Below, piece by piece: positions 1 through 64,000 of a stretch of DNA of 64,000 nucleotides. The notes below the pieces were generated by a model. The model was not told where the DNA came from. It did no database searches and saw only the letters and a list, made by a program, of their open reading frames with translations. The DNA lies in the NCBI GenBank assembly GCA_048213135.1, contig PS015009.1, positions 2,232,001 through 2,296,000 on the forward strand, in the 5' to 3' direction. Numbering within the stretch: the first letter of the stretch is position 1; every line of letters begins with the position of its first letter. This stretch comes from Reclinomonas americana ATCC 50394. Lineage: Eukaryota. The translations under genes and the position numbers were made by a program.

Positions 1-815
1 CCCACGATCACGGAGTCGTAATGATCATTGTGTTTGGTCCGTGGCCAGGTGAGTTTTTTGATGGGGAAGAATAACGGGGCATGTACAAGCCAGCCCGCAG
101 CAGCCGGAACAGCCAGCAGTATTTTTTTCAGCAGCGGCACCTTTACCTCAAATGTATTGCGGATGCCTTCTTTGTCCGACGCGTCCTTTTCAATCACCAA
201 CTCTTTCAACTGGTTGCCCAGGTTATTGTTGAACATCACCACGGAACGGCCGTAGGTACCATCCAGTATAACATCTTCACGGGTGATCAGCTGACCAAAA
301 CGGATCTGCATATTCTTACCGAAAGTATGAAAGGAACTGTAGTTGATGCCGGCGGGAAGAACGGTTAAGGGGATGCCATCCTGCCAGCTGCTGATCGCCA
401 GCCGGGCCGTGCCTTTTTTTAAGGGACGCAAATGCCATTCATTGATACATCGCCCTTCACTGAAAATAAGCACAATGCCATTGCGTTTGAAAAGTTCTTT
501 ACAATCGTCGAAGGTTTTGTAATTGTGATCGAGGTTTTCAACGCCTTCACTTACACGATAAACAGGGAACATGTTGAGTGAGCGTAAGAGTTTCGCGTAA
601 AAAGGTTTGCCGAATGCATCACCGCGGGCCAGGGAGTACACTGGTTTGCGGAACAAGGTAGACAGTATGATCGCGTCGAGAAAAGAGTTGGGATGATTGC
701 AGGCGATGAGCAGCGGTCCTTCGTGCTGTAACCACGACCGGTCATTGATCTGCACCGATCTGCAATAGATCAGCAATGCCAGTTTCGCCGGTATTTTCAG
801 GAGGTCGTAAAGCAA
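1..815 (-). CDS. 1-acyl-sn-glycerol-3-phosphate (PlsC-family) acyltransferase, 3' end beyond window
   Basis: Not in the ORF track because it runs off the window edge. Manual translation from TTG at 815 gives MLYDLLKIPAK...LLIACNHPNSFLDAII...FPVYR...LIFSEG...LKKGTARLA, containing the NHxxxxD and F(P/S)EG acyltransferase motifs. Confidence 0.85.
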   Translation of the reverse strand, partial: MLYDLLKIPAKLALLIYCRSVQINDRSWLQHEGPLLIACNHPNSFLDAIILSTLFRKPVYSLARGDAFGKPFYAKLLRSLNMFPVYRVSEGVENLDHNYKTFDDCKELFKRNGIVLIFSEGRCINEWHLRPLKKGTARLAISSWQDGIPLTVLPAGINYSSFHTFGKNMQIRFGQLITREDVILDGTYGRSVVMFNNNLGNQLKELVIEKDASDKEGIRNTFEVKVPLLKKILLAVPAAAGWLVHAPLFFPIKKLTWPRTKHNDHYDSVIV

Positions 816-842
816 ACAGCTTGTTTTTCGGTTGCGGGTGTA

Positions 843-1394
843 TTAATTCAGTTGCGGGTCGATCGGGAAGTTGATCATCATTTCATATTCACCACCCAGT
901 CTTTTTAAACTGTTCTTCCACACATCGCCGTGATGGGTATCAAAGACCAGGTTTCGGGTAGCGTCAACAGTTACCCAGCTTTTTTCTTTCAGTTCACCGG
1001 TCAGCTGGCCTTCTCCCCAGCCGCTGTACCCGATAAAGAATTTTACTTTATTCAGGTCAATGGCATTATTGACGATGAGTTGTGTCAGCACTTCAAAATC
1101 ACCACCCCAGTAAATGCCGTTGCTTACCTCTACAGCGTCGGGCACCATGTCGGGGTACTGGTGAAGGAAATGGATCGTATCCATCTGTACAGGGCCGCCA
1201 TGATAAACCGGTATAGGAAAGCCTTCCAGCGCGCTGATGAGTTCATCGATCGTTTGCTCAAACAGTTTGTTCAGCACAAAACCAAAACTCCCCTGTTCGC
1301 GGTGTTCACAAAGGAAAACCACCGTTCTGCTGAAATTCGGGTCTTTAAGAAAAGGATCTGCTATAAGTAATATGCCGGGTCCTGGTTCAATCAT
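843..1394 (-). CDS. YqgE/AlgH family protein (UPF0301)
   Basis: DPNFSRTVVFLCEH...GFVLNK, GGPV and GYSGWGEGQL motifs; 183 aa. Confidence 0.9.
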   Translation of the reverse strand: MIEPGPGILLIADPFLKDPNFSRTVVFLCEHREQGSFGFVLNKLFEQTIDELISALEGFPIPVYHGGPVQMDTIHFLHQYPDMVPDAVEVSNGIYWGGDFEVLTQLIVNNAIDLNKVKFFIGYSGWGEGQLTGELKEKSWVTVDATRNLVFDTHHGDVWKNSLKRLGGEYEMMINFPIDPQLN

Positions 1395-1495
1395 GAACCT
1401 AATTTAGTATTAATCTTCGAATGTGCCACTTGTATCAGGTTTGTTAAATTTCCCGTTTCAGGAAATTGCCTTATTTTACAGCAGCCTAACCAGCG

Positions 1496-1503
1496 TATTT
1501 TTG
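1496..1503 (+). promoter_or_regulatory. Bacteroidota sigma70 -7 box for the histidine kinase gene
   Basis: TATTTTTG matches TAnnTTTG and lies just upstream of the ATG at 1521. Confidence 0.5.
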
Positions 1504-1520
1504 TATTCATTATTTGCTTG

Positions 1521-2843
1521 ATGAAAAGAATTCTTCCTGTTATCACCATCCTGATCCTGCTCTCCCTTCTCGGGCTGATCTTTTTCCAGTTTCTCTGGAT
1601 CGAGAGTGCCAGGGGGGCGAAGGATAAGCAAATAGAGGAAAGCATCGTTCATGCTATGGCAGAAGCGGCTATAACGCTCACCCAGGACAAATCCTCCATA
1701 CTGCCGATGCCGAAAAAGAACGACTTATTGTTTCCCACCGACCGCTTGCAGACACAGTATTTCCGGCCTTCGGTTATACAGCGTTATTCCCGCGATGAAA
1801 TATACGAGGTCATCCGCCGGGCATTCAATAAAAACAACCTGCAGAACTACCCGTTTGAGTTTGCCGTAACGGTGAACACACTCAATGGGGGACAAATACT
1901 TTCGGAAGGTTTTTACAATCTCTATATCGACTCTGCCAATAATAAAAACCATGTGATCGCACTTGAACCGCAAAGCGGTACTAATTTCGAGAACCTCGTC
2001 AGGGAAGAGTATCTTTCACTTATTGTACCCAACCAGAAACGCATCATCTGGAAAGAGATGGTCTGGTTTATTATCGGCGCTATATTATTTACGCTGATCA
2101 TCACCACGGCCTTCTTCATTACCATACGTACCATGCTCAAACAGAAAAAACTGAGCGAGATCAAGTCTGATTTCATCAACAACATGACGCATGAATTCAA
2201 AACGCCGCTGGCTACTATATCCCTGGCGGTGGATGCACTGAAGAATGAAAAAGTATCGGGCGATAAAGAAAAGACTTCCTATTTCACCGGCATCATCAAG
2301 GAAGAGAACAAGCGCATGAACAAACAGGTGGAAACCATACTGCAGGCGGCTTTGCTGGATAAGCAGGAGGTACAGCTCAACCTGAAAAAGATGCATGCGC
2401 ACGACCTTATTACCAGCGCCCTTAATAACATTACATTACAGGTGGAAGAGAAGCAGGGCAAGCTGGAAGTGGATATGAGCGCTGTTAAAGACAATATACT
2501 GGCGGATGAAGTACACTTTACCAACCTCATCAATAACCTGCTCGACAACGCGGTTAAATATTCCAAGGAAAGCCTCTGCATAAAACTAAGCACCAGCAAT
2601 ACCGGCAACAACCTCAGGATAAAGATCGAAGACAATGGTATTGGTATGAACAAGGAGACCCTGCACCGCATCTTCGAAAAATTCTACAGAGCGCATACCG
2701 GCAACGTACACAATGTAAAAGGTTTTGGTCTTGGGCTGAGTTATGTGAAGACCATGGTAGATGCCCATCATGGCAATATCAAAGCAGAAAGCGTATTGGG
2801 CAAGGGCAGTACTTTCACGCTGATCTTCCCGTTGTCTGTTTAA
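1521..2843 (+). CDS. Membrane sensor histidine kinase (RprX-like)
   Basis: Two TM segments; H-box FINNMTHEFKTPL; N box NLLDNAVKYS; G1 DNGIG; F box FEKFYR; G2 GFGLGL. Confidence 0.92.
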   Translation: MKRILPVITILILLSLLGLIFFQFLWIESARGAKDKQIEESIVHAMAEAAITLTQDKSSILPMPKKNDLLFPTDRLQTQYFRPSVIQRYSRDEIYEVIRRAFNKNNLQNYPFEFAVTVNTLNGGQILSEGFYNLYIDSANNKNHVIALEPQSGTNFENLVREEYLSLIVPNQKRIIWKEMVWFIIGAILFTLIITTAFFITIRTMLKQKKLSEIKSDFINNMTHEFKTPLATISLAVDALKNEKVSGDKEKTSYFTGIIKEENKRMNKQVETILQAALLDKQEVQLNLKKMHAHDLITSALNNITLQVEEKQGKLEVDMSAVKDNILADEVHFTNLINNLLDNAVKYSKESLCIKLSTSNTGNNLRIKIEDNGIGMNKETLHRIFEKFYRAHTGNVHNVKGFGLGLSYVKTMVDAHHGNIKAESVLGKGSTFTLIFPLSV

Positions 2844-3250
2844 CGTTTGGCCAGCGGCACCACCAGTTTCAGCCCGCTCCAGATCTCACTCACCGCACAT
2901 ACTTTCACATCTACCAGGTCATTGGCCAGGGCGAAATGGCGGATACTGTCCTCTGTTATATCCGTAGGTATTTTCGCCGCTTTTTTATACCACGATACCC
3001 ATACCACTACTGATGTATGCTTCCTGCAGATGGGAAGTACTGTTTTCATCCCTTTGATAAATTCCTTCTCGTTCCGGGCAAAAAGATGCACCAATTCTGG
3101 TTTTTCTCTCGCTGCTATGAACTGTTCCGAGAGGTCGGTTTCCATAATTTCCGCGTAGTCAGCCGGCGCATTCAGCACCAGCAGGCGGGTGGTGGGTGTA
3201 ATACCCAGTTTCTTCAGCAAAGGCGTTCCGGAATAACCCGCAGTTGCCAT
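2840..3250 (-). CDS. DUF3052-like protein
   Basis: MATAGYSGTPLLKKLGI...VWVSWYKKAAKIPTDITED...LVDVKVCAVSEIWSGLKLV. The ATG at 3250 is preferred over the longer ORF call. Confidence 0.75.
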   Translation of the reverse strand: MATAGYSGTPLLKKLGITPTTRLLVLNAPADYAEIMETDLSEQFIAAREKPELVHLFARNEKEFIKGMKTVLPICRKHTSVVVWVSWYKKAAKIPTDITEDSIRHFALANDLVDVKVCAVSEIWSGLKLVVPLAKR

Positions 3251-3284
3251 TTTTCGGCTTTTTACTTTTGAATTTTGCTTTACA

Positions 3285-3443
3285 CCCCCGTAATCCACCG
3301 CAATTCACATCTTTCCACAGTTAATCCACAGCAAATATGCACAAAAATGCCTCAAAATGGCGCCCCTTGCCAGCTTTGACCTGTGGAAAAAAATCTTTAT
3401 CCGAAAAATGTCCGGAAAGTGGGAAAAAGTGTTATTTTGTGGT
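3285..3443. promoter_or_regulatory. Putative MraZ-binding GTGG repeats at about 10-bp phasing, in two opposite orientations
   Basis: Plus strand: GTGGG 3419, GTGTT 3429, GTGGT 3439. Opposite orientation: CCCC/CCAC/TCAC/CCAC/CCAC at 3285/3295/3305/3315/3326. Confidence 0.6.
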
Positions 3444-3477
3444 AATATCTGTTTAAAATAGGCATAAATACCTGACA

Positions 3478-3936
3478 ATGATTGGTTTTCTCGGTGAATA
3501 TGAAGCTACGCTCGATGCCAAAGGGCGCTTCCTGTTGCCGGCGGGCTTTAAAAAGCAACTGCCGGAGACCGGGTCAAACGTCTTTGTCATCAACCGGGGC
3601 TTCGAGAAATGTCTCAGCCTGTACCCGCTGCAAAGCTGGGAGCCTATTTTTTCCGAGATCAGCAAACTGAATGATTTTGACCCTAAAGTTCGGGAATTCC
3701 GCCGGTACTTTTTAAATGGTGCCACGCAATTGGAGCTCGACACGGCCGGAAGGCTGTTGTTGCCGAAGAACTTAACGGAACATGCGGGGCTGGAGAAAGA
3801 CATCGTGCTGGTTTCGGCAGTCAACAAAATTGAGATCTGGGATAAAAGTAAGTATACACAGTTCTTTGAAACCTTTACACCGCAGGCTTTCAGCGAGCTG
3901 GCGAACGAGGTAATGAATAAAAAAACGGACGGGTAA
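3478..3936 (+). CDS. mraZ: Division/cell wall cluster transcriptional repressor MraZ
   Basis: FLGEYEATLDAKGRFLLP and LDTAGRLLLP (DxxGR) repeats; first gene of the dcw cluster. Confidence 0.97.
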   Translation: MIGFLGEYEATLDAKGRFLLPAGFKKQLPETGSNVFVINRGFEKCLSLYPLQSWEPIFSEISKLNDFDPKVREFRRYFLNGATQLELDTAGRLLLPKNLTEHAGLEKDIVLVSAVNKIEIWDKSKYTQFFETFTPQAFSELANEVMNKKTDG

Positions 3937-3957
3937 TCACCGCAACAGCCGATCTGT

Positions 3958-4911
3958 ATGAAAGACAGGGACCAGTCATCACCGGTTAACGACAATACCG
4001 AAAACGGTAATGGCTACCATGTCCCGGTACTGCTGAAGGAAACTGTCGGCAGTTTACAGATACGCCCGGAAGGCAGTTATGTCGATTGCACTTTCGGAGG
4101 CGGGGGTCACAGCCGTGCGATTTTGCAACAGCTCGGCCCAACAGGCAGGCTGATCGCGTTTGACCAGGATGCCGACGCGGCGAAGAATCTCCCCGACGAT
4201 GAGCGGGTGCTCTTCATCCCGCAGAACTTTCGTCATATCGGTCGTTTCCTCAAACTGCATAAGATAACCGCAGTAGACGGCATCATGGCCGACCTGGGCG
4301 TTTCGAGTCACCAGTTTGACGAGGCGGGCCGTGGATTCTCCACCCGTTTCGATGCTGAACTGGATATGCGGATGGACCAGCGCCAGGGCATCACGGCAGC
4401 GCAGGTACTGCAACAGTTCAGTGAACAGCAATTGCATAAAATGCTGGAGCAGTACGGCGAAGTAACGAATGCCCGAACCCTCGCCAGGACCATCGTTGAA
4501 CAGAGAGCTGTTATGCAGATCCGTACCATCAATGAATTTAAACAAGCCATACAGGCGGTTGTAAAAGGTAATCCCCAAAAATACTTTGCCCAGGTATTCC
4601 AGGCGCTGCGAATAGAAGTGAATGAAGAACTGACTGTGTTGAAAGAGCTATTGCAGCAAACTCCAGCTTTATTAAAACCAGGCGGCCGTTTATCGATCAT
4701 CACCTTCCACTCACTGGAAGACAGGATCGTAAAGCATTTCTTCCGCGAAGGCAGTTTCGGTGAAACGGAACCAGACGATCTCTATGGAAGAAAGAACGAG
4801 AGCCCCTTCACGGTCATTACCAAAAAGCCAATCCTGCCTGCTGCAGAGGAACAAAAACTAAACCCAAGGTCGAGAAGCGCCAAATTAAGAGTGGCGGAAA
4901 AGAAAGCATAA
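3958..4911 (+). CDS. rsmH: 16S rRNA m4C1402 methyltransferase RsmH
   Basis: HVPVLL, DCTFGGGGHS, DLGVSSHQ, FHSLEDR and NPRSRSAKLR motifs. Confidence 0.97.
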   Translation: MKDRDQSSPVNDNTENGNGYHVPVLLKETVGSLQIRPEGSYVDCTFGGGGHSRAILQQLGPTGRLIAFDQDADAAKNLPDDERVLFIPQNFRHIGRFLKLHKITAVDGIMADLGVSSHQFDEAGRGFSTRFDAELDMRMDQRQGITAAQVLQQFSEQQLHKMLEQYGEVTNARTLARTIVEQRAVMQIRTINEFKQAIQAVVKGNPQKYFAQVFQALRIEVNEELTVLKELLQQTPALLKPGGRLSIITFHSLEDRIVKHFFREGSFGETEPDDLYGRKNESPFTVITKKPILPAAEEQKLNPRSRSAKLRVAEKKA

Positions 4912-5288
4912 TGTTTTCGTGTATTGATATACGTGAGTATGACAGAAGAAAAAAAGATACGCAACCAACACAGCAACCGGCTCAGAAGCCGGACTGGAAA
5001 AAACTGCTCAGTCATAAATGGGTGGTGAAGAACATTCCTTTCTTTCTCTTCCTGGCTTTGCTGGCCGTGATCTACATCTATAACGGTCACTATGCCGACA
5101 AGCAGGTAAGAAAGATAAGTGTAATGGAAAAAAGGATAAAAGAACTGGAATATGAATATAAAACCGTGAAGAGTGAAGTGATATTTCGCAGTAAGGCCAG
5201 CGAACTGGTAAGAGCTGTGGAGCCTCTGGGGTTAAAAGAACTGACAACCCCGCCGATGGTACTCGGTGATACCAGTACAAACAAGTAA
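4911..5288 (+). CDS. ftsL: FtsL-like cell division protein; the true start may be ATG 4939 with a 1-nt homopolymer deletion
   Basis: Single TM followed by a coiled coil (IKELEYEYKTVKSE); located between rsmH and the PBP gene. Confidence 0.8.
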   Translation: MFSCIDIREYDRRKKDTQPTQQPAQKPDWKKLLSHKWVVKNIPFFLFLALLAVIYIYNGHYADKQVRKISVMEKRIKELEYEYKTVKSEVIFRSKASELVRAVEPLGLKELTTPPMVLGDTSTNK

Positions 5289-5302
5289 GAACAAGGCAAA
5301 CA

Positions 5303-7432
5303 TTGGATATAAAGAAAGACATATTGTGGAGGGTCTATCTCTGTTTTATAGGGATGATCGCACTGGGCCTGGTAGTGCTGGGTAAGGCTTTCTATATACA
5401 GCGGGTGGAAGGAAGCTTCTGGATCAGCATGGGCAATAACCTGCATCTGAAGTATCTGCCTATCGAACCCGAACGCGGCACCATCTACAGTGAAGATGGC
5501 AACATGCTCAGTACATCGGTTCCCATCTTTGATGTATACATCGACTTTGGAGCCGAAGGATTGAGGGAAAAGAACGGGAAGCGTTTCCGCGATAATATCG
5601 ATTCGCTCAGCCTCTCACTGGCTAATCTCTTTGGAGACAAAACGGCGGATGCCTATAAAAAACAACTGCAGCTGGCGTATAAGAACAAAGACCGGTACTA
5701 TACCCTCAGGAAAAAAATATCATTTGATGAATACAAGGCGCTGCGTGACTTCCCGCTGGTAAAACAGGGACGTAATAAAAGCGGTTTTATCATCGATCCG
5801 CGTGACAAACGTATCAATCCTTATGTATTGCTGGCCAACAGGACGATCGGTCTTTCCCGCGACGACTCTACCAAAAATGTGGGTCTTGAAAAAACATACG
5901 ACAGCCTGCTGCGTGGTACAAGTGGTCAGCGCCTGGTTCGTTACATCGCCGGGGCTTATATGCCCGTAGAAGGCGCCGAACTGGAACCTGAAAATGGAAA
6001 GGACATCATCTGCACCATCGACACCTATATGCAGGATGTAACCGAAAGCGCACTGATGAAGATGCTGGCAGGTAACAATTCTGTACACGGTACTGCGATT
6101 GTGATGGAAACCGCCACAGGTAAGATCAAAGCCATTGCCAACCTGGGTAAGCAGCCGGATGGCTCCTATGCCGAAGACCTTAACTATGGTATTGGCAAGG
6201 CCACCGAACCTGGGTCCATCTTCAAACTTGCTACACTGCTGAGTCTTATCGATGACAAGTATGTTACGATGAACAGTATGGTGGACTGCGAGGGCGGCGT
6301 AAAAAGTTTTTATGGCCTGCGTATTAAAGACTCACACCTGGGTGCTGGTAACGTAACGGTAAAGCAGGCGTTCCTGGCGAGCAGCAACGTGGCTTTTGCG
6401 AAACTGGTTGACCAGTATTACAGGAGTAATCCCAGGCAGTTTACGGATAACCTTCACCGTTACCGGCTGGATACACTGACCGGTGTGGATATTGTCGCTT
6501 CTTCCGCAAGGCCAACTATCTATAAGCCCGGAAGCCGCTACTGGCATGGGACTTCGCTGCCCTATATGGCGCATGGTTACGGCGAACTCGTAACACCACT
6601 GCACATGCTGATGCTGTATAATGCTGTAGCCAACAATGGTAAGATGATGAAGCCTTACCTCGTGAGCGCTATCCGTGAATATGGCGTTGATGTAAAAAAG
6701 ATAGAGCCACAGGTATTGGTGGAAAAGATCTGCAGCGATGAAACCCTGGTGCAGGTGAAAGAATGTCTCAGGGCTGTAGTGGACAGCCTGCATGGTACGG
6801 CGCATAAAATTGTTTTCGACAGCGCTTATGCCATCGCCGGTAAAACAGGTACAGCCGTTAGTGCGCTTAACAACAAAGGATATAATAAAGGCAATAAAAT
6901 ATACCAGGCTTCTTTCATTGGTTATTTCCCGGCAGAACAACCGAAATATACCATTGCCGTAGTGATACAAAACAGCCGCGAATCAAAACTGGTATATGGC
7001 GCCGATGTATCGGGCCGGGTGTTCAAAGAGATCAGCGACAGGATATATGGCAGCGCGCTGAGTAAAAAGAAATTCATGGCTTCGCCGAAACGCGACAGCA
7101 CACAATATAACTACTATGGTATGACCAATGACCTGAACTCGATTTTCGGGTTATTGAAAATACCATTTGTAGACTCTGCCAAAGGTGGTGTATGGAGATC
7201 GGTGCAAATGGTAAACAACAACGGGACCATGCAGCTGCCATCAGGAGGTATACAAACAGCGTCAACCATTACGCCGAATGTGGTGGGTATGGGGTTGAAA
7301 GACGCGGTTTACCTGCTGGAAAACATGGGCCTGAAAGTAACGGTAACGGGCAGGGGGCGTGTACTGAACCAGTCGCTGGCAGCGGGATCGCCATTTAAAA
7401 AGTCACAGAACATTTCATTGATATTGAACTGA
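5303..7432 (+). CDS. ftsI: Penicillin-binding protein FtsI (PBP3) with C-terminal PASTA domain
   Basis: RGTIY, EPGSIFK (SxxK), SSN, KTGT motifs; PASTA segment PNVVGMGLKDA; TTG start. Confidence 0.93.
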   Translation: MDIKKDILWRVYLCFIGMIALGLVVLGKAFYIQRVEGSFWISMGNNLHLKYLPIEPERGTIYSEDGNMLSTSVPIFDVYIDFGAEGLREKNGKRFRDNIDSLSLSLANLFGDKTADAYKKQLQLAYKNKDRYYTLRKKISFDEYKALRDFPLVKQGRNKSGFIIDPRDKRINPYVLLANRTIGLSRDDSTKNVGLEKTYDSLLRGTSGQRLVRYIAGAYMPVEGAELEPENGKDIICTIDTYMQDVTESALMKMLAGNNSVHGTAIVMETATGKIKAIANLGKQPDGSYAEDLNYGIGKATEPGSIFKLATLLSLIDDKYVTMNSMVDCEGGVKSFYGLRIKDSHLGAGNVTVKQAFLASSNVAFAKLVDQYYRSNPRQFTDNLHRYRLDTLTGVDIVASSARPTIYKPGSRYWHGTSLPYMAHGYGELVTPLHMLMLYNAVANNGKMMKPYLVSAIREYGVDVKKIEPQVLVEKICSDETLVQVKECLRAVVDSLHGTAHKIVFDSAYAIAGKTGTAVSALNNKGYNKGNKIYQASFIGYFPAEQPKYTIAVVIQNSRESKLVYGADVSGRVFKEISDRIYGSALSKKKFMASPKRDSTQYNYYGMTNDLNSIFGLLKIPFVDSAKGGVWRSVQMVNNNGTMQLPSGGIQTASTITPNVVGMGLKDAVYLLENMGLKVTVTGRGRVLNQSLAAGSPFKKSQNISLILN

Positions 7433-8892
7433 TGTTAAACGACATCCTCTATACGGTACATATTCGCTCGGTGAAGGGTAACACCGCCATCGAAGTGAAG
7501 GACCTCGTGATCGACTCACGAAAGGTCTCGGCCGGGTCGTGTTTTATCGCGATCAGGGGAGTGGCGGCCGATGGCCACGCTTATATCGAAAAAGCGGTTG
7601 AAAGCGGAGCGGTTGCTGTGATCTGTGATACACTTCCCGGAACGCTTCATGAGCAGGTAACCTATGTACAGGTAGATAACACACACACCGCCGCAGGCAT
7701 TATCGCTCATAATTTCTTTGGCAAACCCAGCACAGCCCTGCAACTGGTGGGTGTTACAGGAACGAATGGTAAAACCACCATTGCTACCCTGCTCTGGAAA
7801 TTGTTTACTGCCATGGGGTATACCTGCGGACTGGTGAGCACCGTGGAGAACAGGATCGGCACAGCTGTCATCCCTGCAACACATACCACGCCTGACGCGG
7901 TTAGCCTGAATGCGCTGCTGAAACAAATGAAAGATGCCGGTTGTGGATATGTATTCATGGAGTGCAGCAGTCATGCGATTCACCAGGGACGCATCAGCGG
8001 GTTGCAATTCGCCGGTGCTCTGTTCAGCAACATCACGCATGACCATCTTGATTATCACAAGACTTTCGACGAATACATCCGGGTAAAAAAATCATGGTTC
8101 GATGCGTTACCCTCCACGGCGTTCGCCATCAGCAATGCCGATGATAAACGGGGTACGGTAATGCTGCAGAATACCGCCGCGAAAAAATATTTCTACAGCC
8201 TGCGCACCCTCGCCGATTTCAAAGGAAAGATACTCGATAACAGTTTGTCGGGCCTGCATATGATGGTCAATGACCAGGAAGTGTATTTCCGCCTCATTGG
8301 CGAGTTCAATGCCTACAACCTGCTGGCGGTATACGGAGCAGCGGTTTGCCTGGGCCAGGATAAAGAACAGGTGTTGCAGTTGCTGAGCGCATCAGACGGA
8401 GCGGAAGGCCGCTTTGAATACACAGTGAGCACCAACGATAAAGTAATCGGAATTGTGGACTACGCCCATACCCCCGATGCTTTACTGAATGTGCTGGCCA
8501 CCATAAAAAAATTACGCCTGGGTCATGAGCAGATCATTACGGTAGTAGGCTGTGGTGGTGACCGCGATAAGACCAAACGCCCGGTGATGGCTGAGGTTGC
8601 CTGTGAGTACAGCGATAAAGTGATACTGACTTCCGACAATCCCAGGAGCGAAGATCCGCTGGATATTTTAAAGGATATGGAAGCAGGTGTGAATGTGGTA
8701 GCCCGCCGTAAAGTGATCTCCATTGCCGACAGGAAGGAAGCCATTAAAACGGCAGTTAACCTGGCGGCGAAAGAGGACATCGTACTGGTAGCGGGAAAGG
8801 GACATGAAAAATACCAGGAGATCAAAGGTGTAAAATATGATTTTGATGATAAGCAGGTACTGAATGAAATGTTTGGCCTGCTGGAAAAATAA
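7432..8892 (+). CDS. murE: UDP-MurNAc-tripeptide synthetase (meso-DAP ligase) MurE
   Basis: GVTGTNGKTT, HTTPD, HDHLDYH, DYAHTPD and DNPR (DAP specificity) motifs. Confidence 0.97.
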   Translation: MLNDILYTVHIRSVKGNTAIEVKDLVIDSRKVSAGSCFIAIRGVAADGHAYIEKAVESGAVAVICDTLPGTLHEQVTYVQVDNTHTAAGIIAHNFFGKPSTALQLVGVTGTNGKTTIATLLWKLFTAMGYTCGLVSTVENRIGTAVIPATHTTPDAVSLNALLKQMKDAGCGYVFMECSSHAIHQGRISGLQFAGALFSNITHDHLDYHKTFDEYIRVKKSWFDALPSTAFAISNADDKRGTVMLQNTAAKKYFYSLRTLADFKGKILDNSLSGLHMMVNDQEVYFRLIGEFNAYNLLAVYGAAVCLGQDKEQVLQLLSASDGAEGRFEYTVSTNDKVIGIVDYAHTPDALLNVLATIKKLRLGHEQIITVVGCGGDRDKTKRPVMAEVACEYSDKVILTSDNPRSEDPLDILKDMEAGVNVVARRKVISIADRKEAIKTAVNLAAKEDIVLVAGKGHEKYQEIKGVKYDFDDKQVLNEMFGLLEK

Positions 8893-8917
8893 AGCTGTAA
8901 AAGCGTAAACCAACTAT

Positions 8918-10219
8918 ATGTTCTATCACTTTTTTGAATGGCTTACAAAGGAGGGATTCAGTTTCCCCGGAAGTAACCTCTGGAAGTTCACAACTTTCCG
9001 GGTGTTACTGGCAATGCTGTTGTCGCTGGTGATAACAACGGTGTATGGTAAACGGCTCATCAACTTTTTACGCACCAAACAACTGGGAGAAAGTGTACGT
9101 GATCTTGGACTTGCAGGTGAACAACAGAAGAAGGGAACGCCAACCATGGGCGGTATCATCATCATACTGGCGATCATCATCCCTACTTTATTATTTGCCA
9201 ACCTCGAAAAAGTATACATCAGGCTGATGCTGCTTTGCACTGTTTGGCTGGGCGCTATTGGTTTTATTGATGACTATCTCAAGATCAGGTCCAAACGCAG
9301 GGCGCTGGCACAGGGAGCGGAATACAAAAAGAAAGACAGTGACGGTTTGGCCGGAAGATTTAAAATATTCGGGCAGGTGATGCTGGGTATTATCGTAGGC
9401 GCAACCCTGTACTTCAACCAGAGCGTAGTGGTGAAAAGAGAATTTACACCTGAAAAAGCGCCGGTATTCGGGCCAAAAGAAAAACAAACAAATGCGAAAA
9501 TAGATACTGTGATAATTGATTGTAAAGAGCACTATTATGTTTCCGTAAAAACGCCTATCACCACCATCCCTTTCGTGAAGTCACATGAGTTCAATTATGC
9601 TAAACTGCTGCCATTAGGCTGGAGGGACTTTACTTATATCCTGTACATCATCATCGTCATATTCATGGTAACAGCGGTCAGTAACGGCGCCAATATCACC
9701 GACGGTTTGGATGGCCTGGCGACGGGGGTCAGTGCGGTCATTGGTATCTGTTTGGGCATATTCGCCTATGTGAGTGGTAATATCAAATTCGCAGAGTACC
9801 TCAATATCATGTACATACCCAACCTGAGTGAACTGTCCATATTTATTGCGGCGTTTGTGGGGGCCTGTATTGGCTTCCTCTGGTACAATGCATACCCGGC
9901 GCAGGTGTTCATGGGAGACACGGGTAGCCTGGCACTGGGCGGTATCATCGCGGCGCTGGCCATTATCGTAAGAAAAGAATTACTCATACCTATTTTCTGT
10001 TTTGTATTCCTGGTAGAGAACCTGAGCGTAGTGATACAGGTGAGTTACTTCAAATACACGAAGCGAAAGTATGGTGAAGGCAGGCGTATCTTCCTGATGA
10101 GCCCGCTGCACCACCATTACCAGAAGAAAGGGTATCATGAAAGTAAAATAGCGGTCCGTTTCTGGATCGTGACCATATTAAGTGTAGTGATGGCTATTGT
10201 GACATTAAAACTGAGATAA
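8918..10219 (+). CDS. mraY: Phospho-MurNAc-pentapeptide transferase MraY
   Basis: [31 protein letters not shown] and PLHHHY motifs. Confidence 0.97.
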
Positions 10220-10377
10220 AGATTTTATTGGAAAACCCCAACCCGGAGCTGTCCAGAGCGGCAACGGTATTTTTTCAATCTGATCGCACCCTTGAAAGCC
10301 TGACCTGTTAAATTCTATGCTGTTGAAAAACCCTTTTTAATGTATCCCCTGGGGTGCATATTAACGATGATGTGATT

Positions 10378-11718
10378 ATGAACAAAAAACTGGTCATACT
10401 GGGAGCAGGAGAAAGCGGGGTCGGAGCGGCCTTGCTGGGAAAACAGCGTGGGTATGATGTGTTTGTAAGCGATGGTGGAAAGATCGCGGATCACTATCGT
10501 TCGGAACTGCAGATCGCCGGAATTGATTTTGAGGAAGGACAACACAATGAAGAAAGAATACTGGAAGCGGATGAAGTAATGAAGAGCCCGGGTATACCCG
10601 AAAAGAACGAACTGGTGAAAAAGATAAGGAGTAAAGGCATAACGGTGATCAGTGAAATAGAGCTGGCCTATCGTTACAAAGGCAACAGCCGCATCATCGC
10701 GGTGACGGGCAGTAATGGTAAAACAACGACCACTTCGCTGATCTACCACATCTGCAAAACAGCGGAACTGGATTGCGCTATGGTAGGCAATATCGGCTAC
10801 TCGTTTGCCCGGCAGGTAGCTGCAGATCCAAAACCATTGTATGTGGCAGAGATCAGTTCTTTTCAATTGGATGATATCATCAGCTTCAGGCCCGATGTGG
10901 CGGTGCTGACGAACATCACGGAGGATCACCTGGACAGGTATGACTATAAGATCGAGAATTATATCAACAGCAAGTTCCGTATCGTGCTTAACCAGCAACC
11001 GGGAGATGTTTTCATCTATAACCTGGACGATGAAGTAACCGTACGATACATGCACAATTATCCCATTAAATCAACACTAGCACCATTAACCATGAGTAAA
11101 CAACTGCCACAGGGCGCCTATTTGCTGAACGCGAAGATGCACCTCAAATGGAAAAACGAAGAAATGCAGATGAGTATCGAAGATTTCGCGATAAAGGGAA
11201 AACACAATCAATATAACAGTATGGCTGCAAGTTTAGCATCTACAGCGGTAGATATCAGGAAAGAAAAAATAAGAGAGGCTTTGCAGACATTCGAGAGCCT
11301 GGAACACCGTATGGAGCCCGTGGCTACCATTAAGGGTGTTGAGTTCATCAATGACAGTAAAGCCACCAACGTGAACAGTACCTGGTTTGCGCTGGAAAGC
11401 ATGGAAGCCCCGGTGATACTCATACTCGGCGGTGTTGATAAAGGGAACGACTATTCTCTCATCAAAGAGCTGGTGAAAGAAAAAGTAAAAGCCATTGTAT
11501 GCATGGGGACCGATAACCGTAAGATACATGAAGCGTTCGGCGATACGGTGTCACTGATGGTGAATACCGAAAATGCACAGGATGCTGTTCAGGCGGCGTT
11601 CCATTTCGCCGCGAAAGGTGATGTGGTACTGCTGAGCCCGGCCTGTGCCAGCTTCGACCTTTTTAAGAATTATGAGGACAGGGGCAACCAGTTCAAACAG
11701 GCGGTGAAAAATTTATAA
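10378..11718 (+). CDS. murD: UDP-MurNAc-L-Ala:D-Glu ligase MurD
   Basis: LGAGESG, KSPG, GSNGKTT, DHLDRY, NDSKATN and SPACASFD motifs; ATG 10378 preferred as start. Confidence 0.97.
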   Translation: MNKKLVILGAGESGVGAALLGKQRGYDVFVSDGGKIADHYRSELQIAGIDFEEGQHNEERILEADEVMKSPGIPEKNELVKKIRSKGITVISEIELAYRYKGNSRIIAVTGSNGKTTTTSLIYHICKTAELDCAMVGNIGYSFARQVAADPKPLYVAEISSFQLDDIISFRPDVAVLTNITEDHLDRYDYKIENYINSKFRIVLNQQPGDVFIYNLDDEVTVRYMHNYPIKSTLAPLTMSKQLPQGAYLLNAKMHLKWKNEEMQMSIEDFAIKGKHNQYNSMAASLASTAVDIRKEKIREALQTFESLEHRMEPVATIKGVEFINDSKATNVNSTWFALESMEAPVILILGGVDKGNDYSLIKELVKEKVKAIVCMGTDNRKIHEAFGDTVSLMVNTENAQDAVQAAFHFAAKGDVVLLSPACASFDLFKNYEDRGNQFKQAVKNL

Positions 11719-11738
11719 TAAGTCGTACAGGAAAGTAT

Positions 11739-13010
11739 ATGAGCGAACCACTCAATATCAGGCAGCTGTTTACACCCAACATCAGTAGTATGGGTGGCAA
11801 CCTGGTCAATAAGACCCGGGGTGACCGTGTTATATGGGGCATCGTGGTGATATTGACACTGATCAGCCTGCTCGTGGTATACAGCAGTACCGGTTCACTC
11901 GCTTATAAATACAGTAAAAGCACAGAGAGCTACCTGTTCAAACAGTTTGCTTTCATCATACTCGGTGTACTCATCATCTATTTTGCGCACCGCGTTAATT
12001 ATACCCTGTATTCAAGAATGGCGAAGATCCTGTTCTTTATTTCCATTCCATTATTGCTGTACACCTTATTTTTTGGTGTGCAACTGAATGCAGGAAGCCG
12101 CTGGATCAAACTGCCGGTGATCAACATGACTTTCCAGACTTCCGATCTCGCGAAACTGGCCCTGTTCATGTACCTGAGCCGCCAGTTGAGCCGCAAACAA
12201 CAGGTGATCAAGGATTTTAAAAAAGGATTCCTGCCCATCATCACACCGGTAGCGGTGATCTGCCTGCTCATTGCGCCGGCGAACCTGTCTACCGCGTTGC
12301 TTATTGGCGCCACCAGTTTGATGCTGATGTTCATCGGGCGGGTAAGTACAAAACATATACTCATCACGGTTGGCATTGCCGCCATACCGGTGGTCATGCT
12401 GTTTTCAGTGGCCATGAGTACTTATGATAAAAAAGAACAAAAGGCTAAAGACCTGCCGGCGGTATTTTCTGTTGGCCGTATGCCTACCTGGATCAGCCGT
12501 ATTCAAACCTTCCTCTACAGCAGTAAGGATGATGACAATGAAAAACTGTACCAGGGTAACCAGGCCAAGATAGCAGTAGCCAAAGGCGGATGGCTGGGTA
12601 AAGGTCCGGGTAACAGTGAGCAGCGTAATTTTCTGCCACATAGTTACAGTGATTTTATCTATGCCATCATCATCGAAGAGTACGGATTTGTGGGAGCCGC
12701 ATTCATGGTATTTATTTATTTGTTGTTCCTGCACCGTTGCATACGATTGTACCGGAAGTGTCCCTTTGCCTTTGGTGCCTTCCTGGCGCTGGCACTGAGT
12801 TTCACACTGGTGATACAGGCGCTGGCCAATATGGGTGTGGCGGTAGGTGCGTTCCCTAACACGGGTGTTACACTGCCACTGGTGAGTATGGGCGGAAGCA
12901 GTTTCCTTTTCACCTGTTTATCGATAGGTATCATACTCAGCGTGGCCCGCAACGTGGAACAACTGGAAGGAAAGGAAACAGAAGAAACGGTAGCAGCGAT
13001 TGAACAATAA
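11739..13010 (+). CDS. ftsW: SEDS peptidoglycan polymerase FtsW
   Basis: Multi-TM; RWI...FQTSDLAKL, SDFIYAIIIEEYG and TGVTLPLVSMGGSS motifs. Confidence 0.95.
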   Translation: MSEPLNIRQLFTPNISSMGGNLVNKTRGDRVIWGIVVILTLISLLVVYSSTGSLAYKYSKSTESYLFKQFAFIILGVLIIYFAHRVNYTLYSRMAKILFFISIPLLLYTLFFGVQLNAGSRWIKLPVINMTFQTSDLAKLALFMYLSRQLSRKQQVIKDFKKGFLPIITPVAVICLLIAPANLSTALLIGATSLMLMFIGRVSTKHILITVGIAAIPVVMLFSVAMSTYDKKEQKAKDLPAVFSVGRMPTWISRIQTFLYSSKDDDNEKLYQGNQAKIAVAKGGWLGKGPGNSEQRNFLPHSYSDFIYAIIIEEYGFVGAAFMVFIYLLFLHRCIRLYRKCPFAFGAFLALALSFTLVIQALANMGVAVGAFPNTGVTLPLVSMGGSSFLFTCLSIGIILSVARNVEQLEGKETEETVAAIEQ

Positions 13011-13013
13011 TAT

Positions 13014-14105
13014 ATGGCACACAGGATCATCATAGCAGGAGGAGGTACAGGCGGGCACATTTTCCCGGCCGTGGCCATCGCCAATGCCATCCGGAAAATA
13101 GAACCGGGTACGGAGATACTGTTTGTAGGAGCGAAAGGAAAAATGGAAATGGAGAAAGTGCCGCAGGCGGGTTATGCGATCAAAGGCCTCGACATCGCCG
13201 GGTTGAACAGGAGTTCATTGATAAAGAATGTGGCGTTGCCCTATAAACTGCTGAAAAGTTTTTTACAGGTAAGGTCTATATTCAAATCATTCCGGCCCGA
13301 TGCGGTGATCGGTGTTGGAGGATACTCCAGCTTCCCTGTATTACGACTGGCACAGGCGAGAGGCATACCCACTTTCCTGCATGAAAGTAATTCGTTTGCA
13401 GGCAAGGCCAACATCATGCTGGGAAAAAAAGCGACGGCCATTTTTGTAGCGTCCGATGGTATGAATAAATTTTTCCCGGCGGCTAAGATTATACAAACCG
13501 GTAACCCGGTGAGGGAAAGCATCGCTCACAATACTGTTAGCCGGAAAGAAGGGATTGAGTTCTTTGGTTTGTCGGCTGGCAAAAAAACGATCCTGTCCAT
13601 CGGCGGCAGCCTGGGTGCCAAAAGCATCAACGAAGCGCTGGATAAACACCTCGATGAACTGGATAAGCACGACCTGCAGCTGATCTGGCAAACAGGCAAA
13701 CCCTATGCGGAAAAAGGAAAGCGGAGAGGAGAAGGGAAAGCCAATATATGGGTGGGCGATTTCATTACGAAAATGGAACAGGCTTATGCCGCGGCCGACA
13801 TCGTGATCAGCAGGAGCGGGGCCATGGCCATCGCCGAGTTGTGCGTGATGCAGAAACCGGTTGTATTTGTGCCTTATCCTCATGCAGCGGAAGATCATCA
13901 GACCGTGAATGCACAAAATTTAGTTAATAAAAATGCAGGTATAATGATAAAAGACAGCGAGGCGTTAGATAAGCTAATACCCGCCGCTGTTGCACTGGCC
14001 GGTAACCCGCAGCGGCAGGACGAGCTGAGGATCAACATCGGGAAGCTGGCGGTGGTGAATGCGGACGAGATCATTGCCAGGGAAATTTTGAACAAATTAT
14101 CGTGA
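13014..14105 (+). CDS. murG: Lipid II GlcNAc transferase MurG
   Basis: GGGTGGHIFP, GGYSS, GNPVR, GGSLGA and DHQTVNA motifs. Confidence 0.97.
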   Translation: MAHRIIIAGGGTGGHIFPAVAIANAIRKIEPGTEILFVGAKGKMEMEKVPQAGYAIKGLDIAGLNRSSLIKNVALPYKLLKSFLQVRSIFKSFRPDAVIGVGGYSSFPVLRLAQARGIPTFLHESNSFAGKANIMLGKKATAIFVASDGMNKFFPAAKIIQTGNPVRESIAHNTVSRKEGIEFFGLSAGKKTILSIGGSLGAKSINEALDKHLDELDKHDLQLIWQTGKPYAEKGKRRGEGKANIWVGDFITKMEQAYAAADIVISRSGAMAIAELCVMQKPVVFVPYPHAAEDHQTVNAQNLVNKNAGIMIKDSEALDKLIPAAVALAGNPQRQDELRINIGKLAVVNADEIIAREILNKLS

Positions 14106-15457
14106 TCGATATACAGAACATACAAAGAATTTACTTCCTCGGCATCGGGGGCATCGGCATGAGTGCCCTTGCCCGCTATTTCAATGCCAGGGGAGTGAAA
14201 GTACAGGGGTACGATAAAACACCCACCATCCTCACCAGGCAACTGGAAGAGGAAGGCATCGCTGTGCATTACGAGGATAGTCTTGAACTGATCGATAAAG
14301 AAGCGCAACTGGTGGTGTATACTCCGGCCATTCCAAAAGATCACGCTGAACTGAATTACTACCGCGATAAGGGTTATACCGTGGTGAAACGCAGCGATGT
14401 GCTCGGTGCTATCACCAACAGTTCTTTCAACATCTGCGTAGCGGGAACACATGGCAAAACCACCACCAGTACCATGGTGGCACACATCCTCCGTCATACG
14501 GGTTATGGTTGCAATGCTTTCCTCGGAGGCATAGCCTCTAATTACAACAGTAATTTCTGGAGCAGCCCCAATAATGTATGCGTGGTGGAAGCCGATGAAT
14601 ACGACAGGAGTTTCTTGAAATTAAGTCCTGATGCGGCGATCATCACAGCCATGGACGCCGATCACCTCGACATTTACGGAACAGCGGAAAATGTACAGCA
14701 GGCATTCATCGACTTCTCTTCGAAAATAAAACCGGGCGGCTTGTTGCTGAGTAAACAAGGTCTGCCGGGTGATAAAGAACTTAAAGCGTCTGTTCATTAC
14801 CGCTATAATGTAGAAGACAGCACTGCCGATCTTTTTGCCGGTAATATCCGCATGGGTAATGGCAGCTATCTTTTTGATATCACTTCTCCTTATGGCGAAT
14901 TGAAAGATGTGGAGCTGCATATGGGAGGGAAGCACAATATTGAGAATGCGGTGGCTGCTATCGGAATTGCGCTGCACCTGTCTATTGACAAAGAAAAGAT
15001 CAGGGCTGCTGTTGCGGATTTTCGTGGTGTGAAAAGAAGGTTTGAATACATCATCAAGAATGATAAACATGTTTTTATTGATGATTATGCGCATCATCCG
15101 CAGGAACTGTCGGCCCTGCTTTCCGGTGCCAGGGGCTTGTTCCCGGGGAAGAAATGCACGGTACTGTTTCAGCCGCACCTGTATACCCGGACGAGGGATT
15201 TTGCAGATGGCTTCGCGGAAAGTCTCGACCTCGCCGACCAGGTGATCCTGATGCCCATCTACCCGGCAAGGGAATTACCCATTGAAGGGGTGACGAGTGA
15301 AATGATTTTGGGAAAGATGAAAGTGGCGGATAAAAAAGTATTGAACAGGGAAGCGCTGCTGCAATGGGTGAAAGATAATGAAACAGAATTACTCATCGTT
15401 GCCGGCGCAGGCGATATCGATACGCTTGTTGAACCGGTAAAAAAAATATTGGAATAA
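14102..15457 (+). CDS. murC: UDP-MurNAc-L-Ala ligase MurC
   Basis: GIGGIGMS, GTHGKTTT, EADEYD, DHLD and DDYAHHP motifs; GTG start overlapping the murG stop. Confidence 0.97.
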   Translation: MIDIQNIQRIYFLGIGGIGMSALARYFNARGVKVQGYDKTPTILTRQLEEEGIAVHYEDSLELIDKEAQLVVYTPAIPKDHAELNYYRDKGYTVVKRSDVLGAITNSSFNICVAGTHGKTTTSTMVAHILRHTGYGCNAFLGGIASNYNSNFWSSPNNVCVVEADEYDRSFLKLSPDAAIITAMDADHLDIYGTAENVQQAFIDFSSKIKPGGLLLSKQGLPGDKELKASVHYRYNVEDSTADLFAGNIRMGNGSYLFDITSPYGELKDVELHMGGKHNIENAVAAIGIALHLSIDKEKIRAAVADFRGVKRRFEYIIKNDKHVFIDDYAHHPQELSALLSGARGLFPGKKCTVLFQPHLYTRTRDFADGFAESLDLADQVILMPIYPARELPIEGVTSEMILGKMKVADKKVLNREALLQWVKDNETELLIVAGAGDIDTLVEPVKKILE

Positions 15458-15469
15458 ACTTTTCGTAAA

Positions 15470-16702
15470 GTGTCAGAAAAAAAACGATACAGCATTAAAC
15501 AGGTACTGTCCGCGTTGCTTTGGATAAGCATCGGAACGGCTACGGCTGTATTGCTGGTGGCGGCCATACGGAAAGACGAGTCGAGGCTTTGTAAAGAAGT
15601 GGTGCCCGATATTGAAGGCGCCAGTAATAATTTCTTTGTAGATAAGAACGATATCATTAATACCATTACTGTTATAGCCGGTCGTAACCCCGTTGGCAAA
15701 CCCACCGGGTCTTTCGACCTGGCAACGATGGAAAAACAACTGGAGAAGAATGTTTGGGTAAAAGATGCCGAATTGTTCTTTGACAACAATGCCGTGCTGC
15801 AGGTAAAAGTGCATGAAAGGGAGCCGGTGGCAAGGGTATTCAGTGCCGCGGGAACAACGTTTTATATCGATAATGACATATCGGTATTGCCGCTCAGCGA
15901 GAAATTCTCGGCCCGCCTGCCGGTGTTCACGAATTTTCCTTCAACAGGAAACAGGCTGACAAAAGCCGACAGCAGCCTGCTTCACGACATCAGGAACATA
16001 AGCCTGGCGATCCAGGAAGACAGTTTCTATATGGCGCTGGTGGAACAAGTGGATATAACACCGCAGCGCAATTTTGAAATGATACCGAAGATCGGTAACC
16101 AGGTAATTGTATTTGGTGACGGTAGTGATTATGCCGCCAAACTCGACAAGCTGAAACTCTTTTACAGGGAAGTGATGCCTAAAGCCGGATGGAATATGTA
16201 CAGCCAGGTGAACGTGCAATACAAAGGACAGGTGGTGGCCAAACGTAAAGATGCGGCGGATGTCAGCGCCGATTCGCTTCGGACATTGCAGATGCTGCAG
16301 GTGATCGCCGACCGGGCCAAGCAACTGGCAGATGATTCTTTATCTGTTATTGCACCCGACAACGAACGCAACACAGTTGACAGTACCATGATCCAGCAAT
16401 CCTTCCAGCGTGATGATGAAAGTGAGAACGGTTTTATTGCACCGGCAGAAGACAAGCCAACGGCAAAGCCGGCAACGGTTCAGCCGGTTGTGCCAGCGCC
16501 TGCCAAACCAACGGTTCCTGTAAACAACAAACCGGTAAATGCAAAACCAACAAACAATAAACCGGTAACCGCTAAACCATCTAACGGAAAGCCCGTAGTT
16601 GCTAAGCCGCCTAATGGTAAACCGGAGAATGGCAAACTGGCAAATGGCAAACCAGTCAATGATAAGCCTAAAGCTGCAATGCCAAAAAGAAATGACTATT
16701 AA
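15470..16702 (+). CDS. ftsQ: FtsQ/DivIB family cell division protein with K/P-rich C-terminal tail
   Basis: N-terminal TM, POTRA-like segment LEKNVWVKDAE...EREPVAR, located between murC and ftsA. Confidence 0.85.
   Translation: MSEKKRYSIKQVLSALLWISIGTATAVLLVAAIRKDESRLCKEVVPDIEGASNNFFVDKNDIINTITVIAGRNPVGKPTGSFDLATMEKQLEKNVWVKDAELFFDNNAVLQVKVHEREPVARVFSAAGTTFYIDNDISVLPLSEKFSARLPVFTNFPSTGNRLTKADSSLLHDIRNISLAIQEDSFYMALVEQVDITPQRNFEMIPKIGNQVIVFGDGSDYAAKLDKLKLFYREVMPKAGWNMYSQVNVQYKGQVVAKRKDAADVSADSLRTLQMLQVIADRAKQLADDSLSVIAPDNERNTVDSTMIQQSFQRDDESENGFIAPAEDKPTAKPATVQPVVPAPAKPTVPVNNKPVNAKPTNNKPVTAKPSNGKPVVAKPPNGKPENGKLANGKPVNDKPKAAMPKRNDY
16520..16669 (+). repeat. In-frame 15-bp (xxxKP) degenerate tandem repeat, 10 units
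   Basis: AAA/AAG-CCN codon pairs every 15 nt from 16529 to 16664; one unit reads KL. Confidence 0.8.
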
Positions 16703-16754
16703 AACACAAACACACAATAAATAAAACACACACACAAACAAACACAAAACACAA
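16703..16754 (+). repeat. A/C low-complexity tract in the ftsQ-ftsA spacer
   Basis: aacacaaacacacaataaataaaacacacacacaaacaaacacaaaacacaa: no G and only two T. Confidence 0.85.
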
Positions 16755-16758
16755 GTCT

Positions 16759-18126
16759 ATGAATCACGAAAATCCCATCATCGTAGGCCTGGACATCGGC
16801 ACCACCAAGATTGCTGCCATAGCCGGGCGTAAGAACGAGTACGGCAAGCTGGAGATACTGGGCTTTGGCCGTGCCAACAGCAATGGTGTGCAGCATGGCA
16901 TGGTGCTCAACATTGACCAGACTATCAAAGCCATTGAAATGGCGCTGAAGAACTGCTACGACTCCAATCCTAACCTGGAAATTGGCGAAGTGTACGTGGG
17001 CATTGCAGGGCATCACATCAAGAGCCTGCAAACCCGCGGTGACATTGTACGCCAGGCAACGGAAGACGAGATCAGGCAGGAAGAGATCGACCGACTCGTA
17101 GCCGATCAGTACCGAACGTATATTCCCGCCGGCGACCAGATCATTGATGTAATACCGCAGGAATTTACGGTAGATAATTTCCAGAACATCCCCAACCCCA
17201 TCGGGTACAGCGGTGTAAAAGTGGGCGCTAACTTCCACATCATCACCGGCGATAAAAATGCCATCCGCAACATCAACCGCAGCGTTGAGAAAGCAGGATT
17301 GAAAACAAAAGACCTGGTATTGCAGCCACTGGCTTCAGCAGCGGCCGTTATGTGCGACCAGGACCTGGAAGCAGGCGTGGCCATTGTTGATATCGGCGGT
17401 GGTACAACAGATTTGGCCGTTTTTTATGAAGGCATACTGAAACATACCGCGGTAATTCCATTCGGTGGAGAGAACATTACCAACGACATCAAAACAGGAC
17501 TGGGTGTACTGAAAACACAGGCCGAGCAAATGAAAGTTCAGTTTGGTGGTGCCCTGTCTGATGAAGCCAAGTCCAATGCCTTCATCACCATCCCCGGTCT
17601 GAGGGGCATGGCTCCCAAAGAAATTTCCGTGAAAAACCTCGCGGCCATCATACAGGCACGCATGAGCGAGATCATGGATTTTGTGACCTATCACCTGAAA
17701 CAGGTAGGGCTCGATACCCGCATGCTGAATGGCGGTATCATCCTCACCGGTGGTGGCTCACAACTCAAACACCTGATACAGCTGACCGAATACGTAACCG
17801 GCCTAAATGCAAGGATCGGTTATCCTAACGAGCACCTGGCGGCAGGCCACATCGACGAACTGGCCAAGCCTATGTACAGCACCTGTATCGGTTTAATATT
17901 GAAAGGATACAACGATTACGAGAATAATAACAAACAGTTCGAAGAGAGCTTCAGGAGAGTGTCTATTCCTGAAAACCTGCAACAGCAGCAACCTGTAGAG
18001 GAGACGCTGGATGTGGAGGAACCCGTAGTGAAAATGAAACAGCGCAAATCGCTGAAGAATTTTATGGACGGTTTCAAGAACGGGCTCATCGACCTGTTCA
18101 AAGAAGAAGAAGACGCGAAATTATAA
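16759..18126 (+). CDS. ftsA: Cell division protein FtsA
   Basis: GLDIGTTKI, VDIGGGTTD and ILTGGG actin-like ATPase motifs. Confidence 0.97.
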   Translation: MNHENPIIVGLDIGTTKIAAIAGRKNEYGKLEILGFGRANSNGVQHGMVLNIDQTIKAIEMALKNCYDSNPNLEIGEVYVGIAGHHIKSLQTRGDIVRQATEDEIRQEEIDRLVADQYRTYIPAGDQIIDVIPQEFTVDNFQNIPNPIGYSGVKVGANFHIITGDKNAIRNINRSVEKAGLKTKDLVLQPLASAAAVMCDQDLEAGVAIVDIGGGTTDLAVFYEGILKHTAVIPFGGENITNDIKTGLGVLKTQAEQMKVQFGGALSDEAKSNAFITIPGLRGMAPKEISVKNLAAIIQARMSEIMDFVTYHLKQVGLDTRMLNGGIILTGGGSQLKHLIQLTEYVTGLNARIGYPNEHLAAGHIDELAKPMYSTCIGLILKGYNDYENNNKQFEESFRRVSIPENLQQQQPVEETLDVEEPVVKMKQRKSLKNFMDGFKNGLIDLFKEEEDAKL

Positions 18127-18262
18127 TAACAGTATCACCTGTTGAACTTACTAACCCATTAACAGGTGCATGACCCGGCGGTGATTGACCAGTTGCATGT
18201 ACCAATTTTCCATCTTCCGTTCGTTCCCCTAACAGAACGGCGGAAGCCAAAAAACAAAAGCT

Positions 18263-20158
18263 ATGATACATTTTGATTTGCCTAAAGATCAATCCTCCAT
18301 CATCAAGGTAATTGGTGTGGGTGGAGGCGGAAGCAATGCGGTAAACCACATGTTTTCACAGAACATTGAAGGCGTAAACTTCATTATCTGTAATACCGAT
18401 GCGCAGGCCATTGCCCTCAGCAATGTGCCCAACAAAATCCAGCTGGGGCCGCACCTTACACAGGGCCTCGGTGCCGGTGCTAACCCTTCTATCGGCCGCC
18501 AGGCCATGGAAGAAAGCCTGGAAGAAGTGAAACGCATCCTGGAAGTGAATACCAAAATGGCCTTTATTACAGCAGGCATGGGCGGTGGTACCGGTACCGG
18601 TGGCGCTCCCATACTGGCCAAGATCTGTAAAGACCTGGGTATACTCACCGTAGGTATTGTAACCACACCCTTCACGTATGAAGGCAAGAAAAGGATTGCG
18701 CAGGCGGAAGAAGGCGTGATGCTGTTAAAGAATCATGTCGATACTTTATTGGTGATCAGTAATGATAAACTGCGGCACCAGTTCGGCAATCTCAAAATGA
18801 AGGAAGCTTTTGCCAAAGCGGATAATGTACTCGCTACCGCGGCCAAATGTATCACCGATGTGATCAACAGCACCGGCCAGATCAATGTCGATTTTGCCGA
18901 TGTATGCACCGTTATGAGTAATGGTGGTGTCGCTATTCTGGGCAGCGCTACCGCGGAAGGAGAGAACAGGGCGGCTATGGCGATTGAGAATGCACTCAAT
19001 TCACCATTGCTGAACGACAATGATATTCGTGGTGCGAAATGGATACTCATTAACATCAATTCATCCGAAGGTGAACACGAGTTTACCATGGATGAAGTGG
19101 AAGTGATACAGAACCATTTGCTGGCACAGGCCGGTGAAGATACCGATGTTATCCTGGGCCTGGGTTACGATAATACCCTCGGCAGCGAGATCGGCATTAC
19201 CCTCATCGCCACCGGTTTTGAACACAAAGATCCGTTCTCCAAAGCCAAGGCAGCGCCTGTGGTAGAAGAGAAGAAAAAGGACGAAAAAATAGTGATGACC
19301 CTCGAAATGCCGGTTAAGGAAGAACCCCGCCCCATGGTGCAGCCCGTACTGCAGTTTGACGAACAGGAAGAGGAGAAGGCCATTGCCGAGATCAGCGAAG
19401 CACCGGTAGAAATGATTGAAGATCAATTCATGCCGAAATTGGTGGATGTGGAGCCTGAGCCGGTGCAGGTAAAATTACCTGGTAAAAATACTGTGGAAAA
19501 AATCGAGGAAAAACCCGTTTTTTTTGAGATATCTTCGGCCGCAGATCAAATACCGACTGTAGAGTTTGACATACCGCAGGTGCCGGTACCCTCCGAGAAA
19601 ACACCCACAGGATCCACTATTCCAAACCACGTTCCAACAGTAAATCAAGAAGCTAGCAATACCCCTTCGTCTGGGGGATTTTTGGCCAAACCCCTGCAGA
19701 TCTATGTGGAGGAACAGCCAGTGAAACCAGAATCCAATTCGAGTGAGGAGCTACCATCACTGCAGATTAAAGACCAGGTAGACGAGCCTGAGATTGAAAT
19801 GCAACTGGTGGTTAAACCCCATCAAGCGGCGGAGGAAGAGCAACATGTACAACAGACTCAGCCCATCATGATATCCGATGTTGAGGAACCTGCAGTGCAG
19901 GACGAAGCAGAGGAGCTCAGGCGCCGGGCCGTGGATCGGATCGCTAAACTGCGTAATTTGTCATTCAATATTAACGCAGCCGATCCTAATAATGAGTTTG
20001 AAACGGTGCCTGCTTACCTTCGCCGCAACATGGACCTTCACAATTCCATCGCCAATGTAGAGAGCTTCTACAGCAACTACACCGTGAAGTCAGACGAGAA
20101 CAACCAGGCTGAGATCAGCACCATCAACACTTTTTTAGACGGAAAAAAACCTGATTAA
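18263..20158 (+). CDS. ftsZ: Cell division GTPase FtsZ with long acidic linker
   Basis: GVGGGGSNA, GAGANP, GMGGGTGTG and NVDFADV motifs; C-terminal peptide ETVPAYLRR. Confidence 0.98.
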   Translation: MIHFDLPKDQSSIIKVIGVGGGGSNAVNHMFSQNIEGVNFIICNTDAQAIALSNVPNKIQLGPHLTQGLGAGANPSIGRQAMEESLEEVKRILEVNTKMAFITAGMGGGTGTGGAPILAKICKDLGILTVGIVTTPFTYEGKKRIAQAEEGVMLLKNHVDTLLVISNDKLRHQFGNLKMKEAFAKADNVLATAAKCITDVINSTGQINVDFADVCTVMSNGGVAILGSATAEGENRAAMAIENALNSPLLNDNDIRGAKWILININSSEGEHEFTMDEVEVIQNHLLAQAGEDTDVILGLGYDNTLGSEIGITLIATGFEHKDPFSKAKAAPVVEEKKKDEKIVMTLEMPVKEEPRPMVQPVLQFDEQEEEKAIAEISEAPVEMIEDQFMPKLVDVEPEPVQVKLPGKNTVEKIEEKPVFFEISSAADQIPTVEFDIPQVPVPSEKTPTGSTIPNHVPTVNQEASNTPSSGGFLAKPLQIYVEEQPVKPESNSSEELPSLQIKDQVDEPEIEMQLVVKPHQAAEEEQHVQQTQPIMISDVEEPAVQDEAEELRRRAVDRIAKLRNLSFNINAADPNNEFETVPAYLRRNMDLHNSIANVESFYSNYTVKSDENNQAEISTINTFLDGKKPD

Positions 20159-20262
20159 TACAACCGCACGCCGGTACAGCCATGTGCCGGCTTTGCTGTT
20201 TCAACTTTTGTTTGTGTTTGTAATACCGCCGAAAGGCAAATTTGGTGATTTTAGTTATGTGG

Positions 20263-20292
20263 CCCCGCTCTTCCAAGAGCGGGGTTTGTGTT
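20263..20292 (+). terminator. Intrinsic terminator after the dcw cluster
   Basis: CCCCGCTCT-tcca-AGAGCGGGG stem followed by TTTGTGTT. Confidence 0.7.
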
Positions 20293-20293
20293 G

Positions 20294-20361
20294 CCGTCGC
20301 CCGGTCTCCCGACCAGCGACATTCTTAGCCGCCGCTGTTTGGTCTCCAGACCAACAGCGGC
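20294..20361 (+). repeat. Pair of REP-like hairpins (GGTCTC..GACC family)
   Basis: ccgtcgcccggtctcccgaccagcgac and gccgctgtttggtctccagaccaacagcggc. Confidence 0.75.
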
Positions 20362-20542
20362 CTCAATTTGGGCGTGTCCCTGCGGGCCGGGCTTTCCGCT
20401 GCTAGTCCTCCCCCGTGTAATGCAATACTGTGGCTCCTTCGTCGCCAGGTTAGCTAACACGGGGTGCGGGCTATACACTGCAATCCCTCACGCAGCCTCC
20501 ACTGAAGCCGCCACAGCGTGTTATAGCTCTACTTGTTTTGAC

Positions 20543-20801
20543 GTATCTTCTGCACAAGCTTTAGCAACTCCCGTACAAAGTTCAGTAACTTTTAAATATG
20601 GTTCAGTAACTTCTGCAAGTCATCCGGTAACTTATAAAAATGAAATAGTAACTTTTACAAAAGCCTCAGCAACTTTTCCAAATGGCCCGGTAACTTCTAT
20701 TATAGCTACGGTAACTTTCGCGAATGAGCTGGAAACTTTGCCACAGGTTTCAGTAACTTCTGTAATGACCACAGTAACTTCCACATAAGGCCCGGTAACT
20801 T
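20543..20801. repeat. Phased array of 13 x 21-bp units: conserved GTAACTT core plus variable 14-nt spacer
   Basis: Cores start at 20543, 20564, 20585, 20606, 20627, 20648, 20669, 20690, 20711, 20732, 20753, 20774 and 20795. Nine are exact GTAACTT; the variants are GTATCTT, GCAACTC, GCAACTT and GAAACTT. Confidence 0.92.
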
Positions 20802-20934
20802 TTTAACAGAGCGCACAGGGTTAGGAAGTTCACAGAGATGTTCTGTGCATCTCTGTGGAAACCCTCCGTGCCCTCTGTGAAAACTCTTTGCTTCTCTATG
20901 AAAACTATCCCGCGTACACCAACCCCGTTTAGCC

Positions 20935-21004
20935 GCCGCCGTTTGGTCTCCTGACTAATGGCTGCCAGATGCGGGATGCCGTCGCCTGGTCTCCGACCAG
21001 CGAT
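20935..21004 (+). repeat. Second pair of REP-like hairpins (GGTCTC..GACC family)
   Basis: gccgccgtttggtctcctgactaatggc and gccgtcgcctggtctccgaccagcga. Confidence 0.7.
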
Positions 21005-21326
21005 ACCCGCTGTTCAGCCGGGGTCTTCGTGTAAACGAAACCCCGGAGACAAAAATTTATAAGTATTTATCTAGCCCTTGTTGCTATCCGCTGCAATCGC
21101 CGCTTCTATCTTCACCACTGTTGTGTCTTCTGCCAACAGCGAATATTTGATAAGTTGTTCGAGAAAATACCAAACGGAGTTGAAACAGTAAATTGTATGA
21201 GAGTTTGTGTAACATGTTTTAAGTATTCCTTTTATATATCTTTATTATTAAAATTGTAAGTATAGGCATTTTGTCATTTGCGTATATTTATGAGTTATAG
21301 GCAAGCATATTAACACACTCTAAACA

Positions 21327-21842
21327 ATGACAGCAAAAGACATACAGAAGGAGTTTATAAAAACGTATTTGAAGCCGACATTAAAAGAACACGGATATAA
21401 AACAAGCGGACAGACTTGGTGGAAAGATATGGATGACTTTTTTATTGTGATAAATCTTCAAAATTCACAATGGAACAGCAAAGAGCAACTCAGTTTTTGC
21501 TTGAATATAGGAGTTGCGTTGACAGAGAAACTTGCCGATAAAGATAAAAAGAAGGCAACATACTTTGACTTAGCGACACAAGCTCGGGAGAATGTTTATT
21601 TACCAAGAGGCAGACAAGAAATTAAAATATCTAAGGGCGGCTGGCTTGGTTATAAAGTCACTGACACAACAAATATTACCGATTTTATCTCAGACTTTAA
21701 AATTGACTTGGAAGACAATATTCTGAAGATACTTGATAGTTTCAAAACACTTGGTGACTGTGTTAAATTCTATGAGAAGTATGAGCATTTAGCAGAAAAT
21801 TTAAAAAATCAAATGACAGAATGTGGTATCAAGATACCTTAA
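21327..21842 (+). CDS. DUF4304-like protein, AT-rich
   Basis: LKPTLKEHGYKTSGQTW...VINLQNSQWNS...FCLNIGV resembles DUF4304; visibly AT-richer than the flanking genes. Confidence 0.7.
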   Translation: MTAKDIQKEFIKTYLKPTLKEHGYKTSGQTWWKDMDDFFIVINLQNSQWNSKEQLSFCLNIGVALTEKLADKDKKKATYFDLATQARENVYLPRGRQEIKISKGGWLGYKVTDTTNITDFISDFKIDLEDNILKILDSFKTLGDCVKFYEKYEHLAENLKNQMTECGIKIP

Positions 21843-21902
21843 TAAAATACCTACCCGTTAGGCGAAATCTTAACCAGCAAAACGGAGCATAAGTAAAATC
21901 TA

Positions 21903-22436
21903 ATGAATTCGAATTTTCCAATACTGAAGACAGAACGGCTTTTACTAAGGCAATTTGCCGAAAGTGATTTAGAAAATGTATTCAATGGCCTTTCACATCC
22001 CGACATTATCAGGTATTATGGAGTAAGCTACTCAACTTTAGAAGCCACAAAAGCACAAATGGAATTTTTTGCTGACCTCGAAAAGAATGAAACCGGAATT
22101 TGGTGGGCTGTATGTTCACCTGATAATCAATTGTTTTATGGCGCCGGAGGGCTTAACAGTTTAAGTAAAGAGCATAAAAAAGCTGAAATTGGTTTTTGGT
22201 TGCTCCCTGATTATTGGGGTAAAGGATTTATGACCGAAGCAATGCCATTGATTTGTAACTATGGCTTTGATACATTAGGTATTCATAGAATAGAAGGCAT
22301 AGTTGAAACAGAGAATTTGCTTTGTAAAAAGGCAATGGAAAAACTCAGGTTTCAGCATGAAGGAACTATGAGGGAATGTGAGATTAAAAATGGAAAGTTT
22401 ATTAGTCTCGATATTTACGCAAAACTTAAAGTGTAG
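21903..22436 (+). CDS. GNAT N-acetyltransferase (RimJ/RimL type)
   Basis: FPILKTERLLLR, AEIGFWLLPDYWGKGFMTEA and FQHEGTMR motifs. Confidence 0.9.
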   Translation: MNSNFPILKTERLLLRQFAESDLENVFNGLSHPDIIRYYGVSYSTLEATKAQMEFFADLEKNETGIWWAVCSPDNQLFYGAGGLNSLSKEHKKAEIGFWLLPDYWGKGFMTEAMPLICNYGFDTLGIHRIEGIVETENLLCKKAMEKLRFQHEGTMRECEIKNGKFISLDIYAKLKV

Positions 22437-22464
22437 TTTCAGTCTTTGTTGGTGTTTGCTGCTT

Positions 22465-22890
22465 TTACTCATGCGCCTCCGCCACTGTGCTATGCGATAC
22501 CAGTCGCCACCGGTCGCGGAGCACGTATACCCGAACGTATTTCAGCCAGTATTTATCCGTTTTATCCTTATTTACTTTTTGGATATTCATCTTTCCCCTT
22601 AAGATGGCCACATTGCCATGCAATTCAACTTTCACGGAATCGTGGGCACGTAAAGGGTAGTCGGCCCGCTTTACGGTTACATACCAGCCTTCCTTTCCTT
22701 CTGTTTTTCCGCTGCCGTGGTTGAACACGAAATCATCCGCATAGATGGTATCAAGTGCCGCGGTATTGCGGGCTACCACGTAATCGTCGGTTAGCTGGTT
22801 GAGGCGCAGCAGGTAGCTGCTGTCATTCGCCTGGGCGAAAAGCGGGAGTGTGCCAAAGCTGCAAATAAGCAGGAGGAATATTTTTACCAT
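22465..22890 (-). CDS. Secreted NTF2-like / DUF4440 protein
   Basis: Signal peptide; ALDTIYADDFVFNHGSG...YVRVYVLRDRWRLVSHST. Confidence 0.75.
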   Translation of the reverse strand: MVKIFLLLICSFGTLPLFAQANDSSYLLRLNQLTDDYVVARNTAALDTIYADDFVFNHGSGKTEGKEGWYVTVKRADYPLRAHDSVKVELHGNVAILRGKMNIQKVNKDKTDKYWLKYVRVYVLRDRWRLVSHSTVAEAHE

Positions 22891-22950
22891 GAGGTAAATT
22901 TATCTAAAACATTTGGCATTGATACGCCCAACGGCAGGCTATATGACGGC

Positions 22951-24016
22951 TTATTTGAATAATAAATGGATGACGCCTTCTTTTTGCGTGATGACGGTTA
23001 ACAATGATGATAAATTTCCCGACATGATCTCGTCCAGTAACTTTGAAGTAGATCCATTGTATTCAAGGGTAAGGGTAGCGATCTGACTATCGAAGGAAGA
23101 CTCCATTTTTTTTTACACCCGGATTGTTCTTAACGACCTCCTTAAAGTCCCGGAATTTATTATAGTCGGCATTGCTGATGCTGATAACGATGTTGGTGTT
23201 GCCCGTTCTTTTGGATGTCCCTATTTCAGGAACGATCATAATGTCTTTTTGAGAAGACAACCATTCTGCAGCTTGTATAAGTCCCTGTTCCAATGCATTG
23301 GCAACGGCAGGAGTATACTTATTGCCGCCGGAAAAATCAACGCGCTGGTTGCCCAATATAGTAGGTAAGCCGACACCGATACTTACTTTGTCGGAGGATT
23401 TACCTTCCACATTAAATGACCTTGATTCAAACACTTCTCTTGTTTCGGGATTGGTGATGGTAACAATGAAGCCAAGGCGTACTATTTGTTTGCTTAGTTT
23501 TAGCGGACCAAATGTTTTACCAGAGGTTTGATTGTTGAACTCAGTTATTTCGCCGGTAACAACAACCTGGGCAGATTTCATATTCCCTTTCTTGATGGCT
23601 GTCTTTTTATCGGCCGACTCACTCTCACCGAACCGGATCTCTTTATCAAGGTCTTCTTTGTTATCCAGGTTTACCAGCACATTGAAGCAATTGGTTTGCT
23701 GAAGAGCAGTTTGCAACATGGTGGCCATGTTGCCGCCGAACTCTATCATCCCGGCTTCCGGATTTGTTTGGCTGTTGGAGTTATTGAAATACCAGTTCGT
23801 ATTATAATTCTCATTTCCTGTTGCCTTGCTTTTTAAACTTCCCCTGGTAGAGATGTCGAATCTTGTAACAGCTAACCTGATCCTTTCATTCAAAGGAGTT
23901 ACATCGCAAATAGCTTTCACCTGTTCTTCTTTCACCTTGACTTTTTTTTGAGCGGATGCAACATGGATACTGCAGATCAGTAAAAGGAAAGCGGGTAGGG
24001 ATAAATTTGATTTCAT
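22951..24016 (-). CDS. CsgG/HfaB-family secreted protein; the ORF stops at 23087 as given and continues to 22951 after removing one base from the T9 run
   Basis: Signal peptide; IRLAVTRFD...MLQTALQQTNCFNVL...AQVVVTGEITEFN is CsgG-like. The frameshift falls at 23106-23114. Confidence 0.7.
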
Positions 24017-24268
24017 ATTGTTGATTTAGGCTTTTACGAACGAGCAACAATCTAAAATACCCCATATTGATATTGATTCCCAGTGCAGGTATATAAAACA
24101 GGATTTTTCCGGTACCGGGAAAGCCCTTGTGAGGTTTGTCCTGTAATGTATGAGCCAGTTTTTACCGCATCAAAGCATGCAAATTAGGAGAGAGTGTTTT
24201 TGACTTTTGCTAAAATTTAAGAGACGACGGACCACGGACGACAGACGGCTGGGAGCAAGGAAGCCCTT

Positions 24269-24295
24269 GCCGTCGTTTGGTCTCCTGACCAACGG
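24269..24295 (+). repeat. REP-like hairpin (GGTCTC..GACC family)
   Basis: gccgtcgtttggtctcctgaccaacgg, just downstream of the DUF2490 stop. Confidence 0.7.
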
Positions 24296-24302
24296 ATATC
24301 AA

Positions 24303-24974
24303 TTATTTTTTCCCAAAGGGAATATTATTAAAGAACACCAGTTGCAATTGGTTCCTGTGTGTCTTTTCCTGTACCTGCGACATAAAACCGACTTCTGCCC
24401 GCAGATTTTTATTGATCACGTACCCCAGGGCGCCGTATATCCTGTCGCGGTCGAATACGGGTGATTCGGCATTGAGGAAGATCTCGTTGTATAAGGAAAG
24501 ATAGACTGCATTCTTTTCCATCTTCTTCTTATTCATGGGCAGATTCAGTGCCAGGAAATACCGGAACCTTACTTTGAAATCACCGGGCAGGAACCGTTCT
24601 TCGATGCGATAGCGGTGCTGCAAATAAAAACGGCCAAACTGCTGCCGGGTAATAAATTGCTGGAAGATACGGTGTTCGCTGCTGTACACAGAGCTGTCAG
24701 GTTTCGCATAACGTTGGCTGCGAATGAAACCATAACCCAAAAGAAGGTTGTTGTTATTCTCACTGAGGTTATACCCGATGCCGGTACGCAGCATCAGTTG
24801 CTCCAGGTCACCGGCGAAGTTGTAATTGCGGTACTGCACTTCATTGTGCCAGTTCCATTTTTTATTGATGGCCTGGTTGCCGAAATAGATGAACCAGTTG
24901 CCTACATCAGATTTTTGTGCGAATGCGGAAAAGGAAAATATAAGAGCAAAGAATAATAACCACTTTTTTATCAT
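24303..24974 (-). CDS. DUF2490 outer-membrane beta-barrel protein
   Basis: Signal peptide; EVQYRNY...RTGIGY...EHRIFQQF...HRYRIEERF...YNEIFLN...FDRDRIY. Confidence 0.8.
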   Translation of the reverse strand: MIKKWLLFFALIFSFSAFAQKSDVGNWFIYFGNQAINKKWNWHNEVQYRNYNFAGDLEQLMLRTGIGYNLSENNNNLLLGYGFIRSQRYAKPDSSVYSSEHRIFQQFITRQQFGRFYLQHRYRIEERFLPGDFKVRFRYFLALNLPMNKKKMEKNAVYLSLYNEIFLNAESPVFDRDRIYGALGYVINKNLRAEVGFMSQVQEKTHRNQLQLVFFNNIPFGKK

Positions 24975-25110
24975 GCTGCAATTTACGAACACAAGATCAA
25001 TGAATAAGCAGCAACTATTGCATATCAATTTTCCCGTTTATATATTTACCCTGTTGAGGACTTTGCATGTGGAGATTTTTTCAACCTGTTCAACCCATCA
25101 ATGGCTTATC

Positions 25111-26838
25111 ATGAAACATGTCTATTTACTATGTATCCCGGTATTGTTGTTAGCTGCATGTAATAACAGCAAGGATAAAAAAGAAGAAAGGGTACAAGAA
25201 AAAAAGAAAGAGACCATCGGGTGTGCCGGTTCTAAAATGACCGATAAGGACTGGTACAGTTCCGGTAAAAAGGCACCGCTCTTCAAGGGACTGGAAGGGA
25301 TCAATTTTCCGGTGACAACAAACAGTCCTGAAGTACAGACCTATTTTAACCAGGGTATGATGCTGGCTTATGGTTTTAACCACGCCGAAGCAGCGAGGTC
25401 TTTTTATGAAGCCACCCGGCTGGATTCCTCCTGCGCTATGGCGTACTGGGGTTTTGCTTATGTATTAGGCCCCAACTATAACGCCGGTATGGAAGAAGAT
25501 AATTTTCAAAGAGCTTACGCGGCGATTGTCAAGGCAAAATCGCTTTCAGAGAAGTGTACACCCAAAGAAATTGCGCTTATCGAAGCTTTAACAGCACGCT
25601 ATGCCGAACAACCGCCTGCCGACCGCAAGCCTCTCGACATTGCTTATGCGGCAGCCATGAAGAAAGTGTATAACCAGTACCCCTCCGACCCGGATATAGG
25701 TGCGTTGTATGCCGAGTCTGTAATGGACCTGCATCCCTGGGACCTTTACGATAAGAAGACACTTGCGCCCAAAGCCTGGACACCCGAACTGGTTGCTGTG
25801 CTGGAACATCTTATGAAAATAAATCCCCTGCATCCCGGTGCACACCATTTTTATATACATGCTGTGGAAGCCTCTTCCACCCCGGGGAGAGGTATGGCGA
25901 GCGCACGATTACTGGACTCATTGGTGCCTGGCGCGGGACACCTGGTGCATATGTCTTCGCATATCTACATACGCACCGGCGATTATCATTTGGGTTCGCT
26001 TTCTAATATCCACGCTGTGGAGGTAGACAGCATTTACACCACGGCATGCCATGCGCAGGGTGCTTACCCGCTGGGTTATTACCCGCACAACTATCATTTC
26101 CTCGCGGCTACGGCAACGCTGGAAGGTGATTCCAGAATGGCGTGGATGGCGGCTGAAAAATTGCGGCAGCATACTGCTGAAGACATCATGCGGCAACCGG
26201 GATGGGGAACACTGCAGCATTATTATACCATACCTTATTATATCGCTATAAAGTTTTGCATGTGGGATACGATTCTTGCTCTCCCATCGCCGGCAAAGGA
26301 TCTTATTTACCCAAGGGCCACCTGGCATTATGCAAGAGGTATGGCTTACCTTGGAAAGAACGATGCAGTCCGTGCACAAAAAGAAGCGGATACCCTTGCC
26401 CTGCTGTCGGCCGACACCAGCCTGAAGGACATGACCATATGGAATATCAATACCGTAACAGACCTGTTACAGATTGCGAAAGATGTACTGTCTGCCGAAA
26501 TAGCAGCGAAACAAAATCAACCGGATAAAGCCATTGCTTTGCTCACGAAAGCCATTGCCGCTGAGGATAACCTGAATTATAATGAACCACCAGACTGGTT
26601 TTTTTCAGTACGGCATCATTTAGGAAAAGTGTTGCTAGCCGCGGGGAAATACAGTGAAGCGGAAAAAGTGTACCGCCAGGACCTGCGAACCTGGCCGAAG
26701 AATGGCTGGGCACTGATAGGATTGCACCAGGCATTAGTACAACAAAAGAAAAACGCGGAGGCGCAAAAAACGATGACTGAATTTACGGAGGCGTGGAAAT
26801 ACGCGGATGTGAAAATATCCTGCCTGGGTGCTGAATAG
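25111..26838 (+). CDS. TPR-containing lipoprotein
   Basis: Lipobox LAAC; YFNQGMMLAYGFNHAEAARSF; His-rich HPGAHHFYIH and GHLVHMSSHIY; C-terminal TPRs. Confidence 0.8.
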   Translation: MKHVYLLCIPVLLLAACNNSKDKKEERVQEKKKETIGCAGSKMTDKDWYSSGKKAPLFKGLEGINFPVTTNSPEVQTYFNQGMMLAYGFNHAEAARSFYEATRLDSSCAMAYWGFAYVLGPNYNAGMEEDNFQRAYAAIVKAKSLSEKCTPKEIALIEALTARYAEQPPADRKPLDIAYAAAMKKVYNQYPSDPDIGALYAESVMDLHPWDLYDKKTLAPKAWTPELVAVLEHLMKINPLHPGAHHFYIHAVEASSTPGRGMASARLLDSLVPGAGHLVHMSSHIYIRTGDYHLGSLSNIHAVEVDSIYTTACHAQGAYPLGYYPHNYHFLAATATLEGDSRMAWMAAEKLRQHTAEDIMRQPGWGTLQHYYTIPYYIAIKFCMWDTILALPSPAKDLIYPRATWHYARGMAYLGKNDAVRAQKEADTLALLSADTSLKDMTIWNINTVTDLLQIAKDVLSAEIAAKQNQPDKAIALLTKAIAAEDNLNYNEPPDWFFSVRHHLGKVLLAAGKYSEAEKVYRQDLRTWPKNGWALIGLHQALVQQKKNAEAQKTMTEFTEAWKYADVKISCLGAE

Positions 26839-26875
26839 CAGCAAAGAAAAGCATCGTAACCGTTCAGTTCGGGTT

Positions 26876-27928
26876 TTAGTGACCTGAAGCCAGCTGGATG
26901 AAAGAAGTAAATTTTTTATCACCGGATAAACGGGCTACTTCAGTTTTCGTTAAGCCATCCTTCCAGTTGTGAACGGCTTTATTGAGGTACGTGTATCCCC
27001 ATTTTTGCTTGGCCGCTTCCCCTGATCTTCTTATTTCCGCGATCTTCTTCGATGCGTATTTGTTCATGATATCGATGAAATCGCCTTTTACATCACTGGA
27101 GCCTTCCAGCAACCAGCGTTTGAGTGTGTTGACATAACCCGGCAGCGTTACATAAAAACTACCGAAGCCGATATAAGGTTCGAGGGTGATCACTTTATGG
27201 CTGAAGTTACCCGGCATAAACAAAGTTTGGTTTTCCTGTACCAGGAACCAATGCGCCGTTTTCAATTGCGAAAATTTTTCAAGACTGAATTTTGCCTGGT
27301 CATATACGGGGTCGTAGGTACAATCCTGCAGACCAACTTTTTTTCCTTCCAGCCGGTCCCAGGCCAGCCATAGTTTTTTGCCCACGAAACAATGGTTGCT
27401 GCCATCGCCATCGTCGGAATGGGAGTCGCTGAAAATACCGCGGGAACTGATCACCAGGGTAAGCATCTCCAGGAAGGAAACCTCGTAAGGGCAATGCACC
27501 AGCAGGTTGAAATAAGTAAGGGCTTCCGCATCTATATTATCATAGAACCGCGTATTACGGAAATGCAGGTCGGTAACCCCGAATTTAGACCGTTGCCGCA
27601 GCCATCTTTCAATGGTATCCTGTATGGTCACTTTTTTAAGGGTGCGCTTGGGCCCGGTACGGATATAGATCTTCTCATTTTTGGGCAACCCCTGTTTCAG
27701 TTTCCTTACCAGCCCGTCGATCAGCGTTTCCTTTTGGGCCAGGCCGGGGTCGAGGGGGTAATTGGTAAACACCACCGTTTTGCCGGCGTACATATGATCA
27801 TATAACTTTTTATGGGAGTAGGGCTGGGGAGCCAGGTAACGGGCACTTAAGGCTTTGCTGAACTTTTCGGAGTGGCGCAGGGTACGGTCAAAGCTTGCCG
27901 CGTCCCGGATTTCATGTAAGGGTACCAT
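26876..27928 (-). CDS. JmjC/cupin-like Fe(II)/2-oxoglutarate oxygenase
   Basis: HxD (SHSD), GKKLW and FMPGNFSHKVITLE, the typical JmjC metal-ligand layout; ATG 27928 preferred as start. Confidence 0.7.
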   Translation of the reverse strand: MVPLHEIRDAASFDRTLRHSEKFSKALSARYLAPQPYSHKKLYDHMYAGKTVVFTNYPLDPGLAQKETLIDGLVRKLKQGLPKNEKIYIRTGPKRTLKKVTIQDTIERWLRQRSKFGVTDLHFRNTRFYDNIDAEALTYFNLLVHCPYEVSFLEMLTLVISSRGIFSDSHSDDGDGSNHCFVGKKLWLAWDRLEGKKVGLQDCTYDPVYDQAKFSLEKFSQLKTAHWFLVQENQTLFMPGNFSHKVITLEPYIGFGSFYVTLPGYVNTLKRWLLEGSSDVKGDFIDIMNKYASKKIAEIRRSGEAAKQKWGYTYLNKAVHNWKDGLTKTEVARLSGDKKFTSFIQLASGH

Positions 27929-28193
27929 AAATAAGCAGGTTTCGGGATTAAGTAATAAGTTAATATAATATATTATTCCCGAATATTTTGTTAAACAGGC
28001 GGCAAATCTTCTCCAAGACAAGGGTGTTTATTGATCCTATCCTTGATTTTGACCGTTCATCACAATGGCAAAAATTCTCGCTATTGATGAATAGGAGCTT
28101 ATAATATTAATAATCAAGATGTTAGAATAAAATTTATCGCAAACTACTATAAAATAATTGGTACTATGTTTTGTATAGTACTAAAATTCTCTC

Positions 28194-28201
28194 TATCTTT
28201 G
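28194..28201 (+). promoter_or_regulatory. -7 promoter box for the small-protein gene
   Basis: TATCTTTG matches TAnnTTTG and is followed by an A-rich leader. Confidence 0.55.
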
Positions 28202-28273
28202 TGTAACAAAACAAAAAGGTACAACGTACCACTAACAGAAAAACAAATTTTTAAAATTATAAAAAGTACAGCC

Positions 28274-28453
28274 ATGAAAAAGAACAACCAATTATTCAGC
28301 ACCCTGAGCAAAGAACAAGTAGAGAACCTGACTACAGAAGTAAAAGAAACCATTGCCGTAGGATATACCCCGGTTAAGCAGTTCGGTTCTGTAGATATGT
28401 GGAATGTCCGTCGCCAGCGCAGGAGCCTGAGCAGCAGGAGAAGTTTAGTATAG
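28274..28453 (+). CDS. 59-aa small protein of unknown function
   Basis: MKKNNQLFSTLSKEQVENLTTEVKETIAVGYTPVKQFGSVDMWNVRRQRRSLSSRRSLV; has its own promoter box and terminator. Confidence 0.75.
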   Translation: MKKNNQLFSTLSKEQVENLTTEVKETIAVGYTPVKQFGSVDMWNVRRQRRSLSSRRSLV

Positions 28454-28493
28454 CCAAATAAAAAGTATAGCCACTTTTTGAAAAACTTTCCTG

Positions 28494-28518
28494 GTCCCGG
28501 TAAAACGGGACTTTTTTT
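28494..28518 (+). terminator. Intrinsic terminator after the small-protein gene
   Basis: GTCCCG-gtaaaa-CGGGAC followed by T7. Confidence 0.7.
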
Positions 28519-28524
28519 ATGCCC

Positions 28525-29205
28525 TTACTTCCGCTGGATGCTGATCCGCATGATGGCGTCGAGCAACTGATCGGGAATATCACCTGAACCGGCAAAGCGG
28601 GTATTGGCCGTGATGGAGCTTTTAGAAATAAAGAAAACTTTTTCGAGTCCGTAACCCCGGACCTTTAAGCGGTATGGTGAGAGCGCCTGGTTAAGGCGGG
28701 CAGTTAAAGAAGTATGTAAAAGAAAAGAACTGATCAGCTGGTAGGAGGGTATCTGCTTACTTTTACTCACTTTTTCCCGGTACAGCCGGGTAACATCGGC
28801 ACAGGCGTCGCCGGTTTCGGATAGCCTGCCCAGCGAGATGCTGCTTAGCGAATCGAGAAAAAATTCCCGGGCAATAACGGGCATCATGGTCTCCAGTTCC
28901 TGCATTTCTTCTTCCCAGGTCATGGTTTGCTGCGCCAGGTGTATATCCATACCCAGCTTTTTATTTTCCCGCGTCTCGTGCAGCACACAACTGAAGCGGG
29001 AACTGTCGTTTCCTTTTTTCAGGAAATAACGCATGGAACGACTGAGGGTGGCTTTGCCCGGCATTTCGTACAGGTTGACCAGGCCGATAACGGCAGTATC
29101 GGAACCAGAACGGGTAACTGTACCCTGCCGGCGTGCAAGCACCACAACAGGCAGCATTAGTATTGCCGCAGTCCATATCACCAGCCGGTAAGATTGCCTG
29201 CACAT
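28525..29205 (-). CDS. Hypothetical exported protein
   Basis: 226-aa ORF with an N-terminal hydrophobic segment; starts 1 nt after the upstream GNAT stop. Confidence 0.65.
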   Translation of the reverse strand: MCRQSYRLVIWTAAILMLPVVVLARRQGTVTRSGSDTAVIGLVNLYEMPGKATLSRSMRYFLKKGNDSSRFSCVLHETRENKKLGMDIHLAQQTMTWEEEMQELETMMPVIAREFFLDSLSSISLGRLSETGDACADVTRLYREKVSKSKQIPSYQLISSFLLHTSLTARLNQALSPYRLKVRGYGLEKVFFISKSSITANTRFAGSGDIPDQLLDAIMRISIQRK

Positions 29206-29206
29206 A

Positions 29207-29752
29207 TTAACCAGGGTTAGTCAGTGAATAAAATACCTGTGGAAGTTCACCCGGGGAAGGTTCTATATACATACTGTCGTCCCGCACAAAATGATTTCGC
29301 TCCAGGATCTTTACTGATCTGTCGTTCCCCGATGCCGGGAGCGCCGTCATTTTCTTCATTCCCATTTCCGTAAAAGCGTAACCGATCACCAGTTCTATAG
29401 CTTCCTGCATGATACCCCTGCCCTGGAAAGCCGGCATCAGTTCATACCCTACCTCACCCTGGTCCAGCTCCGGTTCCAGGTTCCACAGGCAGATGGTGCC
29501 CACCAGCCCGGGTTCGTCTTTCAGTTCAATTACCCAGTACGCCGATTGGTTGTTGGCGATGCTATTATTGATCTTCCCGATAAAAACCTTCGCTTCCTCC
29601 ACGCTTGTATTGGGTTGCCGGTCGAGGTACTGGTTCACCAGCGGGTCGGAACGGAGCAGGGATATACGCTCCGCATCAGCGGGTACAAGTGCCCGCAGGC
29701 GCAGGCGGCTGCCCGCCAATTCAGGAAAAGGATCCAAATGTATACGCAGCAT
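29207..29752 (-). CDS. GNAT N-acetyltransferase (RimJ/RimL type)
   Basis: FPELAGSRLRLR and GEVGYELMPAFQGRGIMQEA motifs. Confidence 0.9.
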   Translation of the reverse strand: MLRIHLDPFPELAGSRLRLRALVPADAERISLLRSDPLVNQYLDRQPNTSVEEAKVFIGKINNSIANNQSAYWVIELKDEPGLVGTICLWNLEPELDQGEVGYELMPAFQGRGIMQEAIELVIGYAFTEMGMKKMTALPASGNDRSVKILERNHFVRDDSMYIEPSPGELPQVFYSLTNPG

Positions 29753-29982
29753 AAGTCGGTTTTAATGCCCCTCCGGGCCGGTCTGTCTTAAATATACAAA
29801 GACCGGCTGACATATAGTTTTCCTCCGCATGTATTTTATATCAGATGGACATCATATTCCGGGTCAAATATTTCTGCATTTTTATATCTTTTACTTCTAC
29901 ATTTGTGATGCATTTTTGATCGGCTTACTACCCATTACTGGTTTAGACCGTAGCCTGCCGGTGAACATTTTAATCTTTTATT

Positions 29983-32001
29983 GTGTCGAAACATGTTAAT
30001 AAGGTAACAGCGGCGGGACTGCTTGTTGCATTAGGTATTATCTATGGTGATATCGGTACTTCACCTTTGTATGTTTTCAGTGAAATTATTAATGGTAAGA
30101 AAGTAGATGAACTGCTCATCATAGGAGGCTTGTCTTGTATCATATGGACACTTACGCTTCAGACAACAATAAAATATGTGATTCTTACCCTCCGGGCTGA
30201 TAACAAAGGTGAAGGAGGTATCTTTTCTCTATACACTCTTGTACGACGGCAGAAAAAATGGCTTGTTATACCCGCTATGATTGGGGGGGCCGCACTGCTG
30301 GCTGATGGTATGATAACACCGCCGATTACAGTTACAGCTGCTATAGAAGGACTGGATAATATCCCTATTCTGCATGGGATCGAATTAAGGACCATCATCA
30401 TTATTGTACTGGCGATACTGGCCATATTATTTTTCATGCAGCAGTTTGGTACACATTCCATAGGAAGAATGTTTGGACCAATCATGCTGGTATGGTTCAT
30501 TATGCTGGCCGTATTGGGAATTTCGCATATTACGGATGACTGGAATATTCTTAAGGCATTCAATCCTTATTATGCAATCAAATTGCTGACAATTTATCCT
30601 AAGGGCTTCTGGCTTCTTGGGGCTGTTTTTCTGTGTACAACGGGTGCAGAAGCATTATACAGTGACTTGGGGCATTGTGGGAGAGGTAATATCCGCAATT
30701 CGTGGATACTGGTTAAAGCTTGCCTGATTCTGAACTACCTGGGCCAGGGATCATATCTTTTGCATAACTATAAAGGGACCGTTTTTGCTACCAAGGAGCT
30801 AATGCACAATTCTTCTTTTATGGCCGCTAACCCCACTGCTGTAGAAATGGTCAACCCCTTTTACGGACTTATGCCCGATTGGTTTGTTACCCCGGGAATA
30901 ATTATCGCCACCGCAGCAGCTATTATTGCCAGCCAGGCTTTGATCAGCGGTTCGTTCACACTGATCAGTGAAGCCATACGTCTGAACCTGTGGCCAAGAA
31001 TGAAGATCAATTACCCTTCGGAAGCCAAAGGCCAGTTGTTTATACCTGGTATCAACGCCCTGTTATTTGCGGGTTGCTGCGCTATTGTATTGTACTTCCA
31101 AACTTCGGGAGCGATGGGTGCCGCTTACGGCCTGGCCATCACGCTTTGTATGCTGGCTACTACTATATTGTTCTCTAATTTTATGATCACGAAAAGGATC
31201 AAGCCCGTATTCATTTACCTGTTTCTTGCGGTTTTTCTTACTATAGAGATCGGGTTCCTTATTGCCAATCTTGATAAATTCCCTCATGGCGGTTATGTAA
31301 CATTGATCGTAGGTGGTGGCCTCTTTGCTGTGATGTACGTCTGGTACCGGGCCAGGAAGATCAAAAACCGTTATGTGGAATTTGTGCGGCTGCATGAATA
31401 TATACCTAAACTTGAAGAACTCAGCAATGATACATCAGTACCGAAATACGCCACCCACCTGGTGTACCTGACGAGTGCCAACAATCCCAAAGAGATTGAA
31501 CACAAGATCATTTATTCCATCCTCAGCGGCAAGCCCAAAAGGGCTGATATTTACTGGTTTGTACATGTGGATACCCTGGATGACCCATATACCAGTGAAT
31601 ATTGCGTTGAACATATTATTCCCAATGATATCATACGGGTAGAATTCAGGCTGGGCTTCCGTATGGCGCCGCGGTTGAACCTCATGTTCAAGAAAGTGGT
31701 GGAAGACCTGGTGGCCAACCGCGAGGTGAATGTAACCAGCCGCTATGAAAGTCAGCAGCGCAACAATGTGGTAGGCGACTTCCAGTTTGTGGTGATGGAA
31801 AAATTCCTGTCGCAGGATAATGAACTGCCTTTCTTTGAACGCGTAGTAATGAAACTGTACTTCTATATTAAAGAGATATCGCTCAGCGAAGAACGGGGTT
31901 TTGGATTGGAGCAAAGCACCGTGCATGTAGAGAAGTTTCCGCTCATTATTGCGCCGGTCAGCAAACTAAAGTTGAAAAGGATCTATACGGATGAAGATTA
32001 A
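29983..32001 (+). CDS. kup: KUP/HAK/KT potassium transporter
   Basis: LGIIYGDIGTSPLY, ADNKGEGG, TGAEALYSDLGH and IASQALISG motifs; TACATTTG promoter box at 29898. Confidence 0.96.
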   Translation: MSKHVNKVTAAGLLVALGIIYGDIGTSPLYVFSEIINGKKVDELLIIGGLSCIIWTLTLQTTIKYVILTLRADNKGEGGIFSLYTLVRRQKKWLVIPAMIGGAALLADGMITPPITVTAAIEGLDNIPILHGIELRTIIIIVLAILAILFFMQQFGTHSIGRMFGPIMLVWFIMLAVLGISHITDDWNILKAFNPYYAIKLLTIYPKGFWLLGAVFLCTTGAEALYSDLGHCGRGNIRNSWILVKACLILNYLGQGSYLLHNYKGTVFATKELMHNSSFMAANPTAVEMVNPFYGLMPDWFVTPGIIIATAAAIIASQALISGSFTLISEAIRLNLWPRMKINYPSEAKGQLFIPGINALLFAGCCAIVLYFQTSGAMGAAYGLAITLCMLATTILFSNFMITKRIKPVFIYLFLAVFLTIEIGFLIANLDKFPHGGYVTLIVGGGLFAVMYVWYRARKIKNRYVEFVRLHEYIPKLEELSNDTSVPKYATHLVYLTSANNPKEIEHKIIYSILSGKPKRADIYWFVHVDTLDDPYTSEYCVEHIIPNDIIRVEFRLGFRMAPRLNLMFKKVVEDLVANREVNVTSRYESQQRNNVVGDFQFVVMEKFLSQDNELPFFERVVMKLYFYIKEISLSEERGFGLEQSTVHVEKFPLIIAPVSKLKLKRIYTDED

Positions 32002-32012
32002 AGACATTTGTC

Positions 32013-32321
32013 ATGAGATCGATAACCGCGGCTGCGCTTAAAGACAAATTTGGAAAAGGCGAGCCTGTTTTCCTGCTGGATGTACGGGAACCGTATGAGC
32101 ATGAAGCGTTCAATATAGGCGGAACGCTCATCCCGTTAGGCGACGTGGTACACCGGTATAAAGAAATACCGGCAACAGGCGAAGTGGTTGTTTACTGCCG
32201 CAAAGGCATCCGGAGCCAGATCGCCATACAACGCCTGCAGGATAAATTCCAGTTTCAAAACCTGGTGAACCTTATTGGCGGCACCGAAGCCTGGAAACAA
32301 TTACCGGCTGATCAATCATAA
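32013..32321 (+). CDS. Rhodanese-like domain protein
   Basis: LLDVREPYE, VVYCRKGIRS and NLIGGTEAW motifs. Confidence 0.9.
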   Translation: MRSITAAALKDKFGKGEPVFLLDVREPYEHEAFNIGGTLIPLGDVVHRYKEIPATGEVVVYCRKGIRSQIAIQRLQDKFQFQNLVNLIGGTEAWKQLPADQS

Positions 32322-32352
32322 TAGTAAGGTCTCAATCACAGGTCCCGGGCAA

Positions 32353-32380
32353 AATTCATAATTCATAATTCGTAATTCAT
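32353..32380 (+). repeat. Heptamer tandem repeat AATTC(A/G)T x4
   Basis: aattcat-aattcat-aattcgt-aattcat upstream of hydrolase 1. Confidence 0.8.
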
Positions 32381-32404
32381 CATCAGGAATAGTATTTTGT
32401 ACCT

Positions 32405-33205
32405 GTGAACTCTTCTCTCCTGCACATACTGCTTTACATCGCCGGTGGCATAGCTGTACTTTCCGTGATCGTATATTTCATCCAGGAAAAATTCATTTTT
32501 AAGCCTGAAAAATTAAAGCAGGATTTCCAGTACAAGTATGATGCGCCTTTCAGGGAATTGTTCTTTGATGTAGAACCCGGTGTAAGGATCAACGGGCTTC
32601 ATTTTTTTGTGGATAAACCGCTGGGGCTGATCCTTTATTTTCATGGCAACTCCCGCAGTATTAAAGGATGGGCCAAGTATGCCCGGGATTTTTACCGCTA
32701 TAATTATGATGTGGTGCTGGTGGATTACCGCGGTTTTGGCAAGAGTACTGGTAAGCGTACGGAAAAAGATATGCTGAATGATATGCAGTTTGTGTACGAC
32801 AGCCTGAAAGCCACTTATCCTGAAAACCACCTGATCGTTTACGGGCGCAGCCTGGGCAGTGGGTTTGCAGCCAAGCTGGCGGCCGATAACAAACCCCGCT
32901 ACCTGATACTGGATGCGCCTTATTTCAGTTTCAGGAAAACGATAGAAAGATTCCTCCCCATCCTCCCGGTCAAATATATTTTACGGTATCATCTTCGCAG
33001 CGATAAGTGGATTCCTAAGGTAAACTGCCATACGTATATCCTGCATGGTACCAAGGACTGGCTCATACCCATCAGCCAGAGTGAGCAGTTGCAGGCGCTT
33101 AACCCCAGGAAGATCACCCTCATCCGGATCGTCGGCGGACGGCACAATAACCTGCCTACTTTCCCGGAGTACCATAATTTTATAAGAGACATACTGAAGT
33201 ATTAA
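32405..33205 (+). CDS. Membrane-anchored alpha/beta hydrolase (ABHD-like)
   Basis: LYFHGN, DYRGFGKS, GRSLG nucleophile elbow, HGTKD and GRHNN motifs. Confidence 0.9.
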   Translation: MNSSLLHILLYIAGGIAVLSVIVYFIQEKFIFKPEKLKQDFQYKYDAPFRELFFDVEPGVRINGLHFFVDKPLGLILYFHGNSRSIKGWAKYARDFYRYNYDVVLVDYRGFGKSTGKRTEKDMLNDMQFVYDSLKATYPENHLIVYGRSLGSGFAAKLAADNKPRYLILDAPYFSFRKTIERFLPILPVKYILRYHLRSDKWIPKVNCHTYILHGTKDWLIPISQSEQLQALNPRKITLIRIVGGRHNNLPTFPEYHNFIRDILKY

Positions 33206-33269
33206 TTACTAATTAAGAATGTCTTGTAGCGTATGATCTTGCCCGGAACTGTTACGGTGCTATAATCGC

Positions 33270-33290
33270 AATTCGTAATTCATAATTCGT
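33270..33290 (+). repeat. Heptamer tandem repeat AATTC(A/G)T x3
   Basis: aattcgt-aattcat-aattcgt upstream of hydrolase 2. Confidence 0.75.
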
Positions 33291-33301
33291 AATTTCACGC
33301 T

Positions 33302-34108
33302 ATGAAAAAACGCCTCTTCACATGGCTGAAAATCCTCATCATTGTTTACTCCGTGATTGGTATTTCACTGTACTACCTGCAGGAAAAATTCCTTTTTCAT
33401 CCTGAAAAGTATCCTGCCGGGCACAAGTACCAGTTTGATATGCCTTTTGAAGAAGTGAACATTGCCATTAACGCGACAGACACTGTGAATATGATCAAAT
33501 TCTTCCCGCGTGACAGTATAAGAAAAGGTGTGGTACTTTATTTCCACGGCAATAAACAAAACATTGAGCGGTATGCCCGTTTTGTTCCGGATTTCACTCA
33601 ACATGGCTATGAAGTGTGGATGGAAGACTATCCCGGCTTCGGAAAAAGCACCGGCGAAAGAACGGAGAAGAAATTGTACGAAGAAGCGATGCAGGTGTAT
33701 ACGATGGCGCAGAGCCACTATCACCCGGATAGTATTATTTTATATGGCAAATCTTTTGGAACCGGTATTGCCTCCTACGTTGCTTCGCAAACGGATTGTA
33801 AAAGACTGGTACTGGAAACCCCTTATTACAGCATACCCGCTTTGTTTAACAGTTACGCTCCCATTTATCCTACCACAAGAATGAGTACGTATAAAATACC
33901 GGTGAATGAATACCTGCAGGAGGTAAAATACCCCATCAGTATTTTTCACGGCACTGATGACGGTGTTATCCCTTACCGGTGTGCAGCTAAATTGAAAAAA
34001 GTATTGAAACCAACCGACGAGTTTATTACTATCGATGAAGGTACGCATCATGATCTGGCCGGTTTTCCTGTGTACAAACGGAAACTCGACAGTTTGCTGA
34101 ATCATTGA
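33302..34108 (+). CDS. Membrane-anchored alpha/beta hydrolase, paralogue of the upstream gene
   Basis: LYFHGN, DYPGFGKS, GKSFG, HGTDD and GTHHD motifs. Confidence 0.9.
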   Translation: MKKRLFTWLKILIIVYSVIGISLYYLQEKFLFHPEKYPAGHKYQFDMPFEEVNIAINATDTVNMIKFFPRDSIRKGVVLYFHGNKQNIERYARFVPDFTQHGYEVWMEDYPGFGKSTGERTEKKLYEEAMQVYTMAQSHYHPDSIILYGKSFGTGIASYVASQTDCKRLVLETPYYSIPALFNSYAPIYPTTRMSTYKIPVNEYLQEVKYPISIFHGTDDGVIPYRCAAKLKKVLKPTDEFITIDEGTHHDLAGFPVYKRKLDSLLNH

Positions 34109-35050
34109 TCACTCTTCAATAGGAACTATATTTTTGGGGCTGTTCTTTTTGATCTTGGCAGGGATGGCGTTGACAATCTCCTGTTTAAGCACCTCTACCA
34201 GCCTGCGTTTTGCGAGATTTCGGTGCATGGCGATGCTTACCTCACGCATAGGCGCGGGGGAGCGGAAGTAACGTACCATCTGTTCCTGCCGGGCAGTGAA
34301 ATGGAGTGTAGCCAGTTCGGGAAGTATGGTAATGCCGTCGTTCAGTTCTACCATACGGCGGAGCGTTTCAATACTGCCGGCCTCGTATTCAAAATGACCA
34401 AAACCGGAACTGGTCTTTTGCAGTTCGCACAGGTTAAGTACCTGTGAACGGAAACAATGCCCTTCCTGCAACAGCCATAGTTTATGCGGATCGATGTCTT
34501 TGGCGAGTACATAGTTCTTCTGGTAAACAGCGTTGTTCTTCGATACATAAGCTACCATCTCTTCATAAAACAACACTTCCTCTTTGATCCCCTGTTCGTG
34601 TAGCGGGGTAACCAGCAATGCCGCGTCGATGCGGTTTTCTTTTAACCTTGTAACCAGCGTTTCGGTAGGCAGTTCCTTTACCACCAGTTTTACCTGCGGA
34701 TGTTTTTTAGTGAATTGTTGTACGAAAAGCGGCAGGAGATAAGGCGCCAGGGTAGGGATGATACCCAGGCGCAGTTCACCGGCCACAATAGCTTTCTTAT
34801 CCTGTACGATCTCTTCGATAACTCCCTTTTCGGCCAGTATTTTACGGGCCTGTGCAATGATGGATATTCCCGCTTCGGTAGGTACTACGGGTTGCTTGCT
34901 GCGGTCGAACAAGATCAATCCCAGCTCCGCTTCCAGCTTATGTATCTGCATACTGAGCGTGGGTTGTGTTACAAAGCATTTTTCAGCCGCCCGGGCAAAG
35001 TGCCGGTAACTGTCCACTGCCACCAGGTATTCCAGCTGTACAAAAGTCAT
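34109..35050 (-). CDS. oxyR: Hydrogen peroxide-inducible LysR regulator OxyR
   Basis: LysR HTH (HFARAAEKCFVTQPTLSMQI), GIIPTLAPYLLP and the redox Cys pair GHCFRSQVLNLC. Confidence 0.9.
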   Translation of the reverse strand: MTFVQLEYLVAVDSYRHFARAAEKCFVTQPTLSMQIHKLEAELGLILFDRSKQPVVPTEAGISIIAQARKILAEKGVIEEIVQDKKAIVAGELRLGIIPTLAPYLLPLFVQQFTKKHPQVKLVVKELPTETLVTRLKENRIDAALLVTPLHEQGIKEEVLFYEEMVAYVSKNNAVYQKNYVLAKDIDPHKLWLLQEGHCFRSQVLNLCELQKTSSGFGHFEYEAGSIETLRRMVELNDGITILPELATLHFTARQEQMVRYFRSPAPMREVSIAMHRNLAKRRLVEVLKQEIVNAIPAKIKKNSPKNIVPIEE

Positions 35051-35052
35051 TA

Positions 35053-35067
35053 ATAGAGTTTGACTAT
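35053..35067. promoter_or_regulatory. OxyR/LysR box ATAG-N7-CTAT, likely autoregulatory
   Basis: ATAGagtttgaCTAT lies 2 nt upstream of the oxyR start codon. Confidence 0.6.
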
Positions 35068-35228
35068 GAAGATATTAATTTTATCGATACAAATTATTGC
35101 CGGTAAAGCTTCAAATTTGTAAATACGCTGGTACAAGTCCGGGGAGGAGTTTAACCCGGAAAAGATATTTATCTCGTAATGGAACCTAAAGTTGAGAGGA
35201 GAGTGACCGTTGCCTTTACCGGTTGCTC

Positions 35229-36143
35229 TCATTTTTTTTCTGACAAAACCGTTTTATTTTTCGTCACCCGGAAGTTGTGCACAACACCCGATTTTAAAGC
35301 GTAGTTTTCTTTACCATGACTTACCGGGAAACCGAAGCATACCGGGTAATCATATTCAGCCACTACATCGCGTATCACTTCTTCAATGGTTTGCCCGAAA
35401 GGTCTTTCCGTATCCTTCATATCGGTGAAGCCGCCAACAACCAGACCGGCGAGTTTATCCAGTTTACCAGTGCGTTTCAATTGGTACAACATACGATCGG
35501 TGCTGTAAATGTATTCGCCGGTGTCTTCTATAAAAAGAATTTTTCCTTTTGTCTGCAAGTCAGATGCTGTACCGCAGAGATGGGAGAGCAGTGCCAGGTT
35601 GCCGCCCACCAGCTGACCGGTGGCCTCGCCTTTCCTGTTGAATGGATGCGGGCTGGCGGAGTAAGATAACCGTTTGCCTGTAATGGCCTTTCGGAGCGAC
35701 TGTACAAATTCGTTTTCGTAGCCGCCGTCGTTAAAAGCCGCGGCCATAGGGGCGTGCAGCGTGGCTATGTCGTACTTCGTATGTATATGTGCGTGAAGCA
35801 CGGTAATATCGCTGAACCCGATGATCCATTTCGGGCGCTTCCTGAATTTTTTAAAATCCAGCCCGTCAATGATACGCCCGACGCCATAACCGCCACGTCC
35901 GCAGAGTATGGCCTGGATGCCGTCATCGTCCAGCATGGCCTGGAGTTCATCCCGCCGGTCCTCGTCGGAACCCGAAAAATAATTGCCGGAGCCGCTGCCC
36001 AGTGTCTTACCCACCATTACCTGGAACCCCCACTGCTGGAGGATTTCAATGCAGGTGGCCGCTTTGTCGGCTGCCATATAACCGGCGGGGCAGGTAATGC
36101 CAATGGTGTCGCCTTTTTTAAGATAGGGAGGTGTCCTGTTCAT
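35229..36143 (-). CDS. LD-carboxypeptidase (peptidase S66)
   Basis: RGGYG, GFSDIT, GGNL, FIEDTGE and FPVSH catalytic motifs; ATG 36143 preferred as start. Confidence 0.92.
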   Translation of the reverse strand: MNRTPPYLKKGDTIGITCPAGYMAADKAATCIEILQQWGFQVMVGKTLGSGSGNYFSGSDEDRRDELQAMLDDDGIQAILCGRGGYGVGRIIDGLDFKKFRKRPKWIIGFSDITVLHAHIHTKYDIATLHAPMAAAFNDGGYENEFVQSLRKAITGKRLSYSASPHPFNRKGEATGQLVGGNLALLSHLCGTASDLQTKGKILFIEDTGEYIYSTDRMLYQLKRTGKLDKLAGLVVGGFTDMKDTERPFGQTIEEVIRDVVAEYDYPVCFGFPVSHGKENYALKSGVVHNFRVTKNKTVLSEKK

Positions 36144-36222
36144 AAGTTCTGCTGCTGCCGGGCCCTGTACAGGCTTCTGTGGCACTTTTTTTGTTAAATT
36201 TACTGGCACAAAACTACCGCTT

Positions 36223-39200
36223 ATGCGCCTGCTGCTCTTTTGTCTTATCATCATGCCCTTTACCGGCATAGCTCAAAAATACAAGGAAAAGAACAATCAG
36301 CCGAACAGGCCAACAGCGCCCTGTACGCTCCCGGGTATGTTGCCCCAAACGGCCATCGCTGTTTGCGGTACCATGGATTTCAAACAAAACAGTGTTGCGC
36401 ACTGCGACGGGCAAACCATCAATACCAACAGCACCTGCGCTGGCGGCGGAACATCAAGGGATTCCTACTGGTACAAATTCCGTTGTTATACGGCAGGCTC
36501 GCTGGGTTTTCTCATTAAGCCCGATGTATTGTCTGATGACTACGACTGGGAACTGTTTGATGTTACCGGCATTGCCGATCTTGACCAGGTATATACGAAT
36601 GAAAGCCTGATGGTCTCTCTCAACCTGTGCGGAAGTCCCAACGGTGTTACCGGTTGCCGCTCCGATGGTATTACCAACGTGAACTGCGGCGGCGCTACCA
36701 ACCTCATCAACAAACTGGCCGACCTACAGCTGAATCATGATTACCTGCTGATGGTAACCAACTGGTCCACATCAGGCACGGGTTATACGCTCAGCTTTTC
36801 CGGCGGCACCGCGGTTATTACAGAAAATATTCCACCGGTGATCAGTAATGTTCAGACCGCGGGCTGTAACAGCAGCAAATTGAAAGTTACTTTCTCAAAA
36901 GATATTAAATGTTCAACAGTGAGTTTGGATGGCAGCGAATTCACCGTTCTGCCTGCCGGTCCGGCTGTAACCAGTGTCAATTCCGGTTGTGCTGCGGGGT
37001 TCTCGTCTATCACCAACCTGGAAGTTAACCTCGCATCGGCACTGACCCCGGGTAATTATAGCCTGCGGGTAGGCAAAGGAAGCGTAGACAATAATACCTT
37101 CTCCGATGTTTGTGATGTTTTTATCGCAGACGGATTCGATATACCTTTTGTAGTGGGACCGGTGCCACCAACTACGGTTACGGGAGTAACCTATTCCGGT
37201 TGTGCGCCCACCGTACTGGATGTGCAGCTGAGCCGCCCGATATTTTGTAACAGCATTTCCGCCGATGGCAGTGAATTTGCCATTACACCCGGTACTCCCA
37301 CGCCCCCTGTCATCCTTTCCGCACAATATACCTGCGCTAACGGCGGAACGCCCAGCGTAAGGCTTACGCTTCAGAATCCTTTAATGCATGGTAATTACCA
37401 GCTGGCACTGAAAGATGGTACAGATGGCAATGGTCTTGTGGATACCTGTGGCAGGGCGCTGGCCAATGGCAATGCCTATAATCTTATCATTCCGCAAACC
37501 ACCGTTGCGCCTGTTATACAATCTGTAGGTTTTGATGAATGTCATCCCGATCAGCTCGTACTGAATTTTGATAAAGCGGTAGCCTGTGGTACACTGTCAC
37601 CAGTAAGTGGCACAGAATTCGTCATCACCCCGGGAACATGGACTGTTAATACCCTTATCACCAACTGCACCGGCGTGTATACCAAACAGGTGACCCTCCT
37701 GCTGCAAAATCCTTTGCCGGGTGGTAACTATACGGTAAATATTAATGGTGGTACAGACGGTACTACCATCGCGGATACCTGCTATGCATTCACAGCACCG
37801 GGGTATAATTTCCCGTTTACCGCCACGCAGGCACCAGCTCCCATATTTGATTCGGTACAATTTGATAAATGCGAACCTTCTTCCGTAAAACTGTTTTACA
37901 GCCACCCTATCCGTTGCAGCAGTATTGCTCCCGATGGTAGTGACTATACCGTTACCGGTGCCTCAGGCGTTACCGTTACTGCGGCCAGTACAGATCCCGC
38001 TACCTGTGGCGCGGGTTATACGCGTTGGGTGACGCTGCAATTTTCTCAGCCCATCACCGTGCCTGGTAATTACCTGGTGCATAACGGTATGGGTTCCGAT
38101 GGTTCCGGGGTGATTGATACCTGCGGCGCTTCGCAGAACACAACCGAAACCATTGGCTTTACTACGCTGGGAAAACCATCGGCGGGCTTTATATCTGTAG
38201 TACAATGGGGTTGTGAGAAAGATACCATCACCTTCTCCCACTCCGGCGGTAACGGGGTCAACTCATGGGAATGGGTGTTCAGCGACGGCTCTACGGCATC
38301 CGGACAAACCGTAACGCGTACATTCCCCATCACATCCGCCACCATCACAGCGCAACTGATGATATCCAACGGAACCTGCGGCGACACACATGTTGAGACC
38401 ATCACCCTGGGCAATACTTTTGCACCCGCATTCAGCAAGTTACCAAAGGATACCGCCTGTTTGAATGAACCTGTTGCCTTTACGGATGAGTCGGTAGGCT
38501 CAGGGCTGCAATACCTGTGGGATTTTGGCGATGGCTCACCACAATCGCCGGGGCAGAATGTACCGCCGCATATCTATACCAATCCGGGTGTTTATATCAT
38601 CCAGCTCATTGTATCTGACAGTCACGGTTGTAAGGATACCGCCAGCAGTAAACTTTTTGTGGCAGACAGGGCCAAAGTAGATTTCACAGGACTGCAACCG
38701 CAATACTGTACCGATAAAACGATCACGCTCTACCGGGTGATCAGTCCCAATATCATTTCCTATACCTGGAACAATGGCAATGGTCTTACACTCGATAACC
38801 GCACCTTTGTGCAGTTCAGTTATCCCAATGAAGGTGTATATACCATTACGCTGACCGCTAATGATAAATATTGCACACCGGCACAAATGAGCAAGACGGT
38901 GGCAATTTACAAAACGCCGGTACTGGACCTGGGCAGGGATACCGTTCTTTGTCCCGCCTCCCCTTTATTGCTGGGCGTACCACCCACCAGCGGCTATGCT
39001 TATTACTGGAATACCGGCGCCATTACTTCGCAGGTACTAACGGATATCTTTACACGCTACTATAAACTCACTGTCGATAACCATGGCTGTAAAGCGGAAA
39101 GTGATATCAATGTCAAGGTACTGCCCGCCTGCCTTATCAAAGTGCCTACGGCCTTTACGCCTAATAACGACGGTATCAATGATCAGCTGAAAGCAGTGAA

Positions 39201-39408
39201 TGCCGACCTGGCCACTAATTTCTCGCTGCAGGTATTCAACCGTATGGGCCAGGCCATGTTCAAAACCAATAACCCGCTGGAAGGATGGGACGGTATATTT
39301 AAAGGCAATCCTGCTGATGCGGGTACTTATGTATGGCAGCTTCGTTATACCGATCCCTGGTCGGGTAAGGATGTGTTTGAAAAAGGGACGAGTATCCTTA
39401 TACGATGA
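36223..39408 (+). CDS. T9SS type-B (gliding-motility CTD) secreted protein with Cys-containing Ig-like repeats and PKD domains
   Basis: Signal peptide; four repeats of about 110 aa (C...DGSEF..PGNY..D.C); PKD motif WDFGDG; CTD VPTAFTPNNDGIND...WDG...GTYVW...KGTSILIR. Confidence 0.9.
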   Translation: MRLLLFCLIIMPFTGIAQKYKEKNNQPNRPTAPCTLPGMLPQTAIAVCGTMDFKQNSVAHCDGQTINTNSTCAGGGTSRDSYWYKFRCYTAGSLGFLIKPDVLSDDYDWELFDVTGIADLDQVYTNESLMVSLNLCGSPNGVTGCRSDGITNVNCGGATNLINKLADLQLNHDYLLMVTNWSTSGTGYTLSFSGGTAVITENIPPVISNVQTAGCNSSKLKVTFSKDIKCSTVSLDGSEFTVLPAGPAVTSVNSGCAAGFSSITNLEVNLASALTPGNYSLRVGKGSVDNNTFSDVCDVFIADGFDIPFVVGPVPPTTVTGVTYSGCAPTVLDVQLSRPIFCNSISADGSEFAITPGTPTPPVILSAQYTCANGGTPSVRLTLQNPLMHGNYQLALKDGTDGNGLVDTCGRALANGNAYNLIIPQTTVAPVIQSVGFDECHPDQLVLNFDKAVACGTLSPVSGTEFVITPGTWTVNTLITNCTGVYTKQVTLLLQNPLPGGNYTVNINGGTDGTTIADTCYAFTAPGYNFPFTATQAPAPIFDSVQFDKCEPSSVKLFYSHPIRCSSIAPDGSDYTVTGASGVTVTAASTDPATCGAGYTRWVTLQFSQPITVPGNYLVHNGMGSDGSGVIDTCGASQNTTETIGFTTLGKPSAGFISVVQWGCEKDTITFSHSGGNGVNSWEWVFSDGSTASGQTVTRTFPITSATITAQLMISNGTCGDTHVETITLGNTFAPAFSKLPKDTACLNEPVAFTDESVGSGLQYLWDFGDGSPQSPGQNVPPHIYTNPGVYIIQLIVSDSHGCKDTASSKLFVADRAKVDFTGLQPQYCTDKTITLYRVISPNIISYTWNNGNGLTLDNRTFVQFSYPNEGVYTITLTANDKYCTPAQMSKTVAIYKTPVLDLGRDTVLCPASPLLLGVPPTSGYAYYWNTGAITSQVLTDIFTRYYKLTVDNHGCKAESDINVKVLPACLIKVPTAFTPNNDGINDQLKAVNADLATNFSLQVFNRMGQAMFKTNNPLEGWDGIFKGNPADAGTYVWQLRYTDPWSGKDVFEKGTSILIR

Positions 39409-39424
39409 CCTGATCTTTATCAAT

Positions 39425-39462
39425 AAAAAAGCGCCGCATAACTAAATGATGCGGCGCTTTTT
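39425..39462. terminator. Bidirectional intrinsic terminator
   Basis: AAAAAAGCGCCGCAT-loop-ATGCGGCGCTTTTT between convergent genes. Confidence 0.85.
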
Positions 39463-39477
39463 ATATCCGTGATGTGG

Positions 39478-40506
39478 TTATCGTGCTTCGCTCAGCCGGC
39501 ATTCATTCAGGTGAACGCCGAGGGTATGTACCATGCCGCATTTAATGGCGAAATTATTTTTCTGGTGTCCCACAGGAAAATCGAAACATACCGGGAAGCT
39601 GTATTCCTTTACTTTATCGAGTACGATCTGTTCCAATGTTTGACCAAACTCTTCACCTTCATCATCTTTTTTGATCTTGAAGCCGCCCACAATAAGACCG
39701 ATCAGTTTGTCGAGTTTACCGCTTCGTTTCAGGTTCCAGAACATACGATCGATACTGTACAGGTATTCCCCGGTGTCTTCTACAAAAAGGATCTTTCCTT
39801 TGGTATTCAGATCGCTCTTACTGCCTGCCAGTGTCTCCAGTGTTTTCAGGTTACCGCCTACCAGTTCGCCTGTGGCGAGTCCCGTCCTGTTATTGGGGTT
39901 GGGAGCGAAAGTATACCGCATCTTTTCACCGGTGATGCACTGGCGGATGGAATCAATCGTTTCTATTTGTATGGGCTCCGCCTTGCTCCAGTCGGATGGA
40001 AAACTGTTGCACATTTTGGAATGAATGGTCATGATGCCCTGGTTGCGGTTGATGTGGGAATGCAGCACGGTAACATCACTAAAGCCGATGAGCCATTTGG
40101 GTTTGTCGGAAAATTTTTTAAAACTGAGCTGGTCGATGATGCGGATGGCGCCATACCCGCCCCGGGCGCAGAGTATAGCTTTAATGTCCTTATCATCCAG
40201 CATTTCCTGCATGTCGGTGAGCCTTTCCGCGTCGGTACCTCCAAACGTAAAGTTCCTTTTACCTACGGTGGAGCCGGTCACGACATTAAACCCCCATTCT
40301 TTCAGTTTACTTACAGCCGGCTGAATATCCTCATTCGTAATATAGCCCGCCGGGCAGGTGATGCCAATGGTATCTCCCGCTTTTAAAAAAGGCGGCGCAA
40401 TGAGCGGGCCTTCATTAGAAATATATTGCGACGGCGACTCTTTGGCCAGCGCCTTCATAGCTGCTCCGCTGGCGAGAACAGATGCGAGAAATTTCTTACG
40501 TTCCAT
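39478..40506 (-). CDS. LD-carboxypeptidase (peptidase S66) with possible export signal
   Basis: RGGYG, GFSDVT, GGNL, EDTGE and FPVGH motifs; N-terminus MERKKFLAS...ALA is Tat-like. Confidence 0.92.
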   Translation of the reverse strand: MERKKFLASVLASGAAMKALAKESPSQYISNEGPLIAPPFLKAGDTIGITCPAGYITNEDIQPAVSKLKEWGFNVVTGSTVGKRNFTFGGTDAERLTDMQEMLDDKDIKAILCARGGYGAIRIIDQLSFKKFSDKPKWLIGFSDVTVLHSHINRNQGIMTIHSKMCNSFPSDWSKAEPIQIETIDSIRQCITGEKMRYTFAPNPNNRTGLATGELVGGNLKTLETLAGSKSDLNTKGKILFVEDTGEYLYSIDRMFWNLKRSGKLDKLIGLIVGGFKIKKDDEGEEFGQTLEQIVLDKVKEYSFPVCFDFPVGHQKNNFAIKCGMVHTLGVHLNECRLSEAR

Positions 40507-40644
40507 AATTACTGGTTGATGGAAAGGGAAGATAGCGCTTCTTCATGGAAAATTTCTTTTCTCTTCCCAACCCGGGGCTTTATTCGTACGTCATGGTGTA
40601 TGGTAAGCATGCCTGCCTTTCATTCTTTATCTTAAAAAAATATT

Positions 40645-41229
40645 ATGATAACCTTATACAGTAAAACGATAGTGCTTTTCTCCCTGCTCACTAATATTGT
40701 GGTGCAGGAAGTACCGAAAGGCTGGACCAAGGCCGGCAGTATGGCGGCTAAATACGAAACCGGAACGGTTGCAGATAAGCACCTCGGCAGCCAGGTGGCT
40801 TACCTGCGATCGGTTGATGATGAGATCAACGGTTTTGGTACACTCATGCAGCAATTCAGTGCCGGTGTATACAAAGGAAAGCGGCTCCGGCTGTCCGGGT
40901 GGATGAAAGCGGAACAGGTGAAACAATCTGCCGGGTTCTGGATGCGGATTGACCAGAACGGCACCAGTTCATCACTGGCCTTTGATAATATGTCGAAACG
41001 CCCTGTGAAGGGAGATGCGGAATGGACCAGGTATGAAATTGTGCTGGATGTGCCCGAGAACGCGGACCTGGTTTCTTTCGGGGCCTTGCTTACCGGAACC
41101 GGCCAGGTGTGGATCGATAACCTGAGGTTTGATGTGGTAGATAACTCAGTACCCACAACTGCACCAACGGCGCCAATCATGAGCCGGTCATACCCCCAGG
41201 GGCCGGTCAACCTCAATTTTCAGCAATGA
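40645..41229 (+). CDS. Exported protein with a galactose-binding-like beta-sandwich domain
   Basis: GWTKAGS...FGTLMQ...YKGKRLRLSG...AGFWMRID...FDNM...WTRYEIVLDVP...GQVWIDNLRFDVV. Confidence 0.7.
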   Translation: MITLYSKTIVLFSLLTNIVVQEVPKGWTKAGSMAAKYETGTVADKHLGSQVAYLRSVDDEINGFGTLMQQFSAGVYKGKRLRLSGWMKAEQVKQSAGFWMRIDQNGTSSSLAFDNMSKRPVKGDAEWTRYEIVLDVPENADLVSFGALLTGTGQVWIDNLRFDVVDNSVPTTAPTAPIMSRSYPQGPVNLNFQQ

Positions 41230-41276
41230 TATTGAAGGATAGATCATAATTTTAAAACCATACCACCGGTCCACTC

Positions 41277-41837
41277 TTGATACCAGTTTCCCCACATATC
41301 GTTGAAGGTTGTAAAAATGGCGACCGTCTCTGCCAGCACCGGCTGTACGACCATTGCTATGAAGATATGCTGAAACTCTGCCAGGGTTATTGTTTTCAGA
41401 AGGAAGACGCAGGTGGTTTGTACAACACAGCGATGCTGAAAGTCTTCAGCAGTATACATACCTGCCGGGAAACAGCATCGCTGATGGGCTGGATCAGGCG
41501 CATCGTTGTCAATACCTGTATCGACCATTGCCGCCGGCAGGTAAAACCGGCGATGCATCCTGCGGGCGAACCCAGGGAGGAAGATGTGATGATATCTCCG
41601 GAAGTGTATGGTAAAATATCAGCGGAAGAAACCCTGCAACTGGTAAAGGAACTGCCGGTGAATACTGGACTTGTTTTTAACCTGTTTGTGATAGAAGGCT
41701 ACAGTCATGAAGAGATAGGTGAACTGCTGGGTATTGCCGCAGGTACTTCCAAATGGCACCTGAACGAGGCCCGCCGCCTGCTGAAACAAAAACTGGAATT
41801 ATTGTACCAAACAAAAAAGTACTCTTATGTCAGTTAA
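41277..41837 (+). CDS. ECF RNA polymerase sigma-70 factor
   Basis: GWIRRIVVNTCID (region 2) and VFNLFVIEGYSHEEIGELLGIAAGTSKWHL (region 4); TTG start. Confidence 0.92.
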   Translation: MIPVSPHIVEGCKNGDRLCQHRLYDHCYEDMLKLCQGYCFQKEDAGGLYNTAMLKVFSSIHTCRETASLMGWIRRIVVNTCIDHCRRQVKPAMHPAGEPREEDVMISPEVYGKISAEETLQLVKELPVNTGLVFNLFVIEGYSHEEIGELLGIAAGTSKWHLNEARRLLKQKLELLYQTKKYSYVS

Positions 41838-43674
41838 TGACGAATATATAGATGATCTTTTCCGCCGCAGGCAGGAAGAGTTGTCACCCGGTACGGCCGG
41901 TAAAGACCGGCACTGGGAAGAAATGGCGGCTATGCTGAACCAGCAGCCCGCACCGCCTAAAATAAGGAAGAAGGTCACGAAACGCATTATTACTTACCTG
42001 GGTGTAGCTGCGCTGGTAACTGCAGTAACTTATTATTCGGTTACCCGTAAACGTGAGTATAGGCCTGCAGCTAAAACGGAGCCTACTTCCGTTACCCAAC
42101 CATCTCCTGGCAGTAAAGTAAAACAGGCTCCTGTTAAAACCGGTACTGATGTTGCGAAAACACAGCCCGCGGTTAAGGCCAGTACCGCTGTACCAGCCCG
42201 CAAACCTGTAAAAAAACAGGGCGGCAGCTTCGTTTTTACGAAAATAAAAGAAGAGTCGGATACGGTATGGCAGCACCAGCAATCATCCCCTGCTGCGATA
42301 TCATCAATGGAAATCGCAACGAACCTCGATAATTTTTTCCATGTACAGCAACAGCCGGAACAGGTATTTGAATTTACAGCCGGAAGAGATACCCTATTGT
42401 TCGGCGGTGAAGGAACGGTACTGAAGATACCCGCTTTTGCTTTTCTTGATGTTTATCACAAACCGGTAAAAGGGCAGGTGCAGATCAAACTGACCGAATG
42501 TTATAACTATGCCGATATGCTGGCCCACCGCCTCACCACCACATCAAACGGAGAGCCGCTGGTAACCGGTGGTATGGTAAAAATAGATGCTGTCCAGGAA
42601 GGGAAGCCCCTGCGCATACAGTCATACCAGCCCATATCCGTCGCCATGCCTATGGACCGGTATGACCCGGGTATGCAGTTGTTCCTCCCTGCGGCACCGG
42701 AACTGAAGATCAGCGCCCCGCAACCGAAAACGGTAAGGGACAGCCTTTTTGTTAAAGTGCCTGGTAAAGACAGTGCCGTATGGATAGCTGCAGCAGTGCA
42801 GGAGATGAAGGGGGATACGGTTACTGCTACCCCGGCAGTAGGGGTCAACTGGGTACCTGCGGGGCAGCGACAGGCGTTGACCATCTATAAAAACTATGTT
42901 GCTGCCAAACAGATCAAACTCTTTGACCTGCGCCAGCGTATAAAAGGCATCAATGATGGTGATGAAGCCTCATTCCTGGTACGAACATTCAGCAACATAC
43001 CCGATGAAAAAATTAAACAATTGATCCAGCTGCGCTACAACGCTGCAGGATACAAACGCATACACATTGAACGGGTAAGCAGTTTTGAAGATGAAGTGAA
43101 AGGAAAAGATACCCGCATACTGATCTCAAAAGGAGGTTTTGTGGCAGGCGACTCCGTGATGATGAACTTTACACAGGCCATGAAGGAAAACCTGGTGAAC
43201 AGCAGTGACAGTATACGTTTTATGCAGAAGCTGCGGATGGACAGTATTGAATTTTTCGAAAAATGGCGGAGCGATAGTATTGCTTATGTACGGCGGCTGG
43301 AATTCAATAAGGCCTATAGTTTTAATATCACCGGCCTGGGCTGGATCAATTGCGACAGGTTCATGAACCGTGGCCAGTCCCAACTGGAGTTCACCATTAA
43401 AATGGAGCCCGGCACTCATAAAGGTAACAGCGATTACAAACTCGTTTTTACCAATATGAAAAGTATATTGCCCGGGCGGTATGAAAGCGGGTTGGTGAAT
43501 TTTGGGATGGTACCTGCTGGGGAGCCGGTGCACGTGATATGTGTATCGGAGAATGAGGGTAAGCCCATTGCCTGTATTCAAAGAGCAGTAACAGGAAAAG
43601 AGGCGATGGCGAGGCTGGTATTTGAGCCGGTTACACCAGCGCTGTTCCGGGAAAGATTGTTGCAACTGAAATAA
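41827..43674 (+). CDS. Single-pass membrane protein, probable anti-sigma/sensor
   Basis: Overlaps the sigma stop; N-terminal IDDLFR...W motif, TM, P/K linker and a large extracytoplasmic domain (LGWINCDRF). Confidence 0.65.
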   Translation: MSVNDEYIDDLFRRRQEELSPGTAGKDRHWEEMAAMLNQQPAPPKIRKKVTKRIITYLGVAALVTAVTYYSVTRKREYRPAAKTEPTSVTQPSPGSKVKQAPVKTGTDVAKTQPAVKASTAVPARKPVKKQGGSFVFTKIKEESDTVWQHQQSSPAAISSMEIATNLDNFFHVQQQPEQVFEFTAGRDTLLFGGEGTVLKIPAFAFLDVYHKPVKGQVQIKLTECYNYADMLAHRLTTTSNGEPLVTGGMVKIDAVQEGKPLRIQSYQPISVAMPMDRYDPGMQLFLPAAPELKISAPQPKTVRDSLFVKVPGKDSAVWIAAAVQEMKGDTVTATPAVGVNWVPAGQRQALTIYKNYVAAKQIKLFDLRQRIKGINDGDEASFLVRTFSNIPDEKIKQLIQLRYNAAGYKRIHIERVSSFEDEVKGKDTRILISKGGFVAGDSVMMNFTQAMKENLVNSSDSIRFMQKLRMDSIEFFEKWRSDSIAYVRRLEFNKAYSFNITGLGWINCDRFMNRGQSQLEFTIKMEPGTHKGNSDYKLVFTNMKSILPGRYESGLVNFGMVPAGEPVHVICVSENEGKPIACIQRAVTGKEAMARLVFEPVTPALFRERLLQLK

Positions 43675-43747
43675 ACGATGTGTTTTAAAAGTAAGGCGGT
43701 GCTGCGGATGCGGACCGTCTTTTTTATTGGCAACCCGGCTTTCGGCT

Positions 43748-43816
43748 GTGTTCTTGTAACCGCGGAGAAACGAAGAATGCGGAGGATGTCATCCCAACAA
43801 AAGGAGGGATCTCATG
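43748..43816 (+). repeat. Intergenic repeat of about 70 bp (accgcrgag...tgtcatccc...gatctcatg); partial second copy at 43880-43917
   Basis: Near-identical to the reverse complement of 46442-46510. Confidence 0.8.
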
Positions 43817-44156
43817 TTCCGCCGGGGTCTTCGGGACGAGACCCCTGTGAGGATTTTTTACAGGATATGCCCTTCGGTTGTGTTGTTGTAACCGCAGAGC
43901 AACGAAGAACGCGGAGATACGTGAAAGGCATTGAATTCTGAACTGCACCTGTTGTCTGTGGTTTGTTGTCTGTCGTCAATACCCCCGGTCTCCCTGCGTT
44001 TTTTTAATCTACCCTTCCGACTTCCCCCGCTTTTCGGTAATTTTGCGGCGTTAGCGGCGTTTTGGCTGAATAATGATATACAGTACAAGCGTGCGACCCC
44101 GCCATAAAGCGGGGCAAGCTGCCAAACGCTGGCAACAGTACTAAAGCCGGATAATA

Positions 44157-46289
44157 ATGGACACACCCAAAAGATACCTGGTCACTTCGGCATTACCTTA
44201 TGCCAACGGACCCAAGCATATTGGTCACCTTGCAGGTGCTTACCTGCCCGCGGATATATATGTACGCTACCTGCGTGCGCAAAAAGCGGATGTAGTATAT
44301 GTATGCGGCAGCGATGAACATGGCGCCGCTATTACCATGCAGGCCATGAAAGAAAAAACAACCCCCAGGGCCATCGTGGACAAATACCATGCAATGCTGA
44401 AAAGCAATATGGCCGACCTGGGTATTTCTTTCGATATCTATCATCGTACTTCAGAACCGATCCACCACCAGACCGCGAGGGAATTTTTCACCGCGCTGAA
44501 CAACAATGGTGAGCTGGAACTGAAAGAATCGGAGCAGTACTATGATGAGTCAGCCGCCACTTTTTTGGCCGACCGCTATATTATGGGTACCTGTCCCGTA
44601 TGCGCCAATCCTAACGCGTATGGCGACCAGTGCGAAAAATGCGGCACTTCGCTGAGCCCGGAACAACTGATTAACCCGCACAGTACGTTAAGTGGCAACC
44701 CGCCGGTAAAGCGTACTACCAAGCACTGGTACCTGCCGCTGAACAAGCACGAAGACTTTTTGCGGAAATGGATATTGGAAGAACATGTTGCCGACTGGAA
44801 ACCCAATGTGGTAGGGCAGTGTAAAGGATGGATCGAAGCCGGCCTGCAACCCCGCGCCGTTACCCGTGACCTGGACTGGGGTGTACAACTGCCCGCCGAT
44901 GTGCCGGGTGGCGAAGGCAAAGTGCTGTACGTGTGGTTTGATGCACCGATCGGTTACATCAGCGCCACCAAACAATGGGCGCTCGACAATGGCCGCGACT
45001 GGGAACCTTACTGGAAAAGTAAGGATACCAAACTGGTGCATTTCATCGGTAAGGATAATATCGTTTTCCATTGCATCATCTTCCCGGTGATGCTGAAACT
45101 GCACGGTAATATTTTGCCTGACAATGTACCCAGCAATGAGTTCATGAACCTGGAAGGGGATAAGATGAGTACCAGCAGGGGATGGAGCATTGAAATGGAA
45201 GACTATATCAACGATTTTGTAAAACCCGACAATGGCGGTGATATGATGGTGGACGCCCTGCGTTACTATCTTACGCAGATTGCACCGGAAACCAAGGACA
45301 GCGAATTTACATGGAAAGGTTTCCAGGACGCGGTAAACAGCGAACTGGTGGCCATCTTCGGCAATTTCGTGAATCGCACTTTTGTGCTGATGCATAAACT
45401 CTGCGGAGGTAAAGTGCCTGCATACCATACAGCGATCGCTGATGAGGCTGACAGCGCTATGTTCGCAGCTATGAAATCTACCCAGCAGCAACTGGAAACA
45501 CTGATCGAAGGATATAAATTCCGTGATGCGCTTTTTGAAGTGATTGACCTTGCCCGCAAGGGAAATAAATACATGCAGGAAAAACAACCCTGGATTGTAG
45601 CCAAAACCATTGGTGACGATGGCAAGCCCACGGCTGAAGCGCAGCAGCAGATCGATAATTGTCTGCACATTTGCCTGCAGTTGTGCGCCAACCTGGCCGT
45701 GTTCATCAATCCTTTCCTTCCTTTCACCGCGAAGAAAATGTGTCACATGATGAAAGTGGTGGAAAAAATGCTCGACTGGGAGAACGCCGGTAAACCTAAA
45801 TTACTGAGTGCGGGTTATTCGCTTCGCGAACCACAGTTGTTGTTCCGTAAAGTGGAAGATACTGAAGTGAATGCGCAAGTGGAGAAATTGAAGACCAGGA
45901 GCGCCGCTTTAAATACTGCTCCGGCCCCTGCGGCAGAAACAAAAGTTGCCCCTTCACTGAAAGATGAAATACAATTCGATGATTTCGCGAAGATCGATTT
46001 AAGGGTGGGTACCATCCTCTCTGCCGAAAAAGTGGAGAAAGCGGATAAGCTGCTGAAACTGCAGGTAGACCTGGGTTTTGAACAAAGAACCATCGTAAGC
46101 GGTATTGCGCTTCACTTTGATCCTGCCGCGATCATCGGCAAACAGGTAGTGGTAGTAGCCAACCTGGCGCCACGTAAAATGAGGGGTATTGAAAGCAATG
46201 GAATGATACTGATGGCAGAGGATGCTTCAGGTAAACTGCATTTTGTAAACCCCGATAATGTGATCGACCCCGGAGCTGGGGTTAATTAA
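44157..46289 (+). CDS. metG: Methionyl-tRNA synthetase with C-terminal tRNA-binding domain
   Basis: HIGH motif (PYANGPKHIGH), Zn knuckle CPVC/CEKC, YVWFDA, KMSTS and C-terminal OB fold; TAATTTTG promoter box at 44038. Confidence 0.98.
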   Translation: MDTPKRYLVTSALPYANGPKHIGHLAGAYLPADIYVRYLRAQKADVVYVCGSDEHGAAITMQAMKEKTTPRAIVDKYHAMLKSNMADLGISFDIYHRTSEPIHHQTAREFFTALNNNGELELKESEQYYDESAATFLADRYIMGTCPVCANPNAYGDQCEKCGTSLSPEQLINPHSTLSGNPPVKRTTKHWYLPLNKHEDFLRKWILEEHVADWKPNVVGQCKGWIEAGLQPRAVTRDLDWGVQLPADVPGGEGKVLYVWFDAPIGYISATKQWALDNGRDWEPYWKSKDTKLVHFIGKDNIVFHCIIFPVMLKLHGNILPDNVPSNEFMNLEGDKMSTSRGWSIEMEDYINDFVKPDNGGDMMVDALRYYLTQIAPETKDSEFTWKGFQDAVNSELVAIFGNFVNRTFVLMHKLCGGKVPAYHTAIADEADSAMFAAMKSTQQQLETLIEGYKFRDALFEVIDLARKGNKYMQEKQPWIVAKTIGDDGKPTAEAQQQIDNCLHICLQLCANLAVFINPFLPFTAKKMCHMMKVVEKMLDWENAGKPKLLSAGYSLREPQLLFRKVEDTEVNAQVEKLKTRSAALNTAPAPAAETKVAPSLKDEIQFDDFAKIDLRVGTILSAEKVEKADKLLKLQVDLGFEQRTIVSGIALHFDPAAIIGKQVVVVANLAPRKMRGIESNGMILMAEDASGKLHFVNPDNVIDPGAGVN

Positions 46290-46310
46290 ATGAAGGAATT
46301 AAGAATGAAG

Positions 46311-46338
46311 GAGGGAAGTTAGCTTCCCTCTTTTTATT
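46311..46338 (+). terminator. Intrinsic terminator after metG
   Basis: GAGGGAAG-ttag-CTTCCCTC followed by TTTTTATT. Confidence 0.85.
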
Positions 46339-46415
46339 GGGACAAGTTGACTGCAGGCGACGCTGCAGTTCAAAATTCAATGCACTCTGCTTTCTTCATC
46401 CTCCGTATTCTTTGG

Positions 46416-46435
46416 NNNNNNNNNNNNNNNNNNNN
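46416..46435. other. Assembly gap (20 N)
   Basis: Run of N directly beside a repeat copy. Confidence 1.
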
Positions 46436-46441
46436 GCGGAG

Positions 46442-46510
46442 CATGAGATTCCTCCTTTCGTCGGGATGACATCTTCCGCGTTCTTCGTTGCTCTGCGGTT
46501 ACAATAACAC
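46442..46510 (-). repeat. Inverted copy of the repeat at 43748
   Basis: Reverse complement reads gtgttattgtaaccgcagagcaacgaagaacgcggaagatgtcatcccgacgaaaggaggaatctcatg. Confidence 0.8.
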
Positions 46511-46640
46511 CGCCGCAGGCCGGATTCGTGGAATTAATTCCCCAATTCAACCCCATTTGTACACTTAATCGTTAACAAAAACAGCCTTGCGCTTTTGGTA
46601 GAGAATTTGTACCTTATCGGGTACTCTAAAAATCATTTTT

Positions 46641-47684
46641 ATGCGAAAAAAACTCTTAATAACCACCATCTTGTTATCCGTCGCTTTTGTATCATTTGCA
46701 CAGCAGGCCGACTGGACCATGATCCCTTACCGCACAGGTGATAAATGGGGTTACTCCTCCGTTGATCAGAATGTACTGATACAACCGCAATACGAAGACG
46801 CAGGCTGGTTCTATGGCGGATATGCCGTTGTGAAAAAAGGCGGTAAGTATGGTTACATTGACAGAACAGGAAGGGTAGTGATCCCTTTCAAATATTTTTC
46901 AGCCAAACCTTTTCGTTATGGTTATGTAGATAATAAAGCGAAAAATAAATCCGACACCGTGCTTTTTGCCGGCGCTGCTCCCAAGGCCGATGGTTACGAG
47001 ATCTGCATCAATACCCGTGGCGAACGACTGAATGTTTGCCCCGCGATGAATGAAAATGCCGATCCAACCAACAAAGGCCCCATGGAAGTAAAAGAGAAAG
47101 TATATTCACTGACGTCCACCAACGGGCTGTTTGACAAAATATTTGATGATTATACCGTGCCCGGAAGTGCCGACAATTATTACATCGCCCAGAAGAATAA
47201 CCTCTATGGCGTGTTCAATAATAAATTCGAAGTGCTGATACCATTCGAATACAATGCACTCACCCGCGTAACCGTAGGAGATAAAGTTTACCTGGTAGCG
47301 AAAAAAATGGATGTGAACGGTGTATTCCGTGGAGATGGTTCCATTTTGATACCGGTGGAGAACAGCTCCATTGCTTATGTTAAAGGCAGGGATAATGATA
47401 ATTATTTCATCATTTCCAAAGACGGAAAAGCCTATGCACGCACCCTGGAGAATAAGGACGTTTTCATTTCCCAGTATGCCGACATCAGTTACGACAGCAA
47501 CGGTGGTTTCGTAATTACCGACGCGGGCAATAACCGTGGTTTTTATTATCTCAACAACACGCTGGTAGCGCCGAAGTACAGCGATGTGAAACTGGTGAAC
47601 AATTCTTCTTTCCTGCTGGTGAAAACCAAAACAGGGAAGTCTGGCTATGTAAGCGCTAACGGAACAGAATATTTTAAAGACTAA
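46641..47684 (+). CDS. Secreted WG-repeat protein
   Basis: Signal peptide; KWGY...IQPQYEDAGWF..GYAVVKKGGKYGYID repeats. Confidence 0.88.
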   Translation: MRKKLLITTILLSVAFVSFAQQADWTMIPYRTGDKWGYSSVDQNVLIQPQYEDAGWFYGGYAVVKKGGKYGYIDRTGRVVIPFKYFSAKPFRYGYVDNKAKNKSDTVLFAGAAPKADGYEICINTRGERLNVCPAMNENADPTNKGPMEVKEKVYSLTSTNGLFDKIFDDYTVPGSADNYYIAQKNNLYGVFNNKFEVLIPFEYNALTRVTVGDKVYLVAKKMDVNGVFRGDGSILIPVENSSIAYVKGRDNDNYFIISKDGKAYARTLENKDVFISQYADISYDSNGGFVITDAGNNRGFYYLNNTLVAPKYSDVKLVNNSSFLLVKTKTGKSGYVSANGTEYFKD

Positions 47685-47701
47685 GAAATAAAGAAAGATA
47701 G

Positions 47702-49663
47702 TTAGTAGTGGTTATCTGTAACCGGCGGGCCCCGTAAGGCCCGCTTTTTTATGGCGTACTGATTCGGTGGTATTGCTGTGAAGCCTGCTGAATAAAGGCT
47801 TTGATGATCTTTTCCAGTTGCCGTTTTTTTTTCAGCGTATACAGCATCATTGCCGAGATCCTGTTGTAATGCTTTATCAACAATGTAATGATAAAAGTAT
47901 TCAGTTCTGCCTGTTGCGGTGTTGAAGGCAAGACAATAAGCGCTGTCGTTCACCTGGTACAGCGTATTACTGATGCGGGAAAAACTAACCGGGTTATTTG
48001 GTGAAGGCTGTAACAGGCTGTTGCCATAACTGATGATGTTACCGGGGTAACCGGCAATGGATAGTATGGTGGCCGCGATATCGAACTGGCTGCTGATGCG
48101 GGTGTCGGTTTGTGCAACAGGTCGCGACGGATCATAAATGATAACGGGAATATGATACCCGCTGATGTTGTTGAATACAATGTTCCGGTCATCAGGGGCC
48201 AGCCAGTGATCGGGGCAGAAGATGAAGATCGTATTACTGAACCAGGCGCTGTTCTTTGCCTGGCTGAAGAATTGCTGCAGGCTGTAGTCATAATAAGCCA
48301 TGCTTTTCATAGGGGCGGAATAACCGGCAGGAAAGCGTTGTGAAAATTTTTGCGGTAACTCATACGGGTAATGGGTGGAAGTATTGTAATGAACAGCGAG
48401 GAATGGTTGCGCCGTGGCATCAATCTTTTGTCTGACAAAGTCAAGTACGTATTCATCCTGTATACCCATAGGATTGGCGGGAAGCTGCTGGTAACCGGGG
48501 ATGTCTTCACGGCTGTAGTATTGCCGTATGCCCATCCAGTTGGCGCATTTCGCGAAGCCGAAATTATCGTGCTGGTCGCCGATACAGAAAAAGGACTGGT
48601 AACCTCTGCCAGACAATGCCGATCCCAGCGGGGTTACCGGCATATTGACGAACTGCGTGTGATATACCGGTATGTCGGTTAGCGTGGGAATACCAGCCAG
48701 TATCGCTGTAATACCTTTATTGGATTGATGGGAATAAGCGAATGCATGGTTATAGAAAGTACTCTTCCGCAGCAGTGAATCGAAAAACGGCATGGCCACT
48801 TTGTATGGGCTGTTGCTGTCGAAAAATTCGTAGGGAATACTTTCCATGATGAAAAGAACGATGTTCTTCCTGTTGCTGTCTGCATACAAGGGCATACTTT
48901 TTTTAACCAGGGGGAACGTTGCGTTTGCTTCCGGTTCGCTCATATATTGTTTCAGTGGCACTTCCTGTCCTTCGCGTATGAGCGAATAGCAAAAGGTATG
49001 GAAGGAATTCTCAACCAGTAGCAACTGCCGGCTGTTGATATTCATCAGCGGGTAGGTAGGCACAAGCTTACGTCCGATGGCCTGTGGGTTGATGAGTAAA
49101 ATGAGAAGCACCACCATCGATACTATAAAAGACAATGTTGCTTTGTCGCCTTGCTCCATATCCCGGTATACCTTTTGACAAAGGATATAAATGAATACGG
49201 AAAGTGCTGTTACCGACAGGACAAAAATGGTGATGATGCCCCAGCCGAAATGCAGTAACTGGGCGAAAGGATGGTCAATCACATGCAGCAGGTCGGCCGT
49301 GGCCCGCTGGAAATGGAAACGGAAATAAAAAATATCGAGCAGGTTGAACAATGCCGCCACGATATTGAGTACTGCAAACAAAGGTACCCAAACCCACCTG
49401 CACACCACTGCCGATAACGGCCGGGTCAGTGTAAGGGCGATAAGAAAAGGAATGTTGATCAGTAACACGATGAGCAGATCATACAACAACGACCAGGCTA
49501 CCAGTTGTAATACCTTACCACCGCCGGTGTTCAATAAACTGTGGTTGTACTGATAAAAGAGTAATTTTAAAACCGAAAACACCAGCAGCATACCCAGGAG
49601 TAACCGGAAGAAAGCCCTGTTGCGCTGCCAGGCCACCTGTATTGTGCCGGGTAAACGGGTCAT
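47702..49663 (-). CDS. LTA-synthase-family membrane sulfatase/phosphoglycerol transferase; the true stop is probably 47749
   Basis: N-terminal TMs; NIVLFIMES, STHYPY and DH alkaline-phosphatase-fold motifs; frameshift at the T9 run 47824-47832. Confidence 0.85.
   Translation of the reverse strand: MTRLPGTIQVAWQRNRAFFRLLLGMLLVFSVLKLLFYQYNHSLLNTGGGKVLQLVAWSLLYDLLIVLLINIPFLIALTLTRPLSAVVCRWVWVPLFAVLNIVAALFNLLDIFYFRFHFQRATADLLHVIDHPFAQLLHFGWGIITIFVLSVTALSVFIYILCQKVYRDMEQGDKATLSFIVSMVVLLILLINPQAIGRKLVPTYPLMNINSRQLLLVENSFHTFCYSLIREGQEVPLKQYMSEPEANATFPLVKKSMPLYADSNRKNIVLFIMESIPYEFFDSNSPYKVAMPFFDSLLRKSTFYNHAFAYSHQSNKGITAILAGIPTLTDIPVYHTQFVNMPVTPLGSALSGRGYQSFFCIGDQHDNFGFAKCANWMGIRQYYSREDIPGYQQLPANPMGIQDEYVLDFVRQKIDATAQPFLAVHYNTSTHYPYELPQKFSQRFPAGYSAPMKSMAYYDYSLQQFFSQAKNSAWFSNTIFIFCPDHWLAPDDRNIVFNNISGYHIPVIIYDPSRPVAQTDTRISSQFDIAATILSIAGYPGNIISYGNSLLQPSPNNPVSFSRISNTLYQVNDSAYCLAFNTATGRTEYFYHYIVDKALQQDLGNDAVYAEKKTATGKDHQSLYSAGFTAIPPNQYAIKKRALRGPPVTDNHY
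47725..47750 (+). terminator. Terminator between the convergent WG-repeat and LTA-synthase genes
   Basis: GCGGGCC-ccgtaa-GGCCCGC followed by T6. Confidence 0.75.
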
Positions 49664-49684
49664 GCAGGAGTCGATTTTGTATTT

Positions 49685-50482
49685 ATGCTGAAAGCGATCA
49701 TACAGAACAAATATAAGTTAATAGCCGCGATACTGCTGTTGCTGCTGGGGGCAGATGCATGGCAGCACAAAGGGCAACTGCGGGTGCTGTTGCCCAATTC
49801 TTTTGCCGATACCGCGATTTCGCCTGCAGAACCCAAAGAAAAAAGATTACTCGTAAACAGCGGCAGGCAATGGAAAAAAGCCGTCAATACCATTGAACTG
49901 GTGAAGGCACTGGATGCCGCAACACCTGGGATAGAGTGTGATGTTTATTTTGATACGGCCCGCCGAATATTTGATGTACATCACGATGCGGATAAAAGCA
50001 CCGGCCTCAGCCTGCAGGCATTACTGGAAGCCTGCAAAGCCCGGCAACTTGATATCAGTATCTGGCTCGATTTTAAGAATTGCGACACCACCAACAACCG
50101 CCCGGCATTGACCGTACTGCAAACCTTGCAAAAACAGTATAAACTCGATAACAAGATCATCGTTGAGTCGTGGAATACAGAAGCGTTGACCTTATTTGCT
50201 GACAGCGGCTTCTACACCTGTTATAATGTACCGTTATTCAACCCCTACAGTTTAAGCAGGGATTCGCTGCGGCAACTGGGTATTTCCATCAGTAAAAAAT
50301 TAGCAGGGTCAACCATCAGTGCATTGTCGGGTTACTATTTTCAATACCCCTTTTTCAAGGCTAATTTCCCGGGCTATGCCGTCCTCACCTGGTCGCCTCC
50401 CCGCAGCAGCATCAGCCTGGTTAACTGGCTGTTCAGGCGTAAGATCAGCCGCGATCCGTCCATATTTATCAATTTGCAATAA
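49685..50482 (+). CDS. Membrane-anchored PLC-like/GDPD-like phosphodiesterase-fold protein
   Basis: N-terminal anchor; AVNT...GIECDVYF...VHHD...IWLDFKN...IIVES resembles a GDPD TIM barrel. Confidence 0.55.
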   Translation: MLKAIIQNKYKLIAAILLLLLGADAWQHKGQLRVLLPNSFADTAISPAEPKEKRLLVNSGRQWKKAVNTIELVKALDAATPGIECDVYFDTARRIFDVHHDADKSTGLSLQALLEACKARQLDISIWLDFKNCDTTNNRPALTVLQTLQKQYKLDNKIIVESWNTEALTLFADSGFYTCYNVPLFNPYSLSRDSLRQLGISISKKLAGSTISALSGYYFQYPFFKANFPGYAVLTWSPPRSSISLVNWLFRRKISRDPSIFINLQ

Positions 50483-50521
50483 TACCGGTCCCGGCTTTAG
50501 TTTGATATGATCTCAATTTGG

Positions 50522-50635
50522 ATATATATCCCGCAAAGACACGAAGAACACTAAGTATATATGCTACCTGGCAGCTCTTTGTGGCTTTAGCGGCCTGGTG
50601 GGAGGACTTATCTGTTTTCAAGCCGAGACACTACC
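50522..50635 (+). repeat. MITE-like element of about 113 bp, copy 1
   Basis: Aligns end to end with 54314-54426; internal inverted repeat; ends in ttcaagccgagacactacc. Confidence 0.8.
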
Positions 50636-50749
50636 TTTTATTTTACCTTTTTTCTTTTTAATTAACCCGGATTGCTTAATTTCGAACTCAAATAGTTGTT
50701 TAGCTAACTAATTTTCCCGGAGCTTCCCGGGGGTATAAAATAAATACAA

Positions 50750-53128
50750 ATGAAAAGGATCATTAAGAAAGTAGCGGTACTCGGCAGCGGGGTAATGGGC
50801 AGCCGAATTGCCTGTCATTTTGCAGGTGTGGGATTGCAGGTATTGTTACTCGATATACAACCGGCAGGTCTTGCAACCGATGCCAAAACTGCGGATAAAA
50901 ATAAGATCGTGAATGATGCCCTGGCAGCAGCGATCAAGTCGAACCCGTCGCCGGTATATAACAAAGATGTGGTGAAGCGTATTAAAACGGGCAACTTCAC
51001 CGACAATATGAAAGACATTGCCGGTTACGACTGGGTGATAGAAGTAGTGGTGGAAAGACTCGATATCAAACAATCCATTTTTACTGAAGTGGAGAAATAC
51101 CGTACGCCGGGTACACTCATCACTTCCAATACATCTGGCATACCCATTCATATGATGACGGAAGGCCGCAGCGATGATTTTAAGAAACATTTCTGCGGTA
51201 CGCACTTTTTTAACCCCCCGCGTTACCTGCGCCTGCTGGAGATCATCCCTACACCGCATACCGATACTGAAGTGATTGATTTCCTCATGCAGTATGGCGA
51301 CATTACCCTGGGTAAGACCACCGTTTTGTGTAAGGATACACCGGCCTTCATCGCTAACCGGATTGGTGTGTTTGGTATGATGGCCATTATGAACGCGATG
51401 GAAAAATTGCAGCTGAATGTAGATGAAGTAGATGCCCTTACCGGACCTGTTATCGGACGCCCCAAATCGGCCACCTTCCGCACTGCCGATGTAGTGGGTA
51501 TCGATACCCTGGTGAAAGTAGCTGTGGGTGTGCACGACAACTGTCCTGCTGACGAAGCCCGTGAACAGTTTGTGATCCCCGCATGGCTTAATAAAATGGT
51601 AGAGAACAAATGGTTGGGTGATAAAACAGGACAGGGCTTTTTCAAAAAAACAAAATCCGTTACCGGCGAAAAAGAAATATTGACGCTCAACCTCCAAACC
51701 CTGGAGTATGGCCCGCGCCAGAAACCAAAATTCGCTACGCTGGAAACCGCCAAACCAATTGAGGACCTTAAACAAAGACTGAAAGCGCTTTGTGCCGGTA
51801 CCGATAAAGCCGGTGATTTTTACCGCCAGTTCCACTACAATTTATTCTCTTACATATCGCACCGCATACCTGAGATCAGCGACGAACTGTACCGGGTTGA
51901 CGACGCTATGATGGCCGGCTTTGGCTGGGAAATAGGCGCCTTCGAAAGCTGGGACGTTTTAGGTGTTGCCAAAACAGCAGAGGCGATGAAAGCCGCGGGT
52001 AAAACCGTAGCGCCGTGGGTGGAAGAAATGTTAGCAGCCGGTATCAGTACTTTCTATAAAGTAGAGAACGGTAAACGCCTGTACTATGACATTGCTTCCA
52101 AAGCTTACAAAGCCATACCCGGTGGTGATGCCTTCATCGTGATGCGCAATTTTGAGAATGAGACCATCTGGAAGAACAGCGCCTGCCGCACGTATCACCT
52201 CGGTGGTGATGTGCTTGGCCTGGAATGGTATACCAAAATGGGCAGCATCGGTGGCGAAGTGCTCGAAGGCATACAACGCTCCATTGCTTTGGCAGAAGAT
52301 AAATACAAAGGCCTGGTGATCGCCAATGAAGGCGGCAACTTCAGTGCCGGTGCCAACGTGGCCATGATCTTTATGATGGCGATAGAACAGGACTACGATG
52401 AGATCGATATGGCCATACGCCAGTTTCAGCAAACGATGATGCGGGTACGTTATTCAGGTATACCTGTAGTGGTAGCCCCGCACGGGCTGGCACTCGGCGG
52501 CGCCTGCGAAATGAGCCTGCATGCAGATAAAGTGATCCCTGCAGCCGAAACCTATACCGGCCTGGTAGAAGTGGGCATTGGCGTAATACCCGGTGGTGGC
52601 GGTACCAAGGAATTTGTACTGCGTGCTTCAGATGAAATTCATGAAGGCGAACCTGACACCATACCATTGCAAAACCGTTTCCTTACCATAGCCACGGCTA
52701 AAGTGGGTACCTCAGCTTATGAAGCTTACGACCTGGGTATTTACAGGAAGGGAAGGGATGTGGTAAGTGTAAACCAGGGCCGCCGCATCGCTGAAGCCAA
52801 ACAGGCGGTGATCGAATTATATGATGATGGTTATGTGATGCCCGTACAGCGCAGCGATATTAAAGTACTCGGTCGTAGTATGCTCGGCGCCCTGCATGCC
52901 GGTATCAATGGTATGTGGCGTGGCAACTATGCTACGGACCATGATGTGACTGTTGCAAAAAAACTCGCCTACGTGATGTGCGGCGGTGACCTGAGCGAAC
53001 CCACACTCGTAACCGAACAATACCTGCTCGACCTGGAACGCGAAGCCTTCCTGAGCCTGACCGGTGAAAAGAAAACATTGGAAAGGATACAGAGTATTCT
53101 GAAGAGCGGGAAACCGTTGAGGAATTAG
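50750..53128 (+). CDS. 3-hydroxyacyl-CoA dehydrogenase / enoyl-CoA hydratase (FadN-like)
   Basis: GSGVMG Rossmann motif, SNTSG, HFFNPPRY, FIANR; crotonase motifs FSAGAN and GGACE. Confidence 0.93.
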   Translation: MKRIIKKVAVLGSGVMGSRIACHFAGVGLQVLLLDIQPAGLATDAKTADKNKIVNDALAAAIKSNPSPVYNKDVVKRIKTGNFTDNMKDIAGYDWVIEVVVERLDIKQSIFTEVEKYRTPGTLITSNTSGIPIHMMTEGRSDDFKKHFCGTHFFNPPRYLRLLEIIPTPHTDTEVIDFLMQYGDITLGKTTVLCKDTPAFIANRIGVFGMMAIMNAMEKLQLNVDEVDALTGPVIGRPKSATFRTADVVGIDTLVKVAVGVHDNCPADEAREQFVIPAWLNKMVENKWLGDKTGQGFFKKTKSVTGEKEILTLNLQTLEYGPRQKPKFATLETAKPIEDLKQRLKALCAGTDKAGDFYRQFHYNLFSYISHRIPEISDELYRVDDAMMAGFGWEIGAFESWDVLGVAKTAEAMKAAGKTVAPWVEEMLAAGISTFYKVENGKRLYYDIASKAYKAIPGGDAFIVMRNFENETIWKNSACRTYHLGGDVLGLEWYTKMGSIGGEVLEGIQRSIALAEDKYKGLVIANEGGNFSAGANVAMIFMMAIEQDYDEIDMAIRQFQQTMMRVRYSGIPVVVAPHGLALGGACEMSLHADKVIPAAETYTGLVEVGIGVIPGGGGTKEFVLRASDEIHEGEPDTIPLQNRFLTIATAKVGTSAYEAYDLGIYRKGRDVVSVNQGRRIAEAKQAVIELYDDGYVMPVQRSDIKVLGRSMLGALHAGINGMWRGNYATDHDVTVAKKLAYVMCGGDLSEPTLVTEQYLLDLEREAFLSLTGEKKTLERIQSILKSGKPLRN

Positions 53129-53160
53129 TCTGCCTTTGTGTGGTTTGTCGCTGCCGGTCT

Positions 53161-53187
53161 GTCGCTGTTTGGTCTCTGACCAGCAGC
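53161..53187 (+). repeat. REP-like hairpin (GGTCTC..GACC family)
   Basis: gtcgctgtttggtctctgaccagcagc. Confidence 0.75.
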
Positions 53188-53202
53188 TTACAGGTAATAC
53201 AA

Positions 53203-53400
53203 TTGAACAAACGTTTCCTATACCTCATGCTGGGCATACTCGCCCTGGCTACCGCTACCGCGGGGGTTGTGCTGTGGATGAAAATGGAGGAGGAAAGAAA
53301 AGAAGACCAGATCGAAAGCAAACGTATCCGGGAGATAGAACAATCAACGGACTCTGTGACCATAAAACTCCCTGTTGACACCTCATTCACCGGCCGCTAG
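53203..53400 (+). CDS. 65-aa single-TM small protein
   Basis: TTG start; MNKRFLYLMLGILALATATAGVVLW followed by a charged helix. Confidence 0.55.
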   Translation: MNKRFLYLMLGILALATATAGVVLWMKMEEERKEDQIESKRIREIEQSTDSVTIKLPVDTSFTGR

Positions 53401-53514
53401 TTTTTGCCGCTGCCTGGTCTCTGCCGCTGCTTGGTCTCTGACCAGCAGCGTAGGTTTTTTTTGCCGTTGCCTGGTCTCTGCCGCTGCCTGGTCTCTGACC
53501 AGCAGCGTATAGTT
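53401..53514 (+). repeat. Two tandem 57-bp units, each a truncated plus a full REP-like hairpin
   Basis: tttttgccgYtgcctggtctctgccgctgcYtggtctctgaccagcagcgta repeated at 53401 and 53458. Confidence 0.88.
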
Positions 53515-53599
53515 TTTTGTCCACTTCCCACATTTTTACTTTTACTTTTGATTTTTGACTTTCCCGCCCCCGTACATTTGTTCTAAATCAATATTCATT

Positions 53600-54262
53600 A
53601 TGGGAGAAGCAGAACTGGTCCGTGGCAGTAATCAACTCATCATTCACGCTATCATCTTTTTTTACGGCGATGCTGCCAATGAAGAACTATCCAAACAGAT
53701 TGCCGCCGATATCGCCGCTCACTGGAATGAAGCAGAGGGCAGGGTTGTGATTGATGATATCGCTTACCTGCTACATTTCGATATAGAAGGGCATTACGCT
53801 GCGGGGCTTACCGATATCGACGTGCTGAGCAATATCAATCCCCGGTACAATTATTTTCGCGTGGAGAATTTTGCATCCGGCAATATTTCATTCGTTGACG
53901 GCATCGGCAGCAATACCGGTTATTTTCTGCTGAGTAACCTGCTCGATAATTCCACCACCGCGGCGCATGAGTTCGGGCATACATTGGGACTTGAACATCC
54001 GCATGTGCTCGACATCCGTGGTAAAGGCACACCCGGCATCATGTATCCCCGCGGCACGATCGTGGATCCTGAATTCCAGTACGATCCCGCCGTACCCGCC
54101 GGACTTAAAGGCGGTACCCTCAATCCCTTCACCCGTAAAGTACTGCAGGAAGATGTGGACGACCTGCACCTGGAACGACTTTCCTTCGACAACGGCAATA
54201 TGGCCATCGTAGGTGACTTCAGTTCGGTATGGCACGACAGGCATATCAATCCCGGTATTTGA
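53600..54262 (+). CDS. Metzincin zinc metallopeptidase (M10-like)
   Basis: HEFGHTLGLEH (HExxHxxGxxH) and Met-turn GIMYP; TACATTTG box at 53573. Confidence 0.85.
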   Translation: MGEAELVRGSNQLIIHAIIFFYGDAANEELSKQIAADIAAHWNEAEGRVVIDDIAYLLHFDIEGHYAAGLTDIDVLSNINPRYNYFRVENFASGNISFVDGIGSNTGYFLLSNLLDNSTTAAHEFGHTLGLEHPHVLDIRGKGTPGIMYPRGTIVDPEFQYDPAVPAGLKGGTLNPFTRKVLQEDVDDLHLERLSFDNGNMAIVGDFSSVWHDRHINPGI

Positions 54263-54313
54263 TCTTTCCGGTACCGGGAAGAGTTTCCTGTTATTCACAT
54301 CTTAATGCCATGA

Positions 54314-54426
54314 ATATATTTCCCACAAAAGCACGAAGAATGCTAAGTATATATTCTGCCTGGCAACCCTTTGCGGCCTTAGCGGCTTGGTGGAGGGTTT
54401 ATCTGTTTTCAAACTGAGACATCACC
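54314..54426 (+). repeat. MITE-like element of about 113 bp, copy 2
   Basis: Direct repeat of 50522-50635; ends in ttcaaactgagacatcacc. Confidence 0.8.
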
Positions 54427-54490
54427 ATTGCGGGAAATCATTTTTCCTTTTAAGTTTCCCGCCTTATCTTCAGCTACCAATTTATGCTTT

Positions 54491-55420
54491 ATGGCAGTGC
54501 TCACTATTGACAAGATATCAAAAAATTATGGCCGCATCAGGGCGTTGGACAATGTAAGTTTCAGCGTGCCGCCTAAGACGGTTTTCGGCATCCTGGGTCC
54601 GAATGGCAGTGGTAAAACTACCCTGCTGGGTATTGTGATGGACATACTCAAAAGTACCAGCGGCAGTTACCATTGGGCGGGCAATCTCAGTTTACATGAT
54701 ACGCGTAAAACCATCGGCACCCTGCTGGAAACGCCCAACTTTTACCACTACCTCAGCGCTGAAGATAACCTGCTCATCGCTGCCCGGATCAAAGGGCATG
54801 GCGAAGGCGATATTGAAAAAGTACTGCGGCTGGTGAACCTGTATGAACGGCGGTCTTCCAAATTCAGTACCTATTCACTGGGTATGAAACAACGGCTGGC
54901 TATCGCGTCAGCATTACTGGGCGACCCCGATATACTCGTGTTTGATGAACCCACCAATGGTCTTGACCCTGCCGGTATCGCCGAGATCAGGGAACTGATC
55001 AAAGAGCTGAACCGCCAGGGCAAAACGATCATTATGGCCAGTCATATTCTTGATGAAGTGGAAAAAGTTTGTACGCACGTGGCCATCATACAAAAAGGCG
55101 TGCTCAAAACGATCGGTTCTGTAGCGGAAGTGATGAATACATCGCATTCAGGGCCAACGACCGCTGCTGCTACAGTACTCATCGAATTATCGGCTTCAGA
55201 TACTGCTGCATTAAAAAGATTGCTGGAAGGATACAGCTATGTTGATAAAGTGGAGCAATCAGGCGATGAACTGCTGATCACCTGCCCGGAAAATATTACG
55301 GCTGAACAGGTGAACAGGTACTGCTTCGACAATGGCATTGTACTCAGCAAACTTAATCTGAAACGCAAATCCCTGGAAGCCCGCTTCCTGGAGATCACCG
55401 GTAAACAAAGCGATAAATAG
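54491..55420 (+). CDS. ABC-2 type transporter ATP-binding protein
   Basis: Walker A GPNGSGKTT, signature YSLGMKQR, Walker B LVFDEP and H-loop SH. Confidence 0.95.
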   Translation: MAVLTIDKISKNYGRIRALDNVSFSVPPKTVFGILGPNGSGKTTLLGIVMDILKSTSGSYHWAGNLSLHDTRKTIGTLLETPNFYHYLSAEDNLLIAARIKGHGEGDIEKVLRLVNLYERRSSKFSTYSLGMKQRLAIASALLGDPDILVFDEPTNGLDPAGIAEIRELIKELNRQGKTIIMASHILDEVEKVCTHVAIIQKGVLKTIGSVAEVMNTSHSGPTTAAATVLIELSASDTAALKRLLEGYSYVDKVEQSGDELLITCPENITAEQVNRYCFDNGIVLSKLNLKRKSLEARFLEITGKQSDK

Positions 55421-55445
55421 ACCCTCACATTTTACACATACCAGA

Positions 55446-56270
55446 ATGACACACCTGTTAAAAATAGAATGGCTCAAGCTCAGGAAATACCTGGCGTTTA
55501 TATTACTCAGCAGTTTTTTTATACTGGGGGTGGTGTTTCTTAATTACATTGTTTTCCTGATTGAAGAAAACCTCATCAAGGATATCAAGGGAGCGCAAAT
55601 GGTGTTCTCGGGTTCTTTCTTCGAATTTTCGCGGGTGTGGCTCACCGTCAGCTATTATGGAAGTTATTTCCTTATGTTGCCGGCCCTGCTTATGGTAATC
55701 CTGGTTACGAATGAATATTCCTACAAAACACACCGCCAGAATATCATCGACGGGCTGAGCCGTTTTGAATTTCTGAAAGTGAAACTGGCACTGGCGGTTA
55801 TACTGGCGATCGCCAGCACACTCGTTGTTATTCTTACCGGACTCATCTTCGGCCTGGCATCAGGTACTTCTTTTGCTTTGACGGGTTTTGAAAATGTGGG
55901 TTACTTCCTGCTTAAAGCGATTACCTATAACATGGTAGCGATACTGATCGCGTTGCTGACTAAAAGATCAGGCGTGGCCATCGCTGTTTTCTTCGTGTAT
56001 ACAATACTGGAAAATGGTATCTCCGGTTTGCTCTTCTTCCTGGCGATAAAAATAAAACGCGATAGTGGTACCGACCTGGGCAACCTGGGTAACTACCTGC
56101 CCATGAATGCTTCCGACGGTTTGCTGGCCAGTCCGCTGCAACGCTTCACCCAAATGGCTTCCGGCGTGCTTCCCAAAGACATCGACCTGCTGGTGCTGGC
56201 CTTTGCCCTGGCGTATATTGTCCTTTTTTACTGGTGGTCAAAAAGAAAATTCCTGAGAGCGGATCTTTAA
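55446..56270 (+). CDS. ABC-2 type transporter permease
   Basis: LLKIEWLK, NEYSYKT...GLSR, about 6 TMs and C-terminal RADL. Confidence 0.9.
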   Translation: MTHLLKIEWLKLRKYLAFILLSSFFILGVVFLNYIVFLIEENLIKDIKGAQMVFSGSFFEFSRVWLTVSYYGSYFLMLPALLMVILVTNEYSYKTHRQNIIDGLSRFEFLKVKLALAVILAIASTLVVILTGLIFGLASGTSFALTGFENVGYFLLKAITYNMVAILIALLTKRSGVAIAVFFVYTILENGISGLLFFLAIKIKRDSGTDLGNLGNYLPMNASDGLLASPLQRFTQMASGVLPKDIDLLVLAFALAYIVLFYWWSKRKFLRADL

Positions 56271-57190
56271 TGACGGATAAGATCAGTAAGTGCTTCATCA
56301 ACGGTTGGGTATTCAAACCGGAAACCGGCGGCTTCTGTCTTTTTACTGCTGACCGTGGCGCTTTTCAACACCTCAATACTTCTTCCTCCCAAAACCAGTT
56401 TCAATGCAAAAGCGGGTATGGGTAACCGTAAGTATCGTTTATTGTTGCGGAGAAAGGCTGTCTGCGTCACCAGCTGACGGTTGGTAACAGGGCAGGGCGC
56501 CACCGCGTTATAAACACCGTTCATCTTATTGTTTTCTATCGCATACCGGAACAGGCGGCAGAGATCATCAATATGTATCCAGCTCATTACCTGTCTGCCA
56601 TTGCCAAGCACCGTGGCCACACCAAAACGTAAAGGAGAAATGAACTCCGGCAAAGCGCCACCATCTGTTGCCAATACAATGCCTGTGCGGAGTTTTACCA
56701 GGCGGATGCCCAATGTCTTCACTGGTTCCACACTTTCTTCCCACAGGCGGCATACTTCGCCCAGGAAATGTGTATCCGCCGGCGCTGTTTCTTCAAAAGG
56801 GCTTCCGCCGGGCTGATCGGCTCCGTAATACCCGATAGCGCTGGAACTGATAAAAGATGTAACGTGATGGGCTGTTTTCCGCAATTGCTCAATGATAAGC
56901 GCCGCGCTGCCGGCCCGGCTGCTGATGATCTCTTCTTTATAAGCCTTCGTCCATTTTTTATCCATAACACCGGCACCGGCAAGGTGAATGATGTGATCGG
57001 CCCTGCTTAAAGCATCCGTGTCAATAGTTCCTGCTTTCACATCCCAGGTTGCATAACTGACCCCGGGTTGGGACCTGCCTTCGGGAATACGACGGGTGAG
57101 GATGATGACCTGGTACCCGGCCCGGGTAAGTTCCCTGCAAAGATGACGGCCTACCAGCCCGGTGCCGCCTGTTATGAGTATGGTTTCCAT
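56267..57190 (-). CDS. TIGR01777 (YfcH/SDR39U1) NAD-dependent epimerase
   Basis: ITGGTGLVG, HLAGA, SSSAIGYYG, LRTGIVL and SWIHIDD motifs; ATG 57190. Confidence 0.92.
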   Translation of the reverse strand: METILITGGTGLVGRHLCRELTRAGYQVIILTRRIPEGRSQPGVSYATWDVKAGTIDTDALSRADHIIHLAGAGVMDKKWTKAYKEEIISSRAGSAALIIEQLRKTAHHVTSFISSSAIGYYGADQPGGSPFEETAPADTHFLGEVCRLWEESVEPVKTLGIRLVKLRTGIVLATDGGALPEFISPLRFGVATVLGNGRQVMSWIHIDDLCRLFRYAIENNKMNGVYNAVAPCPVTNRQLVTQTAFLRNNKRYLRLPIPAFALKLVLGGRSIEVLKSATVSSKKTEAAGFRFEYPTVDEALTDLIRH

Positions 57191-57314
57191 GCGGTTCTTT
57201 CTTTTGGCATAATTATCACCTTTATTGTGTAAAAACAAAATTTAACTCATCTTGTTGCTGATAATGCCCGGCATTATTTTTAATAATCGTAATTTTAAGA
57301 CAAAACCGGTATTC

Positions 57315-58832
57315 ATGAAGCGTTTGCTATTTGCCATATTCCTTCTCTCTTTTGTATTACCATTCACCACCAGGGCGCAGCAGGTTATTTTCTCCGATTA
57401 TGAACGGCAGGACGGGCGTGATATGGACTTTGAAGTGATCGGTAAAATGAATGGCAATATACTGGTGTATAAGAATATCGGGTGGCGTCACCGGCTTAAT
57501 GTATTCGACGCTTCCATGAAAACGATTGAAACGATCAACCTCGATTTTGTGCAGGAGAAAACGTTTAACATGGATTTTGTTACCTACCCGGATCATTTCT
57601 ATATGATCTACCAGTACCAGAAAAAGAACATCGTATACTGCATGGCCGCGAAAATGGATGCCAATGGCCATAAGGTTGGCGATCCCATACAACTCGACAC
57701 CACACAAATACCGGTAATGGCGGATAATAAAATTTATTCCACCATCAGCAGCGACGACAAACAGCAGATCATGGTGTTCAAGATCCATAAAAAGAATGAA
57801 CGCTACAACCTGGTCAGCCTGTTGTTCAACAGCCAGCTGGAATTGCAGCGTAAAAGCAGGGAGGTGATACCGTTCAACGACCGCAGGGATAATTTCGGCG
57901 ATTTCGTTCTTGATAATGAAGGAAACCTGGCCTTTACCATCGCAACGCAGGCGGGCTACCGCGAAAACAACAATGCCCTGCAGCTCATTACCAAATCACC
58001 GGCGTCGGATACTGTTTCCTGGCATAAAATTGATCTCAGCGAAAGATATATTGATGAGGTTAAACTGAAAGTGGATAATCTCAATAAACGGTATCTCATC
58101 AACTCACTTTATTATAAAAAAAGCCGTGGCAGCATTGAAGGTCTTTTCAATTACAGCTGGGATAAGGTCAATGCCAAACCGGCGTCATCAGGGTTTACGC
58201 AGTTGTATGACACGTTGCGTAATGAGGCCAAGAATGAGGGGCTGCTCCGTTTTGCTTTTGATGATTTCCTGATCCGCCAGGTAGTTGTAAAAAAAGACGG
58301 CGGGTACATTCTTACAGCAGAAGATTTTTCGAGCCAGAACCGTGGCAATTTCGGAAGTCCCTGGAACCGCTGGGATTATTTCAATAGTCCGTATACCTAT
58401 AATTCAGGATATTACTATTACAGTCCTTACGGGTACTACCGCCCCTGGAACCGCTTCAACAACCAGCAGCAGAGTGTGCGGTATTATTATGCCAACATCA
58501 TTATCCTGGGCGTGGATAAGAACGGGCAGGTGCAATGGAGCAAAGTGATCCCTAAAGACCAGTTTGATGATGATGATGACCGCTTCATGTCCTTTTCCCT
58601 CATGAACTCCGGCGGTGAACTGCATTTTCTTTTTAATGAAAATGGTAAGTACCAGGTAATGGCCGACCACAGCATCAACACGGATGGTAAACTAACCCGC
58701 AACCCCACACTCAAAAGCCAGGAGAAGGGCTACCAGTTTATGCCGGTGATGGCCAAACAAACAGGTGCCAGGCAGATCATTATTCCCTGCTCGTACAGGG
58801 GATTTATCTGTTTCGCGAAAGTGGACTTCTGA
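57315..58832 (+). CDS. Secreted hypothetical protein (beta-rich, Tyr/Trp-rich loop)
   Basis: Signal peptide MKRLLFAIFLLSFVLPFTTRA; 505-aa open frame. Confidence 0.75.
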   Translation: MKRLLFAIFLLSFVLPFTTRAQQVIFSDYERQDGRDMDFEVIGKMNGNILVYKNIGWRHRLNVFDASMKTIETINLDFVQEKTFNMDFVTYPDHFYMIYQYQKKNIVYCMAAKMDANGHKVGDPIQLDTTQIPVMADNKIYSTISSDDKQQIMVFKIHKKNERYNLVSLLFNSQLELQRKSREVIPFNDRRDNFGDFVLDNEGNLAFTIATQAGYRENNNALQLITKSPASDTVSWHKIDLSERYIDEVKLKVDNLNKRYLINSLYYKKSRGSIEGLFNYSWDKVNAKPASSGFTQLYDTLRNEAKNEGLLRFAFDDFLIRQVVVKKDGGYILTAEDFSSQNRGNFGSPWNRWDYFNSPYTYNSGYYYYSPYGYYRPWNRFNNQQQSVRYYYANIIILGVDKNGQVQWSKVIPKDQFDDDDDRFMSFSLMNSGGELHFLFNENGKYQVMADHSINTDGKLTRNPTLKSQEKGYQFMPVMAKQTGARQIIIPCSYRGFICFAKVDF

Positions 58833-58910
58833 TCCCGGTCAATACCACATTTTCATATTTACACATCTGCACATTGTTGTACTTTTGCGGGATAAACAAT
58901 TCTTCGCATT

Positions 58911-59891
58911 GTGACCGGCACATTCAAAGCCAATAACCCATATAATACGTTTCTCCTGTTCATTTACGGGTTGTTGCTGAAGCTGCCTTTGTTTTTACAT
59001 CCGCAGGTACCGCAGCCACAGCAGATCGACGGGTTCCTGTATAAATACCTGCTGAAGCAATTGCATCCGCTGGGCAGTTCCTTACCGGTCATCTATTCCA
59101 TCATCACGTTCCTGCTCCTGTATACGCAGGCCATCAGTTTTAATAAGCTGGTGAATGATCAGCGGCTGATGCAAAAGCCCAATTACCTTACGGGAATGAG
59201 CTACCTGCTCATTACCTCGCTTTTCCCGGAATGGAATATGTTGTCGGCCCCGCTTATCATCAATACCCTCCTCATATGGGTATGGGCACGAATGAGCGGT
59301 CTCTATAACAGCAATACACCCAAATCATCGTTATTCAACATTGGTATCGCCATTGGTATTTCCACCTTCTTTTATTTTCCATCGCTGGCATTTGCGGCGC
59401 TCATCATATTCGGACTGGCGCTTACCCGTCCGTTCCGTATCGCTGAATGGCTGATCGCCCTGCTGGGCATCATCACGCCTTATTATTTTTTATTGTCATG
59501 GGTGTTCCTTACCGACAGGTGGCAGGGATACCATTTTCCCGGGTTTGCCGTTACCACGCCCCATTTTGACCAGACCAGCTGGGCCTATGCCGCCGTCATC
59601 ATCGTACTGATCACCTCTGTTACCGGGCTTTTCTTTGTACAGCAGAACTTTCGCCGGCAGCTGATACAGACCCGCAAAAGCTGGAGCCTCGTTTTCCTGT
59701 ACCTGCTGGTGGCTGTTTTTGTTCCCTTTGTAAACGCCACGCATACGTTCGATTACTGGATTCTTTGTGCCGTGCCGCTCTCCGCCCTGCTGGGGGCCGC
59801 GTTCCTTTATCCCACCCGCAAATGGTTCCCACTGGTACTGCACTGGCTGATGGTGGCTTTTGTGATAGCGTTGAATTATTTTATCCACTGA
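58911..59891 (+). CDS. Multi-pass membrane protein (DUF6427-like)
   Basis: Many TMs; GTG start; TACTTTTG promoter box at 58880. Confidence 0.7.
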   Translation: MTGTFKANNPYNTFLLFIYGLLLKLPLFLHPQVPQPQQIDGFLYKYLLKQLHPLGSSLPVIYSIITFLLLYTQAISFNKLVNDQRLMQKPNYLTGMSYLLITSLFPEWNMLSAPLIINTLLIWVWARMSGLYNSNTPKSSLFNIGIAIGISTFFYFPSLAFAALIIFGLALTRPFRIAEWLIALLGIITPYYFLLSWVFLTDRWQGYHFPGFAVTTPHFDQTSWAYAAVIIVLITSVTGLFFVQQNFRRQLIQTRKSWSLVFLYLLVAVFVPFVNATHTFDYWILCAVPLSALLGAAFLYPTRKWFPLVLHWLMVAFVIALNYFIH

Positions 59892-60045
59892 TGATAATTA
59901 CGAATTAGCGGTTACGAATTTTTCCGGGTATTCAGGGTTCATATCCGGTATCTGGTATCCTGCATCTTATCTCCCGCATTTCACATCCTTCTTTTGCCCC
60001 CTCCCGATTTAGTAGTAACTTTGCATTTCCAACAAACAAGCTCCC

Positions 60046-60717
60046 ATGAAATTCGGCGTAGTAGTTTTTCCCGGCAGTAACTGTGACAGGGATATGATTG
60101 ATGCCCTCCGCAACGACCTGGGCCAGGAAGTGATCCAGCTCTGGCATAAAGACCGCGACATCAGCCAGTTCTCCACCGATGATTGTATTGTTCTTCCCGG
60201 CGGGTTCAGCTATGGTGATTACCTGCGCTGCGGCGCCATTGCCCGTTTCAGTCCCATGATGCAGAGCGTTATCGATTTTGCCAACAACGGCGGAAAAGTA
60301 CTTGGCGTTTGCAACGGTTTTCAGATACTCTGCGAAAGCGGGCTGTTACCCGGCGCCCTGCTGCGCAATGAACAACAGCAATTCGTTTGTAAGAATATAT
60401 TTATGAAGGAAGGCACAGGTGAAGCGGCCCCTGCTTTAAAAGTACCCGTAGCGCATGGAGAGGGCAGGTATTTTGCCAATAAAGCCACCCTGGAAGAGCT
60501 GGAAATGCACCGGCAGATCATTTACCGCTACTGCGACGAAAAAGGATCGGTATGCGGTGAGGCCAACCCCAACGGGGCCATGCACAATATCGCCGGTATC
60601 TGCAACCGCGACAGGAATGTTTTTGGTATGATGCCCCACCCCGAAAGGGCCTGCAGTACAGCGCTGGGTAACCTCGACGGCCGTAAAGTATTCAGCCATC
60701 TTTTTGGTATAGGGTAA
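60046..60717 (+). CDS. purQ: FGAM synthase glutaminase subunit PurQ
   Basis: [34 protein letters not shown] and GMMPHPER motifs; TAACTTTG box at 60016. Confidence 0.97.
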
Positions 60718-60819
60718 CGTTAAAAAAAGGATAAAGGCGCCCGCCGGGCCATCCATTCCCCGGCAAAGCAGCGTACATTTGCGGAGCGCAGTTGCGCCAG
60801 AATTGATAAATTCGCTAAC

Positions 60820-61257
60820 ATGAAAAGAATATTACTTGCCATCGCTTTATTCACCGGTATTGCATCGGTAAAAGCGCAGATACTGAACCCGGTTAAGTTC
60901 AGCTACACAGCTAAAAAAACAAAGGCCAATGAATACGAAGTGCGCATAAAAGCAACTATCGATCCCAAGTGGCATATGTATTCAGCTTATAACCCCGATG
61001 CAGGGGCCGGCCCGACCATACTCAGCTTCACCGGCAGCGAAAAAGTTGGCGCGGTAAAGGAAGTGGGAAAAATGAAAACAGCCTACGATAAGAACTTTAA
61101 ATCGGACCAGAAATACTTCGAGAACACGGTGGATTTTGTACAGGTGGTTAAGGTAAAACCCGGCGCCACAAAGGTGCAGGGCTCTATCGAATACATCGTT
61201 TGCAACGATTCCAAGTGCCTCCCTCCCAAAGAAGTGCCGTTCGAGATCAAATTATAA
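60820..61257 (+). CDS. Stand-alone DsbD N-terminal (alpha) domain protein
   Basis: Signal peptide; WHMYS and YIVCNDSKCLPP (CxxxxC); TACATTTG box at 60774. Confidence 0.85.
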   Translation: MKRILLAIALFTGIASVKAQILNPVKFSYTAKKTKANEYEVRIKATIDPKWHMYSAYNPDAGAGPTILSFTGSEKVGAVKEVGKMKTAYDKNFKSDQKYFENTVDFVQVVKVKPGATKVQGSIEYIVCNDSKCLPPKEVPFEIKL

Positions 61258-61273
61258 TCAACAGAATATTATG

Positions 61274-61302
61274 AAAGGATAACGGCAATCGTTATCCTTT
61301 TT
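61274..61302 (+). terminator. Hairpin/terminator between the two DsbD parts
   Basis: AAAGGATAACG-gcaat-CGTTATCCTTT followed by T. Confidence 0.7.
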
Positions 61303-61315
61303 TATTTTTGCATAT

Positions 61316-62890
61316 ATGAGGAACAAAGCGTTTTTATTAACCACCTTACTGCTGCTGACCGGTTTCTCGCTTTTGGCGCAAACACCAATCAATGCAGCCG
61401 CTGAACCTTCTTTGTGGGTGATATTCCTGGGCGGACTGGCAGCGGGCTTTGCCGCATTTGTAATGCCCTGCATTTATGCCATGGTGCCCGTAACCGTGGG
61501 CTTCTTCACCAAACGCAGCGCCACCCGCCGCAAAGGGATCATCAATGCCACAGCTTATGCGGCATCCATCATCCTCATCTTTACCCTTATTGGCGTAGCC
61601 ATTGCTGTTACCAAACAGGGTAGCTGGGTAAACGATTTCTCCAGCAGCGCGGCGTTCAATATTTTCGTTTTTGCGCTGTTCCTCGTATTTGGTATTTCTT
61701 TCCTCGGCGCTTTCGAGATCACGCTGCCTTCATCTGTGGCCAACAGGGTAGATGCCAGGTCCAACTCTTCCAGTTTTACCGGCATTTTCTTTATGGCGCT
61801 TACGCTGGTGATCGTATCATTTTCCTGCACGGTGGCGTTCATCGGCGGACTCATACCGCTGCTCATCAAGGGCAGTTTCATCAAACCTATTGTAGGATTC
61901 TTTGCCTTCGGGCTGGCCATAGCACTGCCTTTCGCACTGCTGGCTTATTTCCCCGCATTGCTGAACCGGATCGCCAAATCGGGCGGATGGCTCAACAGCC
62001 TTAAAGTATGTTTCGGTTTCCTGGAACTGGCGCTGTCGCTGAAATTTTTGTCCAATGCCGACCTGGCCTATCACTGGCGCCTGCTCGACAGGGAGGTTTA
62101 CCTCGCCCTGTGGATCGTGATCTTTGCACTGATGGGGCTGTACCTGCTGGGCAAACTCAAATTCAGTCATGATGATGAACTGCCCAAGAACGACTACGGC
62201 TTACCCTATCTTACCGTAACCCGGTTGTTCTTCGCGATAACTGTATTCTCTTTCGTGGTATACCTGATCCCCGGCCTGTGGGGCGCCCCGCTGAAAGGCA
62301 TCAGCGCCTGGATACCGGAAACCAAAACGCAGGACTTTAACCTGCATAAATCCTCTTTACTGGAACGCAATAATGCAACGGATACGGCAACAACATCGGG
62401 CAATACGGTAAAACCCAAAAAATACACCTCCTTCCTGGAATCGGAAATACTGGGTGTGGAAGCTTTCTTTGAATATGAAGAAGCGCTGGCTGCCGCTAAA
62501 GCGATGAACAAACCGGTGATGATCGACTTTACCGGTCATACCTGTGCCAACTGCCGTAAAATGGAAAGTGAAGTACTGAACCAGGACGAAATCAGGAATA
62601 CGCTGAAAAAAGATTTTGTGCTGGCCTCACTGTATGTGGATGACAAATACGCACTCCCCGAAAGCGAACACTATACCTCAGCAATCGATGGCAGTTTCAT
62701 CAAAAGGATGGGGTCGCGTAACCTCGACCTGGAGATGACCCTGGCCAATTCCAACGCCCAGCCTTTGTATCTTTTTGTTGATAAGGATGGCAAGCTCATT
62801 AAAAACGCGGATGGCTACAATCCGGATATCAGTCGCTTTAAAAATATTCTTGAAGAAGTGAAAGCGGAGCATAAGAAGAGGTTCCCTTAG
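61316..62890 (+). CDS. DsbD/CcdA transmembrane domain plus thioredoxin-like domain
   Basis: MPCIYAMVP, SFSCT, KSGGWLN and DFTGHTCANCRKME motifs. Confidence 0.9.
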   Translation: MRNKAFLLTTLLLLTGFSLLAQTPINAAAEPSLWVIFLGGLAAGFAAFVMPCIYAMVPVTVGFFTKRSATRRKGIINATAYAASIILIFTLIGVAIAVTKQGSWVNDFSSSAAFNIFVFALFLVFGISFLGAFEITLPSSVANRVDARSNSSSFTGIFFMALTLVIVSFSCTVAFIGGLIPLLIKGSFIKPIVGFFAFGLAIALPFALLAYFPALLNRIAKSGGWLNSLKVCFGFLELALSLKFLSNADLAYHWRLLDREVYLALWIVIFALMGLYLLGKLKFSHDDELPKNDYGLPYLTVTRLFFAITVFSFVVYLIPGLWGAPLKGISAWIPETKTQDFNLHKSSLLERNNATDTATTSGNTVKPKKYTSFLESEILGVEAFFEYEEALAAAKAMNKPVMIDFTGHTCANCRKMESEVLNQDEIRNTLKKDFVLASLYVDDKYALPESEHYTSAIDGSFIKRMGSRNLDLEMTLANSNAQPLYLFVDKDGKLIKNADGYNPDISRFKNILEEVKAEHKKRFP

Positions 62891-62930
62891 TAAATGTGCA
62901 AATGTGCGGATATGCAGATGAGCCAATATT

Positions 62931-64000
62931 TTAATCAAATACTTTTTTCTCCAGTCCGGGCCATACCTGTTGCAGGCTGATCCTGGGTTTGCGGCAGATG
63001 CAAACAGAAGTATTGTTCTCTTCACCTGTGTAGGGGTGCGTGATCTTTTTCACGAGTGTTACTTCCCCGAAGAACTGTTTCATATCATCCGGGCTTTTCC
63101 CGATACTGATCAGTACATCGCCTCTTTTATTGCCCGGTCCCCACAACCAGAAACTGCCGTGACTGCACACCGGTTCAGGTAAACTATATTTTTTACCGAG
63201 CAGGAAGACGGCGCCGGCTTCTCCATAATTGGAAGCCAGTATCACCGCCTGTTCCTTATCTGCAGGCGGGAGACTGCGGTACACACTGTCGGTAACCTGT
63301 ACCATATCGTTCCAGCCAAACATATCCGCATAATCGCTGGTGAGTTGGACCCTGCCATCATCTCCGGGCTTAAGGTGTTTGTAGGCTACATATTTTTCAA
63401 CCGGCAATACGGGTATGGCATCGGGTACAAAAGGTATTACGGGTAAAATAAGGATGGCCGCCACCACGTAATTCCACACCGGTCGTTTGGTAAACCATTG
63501 TTCTATCTGCACCGATCCTGCGGCGAACAATACCGGGTAGGCCGCGAAAAAATAATAGGATTTGGATTGCAGTATCCACATCGTCACAAAAATAAAAATG
63601 ACGGACACCGACAAAGCTTTGTAAGGTTTCAGTTTAGGATTGATGAAAAAAGCCACAGCGCCGATAAGGCTGATAATGAATGTGAATGGCAGTTTCAGCT
63701 GGTCTTTACCAAAAGCGGCTGGACTGATCTCCGATAATTGCGCCTCCTTCAGTTTCTGGTAATGCAGCGCAATGGGGAAATGATGCTGCCATTGCCAGAT
63801 GATATTGGGAAGAAGGATCAGTATGGCGATGATACCGGCTATGTACAGCCATTTGTCGCGGAATATCCTTCCTTTATCAAAGAACAGCAACCCAACCACA
63901 AGGCCTCCGCCCCAGATGAGCATGGTATACTTGGTGAGCAATCCCAGTCCGGCGGTTATGCCCAGCGCAATCGCCCACGCGGCCTGTTTGGTTTTGATGA
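62931..64000 (-). CDS. Glycosyltransferase family 39 (ArnT/PMT-like), 5' end beyond window
   Basis: LGLLTKYT...LPNIIWQWQHHFP...KSYYFFAAYP...YADMFGW...NYGEAGA. Confidence 0.8.
   Translation of the reverse strand, partial: IKTKQAAWAIALGITAGLGLLTKYTMLIWGGGLVVGLLFFDKGRIFRDKWLYIAGIIAILILLPNIIWQWQHHFPIALHYQKLKEAQLSEISPAAFGKDQLKLPFTFIISLIGAVAFFINPKLKPYKALSVSVIFIFVTMWILQSKSYYFFAAYPVLFAAGSVQIEQWFTKRPVWNYVVAAILILPVIPFVPDAIPVLPVEKYVAYKHLKPGDDGRVQLTSDYADMFGWNDMVQVTDSVYRSLPPADKEQAVILASNYGEAGAVFLLGKKYSLPEPVCSHGSFWLWGPGNKRGDVLISIGKSPDDMKQFFGEVTLVKKITHPYTGEENNTSVCICRKPRISLQQVWPGLEKKVFD

Follow-up and report, generated by a model that had tools for sequence, protein, structure and literature searches.

The stretch of DNA analysed here, called the window below, is 64 kb (64,000 nucleotides) long and contains a dcw cluster in which rsmH, an ftsL-like gene, ftsI, murE, mraY, murD, ftsW, murG, murC, an ftsQ-like gene and ftsA lie upstream of ftsZ. 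The intergenic region that follows ftsZ holds an array of 13 direct repeats, and the features in and around it are these:

18263..20158, + strand: ftsZ, the last gene of the dcw cluster (Pfam Tubulin 3.6e-46, FtsZ_C 4.4e-18)
20170..20191, + strand: terminator-like hairpin with T-run straight after ftsZ; 9-pair stem with 6 GC pairs, tail TTTGCTGTTT
20262..20292, + strand: second GC hairpin, then TTTGTGTT, terminator-like; DNA fold -11.4 kcal/mol, z = -5.2
20292..20362, no strand assigned: left REP-like hairpin pair, A (20292-20320) and B (20325-20362); fold z = -3.6 and -6.0
20367..20500, + strand: GC-rich element E1, two GGGCTTTCC..CTGCAA..TCC-like half-repeats
20543..20815, + strand: repeat array, 13 x 21 nt, consensus GTAACTT-YYnCAaAwGnyyCR
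20585, 20606, 20627, 20648, 20690, 20711, 20753, 20774 and 20795, + strand: the nine GTAACTT cores, as read in the sequence
20543 (GTATCTT), 20564 (GCAACTC), 20669 (GCAACTT) and 20732 (GAAACTT), + strand: the four variant cores, 1-2 bases off
20585..20801, + strand: best-kept block, AACTT in 11/11 consecutive cores (9 GTAACTT, 1 GCAACTT, 1 GAAACTT)
20816..20920, + strand: tail of the array in the same 21-nt register, from the register listing
20929..21005, no strand assigned: right REP-like hairpin pair, B' (20929-20966, 84% identity to B) and A' (20977-21005, 94% identity to A)
21040..22450, + strand: AT-rich insert, GC 0.30-0.37 against about 0.45-0.53 in its flanks
21327..21842, + strand: DUF4304 gene in the AT-rich insert (Pfam DUF4304 1.2e-15)
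21903..22436, + strand: GNAT acetyltransferase gene in the AT-rich insert (Pfam Acetyltransf_3 1.5e-30)

The initial annotation had placed the array just past the dcw terminator, between REP-like hairpin pairs and beside an AT-rich insert, with no associated gene, and this setting is confirmed. The ftsZ stop lies at 20158 with the terminator-like hairpin at 20170-20191 behind it, REP-like hairpins stand on both sides (20292-20362 and 20929-21005), and GC is 0.30-0.37 from about 21040. The hairpin at 20262..20292 is matched in stability by 0 of 200 shuffles. Relatives of the REP-like hairpins lie at 20929-20966, 20977-21005, 24269-24293 and 53401-53518, and of the right-hand pair A' folds with z = -2.9 while B' is degraded (z = -0.95). 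The AT-rich stretch starts about 225 bp downstream of the array and carries genes, the DUF4304 and GNAT products, neither of which is a DNA-binding protein; none of the 57 ORFs scanned in the window (Pfam/NCBIfam) matches the Rep, Par/ParB, Cas, LytTR or AraC families, in keeping with the claim that no gene is associated.

The array has distinct flanks on its left (20363-20542) and right (20816-20928), and the only inverted matches around it are the REP hairpins and a weak 28-nt pair (75%, 20192-20219/21165-21192). On the left, the first 44 nt of E1 recur at 86-89% identity in 3 of 72,556 plasmid records, from Bacteroides/Phocaeicola (blastn), while no record of the phage collection matches the region; the E1 copy in B. 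ovatus falls where no gene is annotated. On the right, the tail contains a hairpin, CACAGAGATG/CATCTCTGTG (20831-20858; fold -10.2 kcal/mol, z = -4.2), followed by the units CTCTGTG-GAAACC at 20858, CTCTGT-GAAAACT at 20879 and CTCTAT-GAAAACT at 20900, which keep the register of the array (20858-20543 = 15 x 21).

Direct reading and a register layout agree that the array holds a pitch of exactly 21 nt over its 13 units with no indel, and the 13 cores, nine of them identical, the exact period and the lack of indels claimed in the initial annotation were all reproduced. The core extends to CR-GTAACTT-YY. With at most one mismatch allowed, GTAACTT-N14-GTAACTT has 10 matches in the window, all within the array, whereas 100 shuffles predict 0.01; with at most three, the whole window has 15 (12 within the array, 3 outside it), where 5.04 are expected. 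Self-identity of the array is 0.56 at lag 21 but 0.31 at either neighbouring lag (20 or 22). TRF, owing to the high degeneracy of the units, calls only 20647-20696 (period 21, 2.4 copies). The array is intergenic and has no coding role at present.

All 13 of the 14-nt spacers are distinct, and the closest pair is identical at 9/14 positions. They are, however, not free: mean pairwise spacer identity is 0.42 as compared to 0.26 expected from spacer composition, and the weak spacer consensus YYnCAaAwGnyyCR forms part of a degenerate consensus that the units share over their whole length. The reported bias of spacer ends to (t/c)cR is real (C at unit position 20 in 10/13 units, a purine at position 21 in 13/13), and positions 12 (A 11/13), 14 (A 10/13) and 16 (G 9/13) are biased as well; these last three form a secondary conserved patch roughly a helical turn away from the middle of the core. 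The conserved columns of the unit are 1-7 and, weakly, 8-9, 12, 14, 16 and 20-21. A degenerate consensus across the whole unit thus identifies a decayed 21-nt tandem repeat under unequal constraint, not a repeat-spacer array; a constant core with different spacers can come from unequal decay of tandem repeats, and a repeat-spacer system is not required.

Conservation clusters in seven neighbouring columns, far past what uniform decay produces. Deviations from the consensus affect 84/273 cells over the entire array (31%), distributed as 5/91 in columns 1-7 and 79/182 in columns 8-21, and only 132 of 200,000 column shuffles gave an equally clean 7-column window. When a perfect array was decayed uniformly to the same total divergence, none of 20,000 simulations at m = 0.35 and none of 50,000 at m = 0.31 was as clean, the minimum in the latter being 9 deviations as compared to the 5 observed; the fixed 21-nt spacing and core, from which selection had initially been proposed, are therefore far outside what uniform decay yields in these simulations. 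There is no indel in 13 units despite near-saturated spacers, so the exact spacing itself seems to be under constraint, which a helical lattice would explain.

A genome scan for (GTAACTT-N14)n, proposed in the initial annotation as a check, returned no relative of the same kind among the matches listed. Run on a genome collection with three GTAACTT cores at 21-nt spacing, it found at least 111 stretches, and the window's own genome was not among the matches listed. From these we extracted 110 arrays (dropping those of fewer than three units and leaving out the last spacer of each): 41 were (GTAACTT)n-like with period 7, 54 had period 21 and a spacer identity of at least 0.7, and 15 fell below 0.7; for arrays of at least five units among the matches listed, the lowest spacer identity was 0.58-0.59, as compared to 0.42 in the window array. 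Fifty-three arrays among the matches listed (at least four units, not period 7) were scored on the window's spacer profile, and the best of the 53 was the spacer consensus of an array here called L013 (unit GTAACTT-TCTCACAGAGTTCA), at 8.1 bits against 7.3 bits for the 99.9th percentile of random 14-mers. A second array (L061) reached 6.2 bits and sits in a 2126-codon stop-free stretch, and the remainder scored at most 3.0 bits. The L013 array may be an open heptad-repeat ORF; its degenerate units do not preferentially keep the core, its minus ORF gives only sub-threshold coiled-coil-like matches (best DUF948, 27 bits against a cut-off of 37.2), and its flanks have nothing in common with those in the window. 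Compared with 114 loci, the flanks of the window array show no similarity save the 44-nt E1 piece. A search for arrays built on any 7-mer core with a period of 15-33 found 103 arrays in 802,113 bases and no second such array in the window; by its own measure the spacer identity of the window array (0.53) was the lowest, tied with a 5-unit 32-nt array at another locus (L062). Neither a further copy of the array, leader or tail nor extra paired GTAACTT sites beyond chance were found in the 64-kb window, and literature searches returned no description of this array.

The array is repeated, phased, noncoding and unequally constrained, and the reading we prefer, with slightly less than even confidence, is that a degenerate 21-bp minisatellite has its core and two-helical-turn spacing kept as head-to-tail protein-binding sites on one face of the DNA. 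The constraint would then reflect protein binding on double-stranded DNA, with whatever such binding may achieve. On this reading the array would be a decayed noncoding 21-bp minisatellite of at least 13 units, about 18 in register, in which purifying selection would retain a 7-11-bp core (CR-GTAACTT-YY) and the exact 21-bp pitch. Since 21 bp is two turns of B-DNA, all cores would lie on the same side of the duplex, and cores all oriented alike would suit a protein that recognises direct repeats head-to-tail; its monomers or dimers could line up in a row, cooperatively, along one face of about 270 bp. Such same-face, two-turn geometry, which the initial annotation had pointed to, is documented for direct-repeat regulators, Bacteroidota included (PMC3878776). 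The outcome might be a high-capacity binding locus that serves as a titration sink, as a roadblock or boundary after the dcw operon, or as the binding array of a mobile element's protein. By geometry, candidate binders would be AraC-type/hybrid two-component regulators, LytTR-type regulators or an element-encoded protein, none of them encoded nearby.

Several observations argue against protein binding. No candidate binder is found among the 57 scanned ORFs; the 13 repeats have no promoter-like box, whereas known operators consist of 2-3 repeats beside a promoter; and no regulon is visible in the 64 kb, the whole window containing 3 outside pairs as compared to about 5 expected. The statistically similar L013 array does not preferentially keep the core in its degenerate units, and the secondary pattern, A-x-A-x-G, is unlike the contiguous groove contacts that are typical. 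A more elaborate version of the preferred reading, which we put forward as speculation and consider rather improbable, is that of an orphan chromosomal "DNA sponge," in which 13 same-face sites would load a filament of a regulator encoded elsewhere (AraC/HTCS- or LytTR-type) and buffer its free level or form a nucleoprotein boundary at the dcw end, a multi-site decoy exapted from a minisatellite. If core and spacing are kept for binding, the array would be a natural high-copy decoy or scaffold for a transcription factor on a bacterial chromosome, of a kind that synthetic biologists build and that is rarely documented in nature, and a minisatellite would have been exapted as a regulatory DNA element in Bacteroidota.

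Alternatively, the array could be a dead minisatellite in MITE-like, REP-rich junk, made by 21-nt slippage and now decaying with no present function for the host; this account survives best among the alternatives, although we still think it improbable. It would be comparable to BrickBuilt, a Porphyromonas gingivalis MITE that contains a 23-nt minisatellite (PMC4596501). The degenerate consensus across the unit (spacer identity 0.42 against 0.26) and the continuation of the 21-nt register into a tail of different composition are consistent with such an origin, as is the position of the array between a distinct "leader" and "tail" and REP-like hairpins carrying GGTCTC, the hexamer at the ends of the IS5-like TIRs that are given for BrickBuilt (PMC4596501). 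BrickBuilt units likewise mix conserved and non-conserved sites and are always intergenic (PMC4596501). Among the matches listed, only 6 of the 53 period-21 arrays scored sit in a stop-free stretch of more than 300 codons; most of the others lie in stretches somewhat longer than the array itself, and 5 have stops in all six frames. However, uniform decay did not reach seven adjacent near-invariant columns in any of 50,000 simulations and leaves the missing indels unexplained; the array, leader and tail are single-copy in the 64-kb window, and the flanks match none of the 114 loci except for the 44-nt E1 piece. Mismatches reported for BrickBuilt, moreover, amount to 0-11%, as compared to the 31% of cells deviating here (PMC4596501). 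Were the array merely a decaying minisatellite, it would be ordinary, yet the seven kept bases and their phase would still want explaining. Calling it an undescribed element was an overstatement, because Bacteroidota intergenic minisatellites with conserved and variable positions are already in print (PMC4596501).

An unlikely explanation is that the array is the relic of a heptad-repeat protein gene, now a pseudogene, which would have encoded either V-T heptads (plus strand) or coiled-coil-like K-L-L-x-x-hydrophobic-x heptads (minus strand). Its appeal is that 21 nt is seven codons and that translation of the minus frame gives KLLNFVR, KLLNHI*, KLLKPVA, ELLKLVQ and similar heptads, whose position 6 is hydrophobic (xTx codon) in 10/13 units; of the five in-array stops, two, both TAA, fall at heptad position 7, which other units fill with CAG, CGA or CGG. 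The related unit in L013 has the same frame as an open 145-aa ORF, (KLLNSVR)n, whose degenerate heptads keep Ser (TCT/TCC/TCA), Val/Ile/Leu and Arg (CGG/AGG), and in the window the + frame is open over 83 codons. The + frame ORF 20288..20788, however, closes at a TAA (20786-20788) with two further cores beyond it, and the minus E/K-V-T frame has stops inside the array, bearing out the claim that no frame checked spans it. Stops in all six frames occur at the expectation of a column model (e.g., 2 as compared to 1.29 in the + V-T frame, and 5 as compared to about 5 in the minus K-L frame), so stop avoidance is absent in every frame. Conservation likewise shows no 3-nt periodicity, information content by codon phase being flat (6.9, 6.8 and 7.7 bits).

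Codon choice is also contrary to a coding past, with rare codons near-exclusive in all candidate frames (P 1.7e-8 to 2.7e-15). In the + V-T frame GTA serves for Val in 10/10 codons (usage 0.37) and ACT for Thr in 12/12 (usage 0.14), together giving P = 2.7e-15; the minus E/K-V-T frame has GTT for Val in 12 units (usage 0.16; P = 3.7e-10); and in the minus K-L frame AAG makes up 12/12 Lys codons (usage 0.29; P = 3.6e-7) and TTA 9/11 Leu codons (usage 0.089; P = 1.7e-8). Pro follows K-L or K-F in 5/13 heptads and would break a helix, a start codon and promoter box are absent, and a pseudogene would not keep the core after loss of frame. The array translation has no Pfam match, and near-length protein searches found no homologue of the 82-aa and 166-aa + frame translations among 5.8 billion proteins, nor one of the L013 + ORF. 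An all-length HMMER search of 1.84 billion representatives gave only two matches, the repeat proteins P0001 and P0002, which align via 7-8 weak stretches; in P0001, pairwise BLASTP scores each of these at about 27-30 bits, and the protein repeats every 57 aa or so, not in heptads. Both were judged artefacts of many weak repeated stretches. The initial proposal that selection acts on the nucleic acid rather than on a protein is supported by these stops and codon usage.

About as doubtful as a gene relic, if not slightly more so, is that the array acts as unstructured RNA whose 13 GUAACUU motifs sponge or load an RNA-binding protein or small RNA. Of 200 shuffles of the + strand, 197 fold better than the sequence itself (z = +2.2; minus strand z = 0.57), and the motifs would therefore be single-stranded in such a transcript; asymmetric direct repeats alone, however, already reduce self-complementarity, and beads-on-a-string RNA binding does not require an exact 21-nt pitch. 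Read-through is conceivable, the array having the orientation of the dcw operon, but ftsZ is separated from the array by REP hairpins and by two hairpins that resemble terminators. The Bacteroidota-type promoter box, TAnnTTTG, does not occur in 20159-21326, and a scan for sigma-70-type promoters was at shuffle level. Rfam 15 gave no match at gathering score in the whole window, and the best local matches (E at least 0.5) were to unrelated eukaryotic and enterobacterial families. The mini repeat-spacer RNA that the initial annotation had offered as an option is unsupported, having no Rfam match, promoter box or structure and two terminator hairpins upstream. We give almost no credence to a miniature CRISPR- or TIGR-type guide array: constant and variable segments do alternate at a fixed period, a constant core with 13 differing 14-nt segments, but CRISPR and TIGR arrays have unrelated spacers, a structured repeat of at least 20 nt and adjacent effector genes, whereas here the constant part is just 7 nt and forms no hairpin, the "spacers" are mutually related (0.42 against 0.26), there are no associated genes, cas-like and Nop-domain genes being absent from the scanned ORFs, and the region is unmatched in the phage collection.

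Protein binding to direct repeats, which we prefer, has one counterpart in iterons, and the initial annotation had called the array iteron-like. Like iterons, the array consists of many head-to-tail direct repeats with a pitch of about two helical turns (13 units at 21 bp, within the 17-22-bp range of iteron units), and each repeat might, by analogy, be bound as a unit by one protein. Regularly spaced 12-mers on Vibrio cholerae chromosome 2 are iteron-like as well. An iteron in the strict sense, however, it is not: the array is chromosomal and follows the dcw operon, its neighbours are ftsZ, DUF4304 and GNAT genes rather than a Rep initiator gene, and 7-11 of 21 bp are conserved (spacer identity 0.42) where iterons conserve most of the unit. 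DnaA boxes form no cluster in the window (64 matches as compared to 65 expected), and the intergenic region has only one 1-mismatch match. In plasmid pMbo4.6, by comparison, four 21-22-bp direct repeats are bound by RepA (PMC3557383).

Regulators that bind direct repeats come close in geometry. In Bacteroides, of the same phylum, predicted HTCS (AraC-type) motifs are direct repeats that average 21 bp apart and lie two helix turns away on the same side of the DNA, and HTCS operators share with the array two direct sites at about 21 bp, a non-conserved spacer and a single face (PMC3878776). They differ in having two sites upstream of regulated operons, as compared to 13 sites and no promoter (PMC3878776); no HTCS/AraC gene was found near the array, and the likeness noted is one of geometry. 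LytTR operators (AgrA, ComE, YpdB, HdrR, CoxC), with 8-11-bp direct repeats and 10-13-bp spacers, likewise have a pitch of about 21 bp; the bases that flank the repeats matter, and no consensus is common to the family (PMC4847170, PMC4005675, PMC6193735, PMC11347149). Unlike the array, these operators comprise two repeats, in rare cases three, immediately upstream of a -35 box (PMC4847170, PMC4005675, PMC6193735, PMC11347149), and LytTR systems have a gene of a kind matched nowhere among the scanned ORFs of the window. Wrapping of the RemA type was dropped as an analogue because RemA sites are about 10 bp apart (PMC8481266).

The closest described analogue of the array is BrickBuilt, which we set beside it by description, the unit having been published as a logo (PMC4596501). 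BrickBuilt has a 23-nt rather than a 21-nt unit, occurs in 19 copies per genome as compared to one copy in 64 kb, and has 0-6% indels where the array has none (PMC4596501). The array is, like it, an intergenic 21-23-nt tandem repeat with conserved and variable positions, and the two have in common their occurrence in Bacteroidota, tandem repeats of about two helical turns with nothing set apart as a spacer, a mixture of conserved and non-conserved sites in each unit, non-repetitive flanks that differ from each other, and a GGTCTC-type hairpin or TIR nearby (PMC4596501).

The initial annotation described 13 cores at an exact 21-nt period without indels, and we can confirm this observation because it is borne out by the layout of the units in register, by pattern counts and by self-identity at lag 21. 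The array and the continuation of its register beyond the last core are as follows:

20543-20815 (+): 21-bp array, 13 head-to-tail units at an exact 21-nt period (sequence laid out in register)
20831-20858: hairpin in the tail of the array
Starts 20858, 20879 and 20900: three CTCTGTG-GAAAAC-type units, offset from 20543 by 15, 16 and 17 periods of 21 nt

Columns 1-7 read GTAACTT in 9/13 units, the remaining four cores being GCAACTT, GAAACTT, GCAACTC and GTATCTT, and AACTT is kept in 11 successive units (20585-20801). With at most one mismatch, GTAACTT-N14-GTAACTT occurs 10 times in the window, always inside the array, against 0.01 expected; self-identity of the array region is 0.56 at lag 21 and 0.31 at lags 20 and 22, and not one base is gained or lost between the 13 units. 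The spacers had been called both all different and free. The former holds (13/13 distinct, the closest pair identical at 9/14 positions), but the latter does not: their mean pairwise identity is 0.42 vs 0.26 expected from spacer composition, and the unit has biased columns at positions 9 (T, 9/13), 12 (A, 11/13), 14 (A, 10/13), 16 (G, 9/13), 20 (C, 10/13) and 21 (purine, 13/13), giving the consensus GTAACTT-YYnCAaAwGnyyCR. The array is a decayed 21-nt tandem repeat, not a repeat-spacer system.

Constraint on the unit is unequal and clustered. Departures from the column majority number 0, 3, 0, 1, 0, 0 and 1 in columns 1-7 and 2-8 in each of the others; only 132/200,000 column shuffles group a 7-column window as clean. 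When uniform decay from a perfect array was simulated at equal total divergence, the observed window was reached in 0/20,000 runs at m = 0.35 and 0/50,000 at m = 0.31, where the lowest 7-column sum was 9 vs 5 observed.

A genome-collection scan for three GTAACTT cores at 21-nt spacing returned at least 111 stretches; the window's own genome is absent among the matches listed. From these we extracted 110 arrays with at least 3 units each, omitting the last spacer of every array. Among the matches listed, 54/110 are ordinary period-21 arrays with spacer identity of at least 0.7, 15/110 have spacer identity below 0.7 (never below 0.58 in those with at least 5 units), and 41/110 are period-7, (GTAACTT)n-like, a count that is no measure of heptamer over-representation, the query itself selecting for such arrays. 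The (GTAACTT)n-like microsatellites listed (L007, L009, L019, L020, L023, L029, L035, L037, L040, L043, L055, L069, L071, L074-L076, L078, L086, L096, L097, L099-L101, L104 and others) come from a wide range of phyla, Bacteroidota, Ignavibacteriota, Cloacimonadota and Chloroflexota being well represented. A general array detector run over 802,113 bases of the window and compared loci detected none in the window besides this one, and none of the compared arrays lies below the window array in spacer identity, a 5-unit, 32-nt array in locus L062 tying with it.

When each of 53 period-21 arrays was scored by its consensus spacer against the window spacer profile, one among the matches listed was singled out at 8.1 bits (99.9th percentile of random 14-mers, 7.3 bits): L013 (unit GTAACTT-TCTCACAGAGTTCA), found on a contig of a Bacteroidetes MAG. 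This likeness suggests that the window array stems from a family of 21-nt minisatellites. The lpxC/fabZ and pgk genes converge on the gap that holds L013, whose flanks share no sequence with those of the window array; L055 comes from the same MAG. The ten near-perfect units of L013 follow degenerate units that show no preferential retention of the core, and the comparison leaves the core of the window array unexplained. The locus also carries a reading frame:

L013 5795-6232 (-): open 145-aa (KLLNSVR)n frame, downstream of pgk

Degenerate units of this frame keep Ser, Val/Ile/Leu and Arg while their codons vary, and the frame may encode a genuine small protein of coiled-coil-like type; Pfam gave only sub-threshold matches to the frame, and a homologue search with the L013 + frame found none. 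This open frame, with some protein-like codon variation, keeps alive the possibility that the window array is the relic of a heptad-repeat gene.

The window array itself is not coding at present, and the initial annotation's finding that no frame it checked spans the array was upheld on translation. Stops are not avoided, their counts equalling the column-composition prediction in 6/6 frames; the + frame (2 stops observed vs 1.29 expected) is open only because its composition seldom yields stops. Information content by codon phase is nearly equal (6.9, 6.8 and 7.7 bits), and third-position relaxation is therefore not visible. Three frames give heptads, and each, if coding, would demand near-exclusive use of codons that are minor in 17 genes of the window: + (x-V-T), GTA 10/10 and ACT 12/12 (P = 2.7e-15); minus (E/K-V-T), GTT in 12 units (P = 3.7e-10); and minus (K-L-L/P), AAG 12/12 (P = 3.6e-7) and TTA 9/11 (P = 1.7e-8). 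Array translations matched no Pfam family and no near-length homologue in 5.8 billion proteins. When 1.84 billion representatives of all lengths were searched with HMMER, two repeat proteins (P0001 and P0002) matched; we rejected both as homologues, their scores being sums over 7-8 weak stretches (~27-30 bits each for P0001 in pairwise BLASTP) and the P0001 repeat being ~57 aa, not a heptad.

The evidence does not point to an RNA role: in the whole window no Rfam match attains gathering score (E-values near the array at least 0.5), folding is worse than in 197/200 shuffles for the + strand and does not stand out for the minus strand, two terminator-like and two REP-like hairpins stand between ftsZ and the array, and 20159-21326 holds no TAnnTTTG box, the Bacteroidota -7 promoter motif. 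The core resembles this motif, with the final G in only one unit (GAAACTTTG, 20732), which is without the T at the first position. GTAACTT occurs six times outside the array; two copies (23037-23045 and 60015-60023) read GTAACTTTG, and both contain a TAnnTTTG box.

By gene content (FtsL_2, T9SS sorting domain, Bacteroidetes-type ECF sigma factor) the window is from Bacteroidota. The 1.17-kb gap that holds the array runs from ftsZ, the last dcw gene, to an AT-rich insert that was probably acquired horizontally. Features of the surroundings, with related copies, are:

20292-20362: REP-like hairpins A and B, on one flank of the array
20367-20500: GC-rich element E1, two GGGCTTTCC..CTGCAA..TCC-like half-repeats, between hairpin B and the array
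20929-21005: REP-like hairpins B' and A', on the other flank
21040-22450: AT-rich insert, GC 0.30-0.37; genes for DUF4304 and GNAT (Acetyltransf_3) proteins
24269-24293 and 53401-53518: kin of the REP-like hairpins
L112 3001-3085, L113 1501-1544 and L114 1415-1458: E1-like copies in plasmid records

The first 44 nt of E1, which has no Rfam match, show 86-89% identity to three Bacteroides/Phocaeicola plasmid records; E1 is a short element common to distant Bacteroidota. The hairpins form a GC family centred on GGTCTC (53401-53518 being a 57-nt tandem duplication), a hexamer that is also terminal in the IS5-type TIRs given for P. gingivalis MITEs (PMC4596501). A 28-nt inverted pair (20192-20219/21165-21192; 75% complementary, 14/15 over the first 15 nt), borderline vs chance, encloses the entire ~1-kb REP/array region, and its two arms may be the termini of an inserted block. 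A weak two-unit core match, GTAAATT-N14-GTAACAT (21188-21215), ~110 nt upstream of the DUF4304 start, is out of array phase and no more than chance would give. Elsewhere, two LD-carboxypeptidase-like paralogues (35232-36269 and 39481-40506, both -) either side of a 1061-aa PKD/T9SS protein, and two adjoining alpha/beta-hydrolase paralogues (32405-33202 and 33302-34105, +), are ordinary local duplications.

The array preserves a short asymmetric core with its flanking bases, the exact 21-bp pitch and, roughly one helical turn from the core, a weak patch. With a pitch of two turns of B-DNA, this is how protein-binding sites look when they follow one another head to tail along a single face of the duplex. 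Because the pattern fits and such geometry is documented, we commit, tentatively and at a little short of an even chance, to phased protein-binding sites on double-stranded DNA that would form a multi-site sink, a boundary or a binding array for an element protein, exapted from a minisatellite; all beyond constraint on core and spacing we infer.

Published accounts describe comparable layouts: in Bacteroides, the motifs predicted for AraC-type HTCS are repeated directly at an average of 21 bp, both on the same DNA side and separated by two turns (PMC3878776); the sites of LytTR regulators consist of two, rarely three, direct repeats of 8-11 bp with 10-13 bp between them (PMC4847170, PMC4005675, PMC6193735, PMC11347149); and plasmid iterons have the same head-to-tail layout (PMC3557383). 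Unlike known operators, however, the array has 13 sites and comes with neither a promoter nor a partner gene; paired sites of its type do not recur beyond chance elsewhere in the 64 kb, and Rep, ParB, Cas, LytTR and AraC families had 0 matches among the 57 ORFs scanned. It fails at least one defining feature of each of the iteron, HTCS-operator and LytTR-operator classes. The nearest analogue in the literature searched is BrickBuilt of P. gingivalis, presented in PMC4596501 as an intergenic MITE carrying a 23-nt minisatellite whose units have conserved and variable positions, with leader and tail flanks. The window array is far more degenerate than BrickBuilt, yet without indels, and, unlike it, is single-copy as judged within 64 kb and has a sharply bounded invariant core.
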